This document shows, one piece after another, positions 1 through 26,232 of a DNA stretch of 26,232 nucleotides. Source of the DNA: a virus. Taxonomy: Duplodnaviria > Caudoviricetes. The DNA lies in IMG/VR virus record IMGVR_UViG_3300008255_000426, positions 1 through 26,232 of that record. One strand, 5' to 3'. Position 1 is the first letter of the stretch; the number at the start of each line of letters is the position of its first letter. A program made the position numbers and the translations under genes. A model generated the notes under the pieces. That model was not told where the DNA came from. It was given only the letters and a program-made list of their open reading frames with translations, and searched no databases.

Positions 1-250
1 CCCGCCAGGGCAGCGGTCGCCGTGAGGTCGCCCGCGGTGGCGCTCGACCCCGCGCCCGCGCCAGCGAGGACGTTCGTGGTGCCCAGCACCCCAGCGGCGG
101 TCGCCGCGCCCGCGGCGCTGCCCGCCAGGGCCGCCGAGGCCGACAGGCTGCCCGCCGCCGCGCCCGCGCCGGTCGCGGCGCCCGCCAGGGCCGCGGGCGA
201 CGCCAGCGCGCCCGCGCCGGTACCCGCGCCCACCGCGCCAGCCGGGCCGA
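1..250 (-). repeat. Degenerate 60-nt (20-aa) coding tandem repeat
   Basis: cccgccaggg recurs at 1, 121 and 181, with the variant ccagcgagga at 61. Units: ALAGAATGAGAAAGSLSASA / ALAGSAAGAATAAGVLGTTN / VLAGAGAGSSATAGDLTATA. Confidence 0.75.
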
Positions 251-809
251 GGTCGACGCCGCTGGCGGCCGCCACCGTGACCATCGGCGTCGAGACGTAG
301 TTGTCCAGCAGCACGCCGCCCACCAGCACCCTGAAGGTGACGGGCACCTCGCCGCCGAGGTTGACAATCGACCAGTCGATGACCAGCGTCCAGGCCACGT
401 CGCCGATATCGCCGGTGCCGTACGTGAGGCTCAGGCCGACCGGCTGGTCGGTGGCGAGGCCGTCGATGGTGCCGCCGGTCTCGGGCGGAATGGCGGGGCT
501 GCCGACCGTCCCGACGATGGCGTCCGCGGTGCCTGGCGTGCCGGTGACGAACCGGACGGAGCCGGTGGAGGTCACGTCGACGTAGCCGCCGCCGCCGATC
601 TGCCGCTGGAGCGTGAAGGTCGGGCTGGCGCCGGCGCCGCTGTTCTTGACGGCGAACCGCAGGACGAACTTCTCTAGGTCCGCGGTCTGGAACGCCGCGC
701 CGGCGCCAGCGAGCGGCGTGCCGAAGGTGTAGACGCCGCCGCTGCTCACGCCGTCGTCGGCGTACCCCCGGAAGGTCTGCTGCTCCCATGCGGCGACGGT
801 ATGGCCCAC
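1..809 (-). CDS. Partial (runs off left edge) Gly/Ala/Thr-rich putative virion structural protein with 20-aa repeats
   Basis: Not in the ORF track because it is truncated. Manual translation from GTG at 809 gives MGHTVAAWEQQTFRGYADDG...FVLRFAVKNSG..., open to the window edge with high-GC third positions. A beta-rich N-domain is followed by ALAGxAxGxxxAAGxL repeats. Confidence 0.7.
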   Translation of the reverse strand, partial: MGHTVAAWEQQTFRGYADDGVSSGGVYTFGTPLAGAGAAFQTADLEKFVLRFAVKNSGAGASPTFTLQRQIGGGGYVDVTSTGSVRFVTGTPGTADAIVGTVGSPAIPPETGGTIDGLATDQPVGLSLTYGTGDIGDVAWTLVIDWSIVNLGGEVPVTFRVLVGGVLLDNYVSTPMVTVAAASGVDLGPAGAVGAGTGAGALASPAALAGAATGAGAAAGSLSASAALAGSAAGAATAAGVLGTTNVLAGAGAGSSATAGDLTATAALA

Positions 810-812
810 GGT

Positions 813-1196
813 CTAGACCTGCCGCTCGCCGGGGCGCCGCTCGCCGGGCCGGTAGGCGCTGCGCGGCGCGAAGTCAGGGTCGGCGTTCGCCAGCGCGAAC
901 AGGCGCCCGTAATCCTCGCTGCTCACGGTGCGCCCTGCCTTCACGGCGGCCACGCGGTCGAGGCGGTCGGCGGTCAACTGGTCGAGGATGCCGAAGCCGT
1001 CGTGGCCCCACCAGTCGCGCGTGTCGCGCCGCCACGCGTACCAGTCCCACCGCGACTGGACGCCGCGGCCGGTGTCCGGGTCGCCCTGCACGATGCAGAC
1101 CACGCCGAGGCCGGGCGCCTCCCACGGGTCGCCCATCGTCGAGTCGAACGTCGACCCGTCGGCGTAGTAGATGCGCCATCGGACCACGCGCTCCAC
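813..1196 (-). CDS. Hypothetical phage protein (Trp-rich, WRIYYADGSTF motif)
   Basis: 127-aa ORF with protein-like composition, packed tightly between its neighbours, GAGGGG upstream. Confidence 0.75.
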   Translation of the reverse strand: MERVVRWRIYYADGSTFDSTMGDPWEAPGLGVVCIVQGDPDTGRGVQSRWDWYAWRRDTRDWWGHDGFGILDQLTADRLDRVAAVKAGRTVSSEDYGRLFALANADPDFAPRSAYRPGERRPGERQV

Positions 1197-1204
1197 CCCC
1201 TCGA

Positions 1205-1384
1205 TCAGTAGGGCACGGGTTCGACGGGCGGCGGCGGGCAGACCCCAGGGTCCTCGTACGCGCCACCTTCCAGGCAGGCGGGGATGGGGTCGAACGGCCG
1301 AGCCGGTGGCTTCGGCGCAGGCCGCGCGGCGAACGCCACGCTGACAGCCAGCACCAGAAGGGTCAGGACCAGAACTCGTTTCAT
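1205..1384 (-). CDS. Small secreted Pro-rich peptide with two Cys (59 aa)
   Basis: SD GAAGGAGG precedes ATG at 1384. Sec-type signal MKRVLVLTLLVLAVSVAFA-A. Confidence 0.7.
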   Translation of the reverse strand: MKRVLVLTLLVLAVSVAFAARPAPKPPARPFDPIPACLEGGAYEDPGVCPPPPVEPVPY

Positions 1385-1403
1385 GCTGCCTCCTTCAGGC
1401 ATC

Positions 1404-1682
1404 TCAGGCGGGCGGCCCGCCAGCCCGCGCGCGTTCCGCCTCGGCGCGGGCCTTCGCCGCCGCGCGTCGCTCGGGCGTGCGCGCCGCCTCGATCACCGCG
1501 ACGCTCGCCGCGTCCAGGCCCGCCAGGCCGGGCGCGTCGTCGTCGGCGGCGACTACGCGCCGGTGGTACGACGACGCGATCACCACCCCGTCGCGCAGCA
1601 CCTCCACGGCCTCGCGCACCTGGACGGTGCCGTCGCGCAGCACCTCCAACTGGTCCACGACCGTGCGCTCGGTGAGGCTCAC
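1404..1682 (-). CDS. Conserved small phage protein, probable tail-fibre-associated or assembly protein
   Basis: GTG start overlaps the upstream TGA (GTGA). SLTERTVVDQLEVLRDGTVQVRE...RDGVVIASSYHRRVV resembles, from memory, a family found beside YxxGTWTP-type tail fibres. Confidence 0.65.
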   Translation of the reverse strand: MSLTERTVVDQLEVLRDGTVQVREAVEVLRDGVVIASSYHRRVVAADDDAPGLAGLDAASVAVIEAARTPERRAAAKARAEAERARAGGPPA

Positions 1683-1885
1683 GGGGTCCACGGCAGCGTG
1701 ATGCGCGGCGGCCCACGCCGCGACGCGGCCGCCGCGTCGTAGTGGATGGTGGGGTGGCCGATCTCGCCCTCCCACGTGAAGGTGGCGCCAGGCGCCGGTG
1801 CGGGCGCCGCGGCGGGCGCGCACGCGCCCAGCACCACGCCGGTCAGAAGCACGATCAGAAGCGAACGGAGAACCCTACGCGCCAC
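1679..1885 (-). CDS. Small lipoprotein (o-spanin-like candidate)
   Basis: Basic N-terminus, hydrophobic core, lipobox LGAC and Pro/Ala linker. Overlaps the 3' end of the upstream gene and lies downstream of endolysin and holin. Confidence 0.6.
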   Translation of the reverse strand: MARRVLRSLLIVLLTGVVLGACAPAAAPAPAPGATFTWEGEIGHPTIHYDAAAASRRGPPRITLPWTP

Positions 1886-2199
1886 GGTTCAGACCTCCCA
1901 ACAGAACGAAGCGGCCCGTACGCGGGCAGGGCGAACTCGCCCCACACGCCCCACGTGGCCGCGTACCAGCCGACCAGGGCGTACGGTGCCACCCCGGCCC
2001 GCACGCCCCACACCGCGCGGGCGTCGACGCCCACGCTGACCTCCAGCGCCCCCACCACCACGACCGGCTGCTCGACCATGCACCCGCCCTGCACGCCGCT
2101 CAGGCTGCACGACAGGGTGCGCGTCGGCGGATCAGCGGCGAAGGCGCTCGCGCACAGCGTCCACGCGAGGAGTGCGGCCAGCAGACGGTGGAGGCGCAT
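1855..2199 (-). CDS. Secreted beta-strand-rich protein, possibly outer-membrane
   Basis: Signal peptide MRLHRLLAALLAWTLCASAFA-A, alternating hydrophobic strands, C-terminal WRVGFSVRF ending in Phe. Confidence 0.7.
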   Translation of the reverse strand: MRLHRLLAALLAWTLCASAFAADPPTRTLSCSLSGVQGGCMVEQPVVVVGALEVSVGVDARAVWGVRAGVAPYALVGWYAATWGVWGEFALPAYGPLRSVGRSEPWRVGFSVRF

Positions 2200-2202
2200 C
2201 CG

Positions 2203-2538
2203 TCACGCCCCCGAGGACTTTCCCCAGCGGCCCGCCAGCAGGTCGAACACGTTGACGCCCAGGAACGCGGTCAGGCCCGCGGCGACGCCGTACAGCAGCC
2301 CACCAGGCCACCGCGCCATCTCGGCGAACGGCGCCACCGTGACGGCGTCCAGCGCGCCGCCGACCAGGCCGAGGGCGGCGCCGACCACCACGGTCGCCAG
2401 CGCGACCAGCGGCCGCCCGTCAACCCAGGGCAGCGCCGCGCGCACCCGCCCGACGAGGGCGACCACCGCCGCGACCATGAGGGCGGGCGTGGTGAAGAAC
2501 TCCATGAAGGCGGTCCAGTCGAGTGCGATCGGTTCCAT
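2203..2538 (-). CDS. Holin-like membrane protein
   Basis: 111 aa with about three hydrophobic segments, SD GGAGGT, immediately downstream of the endolysin. Confidence 0.7.
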   Translation of the reverse strand: MEPIALDWTAFMEFFTTPALMVAAVVALVGRVRAALPWVDGRPLVALATVVVGAALGLVGGALDAVTVAPFAEMARWPGGLLYGVAAGLTAFLGVNVFDLLAGRWGKSSGA

Positions 2539-2585
2539 CTGCTACCTCCGAGGGATGCGCCGCATGAGGCGACGCTGAAGCCAAG

Positions 2586-3206
2586 TCAGGGTTCGCGGCG
2601 AACGTCGATCTTCGGCGGCCGCCAGCGCAGCACGAGGGCGCCGTCGAACGTCGGCCTGCGCGACAGCGCGAGCCGCAAGCGGTCGGTGGGGGTGAGGTCG
2701 TGCAGCACCAGCGTCTCCGCGCGGCGATCCTGGTTGACGCGCAGCGCGCCCGCCGTGTCGTCGAGGGCGCCCGCTTCGCGCAGCACCCGCGCGACCCGGC
2801 GCGTCCAACCGCGTCCGTACGTCGTCCACTTGTCCCCCAGGCTCGCCAGGAAGTCGAGGCGGTCGGCGCAGTAGACGGCGGCCGTGCCCGCCCGCGCGAG
2901 GGTGGTCAGCGCCGCCTGAACGCCCGAGTGGACCGCCATGTCGAACGCGGCGATCCGCAGGCCCGCGGGCAACTCGGGCGGGATGGCGGCCCAGTAGTCG
3001 CGGAGGTAGATGGCCTCCGCCTGCGCGCGGGTGAGGTTGGGGATGTCGACGGCGGGGTACGCGCGCGCGCTGATCCCGTACTTCGTGCCGACCAGGGTGC
3101 CGTCGGGGCGGTAGTTGCCCGCGTCGCGGGGGTCGTTCTGGAAGCCGCCCTCCAGGTCGATCAGGAGGTCGAGGGCGATGCGTTGTGCCTGCTGCTCGGT
3201 GAGCAT
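2586..3206 (-). CDS. Endolysin, glycoside hydrolase family 108 with PG_binding_3-like region
   Basis: EGGFQNDPRDAG...GTKYGIS...AIYLRDYW...AFDMAVHSG and YGRGWTRRV motifs. SD GGAGG before ATG at 3206. Confidence 0.92.
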   Translation of the reverse strand: MLTEQQAQRIALDLLIDLEGGFQNDPRDAGNYRPDGTLVGTKYGISARAYPAVDIPNLTRAQAEAIYLRDYWAAIPPELPAGLRIAAFDMAVHSGVQAALTTLARAGTAAVYCADRLDFLASLGDKWTTYGRGWTRRVARVLREAGALDDTAGALRVNQDRRAETLVLHDLTPTDRLRLALSRRPTFDGALVLRWRPPKIDVRREP

Positions 3207-3226
3207 CCGACCTCCATAAGTGATGA

Positions 3227-3255
3227 TGGCCCGTCCCCGCGGGGGGGACGGGCCA
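3227..3255. other. 12-bp GC hairpin just upstream of the endolysin RBS
   Basis: tggcccgtcccc-gcggg-ggggacgggcca is a perfect inverted repeat. Confidence 0.55.
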
Positions 3256-3265
3256 CCGCGACCGA

Positions 3266-3300
3266 ATGGTAGCACGCGGTTGGCCAGCCGTAGAACGCGG
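3266..3300 (-). promoter_or_regulatory. Candidate extended -10 promoter for the lysis cassette
   Basis: TGcTACCAT at 3274-3266, with CCGCGTTCT starting 26 nt upstream of the TG. Confidence 0.35.
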
Positions 3301-3402
3301 CCAAGCCAGCGCCGACCAGGACGCGCCGACAGCGAACACGACGACATGCCGAAGCCACGCGGGGACTTCCTTCATGCGATCACCTCCCCCCGACGAGCGT
3401 CG

Positions 3403-4716
3403 TCACGCGATGTACCCGCCACCGCTGAAGATGATCTGGAAGCCGCTGGTGCCGACGCTCGTGCCCGTCATGCCAGACCAGCCGAGGGCGTCGCCCGACG
3501 CGTAGACGTTCGCCGCCGTGCCGACGCTGTTGGTGTAGAGGCCGAGGATCGGCCGCGACCCGTCGTAGTTCAGCGTCGTGAACATGCCGATGGCGCCCAG
3601 GTGCCGGTTCGCCAGGAGCGTGAACGGCAGGGTGAAGCCGAAGGCGAACGAGATCGGCGAGGTCTGGCTGTTCGTGGCGATCCGCACGTTCAGGTAGACG
3701 TAGTCGCCGACCCGCGTGTAACGCCCATACGTGCTGGAGGTGATGTAGGAGACGCTGGTGAAGCCCGCCAGCACCGGCGTCCAGGTGCCCGTCTCATACG
3801 GGAGGTTGCCCGCGTGCCACATCACGTGCTGCGTGCCGCTGGTATCGCCGGGGCGGAACCGCACGGTGTTGTCGCCGCCTTTGATGATGATGCTCCCGTC
3901 GACGGTGCCCGCGCCGGTGGCGTTGCGGATGAACGTCTCGTCGGCCGAGGCGGACGCCAGCAGTTGCGCCTGGGCGCCCCCGACGCTCGGCCGCACCGTC
4001 AACTGGGCGGTGGCGGCCGAGGTGAGCAGGTAGCCCTGCGCGCTCTGGTCCGCGCGGACGTACCGCCCGGTGTTCGCCGCCACCGCGCCCGCGGGCGGGG
4101 TGGTCGTGCCGCTCAGCGCCTCCAGGTCGAAGTAGGTGCGGACGACCGTGCCGCCGGTGTTCTCCCCGATCTCATAGCCGTCGAGGCGCGTATAGGTCAC
4201 GTTCGCTGCGGCGTAGAGGTCGATGTACGTCGTCGGGGTGTTGCGGGTGATCACGTAGACGAAGTCGGCCTCCATCTTCGTGTCGCCGAGGTGGTCGACC
4301 GCCATCTCCACGACCGGGTCGCTGCCGAAGGCGGCCTGCTGTTTCGCGCGGAACCGCACGATGGCCTGCCGCGCGATCCCCATGCTGCCGCCCGTCTCCA
4401 GCGCCAGCCACGTCGCGCTCACGTCCGAGTATTGGTCGACGATCTCGTACCGCGCGATGCGTCCCCATTGGCCCGCCGCCGAGGCGCTGGTCGTCTGCGT
4501 CCGCCAGGCGCGGCCGGTCGTGCCGATCATCGCCTCGACCGCGTCGAGGTCGTCCTGGTCCGCCTTCAGCGCCAGCGCGGCGTCCACCGCCGACTGGTCC
4601 GCCTTCGTGGTGTCCAGGTCCGTCAGGCTCGCGTTCACCTTGGCGAAGGCGTCGCGCTTGTCGTCGCCGCCGACGCCGGTCGGATCGGTGCCGAGGTTCA
4701 CGAGGGTGATGCTCAC
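3403..4716 (-). CDS. Tail fibre / receptor-binding protein
   Basis: GTG at 4716 overlaps the upstream TGA. N-terminal NLGTDPTGVGGDDKRDAFAKVN resembles a fibre/baseplate attachment motif. C-terminal WHAGNLPYETGTWTP...YGRYTRVGDYVY...FTLPF is a typical fibre-tip pattern. Confidence 0.8.
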   Translation of the reverse strand: MSITLVNLGTDPTGVGGDDKRDAFAKVNASLTDLDTTKADQSAVDAALALKADQDDLDAVEAMIGTTGRAWRTQTTSASAAGQWGRIARYEIVDQYSDVSATWLALETGGSMGIARQAIVRFRAKQQAAFGSDPVVEMAVDHLGDTKMEADFVYVITRNTPTTYIDLYAAANVTYTRLDGYEIGENTGGTVVRTYFDLEALSGTTTPPAGAVAANTGRYVRADQSAQGYLLTSAATAQLTVRPSVGGAQAQLLASASADETFIRNATGAGTVDGSIIIKGGDNTVRFRPGDTSGTQHVMWHAGNLPYETGTWTPVLAGFTSVSYITSSTYGRYTRVGDYVYLNVRIATNSQTSPISFAFGFTLPFTLLANRHLGAIGMFTTLNYDGSRPILGLYTNSVGTAANVYASGDALGWSGMTGTSVGTSGFQIIFSGGGYIA

Positions 4717-5189
4717 AGGACCACCTCCGCGCCGAGGCCGTTCGTCCAGGTGCTGCCGAGGGCGTCGAAGGCTAGGGTCACGCGATCTCCAATCTCGGTC
4801 GGCGTCCGCGCGTGCCAGGCGAGGCCTCGCACGCCGCGGGTGTACTCGCCCCACCGCAGGCTGGTCGCGTCGGCGGCCATCGCCAGCAGCGCGTCGAGGG
4901 TCGGTGCGCCCACGTCGCTGCCGATGTGGAACGCGTCGACGATCACCTGCGCCGCCGACCGCATCCCGTCACCGTCGACGTACCAGTCGGTCGAGTAGGG
5001 CGCGCGGCGGACCTGTCGCGCGTACGTGACCGTCTCCGCGCGCGGCCGCCAGCGCGTGAGGCTGATCGACTCGCCCGTGTCGAGGGTGCGGTCGCCCGCC
5101 AGGCTGGAGCGGTCGCCCGCCAGGTCCGCGCGGCTGCCCGCCAGGTCCGGGGTGGCGCGCTCGATCACGAGGGGGTCCACGTCAGCCAC
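4713..5189 (-). CDS. Minor tail protein, paralog of 5496-5903
   Basis: Shares RAPYSTDWYxxGDG with the 135-aa ORF and lies in the tail module. Confidence 0.65.
   Translation of the reverse strand: MADVDPLVIERATPDLAGSRADLAGDRSSLAGDRTLDTGESISLTRWRPRAETVTYARQVRRAPYSTDWYVDGDGMRSAAQVIVDAFHIGSDVGAPTLDALLAMAADATSLRWGEYTRGVRGLAWHARTPTEIGDRVTLAFDALGSTWTNGLGAEVVL
5088..5150. repeat. 3 x 21-nt tandem repeat (DLAGSRA/DLAGDRS/SLAGDRT)
   Basis: gcggtcgcccgccaggctgga / gcggtcgcccgccaggtccgc / gcggctgcccgccaggtccgg. Confidence 0.8.
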
Positions 5190-5499
5190 CGGCGCGCCCC
5201 TCGATCACGTCGGCCGCCCACGTCAGCATGACCGGGTCGCGCTCGGCCGCGTGCGCCTCGACCTCCAGCGGGTTCAGGTGGTACCGGAACCCCACGCGCG
5301 CCCACCCGAGGAGGTACGCGCCCAGGAACCGCCAGCCGAGCCGTTCGCGCTGGAGGACGTGCGCGAGTTCGTGCGCCAGGCCCCGCACGGTGACGGGGTA
5401 CCGCTCGACCCAGTAGATCGTCCGCCCGCTGACGCGCGCCATGACCCAGGACGGCCACAGGCGCGCGACGCGCTCGACCACGACCGGGACCCGCGTCAC
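5182..5499 (-). CDS. Small HExxH zinc metallopeptidase-like protein (DUF4157-like)
   Basis: GTG at 5499 overlaps the upstream TGA. LAHELAHVLQ plus downstream YHLNPLEVEA (candidate third ligand Glu). Confidence 0.72.
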   Translation of the reverse strand: MTRVPVVVERVARLWPSWVMARVSGRTIYWVERYPVTVRGLAHELAHVLQRERLGWRFLGAYLLGWARVGFRYHLNPLEVEAHAAERDPVMLTWAADVIEGRAGG

Positions 5500-5903
5500 A
5501 GCCAGTACGGCGTGCCGCCGCTGGTGCGCCAGGTCGGCGCGGTCGTGGCGAAGGCGAGGCGGACGTTGTAGCCCATGACCGCGTCGGCCTTCGTGAAACT
5601 GGCAAGGCCGTCGACATCCCGGTAGTAGGCCGTGCCGCCGATGGTGACGCGCAGGTCCGTCGCCGTCTCGGCCACGAACATGAGGCTGGTCAGGTCGCTG
5701 ATGCTGTCCGCCAGGCTTGCGCCGATGATGCGCGCCTCGATCACCAGCGGCGTCGGCGACCAGCCGCCGTCGCCGACGGCGTACCAGTCGGTCGAGTAGG
5801 GCGCCCGCTGGACGGTGCGGTCGACCTGCATGGTGTTGCTGGCGAAGTTCCAACGGTCGACGACGTAGAACGTGCCGCCCGAATAGACGCTCAGGCTGCT
5901 CAT
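5496..5903 (-). CDS. Minor tail protein (distal-tail-like), paralog of 4713-5189
   Basis: ATGA overlap with the upstream gene, beta-rich sequence, shared RAPYSTDWY motif. Confidence 0.65.
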   Translation of the reverse strand: MSSLSVYSGGTFYVVDRWNFASNTMQVDRTVQRAPYSTDWYAVGDGGWSPTPLVIEARIIGASLADSISDLTSLMFVAETATDLRVTIGGTAYYRDVDGLASFTKADAVMGYNVRLAFATTAPTWRTSGGTPYWL

Positions 5904-7633
5904 CGGTTCGCTCCCCCTTCAGCGACAGCCCGGCGCGCCAGGCGCTCCAGGATCACGCGCTCGGCCTCCAGGCTGGCGTCCCACGCCTGGCCGACGTGGA
6001 AGATGCTCACGACGCCCTCCTTTCGGGTGACGCGGTACTCGGTGCGTTCGATGGGGAGGGTCATGGCGCCCCCGCTGCGCGGCGTGAGGGTCAGCGTCTG
6101 CGTCGCGCTGCGGATGCCGTAGATCGTCACGGCGGCCGCTTCGGGCGCTGGCGCGCGTTCGTACGCGCTGGCGATCCGCTCGCTGGCGGTGCCGAGCGCC
6201 ACCGCCCCCGAGCCGGTGTCGACCGTGTCGCTGTCGGGCACGTAGAACGACACGTCGTAGATGCGCGCGGCGTTGCTCCCGGTGCCGGTGACGGTCACGT
6301 CGAGGTAGGCGGCGTCGTGGGGGTAGGTGCCCGTCTCCTCGTGGAAGGGCGCGGCGACGACGAACATCTCGACATCCTGGCCGGTGCCTTCGGCGGGCAC
6401 GCGGTACCAGGCGGCGGTGTAGTCGGTGCCGAGCGCCTGCGTCCGCCCGATGTAGGCATACACTTGGTTGCTGAAGTCATCGGTGAGGTCCTGGACGCGC
6501 AACTTCACGCGCCAGATGCCCGTGAACTTTGTCACGACGTTCCCCATGCCGCCGACCGTGAAGCGCAGCGTGCCGTACCCGGTCGTCGACGCGTACGTCG
6601 TGTCGCTGGCGTCGGTGGCGGACTGGATGCCCGACCACGTGCCGCCGAGGGCGGGGATCGAGACGACCAGAGGCGCCTCCGCCATGAAGTCTAGCGGGTT
6701 GTCCAGTTGCACCACCCGCTCGGTGCGCACGGACCGGCTGCTGCTCGCGCCGCTGCCGAGCAGCCGCGCGACCGGCGCCGCAGGCTGCACGCTGGGGTCC
6801 ACCGCGACCACGCCGCCGCCGACGGCTACCTTCACCGCGCGCAGGTTCCGCAGGTCCAGCCCGCCCGCGTACACCAGCCACGCCGCGTCGGCTTTCTCCT
6901 CGGCGCTCAGCGGCGTCCACTCGACCAGCGTGCCGTCGGCGATCTCGCTCGCCGTCGCCGCCGTCGCCTTCGGCCGCCTGAAGAACACCTCCCCGCTCGC
7001 GTTCACGCCCCACACCGTCGCGGGGACGGTCTGCCCCGCGGTGTAGGTCGTGCCGTCGTAGGTGTACGTGCTGCCGGTGGGGACCACGAACGCCGGGACC
7101 ATCGCCGCGTACGCGTCGAGGTAGTCGCCGACCGTCTCCAGACCGGGGTAGCGGATGCCCGCCACGAACTCCTGCAGCGGGGTGTTCGCCGTGCTGAACG
7201 TGACGCCCGCGGGCATCGTCAGGTAGTTCAGCATGATCCGCACGATGGTGCCAACGTCGCCGCCAGCGGTGTCGTACAGGGGCACGGAACTCTCGTAGAA
7301 CCGGCGGCGCAGGCCGACCGCGCGGTACGTCTGCGCGCCAGGCGCGCGCGGGTTGCCCGCCTGAGTGATCATGCCCTTCCAGCGGTCGACGGCCGCGCCG
7401 CCCACGGTGCCGAGTTGCAAGAGGATGATGTCGCGCGGCGCGATGTCGACGAGGCTCGGGACCGCCGTGAACGTCGCGTCGATGCAACCGCCCGCCGCGT
7501 CGACGCTGAACGAGTCGAGGGAGACGATCCCCGGCGTGCCCGTCAGCGGCGGGATGTCCGAGCGGTGCATCCCCTTGTACGTGCCGTCGCTCGCCCAGAC
7601 GGTCATGCTCCAGAAGTAGTCGAACGCCATCAC
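5900..7633 (-). CDS. Minor tail / tail-tip hub protein
   Basis: 577 aa directly after the tape measure (GTGA overlap), beta-rich. GGCIDATF and VWGVNASGEVFFRR resemble hub-type tail proteins. Confidence 0.7.
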   Translation of the reverse strand: MMAFDYFWSMTVWASDGTYKGMHRSDIPPLTGTPGIVSLDSFSVDAAGGCIDATFTAVPSLVDIAPRDIILLQLGTVGGAAVDRWKGMITQAGNPRAPGAQTYRAVGLRRRFYESSVPLYDTAGGDVGTIVRIMLNYLTMPAGVTFSTANTPLQEFVAGIRYPGLETVGDYLDAYAAMVPAFVVPTGSTYTYDGTTYTAGQTVPATVWGVNASGEVFFRRPKATAATASEIADGTLVEWTPLSAEEKADAAWLVYAGGLDLRNLRAVKVAVGGGVVAVDPSVQPAAPVARLLGSGASSSRSVRTERVVQLDNPLDFMAEAPLVVSIPALGGTWSGIQSATDASDTTYASTTGYGTLRFTVGGMGNVVTKFTGIWRVKLRVQDLTDDFSNQVYAYIGRTQALGTDYTAAWYRVPAEGTGQDVEMFVVAAPFHEETGTYPHDAAYLDVTVTGTGSNAARIYDVSFYVPDSDTVDTGSGAVALGTASERIASAYERAPAPEAAAVTIYGIRSATQTLTLTPRSGGAMTLPIERTEYRVTRKEGVVSIFHVGQAWDASLEAERVILERLARRAVAEGGANR

Positions 7634-10600
7634 AGGCCCCTAAGCGCGGCGGTGCTGGTGCCGCCCGTGCTGCCGCCCGCGCCCGCGACGCTGACGGTGA
7701 TCCCCTCGGTGACGAGGCGGTCGACGTACTGGCCGAAGCGGTCGACGCTGTCCCCGAAGGTGCTGCCGCGCCCGGCGCGCACGGCGGGGTCGCTGAACAC
7801 CGCGCGGATGATCTCGGCGGCCTCCATGAGCGTGCTGGCGGCCTCGACCAGCGGCGTCGCCACCGCCAACTGCACGCCCCCGGTGACGCTGCCGAAGTTC
7901 ATGGACGCCGCGCGCGCCGCGGGCGTCGGCTCAGGCTCGGGGTCGGGTTCCCCCTCGGGGTCGGGCAGCGTGCGTCGCTCGATCCGGTAGAGCCACCCAA
8001 ATAGGAAGTTCCACACGCCGACCAGCACGTCCACCACCCCCGTGAGGACGGCCGCCAGGCCCCTCGCCACCCAGCCGATCAGCGCGAAGGCGGGCTGGAG
8101 CATCCCGACGAGGATGTCGACCAGCGGCAGGATGGCGTCGATCAGCGGCAGCAGCGCGTCGGCGGCCTGGCCGACAAGCGCCACCAGCGGCTCCATGAGG
8201 ACGCCGAGGGCGTCCATGAGGCGCGTGAACCCCTCGCTGCGCTGCAAGAGGTCCATGAACCCGCCGATGAGGGCGCCGAGGGGGCCGCCGGTGACGAAGC
8301 CGTCTAGGGCGCCGCTCAGGCCGGGGATGCTGTCCTTCGTGACGCCCAGCAGCGCCTCGCCAAAGCCGCGCAGGGGGCCGTCGTCGGCGCTGAAGGTGGT
8401 CAGGTCCTCGACCAGGGCCGCGCGGGCGTCCAGTTCCTCCTGGGGCGTCGCCTTGACCGGCGCGACGGTCGCCGTCACCCCAGGGATCGGGATGGCGACG
8501 CTGGCGGTGCGCGGGTCGTTCGTCGCGCGGTTCGTGTACTCCGCGCCATAGGTGCCGTAGCGCATGGTGGCGGCCTCGCGGGCGGCCTGCGTCGCCTGGC
8601 GGGCGGCACGGGCGCGCTCAGCGTCGTCGCGGGCGAGGAGGGCGGGGTCCGCGGCGATCCTGCGGCTGTCGCTGTACGCCGCTTGCGCGGCGAGGGTCGC
8701 GGGGCTGGCGGTGGTGCGCATCGCGGCGACGCGCGCGGCGCGGGCGTCCTCCGCAGCCTGGCGGCGTGCGGCGGCGGCGGCGTCGGCGGCGAGGACGCGC
8801 GCATGGTGCGCCGCTTGCGCCGCTTCGATGTCGAGGAGTTCCGCGACCACCCGGTCGTGGTTGCGCTCGGCGGCGGCGTCCATCGCTGCCTGCCGCGCCA
8901 GGGCGGCCTCCGCCTCGGCGACCGCCAGGGCGAGGTGGTGGTCGTTCTGCGCCGTCTCGATCCCGAGGAGCGCCGTGAGGTAGTGCGCCTGCGTCCGCTC
9001 GGCCTCCGCGATGCGCGCGGCCTCGGCTTCGGCGGCGGCCTCCTCGGCGGCGGTGGCGGCCGCGGCTTCGGCGGCCAGCACCTGATCGGCCTGCGCGGCT
9101 TCGATGTCGAGGAGTTGGTCGAGGACGCGTTCGCCGTGCCGTTCGCGGACGGCTTCGATGGCGGCCGCGCGTGCCTCCTCGGCCTCGACGCGCTCGGCGG
9201 TGGCGGCCTCGACCGCGGCGACCTGCGCCGCCTCCAGGTCGAGGAGTTCGTCGAGGACGCGCTGGCCGTTGCGGGCGGTGGCTTCGGCGATGGCTTCGGC
9301 GCGCGACTTGGCGGCCGCTACCGCGGGGTCGTCGCCGGTGGCGGTGGGCGCCGGGGCCGGGTCCGGGGGCGGGCCGTCGAGGGTGTCGACCGCGTCGCCG
9401 GTGGCGCCGACGGCGGCGCGCAGCAGCGCCTCGCGCTCGCCGTACAGGACGCGCAAGTCCTCCTCTAGCACCGCCATCTCGGCGGTCGCGTCCGCCATCA
9501 CGCGGGCGTTGGCGGTGATCACAGCGGTGTCGCGTTCCCACTCGGCCTTGATCCGCAGGTACGCGTTGTGCTGCTCGGGCGTCATGCCCCCAGACGTTCC
9601 CAGCACGTCCGCGTTGGCGGGGTAGATGCTGCCGTCGCGGATCACGAAGTCCTCGCGGTTCAGGTTCGCCTCGCGGAAGATGGCGTCGGTGTCGCGCGCG
9701 GGGCTGGCGCTGATGTCGCTTCCGCTCGCCAGCCCGTTCAGGCCCGCCATGCGCGCGTTCAGCGCCGCGATCTGCGCGTCGATCTCGATGGTGGCGAACG
9801 CTCCAGCGATCCGCGCGGCCGCGTCCTCGCCCGCGTCACCCGTTTCCGCCAGGTCGTCGCGCAGCGCCTGAAGGGCTGTCTTACCCTCGCCGTCGACGAA
9901 CTCCGCGACGCGGTCGAGGGCGGACAGCAGGCTCGTGTTGTCGTTCCCAGCCAGCGCCTTCTGCACGTCCGCGACGGCGTTGTCGAGGCTGTCGTCGCGG
10001 CCGCGGAACTTCCACGCCAGCGCCGCCAGCGCCGTGCCGAGGAGGACGGCGGCGCCCGCGGGGCCGCCGACCAGCAGCATCGCGCCGCGCAGCAGCAGCA
10101 GGCCCGTGCGCGCCTCCGCGGCGAGGCGGACCATGCCGCCGAGGGCGACCAGCAGCGGCCCGATGGCGGCCGCGACGCCCGCGGCGATGGTGCCGACCCG
10201 CAGCAGTTCCGGGTTCGTCTCCGACAGCCCGCGTAGCAGCGCCGCGACCTCCTTGACGAGGTCGGTCGCCCACTCCAGCAGGCCCGAGTCGGCGATGGCG
10301 AGGCCGACGGCCTCCAGCGCGCTCCGAAACTCCTTCAGGGCGCCGTTCAGACCCTCCATCTGCGCGTTGGCGATCCGCTCGGCGGTGCCGCCGCTGTCCT
10401 CCAGTTCGCCGGTGAACTCGCGCAGCGCCGAGGACCCGCGCGACAGCAGCGCCTCCAGCGCGGGGCCGCCGCGGTCGCCGAAATACTCCAGCGCCTCGGC
10501 GGTGGTGAGGCTGCGCGCTTCCAACTGTTCGATGATGTCGGCGAGCGGCAGCAGGTTGCCCGCGGCGTCGAACGCGGTGATCCCCAACTTGCCCGCGTCC

Positions 10601-11367
10601 TGCGCGACGGTCGACAGGATGCGCCGCAGGCCGGTGCCCGCGAGGCTCGCCTGCAGGCCCGCGTCGCTCATGAACCCCATGGCCGCGGTGGCTTCCTCGA
10701 TGCTGACGCCGAGGCCCGACGCGATGGGCGCGACGTACTTCATGCCCTCGCCCAACTGCGCGACGTTCGTGTTGCTGTTGATCGACGCGCTCGCCAGCAC
10801 GTCGTTGACGCGCGCCAACTCCGCCGCCTCCAGGCGGAACCCGGTCAGCACGTTCGATGCGATGTCGGCCGCCTCGGCGAGGTCCATCTGCCCGGCGGCC
10901 GCCAACTGCAGCGTGCCGGGCAGGGCGCCCAGCACCTCGTTGGCGTCGAACCCGGCCATCGCCAGGAACCCCATCGCGTCCGCCGCCTGCGTCGCGCTGA
11001 ACTGCGTGGTGGCGCCGAGGTCCTTCGCCAGGCTCTCCAGCGCCTCGATCTCCTGGCCGGTCGCCTGGCTGATGGCGCCGACCCGGTTCATGCTCGCCTC
11101 AAAGTCCCCGGCGGCCTTCAGGCTGATCGTGCCGATGGCTGCGATGGGCGCGGTCACGTACAGGCTCATGTTCCGCCCGACGGTCTGCATGGTGCGCCCG
11201 AGGCGGCGCAGGTCGGCCTCCATGCGCTGAGCGGAGGACCGCATGGCGGCGCTGTTGCGCTTCGCCTGCGTCTCGATCTCGCTCAGGCCGTCGCGGGCGG
11301 CCCGCAGGGCGGCGCTCGCCTCGTCGACCGCCCGCAGGACGATCTGTACCTCGTTGGCTCGCGCCAT
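7630..11367 (-). CDS. Tail tape measure protein (TP901-family core)
   Basis: 1245 aa, Ala-rich and helical. FEASMNRVGAIS, LGATTQFSATQAADAMGFLAMAG, TNVAQLGEGMKY and AGTGLR motifs. Follows the chaperone genes. Confidence 0.95.
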   Translation of the reverse strand: MARANEVQIVLRAVDEASAALRAARDGLSEIETQAKRNSAAMRSSAQRMEADLRRLGRTMQTVGRNMSLYVTAPIAAIGTISLKAAGDFEASMNRVGAISQATGQEIEALESLAKDLGATTQFSATQAADAMGFLAMAGFDANEVLGALPGTLQLAAAGQMDLAEAADIASNVLTGFRLEAAELARVNDVLASASINSNTNVAQLGEGMKYVAPIASGLGVSIEEATAAMGFMSDAGLQASLAGTGLRRILSTVAQDAGKLGITAFDAAGNLLPLADIIEQLEARSLTTAEALEYFGDRGGPALEALLSRGSSALREFTGELEDSGGTAERIANAQMEGLNGALKEFRSALEAVGLAIADSGLLEWATDLVKEVAALLRGLSETNPELLRVGTIAAGVAAAIGPLLVALGGMVRLAAEARTGLLLLRGAMLLVGGPAGAAVLLGTALAALAWKFRGRDDSLDNAVADVQKALAGNDNTSLLSALDRVAEFVDGEGKTALQALRDDLAETGDAGEDAAARIAGAFATIEIDAQIAALNARMAGLNGLASGSDISASPARDTDAIFREANLNREDFVIRDGSIYPANADVLGTSGGMTPEQHNAYLRIKAEWERDTAVITANARVMADATAEMAVLEEDLRVLYGEREALLRAAVGATGDAVDTLDGPPPDPAPAPTATGDDPAVAAAKSRAEAIAEATARNGQRVLDELLDLEAAQVAAVEAATAERVEAEEARAAAIEAVRERHGERVLDQLLDIEAAQADQVLAAEAAAATAAEEAAAEAEAARIAEAERTQAHYLTALLGIETAQNDHHLALAVAEAEAALARQAAMDAAAERNHDRVVAELLDIEAAQAAHHARVLAADAAAAARRQAAEDARAARVAAMRTTASPATLAAQAAYSDSRRIAADPALLARDDAERARAARQATQAAREAATMRYGTYGAEYTNRATNDPRTASVAIPIPGVTATVAPVKATPQEELDARAALVEDLTTFSADDGPLRGFGEALLGVTKDSIPGLSGALDGFVTGGPLGALIGGFMDLLQRSEGFTRLMDALGVLMEPLVALVGQAADALLPLIDAILPLVDILVGMLQPAFALIGWVARGLAAVLTGVVDVLVGVWNFLFGWLYRIERRTLPDPEGEPDPEPEPTPAARAASMNFGSVTGGVQLAVATPLVEAASTLMEAAEIIRAVFSDPAVRAGRGSTFGDSVDRFGQYVDRLVTEGITVSVAGAGGSTGGTSTAALRGL

Positions 11368-11379
11368 TCGCCCCTCCGT

Positions 11380-11598
11380 CTAGCCCGGCCAGTCGGGCGG
11401 GGCCGCGCTACGTGGCCCGCGCCCGCGCTCGGCCTTCTGGCGTTCGATCTGCTGGTCGCGCATGTCCGCCTGCCAGCACTCAAAGTCGACGGACCAGTCG
11501 CCCAGGTCGCTACTCAGCAGGCGGCTCGGGGTCGTGCCGTAGTGCTTCGCCATCCTGCTCAGCACCACCGCCCACCGGCTCGTCAGGAAACGTGCCAA
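11380..11598 (-). CDS. Tail assembly chaperone extension (GT-like), probably made by frameshift
   Basis: Overlaps the chaperone 3' end in the +1 frame, with no clear SD at its TTG. MAKHYGTTPSRLL...DFEC resembles T-region sequences. Confidence 0.65.
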   Translation of the reverse strand: MARFLTSRWAVVLSRMAKHYGTTPSRLLSSDLGDWSVDFECWQADMRDQQIERQKAERGRGPRSAAPPDWPG

Positions 11599-12067
11599 GC
11601 GCGGAACCCCCGAGCCGCGCGTACGGGAGGCTCGACCACCGGACGATCTCGTCGTGGAGGTACGTGAAGTCGTCGCCGAAGTCCTCGGGCGTCATGCTGT
11701 CGGGGTCGTCGGTGGCCTCCAGGACCACGCGCTCGCTGGTGACGCCGAGGGCGATGATGGCGCGCTGGGTATCCAGCGTCTGCCGTTGGCTGTCGTGGAT
11801 GAGGGCGGGGTCGTCGGTCAGCGCCTGCTCGATCCGCTGCCGCGCGAGGGTGGGGTCCTCGCCTTCGGTCGCCTGGAGGGCGGCGAGGCGGAACACGCTT
11901 GGGGGCGTGGGGACGATGCCGACGACCTCGCCGACCTTCACCTTGCGGATGGTGACGGTCAGGTCGTCGGTGGCGGGGATGCTCCCGGCCGCCCGCGCGA
12001 GGCGGGTGGCGGCCGGGAGGACCACGGTCTTGCGGGTCAGGTTGCGCAGCAGGGCGGCGTTGCTCAT
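11510..12067 (-). CDS. Tail assembly chaperone (G-like)
   Basis: Lies between tail tube and tape measure, acidic 185 aa, SD GGAGG. Confidence 0.75.
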   Translation of the reverse strand: MSNAALLRNLTRKTVVLPAATRLARAAGSIPATDDLTVTIRKVKVGEVVGIVPTPPSVFRLAALQATEGEDPTLARQRIEQALTDDPALIHDSQRQTLDTQRAIIALGVTSERVVLEATDDPDSMTPEDFGDDFTYLHDEIVRWSSLPYARLGGSALGTFPDEPVGGGAEQDGEALRHDPEPPAE

Positions 12068-12084
12068 GGACGGGCCTCCGAGGG

Positions 12085-13020
12085 TCAGTAGGACGTGGTG
12101 GTGTTCGTCAGGGTGATCTCGGCCTCGTAGCCCGCGACCGAGTCGAACTCGGCGGTAGCGGTCACGTCGACCGTGAGGCGGCCGGGGCCGCTGATCGGCG
12201 CGCCCCAGGAGTCGATCTGCACCTTCGGCAGGTCGACGGCGAGGACGTTCGCGCCACTCGTCCAGGTCAGCGCGTACGCGGCGGTGGTCGCGGCGCGGAA
12301 GTCGGCGTACGTGCTGGCGTCGCGGAAGGTGAGCGTCATGGCGAGCGTGACGGTCAACTTGTCGTCGAAGTCGGTGGCGGCGATCTCGCGCGTGCCGTTC
12401 AGGACTTCCTCGCCGCTGAGGCTGTTGGCGATGGTGAGCGTCAAGTCCTCGACGTACGGGAACGCGACCGCGTCCTTCGTGATGGCGAGGTCCCGGAAGA
12501 TGAAGCGCGGGTTCGTCTCCAGCGCGACCGTCTCGGCCGACGCGACATCGCTCACGTCCTGAAACAGGAACTCCGCGTCGACGGTGAGGGCGTCGTCGGC
12601 GGGCTGGCGGAGGGTCAACTGCGTGACCTGCCCGCCCGCGTAGCGGTGCCGCAGGCTGCCGCGCTCGACGGTGACGGAGTAGGGCGGCAGCGCCGCCTCG
12701 GCGCTGAACTTGTCGGTGGTCGGGGTGAACACGTGGACGTACGGGCCAACGCCGCTGGTGACGGGCACACCGACGGCGGCGCGCAGCAGGTGCCCGAGGG
12801 CGCCGGGGCGCGCGTGGAGTCCGCTGATGCTGCCGCTGATCCGCGTGCGGCCTTCGATGGCGGGCAGCGTGCTACGGGTGCCGAAGGTCATGGCCTCCCG
12901 AAGGCGGCCGCGCTCCTCGCTGATCGACTCGGTGGCGCTGACGAACACGGTCGACGCGACCGGGGTGCCCCAGGTCACTTCCTTGCCGATCCCGATGTAG
13001 CCCTGAATGCCGGTAGCCAT
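12085..13020 (-). CDS. Major tail tube protein
   Basis: MATGIQGYIGIGKEVTWGTPV start, YAGGQVTQLTL, ends ITLTNTTTSY. SD AGGAGG. No sheath gene is present. Confidence 0.85.
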   Translation of the reverse strand: MATGIQGYIGIGKEVTWGTPVASTVFVSATESISEERGRLREAMTFGTRSTLPAIEGRTRISGSISGLHARPGALGHLLRAAVGVPVTSGVGPYVHVFTPTTDKFSAEAALPPYSVTVERGSLRHRYAGGQVTQLTLRQPADDALTVDAEFLFQDVSDVASAETVALETNPRFIFRDLAITKDAVAFPYVEDLTLTIANSLSGEEVLNGTREIAATDFDDKLTVTLAMTLTFRDASTYADFRAATTAAYALTWTSGANVLAVDLPKVQIDSWGAPISGPGRLTVDVTATAEFDSVAGYEAEITLTNTTTSY

Positions 13021-13022
13021 GC

Positions 13023-13229
13023 TCAGTCCTCCTGAAGGGTCGAGCCGGTCGGCTCGGGGGTGGTGTCGGCTTCAGGGGCGGGACTGAAGCAGGGGTGCGC
13101 GGCGAGGCGTTCGGCCTCCTGCGCGTCTGCGGCGCTCACGATAGCACCGGGCCGCAGGCGCGGCACGAACGCGCTCGGGGTCGGCGCGTAGACGAACGCG
13201 CGTGGGGGTGGCGTCTTGCGCTTGCTCAT
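13023..13229 (-). CDS. Small hypothetical protein (68 aa)
   Basis: ATG at 13229 overlaps the upstream TGA. MSKRKTPPPRAFVY... fills the gap before the tail tube. Confidence 0.6.
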   Translation of the reverse strand: MSKRKTPPPRAFVYAPTPSAFVPRLRPGAIVSAADAQEAERLAAHPCFSPAPEADTTPEPTGSTLQED

Positions 13230-13642
13230 AGTTCCCCGGCCTCCACTTCCACCGCGACGACGCGGTAGGCGTACCCGTTGCGCTCGATCAGGTCGAACGC
13301 GTAGCGGGTGCATCGGACGTTTTCGACGAGGCCACCGAGGGTGTAGTCGAACCCGGCGGCGTGGACGGTGTTCACGAACGCGGCGGCGAGGCCAGCCAGC
13401 AGCACCTCGTCGTCGTCCTGGTTCGCGCGCAAGGCCGAGTAGATGTGGACCTGCAGGTCGTGGCGCTCCAGGAGTTGATCGGTGGGCGCGGCGCGCTGCT
13501 GCTGGACTTGCCCGCTGGTCTGCCACACCTCGACGGCGGGGGTGGTCGTGAGGCTGTTCAGGCCGAGGCGCGCGTCGCGGATGCCGGGCACCGCGGCAGC
13601 GATGTCGCGCAGGGCGGTGGCGATCAGGCTGGGGTCGGTCAT
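13226..13642 (-). CDS. Tail terminator / completion protein
   Basis: 138 aa before the tail tube, contains DYTLGGLV, ATGA overlap. Confidence 0.7.
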   Translation of the reverse strand: MTDPSLIATALRDIAAAVPGIRDARLGLNSLTTTPAVEVWQTSGQVQQQRAAPTDQLLERHDLQVHIYSALRANQDDDEVLLAGLAAAFVNTVHAAGFDYTLGGLVENVRCTRYAFDLIERNGYAYRVVAVEVEAGEL

Positions 13643-14169
13643 GGCGCCATCTTCTTTAGCGCCAACTCCAGCATCCCGTCCTGCAGGGTGGTCAGGATGC
13701 GCTCAAAGACGTGCGGCTGGAAGAACCCGGCCTTCGGTTTCGGCAGCATCGCGCGCTCAGGGATGAGCGTCCTGGGGCGCGTATCGTCGCCCTGGTGGTA
13801 CACCGCGTCGCGGCGGGGGCTGCCGACGACCAGCACGTTGCCGCCCTCCTCGATCCGGTACGTGAACGAGTTGCGGAGTTCGCCGGTGATCAGGAGCGCC
13901 TTCGTCTGGCGGCGCCCTTCGCGCTGGCGGCGGGCGAGGGTGGACGGCGCGATCTTCGGCCAGGGCACGCCGTCGGGCGACTCCTGGTTGCGGAACGCGG
14001 GGCGGGCCATGTCGTCGACGATCATCTGGCCGACCATGCGCAGCGGCGCGCGCGGGTTGCCGTACACCTGCGCGGCCTCGGTGAGGCGCTTCTGGAGGAT
14101 GCCGAGGCTCACGTCGACCGTCAGGGTCAGCGCGGTGGAGCGGGGTTCGCCCTTCGCGGGGACGAACAC
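13639..14169 (-). CDS. Virion morphogenesis protein (Mu gpG / tail completion S-like)
   Basis: AFRNQESPDGVPWPKIAPST...LLITGELRNSF...YHQG...IPERAML motifs. Confidence 0.85.
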   Translation of the reverse strand: MFVPAKGEPRSTALTLTVDVSLGILQKRLTEAAQVYGNPRAPLRMVGQMIVDDMARPAFRNQESPDGVPWPKIAPSTLARRQREGRRQTKALLITGELRNSFTYRIEEGGNVLVVGSPRRDAVYHQGDDTRPRTLIPERAMLPKPKAGFFQPHVFERILTTLQDGMLELALKKMAP

Positions 14170-14170
14170 G

Positions 14171-14584
14171 TCAGAACCCCAGGTCCCAGCGGCGGCCGAC
14201 GTTCGTGCTGATGCTCGGCTGGCCTGGCTCGGCGGCGTCGGTGGCGAGCGGCAGGTCGAGCGTCACGCGCCCGGCGGCCATCTCTTTCAGCCACGCGACG
14301 GCGGCCTGGTAGTCGATCCACAGGGCGCTGGTGCTGGCGGGTTCGGGCAGCAGCCGCAGCACGACGGCGAGGCGGTAGCGCGCCACGTCGGCGATGCGGC
14401 CGCGCAGTTCGTCGGGCACGTCGTCGAGGGCCAGCGGCACGGTGTACCCGGCGGCGCGCAGGTACCCGTTCGCGTCGGCGCTGGCGCGTTCGATGGCGGT
14501 CTGCCGCTGGACCATCGTCGCGCGCTCCAGCAGGTCGCCGGTCAGCGTCTCGTCGAGTTGCGTCAGGGTCAGGTAGGCAATCAC
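14171..14584 (-). CDS. Head-tail adaptor, Mu gp36-like (DUF1320)
   Basis: AIERASADANGYL...YTVPL...DVARYRL...YQAAVAWLKEMAAGRVTL motifs. Confidence 0.85.
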   Translation of the reverse strand: MIAYLTLTQLDETLTGDLLERATMVQRQTAIERASADANGYLRAAGYTVPLALDDVPDELRGRIADVARYRLAVVLRLLPEPASTSALWIDYQAAVAWLKEMAAGRVTLDLPLATDAAEPGQPSISTNVGRRWDLGF

Positions 14585-14877
14585 GCCTCGGCCTCCAGGG
14601 CGTCGCGGGCGGCGATGATCCGCTCGGCGGTCTTGCGGCCGATGCCGGGCACCTTCACCAGTTCCGCCTCGGTGGCGCCGTACAAGTCCTCCAGCGCCAC
14701 GTAGGGCACCGGGGCGGCCGCCAGGAGGTCGCGTGCGGGGAAGGTGTCCGGGAGGGGCACGGAGGGCGTGGTGGCGGCCACAGCGGCGACGTGGGCGTGC
14801 GCGAGGGCGTCGTTCTCGGCGTCCGCCATCGCGCGTGCCTTCTGCTGCCGGTAGCGCCTGAAGGTGAGCATCCCCAC
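14581..14877 (-). CDS. Small helix-hairpin-helix (HhH) domain protein
   Basis: ATEAELVKVPGIGRKTAERI is an HhH motif. SD AGGAGG. Directly after the capsid gene. Confidence 0.78.
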   Translation of the reverse strand: MGMLTFRRYRQQKARAMADAENDALAHAHVAAVAATTPSVPLPDTFPARDLLAAAPVPYVALEDLYGATEAELVKVPGIGRKTAERIIAARDALEAEA

Positions 14878-14894
14878 CGGGGGCCTCCTAGTGG

Positions 14895-14929
14895 GCGGCC
14901 CGCCCGCCCAGGTCGGGCAGGCGGGCCGC
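14895..14929 (-). terminator. GC hairpin after the capsid gene (attenuator/terminator-like, no U-tract)
   Basis: 15-bp stem (one G-U on the minus strand) with a 5-nt loop in the intergenic gap. Confidence 0.5.
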
Positions 14930-14947
14930 GGTCAGGTCATGCGCGGA

Positions 14948-15871
14948 TCAGTTGACGACGTTGTGGACGATCTTCACGGCGCCCAACTTGGTGCCGCCGT
15001 TCGGGCGGAGGTACAGGTGCGCCGCCCAGTAGATGTGGACCGCGGCGACCGCCGAGTCGCTGAGGATGTCGGAGTCGGTCTGGACGGGCGCGTCGCCCTG
15101 CATCCAGAACGCCAGCGCGTTGCGCTTCACCAGCAGCGTCTCGTAGCCCGTGGTGGTGCCAGCGCCGCCGTAGAGGGCGGTCTTGGTCAACTTGTCCGAG
15201 CGGATCACGGGGATGCCGTTCACGGCGCCGAGGGCGCCGGTGTTCAGCGCCTGGCCGGGCGCCTGGTAGAGGGGACGGCCGTTCAGGTCGACCTCCAGTT
15301 CCCAGTCGCGGACCACGTCGGAGTGCGCGACGATCAGCGCGATGTCGTCCTGCTCATCGCCCCAGAGGTAGCGGGCCTTCACCAGTTCCGTCCACGTCAG
15401 GCGACCGTTGGCGACGGTGGCGCTGTCGTAGATGTCGTGGACGAGGGCGCTGGTCAGGCCCTCGGCGATCAGGGCGGCGTCGGCGCGGCGCTGGAGGCCG
15501 ACGCGCAACTGGCGGGCCGCCTCGGCGTAGGGGTCGGCGTACATGGCCGCCATGCGCGCCCACTCGCTCATCTCAAACGCCTTGCCCGAGTGCGCGATGG
15601 TGGCCGTCTCGCTGGTCATGGCGAGTTTCGCGGGCGTCAGCGCGGGCAGCGCGCCCCCGGCGCCTTCGTCCGACGCCAGATCCTCGAAATCGCCGATGGT
15701 GCCGAAGTAGGGGATCTTGATGGTGTCCCCGCCGCGGCCGCCGGGCCAGCCGCGGGTGCTGACCGCCGCGGCGCCGGTGCCGTAGAGCGCCTGCATCCCG
15801 GCGAACTCGCCACGGATGGCGTCCTCCAGGACTTCGGGGACGATCAGATCAGAGCGGATGGTGGTCGCCAT
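14948..15871 (-). CDS. Major capsid protein (HK97 fold, N4-gp56-like family)
   Basis: SDLIVPEV, GDTIKIPYF..IGDFEDL, GKAF and G.V.GIPVIRSDK motifs. Follows protease/scaffold. Confidence 0.88.
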   Translation of the reverse strand: MATTIRSDLIVPEVLEDAIRGEFAGMQALYGTGAAAVSTRGWPGGRGGDTIKIPYFGTIGDFEDLASDEGAGGALPALTPAKLAMTSETATIAHSGKAFEMSEWARMAAMYADPYAEAARQLRVGLQRRADAALIAEGLTSALVHDIYDSATVANGRLTWTELVKARYLWGDEQDDIALIVAHSDVVRDWELEVDLNGRPLYQAPGQALNTGALGAVNGIPVIRSDKLTKTALYGGAGTTTGYETLLVKRNALAFWMQGDAPVQTDSDILSDSAVAAVHIYWAAHLYLRPNGGTKLGAVKIVHNVVN

Positions 15872-15885
15872 GCGTCAGGCTCCTA

Positions 15886-16455
15886 TCAGGCCGCGCGCGC
15901 GGCGCGGTGGTCGGTGAGGATGCGGACGAACTCGTCGTGATCGGTAACGGCGAGGGCGTGCTTCTCGACGTTGCTCAGGGCTTCCCACTCGGTTCGCTCG
16001 GGCGTCACGTTGACGCCTCGGGCGGGTTCCTTCGCGGCGGTCGCGGAGGTCGGCACGACGCGGGGGGCGGCGTCGAGGTAGGCGCGGAGGCGGGCGGGGT
16101 CGACGCGACCGTTGGCGTCGGTGAGCGCCTTCAGCAGCGCGTCGCGGCTGGCGGGCGTCATCTTGCCGTCGGTGAGTCCCTGCGCGGTCAGGCGCTCGAC
16201 CTCGGCGGCCTCGGTGTCGCGGTCGCGCTTCTCGATCTCGGCCTCCAGTTCGGTCGTGCGGGCGGCGAGGGCTTCGGTGCGGGCTGCGCCATCGCGCCAG
16301 GCCAGGACGGTGCCGAGGAGATCGGCGCCTTCCGGGACCTCGCGCGCGAGATGCCGGACCACCTCCCGATGCGCCGTGAGCGTGGTGACGACCTCCAGCG
16401 CGGCGGCTTCGCTGGCGTCCTCGGTCAGTCCGAGCGTGCGCATGAGTGCCTTCAT
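15886..16455 (-). CDS. Nested in-frame scaffold protein (Mu gpZ-like)
   Basis: Purine-rich AGGAAGGAAGG before the in-frame ATG at 16455 (MKALMRTLGL..ASEA). Mu I/Z is the precedent. Confidence 0.6.
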   Translation of the reverse strand: MKALMRTLGLTEDASEAAALEVVTTLTAHREVVRHLAREVPEGADLLGTVLAWRDGAARTEALAARTTELEAEIEKRDRDTEAAEVERLTAQGLTDGKMTPASRDALLKALTDANGRVDPARLRAYLDAAPRVVPTSATAAKEPARGVNVTPERTEWEALSNVEKHALAVTDHDEFVRILTDHRAARAA

Positions 16456-17019
16456 GCGGCCTTCCTTCCTGGCGCCAGCGGCGCCCGTGGGCGGGTTCGT
16501 TCGGGAGGCGACCAGCGCCGGGAGGTTCCGGGTGGCCGGGAGGTTCGTCAGGGCGACGTTCACGAACTCGACGATCTGGCCGTCCTCGTCGGTGACGAAC
16601 GCGGGGCTGATGTAGCGGTACTCGCGGGCGCGCAGGCGCTCCAGGGCGCGGTCGGTCCAGCGGATGCCGACCGCCCACAGTTCGGGGCCGTCGGGCGTGT
16701 CGCGGACTTCCAGCCGGTACCAGGCGGCGGCGGGCGCCTCGACGGGCGGGTGCTGGAGCGCCTGGTGTTCGTAGTCGAACGAGTATTCGTTCTGCCAGCG
16801 GGCGGCGGCCTCCATGACGAGGCGGGCGCTGTCGGGGGTGAAGTGGAACACGCCCTTTTCGGTGTCGTTCGCGCCGGGGCGGAACAGGCGCACCTCGGTG
16901 GGCGGGTCGGCGGTGGGGATCAGCAGGGACAGGGTGCGGGGGACGAGGATCGGCGCGGGTGCCGCGGTGGCGGTGCCGATGGTGATGCTGGCGGCGTTCG
17001 CGGTGCTGGTGGCGTCCAT
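15886..17019 (-). CDS. Mu-like prohead protease I with C-terminal scaffold
   Basis: FDYEHQ...APAAAW...LWAVGIRWT...EYRYISPAF...VALTNLPA motifs, followed by a coiled-coil C-terminal half. Confidence 0.9.
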   Translation of the reverse strand: MDATSTANAASITIGTATAAPAPILVPRTLSLLIPTADPPTEVRLFRPGANDTEKGVFHFTPDSARLVMEAAARWQNEYSFDYEHQALQHPPVEAPAAAWYRLEVRDTPDGPELWAVGIRWTDRALERLRAREYRYISPAFVTDEDGQIVEFVNVALTNLPATRNLPALVASRTNPPTGAAGARKEGRMKALMRTLGLTEDASEAAALEVVTTLTAHREVVRHLAREVPEGADLLGTVLAWRDGAARTEALAARTTELEAEIEKRDRDTEAAEVERLTAQGLTDGKMTPASRDALLKALTDANGRVDPARLRAYLDAAPRVVPTSATAAKEPARGVNVTPERTEWEALSNVEKHALAVTDHDEFVRILTDHRAARAA

Positions 17020-17039
17020 GCGGTCCCCCTTCCTACGAG

Positions 17040-17077
17040 GTCGCCACCCGTCCCCTGGTGGGGTGACGGGTGGCGAC
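17040..17077. other. 13-bp inverted repeat in the leader of the protease/capsid operon
   Basis: gtcgccacccgtc...gacgggtggcgac; the right arm is partly duplicated in tandem (gacgggtggc x2, 17065-17084). Confidence 0.55.
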
Positions 17078-17118
17078 GGGTGGCGCGGCTTTCACCACGA
17101 GTGGTGGTCCGCGGCGTG

Positions 17119-17160
17119 AGTGTAGCACACGCCCCACCGCGTACAGGACGCGGTGGGGCG
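17119..17160 (-). promoter_or_regulatory. 13-bp hairpin closing the accessory island, abutting an extended -10 (TGcTACACT) for the capsid operon
   Basis: cgccccaccgcgt-acagg-acgcggtggggcg (17130-17160). TGCTACACT at 17127-17119. Confidence 0.55.
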
Positions 17161-17179
17161 CGGGGGTGGCGGGGGTGGC

Positions 17180-17374
17180 CTAGCAGGGCACGTGCTGGTC
17201 CAGGAGCGCCCGTAGGTACTCGCTGGCCGTGGTGGTGCCGCGGGCCTTCTCGATCCGCTTGGCGAGGGCTTGGGGGACGCGGGCGCTGACCTTGACGCTG
17301 CCCTTCGGGTCGATGGGGTCGGGGACGAAGTCACCGAGGTTGCGGCGGCTGGTGATGCTGCGGCGGTCGGGCAC
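17180..17374 (-). CDS. Ribbon-helix-helix (CopG/Arc/MetJ-like) DNA-binding protein
   Basis: SD AAGGAGG then GTG at 17374 (alternative ATG at 17410). SVKVSARVPQALAKRIEKARG-TTTASEYLRALL has the strand-helix-turn-helix RHH pattern. Confidence 0.78.
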   Translation of the reverse strand: MPDRRSITSRRNLGDFVPDPIDPKGSVKVSARVPQALAKRIEKARGTTTASEYLRALLDQHVPC

Positions 17375-17406
17375 GGTGGCCTCCTTGGGGGTGGTGCGGC
17401 GGGCGC

Positions 17407-17685
17407 TCATGCGGCGCGGCCGATCTTGGCGAGGCAGGCGCTGACGGCTTCGTCGGGGGTGCCGCCGTCGGAGGCGTCGAGGCCGTGGGCGCTGCTGTTG
17501 TGGGGGTGCGCGCACCAGACCGGGCGGCCGTGGTCGTCGGTGTAGTCGCGGCGGCGGATCAGGCGCAGGAACCGGAACCCGCGCGCGGTGTTGACGGTCA
17601 GGGCGTACGCCTCGGCCTCGCCGCGCTGGACCTGGACGGCGAACGGCTGCGCCAGCACGTCGGGGCTGGACAGGGTCGGGGTCAC
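17407..17685 (-). CDS. Hypothetical protein (92 aa)
   Basis: GTG at 17685 overlaps the upstream TGA; protein-like sequence ending GGTPDEAVSACLAKI. Confidence 0.65.
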   Translation of the reverse strand: MTPTLSSPDVLAQPFAVQVQRGEAEAYALTVNTARGFRFLRLIRRRDYTDDHGRPVWCAHPHNSSAHGLDASDGGTPDEAVSACLAKIGRAA

Positions 17686-18116
17686 AGGGCGCCGCCGTCG
17701 TGGCGCAGGACGCGCGCGAGGCTGGCGACGGTGGCGTCGCGGTCGAGGGTGCGCCATTCCGCCTGGCCCGCGTGGGCGTCCCAGATTTCGGCGGCGACGG
17801 CTTCGGCGGCGGGGGTGCCGCGGCTGGTCGTCCAGATGGTGACGGTCGCGGTGGGGGAGGCGCCGCCGAGGAGGCGGGTCCAGAGGGCGCGGTCGAAGTC
17901 GGGCGCCCACGGCCGGGTGCGCTCGGGCGTCGAGGCGCCCAGGACGGCGCGCGCCTTGGCGCGGGCGGCGGCGCGGTCGGCTGCCCGGCGGTAGTCGAAG
18001 GCGAGCCACAGGGCCGACAGGGCGGCCTCCAGCGCGTCGATCCGGTCGAGCGCCCGGCCGACGGCGGGGTCGGCCATGGACTGTGTCAGCAGGTGGTGGC
18101 GGTCGGCGGTGGTCAT
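17682..18116 (-). CDS. Hypothetical protein
   Basis: SD AAGGAGG then ATGACCACC at 18116 (alternative ATG at 18140). Confidence 0.7.
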   Translation of the reverse strand: MTTADRHHLLTQSMADPAVGRALDRIDALEAALSALWLAFDYRRAADRAAARAKARAVLGASTPERTRPWAPDFDRALWTRLLGGASPTATVTIWTTSRGTPAAEAVAAEIWDAHAGQAEWRTLDRDATVASLARVLRHDGGAL

Positions 18117-18136
18117 GGTGTCCTCCTTGGGGGCGC

Positions 18137-18349
18137 TCATTCCAGCGCCTCGGCGATGATCCGGTCGGCCTGCTCGGCGAGGTAGAGGGCGGTGGCGATG
18201 TCGGCGCGGGTGACGCCGCCGACGCGGCCGTCGGTGAGGGTGTCGGCGGTGGCCTTCGCCATCATGCGGGCGGCGTCGGCGAGGTTGGCGGCGGCCTTGG
18301 CGATGGTGACGGCGTCGAGGGCGGGCGGGGTGTTCGGGGTGGTGGTCAT
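18137..18349 (-). CDS. Small helical hypothetical protein (70 aa)
   Basis: SD AGGAGG then ATGACCACC. Confidence 0.72.
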   Translation of the reverse strand: MTTTPNTPPALDAVTIAKAAANLADAARMMAKATADTLTDGRVGGVTRADIATALYLAEQADRIIAEALE

Positions 18350-18369
18350 GGGGTCCTCCTGGAGGGGGT

Positions 18370-18394
18370 GGCGCCGGTCGCGGGGACCGGCGCC
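18370..18394. other. 10-bp intergenic hairpin
   Basis: ggcgccggtc-gcggg-gaccggcgcc. Confidence 0.5.
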
Positions 18395-18407
18395 CGAGGG
18401 GTGGGGG

Positions 18408-18665
18408 TCAGTCGCGGGGGTAGTCCTTGTCGGCGGCGGCCCACATCTCCTCGTAGTCGGCGGCCTTGGCTTCGACTTCGGAGGTGATGCCGAGGGCGGC
18501 GGCGGCGGTGCGGATGCCGTCGCCGACGCCGTTGGCGAAGGTGATCGTCGAGGGGGTGTTCGTGGCGCTGCGGGCGACGCGGGCGGAGGCGGCGAGTTCT
18601 TCGGCGAGGGCGCGGATGATCGAGGCGGTGCGGGTGGGGCGGACGGCGTTCTGGGTGGTGGTCAT
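18408..18665 (-). CDS. Hypothetical protein (85 aa), probably leaderless
   Basis: ATG lies 6 nt after TATACT, with no SD. Confidence 0.75.
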   Translation of the reverse strand: MTTTQNAVRPTRTASIIRALAEELAASARVARSATNTPSTITFANGVGDGIRTAAAALGITSEVEAKAADYEEMWAAADKDYPRD

Positions 18666-18671
18666 GAACAG

Positions 18672-18700
18672 AGTATAGGGCGTCCCCGCGCTACTGTCAA
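18672..18700 (-). promoter_or_regulatory. Repeated promoter/operator, copy 1
   Basis: TTGACA-GTAGCGCGGGGACGCCC(17)-TATACT-CTGTTC-ATG. Confidence 0.88.
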
Positions 18701-18726
18701 CCCCCCCGGCCGCAGGGCCGAGGGGG
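18701..18726 (-). terminator. GC hairpin after the SprT-like gene, abutting the -35 of copy 1
   Basis: CCCCCTCGGCC-CTGC-GGCCGGGGGGG on the minus strand (one G-U). Confidence 0.55.
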
Positions 18727-18746
18727 CGAGGTCGGATCGGCGCCGC

Positions 18747-19205
18747 TCAGGCGTCGCGCACGAAGTCCAGCACGTGCCGCTCGCCGCGCTGGTAGCAGGG
18801 GCCGCAGTAGTAGCGGCGCGTCGTGCGGCGCTCGCGGCCCGAGCGGGCGCCGCAGCAGGGGCAGACCAGGGCGTACTTCGACGGCGGCACCACGACCTGC
18901 TGGAGGCTCGCCGTGCGGTTCGGGCGGGCGCCGAGGCGGACGCACGCGGCCTTCCAGGCGGCGCCGTGCTTGGCGCCGGGCGTCAGGGCGTGGGCGATCT
19001 CGTGAAGGATGGTGTCCAGCACCTCGGCCTCGGCGTTCAGTTGGGCGAACGGGCGGCTGAGCGTGATGGTGCGGGCGGCGTAGTTGCAGGTGCCGAGGGT
19101 GCGCTTGCCGCGGCCCCAGACGAAGGTCCAGCCGCGGTGGCCGTTGTCGGTGAGGTGCTGGCGGATCAAGCGCTCGGCGAGGCGGCGGGCGTCGGTGGCG
19201 TTCAC
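18747..19205 (-). CDS. SprT-like zinc metalloprotease with C-terminal Zn ribbon
   Basis: GTG at 19205 overlaps the upstream TGA. KRTLGTC...ITLS...DTILHEIAHAL...HGAAWK, then CPCC...CGPC. Confidence 0.88.
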   Translation of the reverse strand: MNATDARRLAERLIRQHLTDNGHRGWTFVWGRGKRTLGTCNYAARTITLSRPFAQLNAEAEVLDTILHEIAHALTPGAKHGAAWKAACVRLGARPNRTASLQQVVVPPSKYALVCPCCGARSGRERRTTRRYYCGPCYQRGERHVLDFVRDA

Positions 19206-19486
19206 TTGGCGCCCCCCAGGTAGAACGCGGCGGGGGAGACATCGGTCCCGGCGTCGGCGGCGCAGACGGCGTCGATCCAGGCGATGAGGGCGGCGGGGTC
19301 GCGGCGCTCCAGGTCGTCGAGGAGCCAGGCGCGCACGTCGATCACGGCGAGGCGGTCGTCCTGGGGGAGGGCGTAGTCGGCCATGAGGGCGTCGGTGTGG
19401 TCCCATTGTTCGACGACCTGGGCGGTGGTGAGGGCGGCGAGGCGGGCGGCGGCGATGCGGGCGGCGTCCTTGCGGGTGGTGGTCAT
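19202..19486 (-). CDS. Hypothetical protein (94 aa), probably leaderless
   Basis: ATG lies 6 nt after TATTCT. Acidic helical protein. Confidence 0.75.
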   Translation of the reverse strand: MTTTRKDAARIAAARLAALTTAQVVEQWDHTDALMADYALPQDDRLAVIDVRAWLLDDLERRDPAALIAWIDAVCAADAGTDVSPAAFYLGGAK

Positions 19487-19492
19487 GAGTAG

Positions 19493-19521
19493 AGAATAGC
19501 GTGTCCCCGCGCTACGGTCAA
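19493..19521 (-). promoter_or_regulatory. Repeated promoter/operator, copy 2
   Basis: TTGACC-GTAGCGCGGGGACACGC(17)-TATTCT-CTACTC-ATG. Confidence 0.85.
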
Positions 19522-19537
19522 CCCCCCAGCACGAGCA

Positions 19538-19564
19538 CGCCCCCGGTCGATCCGACCGGGGGCG
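19538..19564 (-). terminator. 12-bp GC hairpin between cassettes
   Basis: cgcccccggtcg-atc-cgaccgggggcg; U-tract is weak. Confidence 0.6.
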
Positions 19565-19585
19565 CCTGGGGGCGGGGGCGGGCGC

Positions 19586-19828
19586 TCAGCCGTAGACGGT
19601 CGCGGCGAAGGGGGCGCCATCGGGCAGCGCGAGCGGGGGCATGGCGCAGATCAGGTCGCCGTCGGCGTCGTAGGCGACGACGGCGAAGCCAGCGCGGGCG
19701 GGCTGGACGCGGAACGTGAAGGACGGGCCTTCGGTGTCCAGCCAGCGCAGCGCCGCGCTGTCGGATTGGGCGAGGGCGAAGGCGATGGCCTGGGCGTGCG
19801 CTTCGGTGGGGTAGATGCCGGTGGTCAT
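19586..19828 (-). CDS. Hypothetical protein (80 aa), probably leaderless
   Basis: ATGACCACC at 19828, 6 nt after GATTCT. Begins MTTGIYPTEAHAQAIA. Confidence 0.72.
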   Translation of the reverse strand: MTTGIYPTEAHAQAIAFALAQSDSAALRWLDTEGPSFTFRVQPARAGFAVVAYDADGDLICAMPPLALPDGAPFAATVYG

Positions 19829-19834
19829 GAGTAG

Positions 19835-19863
19835 AGAATCGCGCGTCCCCGCCCTACTGGCAA
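19835..19863 (-). promoter_or_regulatory. Repeated promoter/operator, copy 3 (most degenerate)
   Basis: TTGCCA-GTAGGGCGGGGACGCGC(17)-GATTCT-CTACTC-ATG. Confidence 0.78.
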
Positions 19864-19876
19864 CCCCCACACGGGA

Positions 19877-19903
19877 ACGCCCCCGGCGGGATGCCGGGGG
19901 CGT
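19877..19903 (-). terminator. 11-bp GC hairpin between cassettes
   Basis: acgcccccggc-gggat-gccgggggcgt; shares its outer stem with 19538-19564. Confidence 0.6.
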
Positions 19904-19923
19904 CGGTGCGGGTGCGCGCTCGA

Positions 19924-20061
19924 TCAGGCCAGCGGGGCGACCTCCCAGAACCCGTCGAGGGCGTCGCCGCGGAGGCAGCGGATGCGAACGGGGGCGAGGG
20001 TGGACGCCTGGTAGGCGCGGGCGTCGGCGAGGGTGGCGAAGTAGACGGTCGTGGTGGTCAT
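19924..20061 (-). CDS. Small hypothetical protein (45 aa), not in the ORF track
   Basis: SD AGGAGG then ATGACCACC. Manual translation: MTTTTVYFATLADARAYQASTLAPVRIRCLRGDALDGFWEVAPLA*. Confidence 0.7.
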   Translation of the reverse strand: MTTTTVYFATLADARAYQASTLAPVRIRCLRGDALDGFWEVAPLA

Positions 20062-20081
20062 GTCGTTCCTCCTCGCCTCAC

Positions 20082-20110
20082 ATCGTAGCGCGTCCCCGCG
20101 CTACTGTCAA
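20082..20110 (-). promoter_or_regulatory. Repeated promoter/operator, copy 4 (perfect dyad)
   Basis: TTGACA-GTAGCGCGGGGACGCGC(17)-TACGAT. Dyad GTAGCGCG-GGGA-CGCGCTAC at 20085-20104. The -35 contains the upstream gene's TGA. Confidence 0.88.
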
Positions 20111-20325
20111 CCCTCCCGAGGCAGGTACGTCAGGCCGCCATCCCCAGGGAACGGCCGCCGGTGATCGTTCGCCCCCGACGCGATCTCGTCGGGCACGCCC
20201 TCGGGGAACGCGTCACACGCCGCCGCCCCCCGATGCTTCCGCGCACAGGACCAGCACGCGACCACCGGCTGCGCGGGGAAGTCCCCGCCAAACTTGTCCT
20301 CCGGGTCGTAACCGTCACGGTTCAT
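20107..20325 (-). CDS. Small Cys/His protein, candidate immunity protein of the MuF-ART toxin
   Basis: CxxC...CDAFPEGVPDEI..G.NDH..PFPGD.G pattern. Overlaps the toxin gene end by 11 nt. Immunity role is inferred from position. Confidence 0.68.
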   Translation of the reverse strand: MNRDGYDPEDKFGGDFPAQPVVACWSCARKHRGAAACDAFPEGVPDEIASGANDHRRPFPGDGGLTYLPREG

Positions 20326-21862
20326 ATGGCAGCAGTTCCCCTCTGAGTCGCATCGTCGACCCCTCCATCTTCGCGCTCAGGACGCGGAACCGCGACCCAG
20401 GCGGCAGGATGAACTCCATCTCTGACGAGTAGTTGGACCACGCTTCAGCATAGACGCCAGGGTGGCCCGCCCGCGCCTCGATCTCCAGCAGCACCCGCAC
20501 CTCGCTCGACCCGCCGAAGGACAGGTGCCCGTCGCGCACCGTCGTCGACATGAAACCCTTGTCCTGGACGACGGTCCCGACGTAGTCGTCGATGTCCGCG
20601 GGGAAGATCGACCGCGGCGCACCGTACGACCGGCGCAGCACCACGTCGGCGGGCAGGTCGAACTTGCCGATCAGCGCGGTCGCCTTGTCGACCTTCTCGA
20701 CGACGTACTGGTACGTCCCATCCGGGCGCCCCTGGCGCAGGTAGCGGTTCATGGGGCCGTAGTCGCCCCCGGTGTAGTCCTTCAGCGCCTGGAACTGGCC
20801 GCTGCCCTTCGCCTGGCGGGCGCTGACGCGCCGCGACGAGTGCGCTTCCCTGAAGGTCTTACTCGCGTCCCACTCGCTGAGCGGCTGGAAGGGGCGCGCC
20901 ATGTCCATCTTCGGCGCCTTCGGCGTGCGCGGCTTCCGGGGCCGCTTCGGCTTCGGCGCCGCCGCGGGGGCCGGGGCGGGCGGTGGGGGTGGCGGTGGCG
21001 CGGGCTGAGGCGGCGCTGGCGGCGGCGGCGCTGGCGGCGCGGCCACCGGGGGCGGCGGCGCCACCGGGCCGGGCAGGGGCACCTTCTGGCCCGCAGCGGA
21101 CCCCCACACGCGCTCCATCACGGAGTAGGCGGTCGCGTTGACCTGTTCGACAGGCGCGCCCCACTTCGCCGCGAACGCCGCGCGCAACTGCGGCGGCGCA
21201 TCCTGCAGCGCCAGCGCGCTCCAGTCGGGGCCGTACGTCTCGCGCGCCAGCCCGAAGCCAGCCTGCGGGTCGAGGTCCCCGACCGCGTTCGGGTTCATCG
21301 TCACGCCCTTCTTGCTCGCCTCGGCGCGGCTCATCGTGCGGATCGAGGAGCGGCAGCGGTGGTGCAGCGGCGGCGTGTTCCGCGCCCACCACGGGTCGTT
21401 TGCGGGGTAGACGATCCCGTCGCGGCGCTTGCAGATGTCGGTGGTCGCCTCGTCGAGGATGGCGTCGAACTGCCAGAAGGGCCGCGCGATCAGCACGTCC
21501 GGTTCGGTCATGAGTTCGCGCCGACCGTCGTTGTACGCGGTCTGCACGGCGTTGCGGTAGATCGTCTCGGCCCTGAACCCTGGGTTGGCGACGGTGCCCG
21601 CCCACTCGGCCTCCAACTTCGCCAGCGCCCGCGCGCGGAACCCGCGCAGGCTGGTGCCGTCCTTCATGGTGTCGACCACGTCGACCATCACGCTCTTGAC
21701 CATCTCGACGCTGGCGGCGCCCGACAGGCTGAACGCCTCGCGGCGCCAGCCCGACGCCATCTCGTAGAACGCCTCGGGCGTCATGGGGACGCGCGTCAGG
21801 AACCACAGCAGCGCCTCGGCGAAGTCGGTGGGCTTCGCGGGCGCGGTCCAGGGGGACGCCAC
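20315..21862 (-). CDS. MuF (Mu gpF / SPP1 gp7-like) head morphogenesis protein fused to a C-terminal ADP-ribosyltransferase
   Basis: GTG at 21862 just after the portal stop. MuF motifs: ETIYRNAVQTAYNDGR, WQFDAILDEATTDIC, PPLHHRCRS. Pro-rich linker. ART motifs: ALKDYTG..Y..MNRYLR, VVLRR, DKGFMSTT, SEMEFILPPGSRFRV. Confidence 0.9.
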   Translation of the reverse strand: MASPWTAPAKPTDFAEALLWFLTRVPMTPEAFYEMASGWRREAFSLSGAASVEMVKSVMVDVVDTMKDGTSLRGFRARALAKLEAEWAGTVANPGFRAETIYRNAVQTAYNDGRRELMTEPDVLIARPFWQFDAILDEATTDICKRRDGIVYPANDPWWARNTPPLHHRCRSSIRTMSRAEASKKGVTMNPNAVGDLDPQAGFGLARETYGPDWSALALQDAPPQLRAAFAAKWGAPVEQVNATAYSVMERVWGSAAGQKVPLPGPVAPPPPVAAPPAPPPPAPPQPAPPPPPPPAPAPAAAPKPKRPRKPRTPKAPKMDMARPFQPLSEWDASKTFREAHSSRRVSARQAKGSGQFQALKDYTGGDYGPMNRYLRQGRPDGTYQYVVEKVDKATALIGKFDLPADVVLRRSYGAPRSIFPADIDDYVGTVVQDKGFMSTTVRDGHLSFGGSSEVRVLLEIEARAGHPGVYAEAWSNYSSEMEFILPPGSRFRVLSAKMEGSTMRLRGELLPYEP

Positions 21863-21864
21863 GG

Positions 21865-23379
21865 TTACAAGTCCTCGACGACCGCCCGGCGCCCGGCGAG
21901 GTCGGCGAGGACGATGGCCTCCTCCAGCCCGGCGAGCATGTCGGGTTCGACCTCGTCGAAGATGCGCAGCAGCCGCTCGCGCAGCACCTCCAGACCCTCG
22001 GGCGTCTCGTCGGTCTGGCGGATCAGGTCGGCGAGCGCCTGCAGGGTGCCGCTCATGCGGGCGAGCGGCGCGGCGTTGCGCACGAGGCGGTCGGCGTACA
22101 TCTGGCCGCGCACGAAGCCGCCGATGTTCTCCCGGTCGCCGCTGGCGAGCGCCACGCGCGGCCGCTCCTCGGTGGCCTTCATGCGCTGCGTCAGGCCGCG
22201 CACGACGGCGCGCGGCAGGTTGTACTCCTCGGCCAGCACGTCCACGTCGAGGGGCACGCCGAGATCGAGCCAGGCGCCGACGGCGACGGCGAGCGCCTGC
22301 ATGGCCTCGGCCTTGACCTTCTGACCGGCGGCCGTCTCCTCGACGTTCTCGGGCGGGGTGGTGTCCCAGCGCGCCCACGGGGCGCGGTCGGCGTTGCCGA
22401 AGTTGATCAGGGTCCACGCGCGGATGCTCTGCTCATGGAGGGCGGTGCTGAACGTCTGCTCGTCGCTGGCGATCATGTCGCCGCGGATCGTCTCGTGAAC
22501 CTGCGCGGCGGCGAGGCTGCCGCCCTTGACCTCGGTGGTGAGCGTCTGCCCGGCGATGGTGACGCTGATCCCGGCGTTCGCCGCCTCGATCTGGCGCTCA
22601 AACGTCTCCCAGGAGTTCGCGGTGGCCTCGACCATCTTGATGTCGAACCCGGCGGGCAGGGCGATGCCGGTCACGCCGCTGACCGCCTGGAGGTCGCTGG
22701 CGAGTTCGTCGCGGTCGGCGCGGCTGCTGCCGTCGGGGGTGGTGCCGACGCGCAGCGGGTTGCCGTGCGCCTCGCTGTACGAACCCCAGTCCAACTGCGC
22801 AAACCGCTTCAGGAGCCACCAGCCGCTCAGGCCGAGCCAGAGGCCGCCGCGCCACGCCTTCGCGGCGCCGCCGGGCTGGTAGACCAGCCACTTCGGATCG
22901 GTCGGGCCGATCCGCACGTCGCCGGTGGTGGTGCTGAGGTACCAGGCTCCGTGGTCGTGGTCCCACCGCAGCCACCGGGGCGACCAGACGCGCAGGCGGG
23001 GGATGAACCGGCCGCCGCTGAGTTCCCACACCTGTTCGGCGATGCCGACGCCGACGCCGAGGCCCCAGGTCATGAGGTCGGCCAGGTCGTTCTCCGGGAA
23101 GGCGCGCCAGAAGTCCGTCTCCAGCGCGGTCGTCTCGGGCGTGGGCTGGTCGCCTTCGTGCGGCTCAAAGCGCAGGGGGCTCTTGATCAGGCCGCGGACG
23201 CGGGTGCCGAGGACGCCCGCGATGCGGTCGTCGGTGCGCATCGCCTCAAAGAGGTCCGCGGCCAGCAGCAGGTTGCCCTGGTCGGCCTGGCGGCGGGCGG
23301 TGCGCACGCGCTCGGGCGTCCAGTCCTCGCGGGTGGTGTAGGAGCGGGGTCGGTACGTCAGGTCTGGGGGCTTCGGCAC
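21865..23379 (-). CDS. Portal protein, DUF935 / Mu gp29-like
   Basis: SD GGAGGT then GTG at 23379. DLFEAMRTDDRIAGVL, W..YSE.HGNPLRVG and GQTLTTE..GGSLAAAQVHE motifs. Confidence 0.9.
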   Translation of the reverse strand: MPKPPDLTYRPRSYTTREDWTPERVRTARRQADQGNLLLAADLFEAMRTDDRIAGVLGTRVRGLIKSPLRFEPHEGDQPTPETTALETDFWRAFPENDLADLMTWGLGVGVGIAEQVWELSGGRFIPRLRVWSPRWLRWDHDHGAWYLSTTTGDVRIGPTDPKWLVYQPGGAAKAWRGGLWLGLSGWWLLKRFAQLDWGSYSEAHGNPLRVGTTPDGSSRADRDELASDLQAVSGVTGIALPAGFDIKMVEATANSWETFERQIEAANAGISVTIAGQTLTTEVKGGSLAAAQVHETIRGDMIASDEQTFSTALHEQSIRAWTLINFGNADRAPWARWDTTPPENVEETAAGQKVKAEAMQALAVAVGAWLDLGVPLDVDVLAEEYNLPRAVVRGLTQRMKATEERPRVALASGDRENIGGFVRGQMYADRLVRNAAPLARMSGTLQALADLIRQTDETPEGLEVLRERLLRIFDEVEPDMLAGLEEAIVLADLAGRRAVVEDL

Positions 23380-23383
23380 GCTG

Positions 23384-24766
23384 CTACCTCCGGGACCCGC
23401 GGGCGCTGGTGGCCTTGCGGGCTTCGTACGGTCCCCCGCTGGTGGCGAGGGCGTGATGGAGGGCGGCGAGGGCGTCCACGATGTCGTCGTGGGCGTCGCC
23501 CTGGCCGGTGAAGGTGCTGACCTCCGACTCCAGGGCGGGCGCCCACGGGGCGTCGCGCGGGACGAGGATAGCACCGCGGTTCCACGCGACCGCGGCTGGG
23601 GTGGCGCGCGCCACCTTGTCGGTGGTGGTGGGTAGGAGGTTGACGGTGATCCCCTCGCGCTGGAGTAGGAGCGCCATGCCGCGCTCGGTGCTGCTGGCGT
23701 ACCAATGCACGCGGGTGACGCCTGCCTCGCGCATGAGGGGGACGTATTGGCCGGGGTCGAGGCGGTGCCTGAGCATCCCGGTGAGGTAGAGGTCGACGCG
23801 GTCGGGGTCGGTGGGGTGGGGGTAGGCGCGGCCGGTGAGGGTGACGGTGTAGTCGCTGGTGGTCTTGGTGGTGTACGCGGCGTCGAAGCCGTGCGCTTCG
23901 CGGTAGCCGTCGGGGGCGGGGGGGAGGCTGTCGTAGTAGGTGGTGGGGCCGAAGATGCGCGATCCGTCCTCGATGGGTTGGCCCATGTAGAGCGCCGACC
24001 AGTCGGCGGGCAGCATGGCGTCGCGTTGCGCCTGGAGCCAGTCGAGGGGGCGGTGCTTCGGCCAGAGGGCGGCGCCGTCGTCGCCGATGGCGGGGAGGCT
24101 GATGTACTCCCAGCCGTCGCGTTCCATGAGGCGGCCGGTGGGGTCGTCGAGGTGCCAGCGCGTAGCGACCAGCACGACGCTCGCGCCGGGGTGGAGGCGC
24201 GTGAACGCGACGCTGGACAGCCAGCCGTACGCCTTGTCGCGGATCAGGCGGGAGTTGGCTTCCTCCCGGTCCTTCAGGAGGTCGTCGACGACGAGGACGC
24301 CGTCGACGGGGTGGCCGGTGAGGGGGCCGCCGCGGGAGGTCCAGACGACGCCGCCCCCGGCGCTGGTGCGCCAGCGGTCGAGGGTGGTGCGGTCGAGGCG
24401 GAGGTCGTGCTGTTCGGCGATGCGCGCGGCGATCAGGCTCTGGTCGCGGCTGAACGCTTGCGCGTAGGTGGCGAACGCGTGCCGCTTGCGGGGCTGCTGC
24501 TGGAGGAGCCAGACGAGGCCGTGGAGGACGGTCATGCTCTTGCCGTGCTGCGGGGGGGTGCTGATCAGGACGCGGACGGCTTCGCCTGCGCGGATGCGGG
24601 CGAACACGTCGAGGAGCGGCTGGAGGTGGTGCGGCGTGTCGAGGCCGTACGTGTGGCCGATGAAGTCGCCGAGGGGCTGCCCGTCAGTTCGGGAGGGCCG
24701 CAGCCGGGCGGCCGCCATCTCCGCCCAGGAGGGCGCGGAGGGCGCGTTCGCGCGTGGCTGGATCAT
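23384..24766 (-). CDS. terL: Terminase large subunit
   Basis: Walker A-like STPPQHGKS, Walker B VVDDLLKD, TRWHLDD, and nuclease motifs GFDAAY...SDYT...HDDIVDA. Start uncertain (24766 follows AGGAG; 24718 is possible). Confidence 0.93.
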   Translation of the reverse strand: MIQPRANAPSAPSWAEMAAARLRPSRTDGQPLGDFIGHTYGLDTPHHLQPLLDVFARIRAGEAVRVLISTPPQHGKSMTVLHGLVWLLQQQPRKRHAFATYAQAFSRDQSLIAARIAEQHDLRLDRTTLDRWRTSAGGGVVWTSRGGPLTGHPVDGVLVVDDLLKDREEANSRLIRDKAYGWLSSVAFTRLHPGASVVLVATRWHLDDPTGRLMERDGWEYISLPAIGDDGAALWPKHRPLDWLQAQRDAMLPADWSALYMGQPIEDGSRIFGPTTYYDSLPPAPDGYREAHGFDAAYTTKTTSDYTVTLTGRAYPHPTDPDRVDLYLTGMLRHRLDPGQYVPLMREAGVTRVHWYASSTERGMALLLQREGITVNLLPTTTDKVARATPAAVAWNRGAILVPRDAPWAPALESEVSTFTGQGDAHDDIVDALAALHHALATSGGPYEARKATSARGSRR

Positions 24767-25187
24767 CGGCAAACTCCTGCTCCAGGGCGTCTAGGGCGGC
24801 GCTCATGCGCGCCTCCATCTGTTCGTAGACGATCACCTGCGGCGCGTCGGTGCCGAGCATGTCGCGCACGTCCTTCAGGACGCGGCGGACCTCGTCGTAG
24901 TTGCCGACGGCCCAATGGCGGTCCAGGAGGGCGTGGTAGTCGCTGAGGATTTCGGCGCGGTGGTCGCTGATGTCGCGCAGGCTCTCGGCTCGCGCGGCGG
25001 CGTGAAGGTGGTCGAGGTCGCGCTGGACGGTGGCGACGCCCCAGGGCTTCGCGGTGCGCGGGTTCAGGAAGTGGGAGTCCTCCAGCGCCTGCGCGATCTG
25101 GCGGACGGTGAGGCGGCGCCGTCGGAGGTGCGCGATCTCGGCCCGGCGCTGCTCGATCACGAGGGCGTCGCTGCTGTTCCGTGGCAT
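24684..25187 (-). CDS. Terminase small subunit-like HTH protein
   Basis: N-terminal HTH-like LTVRQIAQAL...GVATVQRDL, helical C-terminus, SD GGAGGT, directly upstream of terL. Confidence 0.72.
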   Translation of the reverse strand: MPRNSSDALVIEQRRAEIAHLRRRRLTVRQIAQALEDSHFLNPRTAKPWGVATVQRDLDHLHAAARAESLRDISDHRAEILSDYHALLDRHWAVGNYDEVRRVLKDVRDMLGTDAPQVIVYEQMEARMSAALDALEQEFADDPATRERALRALLGGDGGRPAAALPN

Positions 25188-25253
25188 GGTGTCCCACCTC
25201 CCTAGTAGGAAGGGGGGCGCCGCCGCCCGTCCACGCCGTCGCCCCCGCTGCCG

Positions 25254-25262
25254 AGTGTATCA
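25254..25262 (-). promoter_or_regulatory. Candidate extended -10 (TGaTACACT) upstream of the terminase operon
   Basis: Overlaps the Zn-finger gene's stop codon; same hexamer as at 17124-17119. Confidence 0.4.
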
Positions 25263-25775
25263 CCACGAGTGGATGGCTGCTGTCTCTACTCGGGAGGGGT
25301 TCCATTCCCCCTGGAAGGCGGTGACGAAATCGGGGTGCTGGCCGAAGGACGCGCGGATCAGGAGGGCGGTCTGCGGCTGCAGGCGGGCGCGGAGGGCGCG
25401 GGGGACGCCGGGGGTGGGGCGGCGGCGGCCCGCGGGGGCGCCTGCGGGCGCTGGGGGCGGCGTGGGGGGCTTCTCGTAGCGGCGGTCGAGGCGGGGGGGC
25501 TGGTGGCCGACCTTGCACTCTCGGCTGCAGTAGGCGCGGCTGGCGAAGCGGGTGGGGCCTTCGCCGCGGCGGCGGGTCATGGGGTCGCCGCAGCGGCGAC
25601 AGAACCGTTCGGGGCCGGGTTCGGGCTTGGGGGCGAGGGCGTGGTAGAGGGTCTTTGCGCAGGACAGGTTGCAGGTGGCGCGCTTGTCGAAGTTCGACTT
25701 CGTTTCCTTGGGGCGGCGGACGAGGGGGGCGCCGCAGGCGGGGCAGGTGCGGGTGGTAGTCGTGGTGGTGGTCAC
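25260..25775 (-). CDS. Tandem zinc-finger protein (two CxxC...CxxxC units)
   Basis: GTG at 25775 overlaps the upstream TGA. CPACG...CNLSC and CRRCG...CSREC. Confidence 0.72.
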   Translation of the reverse strand: MTTTTTTTRTCPACGAPLVRRPKETKSNFDKRATCNLSCAKTLYHALAPKPEPGPERFCRRCGDPMTRRRGEGPTRFASRAYCSRECKVGHQPPRLDRRYEKPPTPPPAPAGAPAGRRRPTPGVPRALRARLQPQTALLIRASFGQHPDFVTAFQGEWNPSRVETAAIHSW

Positions 25776-26089
25776 TTCAGGGCCTCCTGGATGGCGTCGA
25801 AGTCCTCGGGGCGCCAGAGGTGGTATTCGGCGCCGCTGGTGGTGAGGGCGAGCCGCCATGCTTTCTGGTGGGGGCTGAGGCGGCCGGTGGCGGTTTTCAG
25901 TTCGGCGAAGATGATGCGGTCGCGGGCGAGGACGAGGTCGGGGAACCCTCGGCCGTCGGCGGCGACGGCGGTGCGCCAGTCGCCGCGGGCGTTCTGGGCG
26001 GGTCTGAAGTGGGCGACGCGCCAGCCGCAGAGGTGGGCGAGGTGGATCACCTGCTGCTGGAAGTGGCGCTCCAGGAGGCCTCGGGTCAC
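25772..26089 (-). CDS. VRR-NUC domain nuclease (PD-(D/E)xK)
   Basis: ERHFQQQV...GFPDLVLAR...FAELKT..GRLSPHQKAW...LWRPED motifs. GTG at 26089 overlaps the upstream TGA. Confidence 0.88.
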   Translation of the reverse strand: MTRGLLERHFQQQVIHLAHLCGWRVAHFRPAQNARGDWRTAVAADGRGFPDLVLARDRIIFAELKTATGRLSPHQKAWRLALTTSGAEYHLWRPEDFDAIQEALK

Positions 26090-26232
26090 GCGCGGCGGTT
26101 GGGGTAGCGCGCGGCGTACGTCTCGGGGCGCCACCAGACGCCTGTGGCGGGGTCGACGACGTACTCGCGGCCGCCGCGGGTGCGGACGCGTCGCACGCCG
26201 CCGGTGAGGGTGCGGGTGCGGCCGCCGTCGTA
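26086..26232 (-). CDS. Partial hypothetical protein (3' end only)
   Basis: Open from the right edge: YDGGRTRTLTGG...EYVVDPATGVWWRPETYAARYPNRRA*. Its stop overlaps the VRR-NUC start. Confidence 0.55.
   Translation of the reverse strand, partial: YDGGRTRTLTGGVRRVRTRGGREYVVDPATGVWWRPETYAARYPNRRA

What the first reader, a model, noticed from the sequence alone, without database searches (positions are those of the whole stretch)
17180..20110. Operator-controlled multi-promoter island of small genes ending in an RHH regulator (candidate anti-defence or host-takeover regulon)
Seen: nine short genes interrupt the head operon between MuF and the protease. Four near-identical promoters (TTGACA/TTGACC/TTGCCA-N17-TATACT/TATTCT/GATTCT/TACGAT) drive them, and the last gene encodes an RHH protein. 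Established: acr-aca and similar early anti-defence loci pair strong promoters and small orphan genes with a terminal autorepressor, and such loci occur between head genes of Mu-like phages. Inference: a burst-on-entry, then self-silencing regulon whose seven orphan proteins are candidate defence inhibitors or takeover factors. I recognise none as a known Acr.
Basis: partly seen in the sequence, partly recalled or inferred. Interest (0 to 1): 0.85.

Follow-up and report, generated by a model that had tools for sequence, protein, structure and literature searches.

The report
Self-silencing four-promoter phage gene island
A phage that likely infects Deinococcus/Thermus-group bacteria carries, inside its head-gene cluster, nine small genes behind four near-identical promoters that share one palindrome; the last gene encodes a predicted ribbon-helix-helix repressor that likely shuts the island off after an early burst, a known control design whose seven unrecognised proteins are untested candidates for blocking host defences.

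Summary
Observation confirmed and extended. Nine well-coded ORFs (17180-20061, minus strand) lie between a MuF-ADP-ribosyltransferase gene with its 72-aa follower and the Mu-type head protease. Four sigma70-type promoters (23-25 of 29 bases identical) carry one 20-bp palindrome, GTAGCGCG-N4-CGCGCTAC, across spacer and -10. Three are predicted leaderless and have a separate GC hairpin upstream. The last ORF passes a homodimer prediction with RHH-type contacts (0.66, best control 0.05). None of 28 related head modules carries the island, so it is an insertion. One cargo gene is SprT-like; the three others searched in 5.8 billion proteins (g3, g8, RHH) have no relative. The host is likely Deinococcota.

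Best reading: an Aca-like, RHH-autorepressed early regulon built from repeated hairpin-promoter cassettes. Binding, timing and anti-defence function are inferred, not shown; no known defence or anti-defence family was matched. The design is in print (Aca14, Reg576, T4 PeSLs, cluster K ESAS), and this scan noted similar islands on other DNA, though not this sequence. A new variant of a known kind, valuable mainly as a candidate list.

The parts
20082..20110 (-). Promoter P1 (TTGACA-17-TACGAT) with perfect operator GTAGCGCG-GGGA-CGCGCTAC at 20085-20104; Shine-Dalgarno-led g1
   Evidence: only perfect 8-4-8 palindrome in the window
19924..20061 (-). g1, 45 aa, no family match
19876..19904 (-). 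12-pair GC hairpin between g1 and P2 (likely terminator or attenuator; no U tract)
19835..19863 (-). Promoter P2 (TTGCCA-17-GATTCT), operator 19838-19857 (5 of 8 pairs), ATG 6 nt after the -10 (predicted leaderless)
19586..19828 (-). g2, 80 aa, no family match
19537..19565 (-). 13-pair GC hairpin between g2 and P3
19493..19521 (-). Promoter P3 (TTGACC-17-TATTCT), operator 19496-19515 (6 of 8 pairs), predicted leaderless
19202..19486 (-). g3, 94 aa, no relative found in 5.8 billion proteins; weak pairwise likeness to a small-gene-cluster ORF in L021
18747..19205 (-). g4, SprT-like zinc metalloprotease (HEIAH), 152 aa
   Evidence: PF10263 E=3e-12; 51-55% identity to SprT-like genes of Deinococcota genomes
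18700..18727 (-). 12-pair C/G hairpin abutting the P4 -35 box
18672..18700 (-). Promoter P4 (TTGACA-17-TATACT, 11 of 12 consensus), operator 18675-18694 (6 of 8 pairs), predicted leaderless; heads the unit that ends in the RHH gene
18408..18665 (-). g5, 85 aa, no family match
18370..18394 (-). 10-pair GC hairpin between g5 and g6 (possible attenuator of the distal genes)
18137..18349 (-). g6, 70 aa, no family match
17682..18116 (-). g7, 144 aa, predicted all-helical, no informative match
17407..17685 (-). g8, 92 aa, no relative found
17180..17410 (-). g9, predicted ribbon-helix-helix protein (strand V39-V45, helices 47-56 and 62-73); candidate autorepressor
17119..17162 (-). 15-pair hairpin closing the island (17128-17162), then a TACACT -10-like box (17119-17124) before the protease gene
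   Evidence: similar GTGYGC-TAYRNT boxes seen by eye before the protease region in L002 and L057
20107..20325 (-). Flank: 72-aa ORF after MuF-ART, candidate immunity gene; not under P1
   Evidence: small ORFs follow 89% of MuF toxin genes (PMC5576092, passages)
15886..17019 (-). Flank: Mu-like I head protease/scaffold
   Evidence: PF10123 E=2e-45

Best explanation
The island is likely an early regulon that silences itself: four copies of a host-type promoter, each overlapped by the same palindrome, would fire when phage DNA enters the cell, and the predicted RHH dimer made from the last gene would then bind the palindromes and shut all four off. Three of the four transcripts are predicted leaderless. 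Hairpins between units would limit read-through. Repression would also keep strong promoters from driving the downstream head and tail genes at the wrong time. The cargo (one SprT-like protease, seven unrecognised proteins) most likely acts on the host at entry, as anti-defence or takeover factors; that last step is the weakest (about 0.4). The repeated hairpin-promoter-ATGACCACC cassette likely lets cargo be gained or swapped by recombination. Shown: sequence layout, coding bias, absence from relatives. Predicted: RHH fold and dimer. Inferred: binding, timing, cargo role.
For: Four promoters 23-25 of 29 identical with an 8-4-8 palindrome over spacer and -10; 4 sites at <=2 mismatches against 0.14 expected, 0 of 100 shuffles reach 4 (three are island sites, one lies at 11392). 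The palindrome copies differ without compensatory changes, while separate upstream hairpins vary in sequence but keep pairing, which fits a protein site plus terminators. g9: ESM Atlas first hit is a putative RHH/CopG cluster, score 0.93, 150 of 256 features shared. Homodimer of residues 20-76 scores 0.66, best of 3 controls 0.05; the mark was reached by 21 of 30 solved homodimers and 0 of 23 single chains; runs agree in at least 93% of contacts, pLDDT at least 73; best contacts 42-42, 41-43, 40-44/45 describe an antiparallel two-chain ribbon (the pass may reflect likeness to solved RHH dimers). 0 of 28 related head modules have two or more such promoters between MuF and protease; gap 86-871 nt in 27, 2373 nt in one, against about 3300 here. 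Precedent: RHH Aca14 binds an inverted repeat over the -10 and represses two operons (PMC13551039, section read); RHH Reg576 represses several plasmid establishment promoters (PMC8708921, passages).
Against: No binding or expression data. g9 has no Pfam, PHROG, NCBIfam or PDB-sequence match and no relative, so RHH-operator co-variation could not be tested. Atlas scores of 0.9 or more arise in 4-10 of 100 shuffled proteins. The single-chain model was low-confidence (pLDDT 62, no strand) and matched nothing. No cargo gene matches a known defence or anti-defence family. Island GC and codon use equal those of virion genes, unlike the low-GC acr region of Pseudomonas Mu-like phages (PMC4378225, passage). 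A fifth palindrome copy lies outside the island with no promoter. The window is a fragment, so another regulator may lie outside it. Hairpins lack U tracts.
Confidence: 0.6

Rival explanations
1. The palindrome is an operator, but for another regulator (a phage immunity or early repressor encoded outside this 26-kb fragment); g9 is just cargo.
For: The record is a fragment with no integrase or immunity repressor among 37 ORFs scanned. A fifth site at 11392-11411 lies 6 kb from the island. In cluster K mycobacteriophages the regulator of similar promoter-palindromes is unidentified (PMC11373665, passage).
Against: The four promoter-linked sites all lie in the island that holds the RHH, and relatives lack both. 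One extra site has about a 1-in-7 chance (0.14 expected). A host regulon is unlikely: 3 of 364 Deinococcota genomes match the motif, fewer than match the reversed control.
Confidence: 0.15
2. The island is a lysogeny-expressed accessory cassette (superinfection exclusion or host protection), tuned rather than silenced by g9.
For: Own promoters and closing hairpin are the layout of morons (recalled). MuF toxins are reported only in temperate phages (PMC5576092, abstract passage). Some ESAS-led genes of Adephagia are expressed in lysogens (PMC11373665, passage). The same interval holds other accessory genes in L068.
Against: Every promoter carries the operator. No PADLOC match below E=0.18. Similar promoter arrays in other phages are early genes (PMC11065993, PMC2839356).
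Confidence: 0.15
3. The repeats are PeSL-type promoter/stem-loop cassettes copied by recombination; the palindrome is an RNA or DNA stem or a duplication relic, with no protein operator, and the genes are unregulated early genes.
For: PeSL stems most often lie between -35 and -10 or overlap the -10 (PMC2839356, section 13). Arrays of leaderless TTGACA promoters before small MTT-starting genes are common in viral contigs. Recent duplication alone would explain shared spacers.
Against: The palindrome lies upstream of the predicted start site, so it is not in its own transcript. Three of four copies pair at only 5-6 of 8 positions without compensation. Distinct hairpins already exist upstream of P2-P4. 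A predicted RHH closes the island.
Confidence: 0.1

Closest known systems
Aca14, RHH anti-CRISPR-associated repressor (PMC13551039; one results section and passages read)
   Same: RHH dimer; inverted repeat overlapping the -10; one repressor controls its own and a neighbouring operon of small genes in phages or mobile elements.
   Different: No acr homolog detected here; GC-rich 20-bp palindrome against an AT-rich one; four tandem promoters, three leaderless; g9 has no detected relative (no direct comparison with the Aca14 sequence was run).
Reg576/EGeRS2 establishment regulon of Bacillus plasmid p576 (PMC8708921; passages)
   Same: One RHH repressor, several strong host-type promoters with operators, mostly unknown small genes, transient expression after entry.
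   Different: Conjugative plasmid; operators flank the promoters; includes ardC. Here a phage head-module insertion with the operator inside the promoter.
PeSL cassettes of T4-type phages (PMC2839356, abstract and section 13; PMC4122927, first third)
   Same: Repeated sigma70 promoter plus C/G-rich stem-loop before ORFans; plausible recombination units.
   Different: No repressor is described for PeSLs in what I read; they have AT-rich upstream tracts and Shine-Dalgarno leaders; about 50 per genome against four here.
ESAS promoters of cluster K mycobacteriophages (PMC11373665; passages)
   Same: SigA-like promoters with an embedded inverted repeat before small genes, among them an SprT gene (gene 75).
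   Different: Scattered over the genome, tied to the SAS motif, regulator unidentified.
acr-aca1 locus of Pseudomonas Mu-like phages (PMC4378225, passages; position just before the protease gene partly recalled)
   Same: Accessory small genes with a terminal regulator inside a Mu-type head module.
   Different: Single promoter and HTH repressor (recalled), low GC, proven Acrs.

Membership tests
acr-aca locus (incl. Aca14) | At least one gene homologous to a known Acr or shown to block CRISPR-Cas | tested here: inconclusive
   No match in Pfam, PHROGs, NCBIfam, PADLOC or cultured phages for the proteins tried; no dedicated Acr library was available
acr-aca locus (incl. Aca14) | Small DNA-binding regulator at the end of the operon | tested here: met
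   g9 predicted RHH homodimer
acr-aca locus (incl. Aca14) | Inverted repeat overlapping a strong promoter | tested here: met
acr-aca locus (incl. Aca14) | Regulator binds the repeat and represses | not testable with these tools
   needs EMSA or reporters
Aca14 protein family | Sequence homology to Aca14 | not tested
   No direct comparison; the word-indexed search returned only g9 itself
RHH superfamily | Strand-helix-helix with alternating hydrophobic strand; homodimer through an antiparallel two-chain ribbon | tested here: met
   V39-K-V-S-A-R-V45; contacts 42-42, 41-43, 40-44/45; score 0.66 against 0.05; helices 47-56, 62-73; prediction only
RHH superfamily | Profile match to a curated RHH family | tested here: not met
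   0 families at E<=10 in Pfam; 0 PDB sequences
PeSL cassettes | Repeated sigma70 promoter plus stem-loop before ORFans | tested here: met
   P2-P4
PeSL cassettes | Cargo exchange or excision by recombination between cassettes | tested here: inconclusive
   No relative with the island found; no promoter-to-promoter joint in the one run laid, and contigs drop rare variants
SprT-like (PF10263), g4 | Score above gathering cut-off with HExxH | tested here: met
   46.7 bits against 25.6; HEIAH

The most novel reading that the evidence does not exclude
g9 founds a new RHH family of Aca-like repressors that runs a four-promoter, leaderless, cassette-built anti-defence regulon in Deinococcota phages, and its seven orphan proteins include new inhibitors of Deinococcus/Thermus defence systems, found by regulatory signature rather than homology.
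Probability: 0.3. Interest if true: 0.75.

Novelty: new variant of a known kind. Interest (0 to 1): 0.52.

Why it matters
If right, it is a ready-made test set: one predicted repressor, a defined 20-bp operator in four natural versions (8, 5, 6 and 6 of 8 pairs), and eight cargo genes that can be assayed in T. thermophilus or D. radiodurans. Picking genes by a shared early promoter motif has already yielded real anti-defence proteins in archaeal viruses (PMC11065993, passages). It would extend RHH-type Aca control to leaderless promoters and a new phylum, and suggest a regulator type for promoter-palindrome arrays whose repressor is unknown, such as cluster K ESAS. The control logic itself is not new.

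Tried and rejected
Relatives of the island: g9 in viral contigs (73 pattern hits, 0 confirmed), 5.8 billion proteins (self only), 364 Deinococcota genomes (5 weak hits, read as chance on inspection), cultured phages (E>=2). g3 and g8 self only; g3, g8, g7 absent from cultured phages. g1, g2, g5, g6 were not searched on their own in the large protein collection. The full promoter pattern has 0 matches in viral contigs; the perfect palindrome has 6 stretches, none in a like promoter. A g3 profile with the L021 protein found 0 of 601 candidates. 80 viral SprT loci held no homolog of another island gene. Folds: g9 single chain gave no Foldseek or VIA match; g7 gave none at E<=0.001; both models are alignment-free and weak. 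Rfam: 0 matches. Expression: no RNA holder listed. Assembly artefact: contigs of run X1 (possibly the source) cover 17014-19477 and 19485-20514 with no other letters, and no promoter-to-promoter joint. Host-regulon operator rejected. Conserved virion proteins rejected: absent from 28 related head modules and without structural family hits. One search miscomputed the gap for L003/L063 (one contig); the true value, about 455 nt, is. Supplements of the cited papers were not opened; the Aca14 motif and sequence there could bear on the comparison.
Full report
Context. The window is a whole 26,232-nt virus record at about 73% GC. On the minus strand it reads VRR-NUC nuclease, terminase, Mu-type portal, MuF, then the finding, then Mu-like I protease, major capsid, neck, tail tube, tape measure and tail genes. 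MuF is fused to an ADP-ribosyltransferase domain (PF03496, E=2e-16) and is followed by a 72-aa ORF, the layout of MuF polymorphic toxins with candidate immunity genes (PMC5576092, passages). No integrase or immunity repressor was among the 37 ORFs scanned; the record is likely a fragment. The host is likely Deinococcota. The best cultured capsid matches are Thermus and Meiothermus phages (37-41%). The one genome-collection locus is titled a Thermus MAG. The island's SprT is 51-55% identical to genes in 8 of 8 inspected loci from genomes of that phylum, against about 42% at best among the 30 listed cultured-phage hits.

The observation. Nine ORFs fill 20061-17180. All nine score best in the annotated frame, with GC3 0.94-0.99 like the virion genes. 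The four promoters are present as described and are 23-25 of 29 bases identical to one another. The consensus scan finds three (0.1 expected) and none elsewhere in the window.

Anatomy. Each promoter carries the 20-mer GTAGCGCG-GGGA-CGCGCTAC from the end of the -35 into the -10: perfect at P1, and 5, 6 and 6 of 8 pairs at P2, P3, P4, with no compensatory changes. At two mismatches the window has 4 sites against 0.14 in shuffles: P1, P3, P4 and a lone copy at 11392-11411 with no promoter. At three mismatches P2 joins (5 sites, 1.04 expected, 1 of 100 shuffles reaching 5). The pattern was derived from these copies, so the test shows repetition, not function. At P2, P3 and P4 the ATG lies 6 nt after the -10, a leaderless layout described as common in Deinococcus-Thermus, where an added -35 raises transcription (PMC12340547, abstract). 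P1 and g6, g7, g9 use Shine-Dalgarno leaders. Separate 12-13-pair C/G hairpins precede P2, P3 and P4, a 10-pair hairpin separates g5 from g6, and a 15-pair hairpin closes the island; none has a U tract. The repeated unit is hairpin, promoter-operator, ATGACCACC.

The regulator. g9 has no family or PDB-sequence hit. The ESM Atlas ranks a putative RHH/CopG cluster first (0.93; shuffled proteins reach 0.9 in 4-10 of 100). A single-chain model gave two helices at low confidence and no fold match. The two-copy prediction of residues 20-76 scored 0.66 against a best control of 0.05. That mark was reached by 21 of 30 solved homodimers and 0 of 23 single chains; the runs agree in at least 93% of contacts and pLDDT is at least 73. 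The best contacts (42-42, 41-43, 40-44, 40-45) describe an antiparallel two-chain ribbon over V39-V45, which would put K40, S42 and R44 on the DNA face, as in Arc/CopG-type proteins (pattern recalled). The pass may reflect likeness to solved RHH dimers; it supports the fold, not binding to this operator.

Is it an insertion? Related head modules came from viral, metagenome, genome and cultured-phage collections. In 28 distinct contigs holding both MuF and protease, the gap is 86-871 nt in 27 and 2373 nt in one (L068), against about 3300 here. None has two or more such promoters, and four have one (L003 and L063 are one contig, corrected; many rows are close kin). The nearest, L002 (67% protease identity), has a short MuF directly before the protease. 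The interval is variable: MuF tails differ, L068 holds other accessory genes, and L003 holds a lone 71-aa gene that looks RHH-like by eye but has no BLAST similarity to g9.

Cargo. g4 is SprT-like. g3 and g8 have no relative in 5.8 billion proteins. g7 has no atlas hit above 0.85 and no fold match. None of ten proteins matches PADLOC below E=0.18. g3 weakly resembles a small ORF in L021 (E=0.002, pairwise), a locus with similar palindromic leaderless promoters and the SAS motif I recall from cluster K mycobacteriophages; a follow-up profile search found nothing. The exhaustive HMMER search could not be run, so these are orphans only at the sensitivity used.

How common is the layout? A generic leaderless-promoter pattern gave 50 stretches in viral contigs, many with arrays of such promoters before small MTT-starting genes, some with their own spacer palindromes. 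Of 80 viral SprT loci, 12 have two or more leaderless promoters on the SprT strand, and L136 and L142 show repeated near-identical promoters around SprT. Multi-promoter islands are therefore a recurrent phage design.

Mechanism. Shown: the layout, the coding bias, the absence from relatives. Predicted: the RHH dimer. Inferred: host RNA polymerase fires P1-P4 on entry, before any repressor exists; leaderless messages give quick translation; g9, last in the last unit and behind a hairpin, builds up later and represses all four. P4, which feeds g9, has the best promoter and an imperfect operator, so it could stay leaky and maintain the repressor, as described for Reg576 (PMC8708921, passage). I give this 0.6. 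That the cargo is anti-defence rests on analogy, including shared-promoter discovery of anti-defence genes in archaeal viruses (PMC11065993, passages), and gets about 0.4. Rivals are another regulator outside the fragment (0.15), a lysogeny-expressed cassette (0.15) and PeSL-type repeats with no protein operator (0.1). A host-regulon operator is rejected: 3 of 364 Deinococcota genomes match, fewer than match the reversed control.

Relation to known systems. It works like Aca14 and Reg576 and is built like PeSL and ESAS cassettes. It cannot be filed as an acr-aca locus, because no Acr was detected and binding is untested. Eight paper searches returned results; none listed this locus or such an island in a Deinococcota phage, but the library is partial. 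Earlier notes of this scan describe comparable islands in other genomes and none on this sequence. Verdict: a real, well-defined feature and a new variant of a known kind, interest 0.52.

Noticed in passing
window 20315-22147 and 20107-20325 (minus): MuF fused through a proline-rich linker to an ADP-ribosyltransferase domain, followed by a 72-aa Cys-rich ORF; the small ORF has a 44% homolog after a different MuF tail in L068.
   Followed up: partly
window 11392-11411: Fifth copy of the operator (14 of 16 arm positions) at the end of the ORF just before the tape measure gene, with no promoter; chance or a road-block site.
   Followed up: partly
L003 6207-6422: Lone 71-aa gene, RHH-like by eye, between MuF and protease, the same position as g9; no BLAST similarity or Pfam hit.
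   Followed up: partly
L056 7279-9654, L080 4625-7000, L062 2043-4370, L003 4563-6149: Long MuF C-terminal extensions with no Pfam match beyond MuF in the three scanned (L080, L062, L003); L056, L062 and L080 are followed by a small acidic ORF. Candidate new toxin-immunity pairs.
   Followed up: partly
L019, L025, L026, L027 (one 101-kb contig) and L033: Other high-GC phages with repeated leaderless promoters sharing their own spacer motifs (a CCGAG-N6-CTCGG palindrome in L025-L027); regulators not sought.
   Followed up: no
L068 6580-7200: A divergent pair of small genes, one resembling an HTH regulator by eye, and a strong TTGACA-19-TATACT promoter in the MuF-protease interval.
   Followed up: no
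window 14581-14877 (minus): Helix-hairpin-helix protein (PF00633) between the major capsid and the head-tail adaptor genes.
   Followed up: no
window 17025-17115: Nested strong hairpins in the protease leader, downstream of the TACACT box.
   Followed up: no
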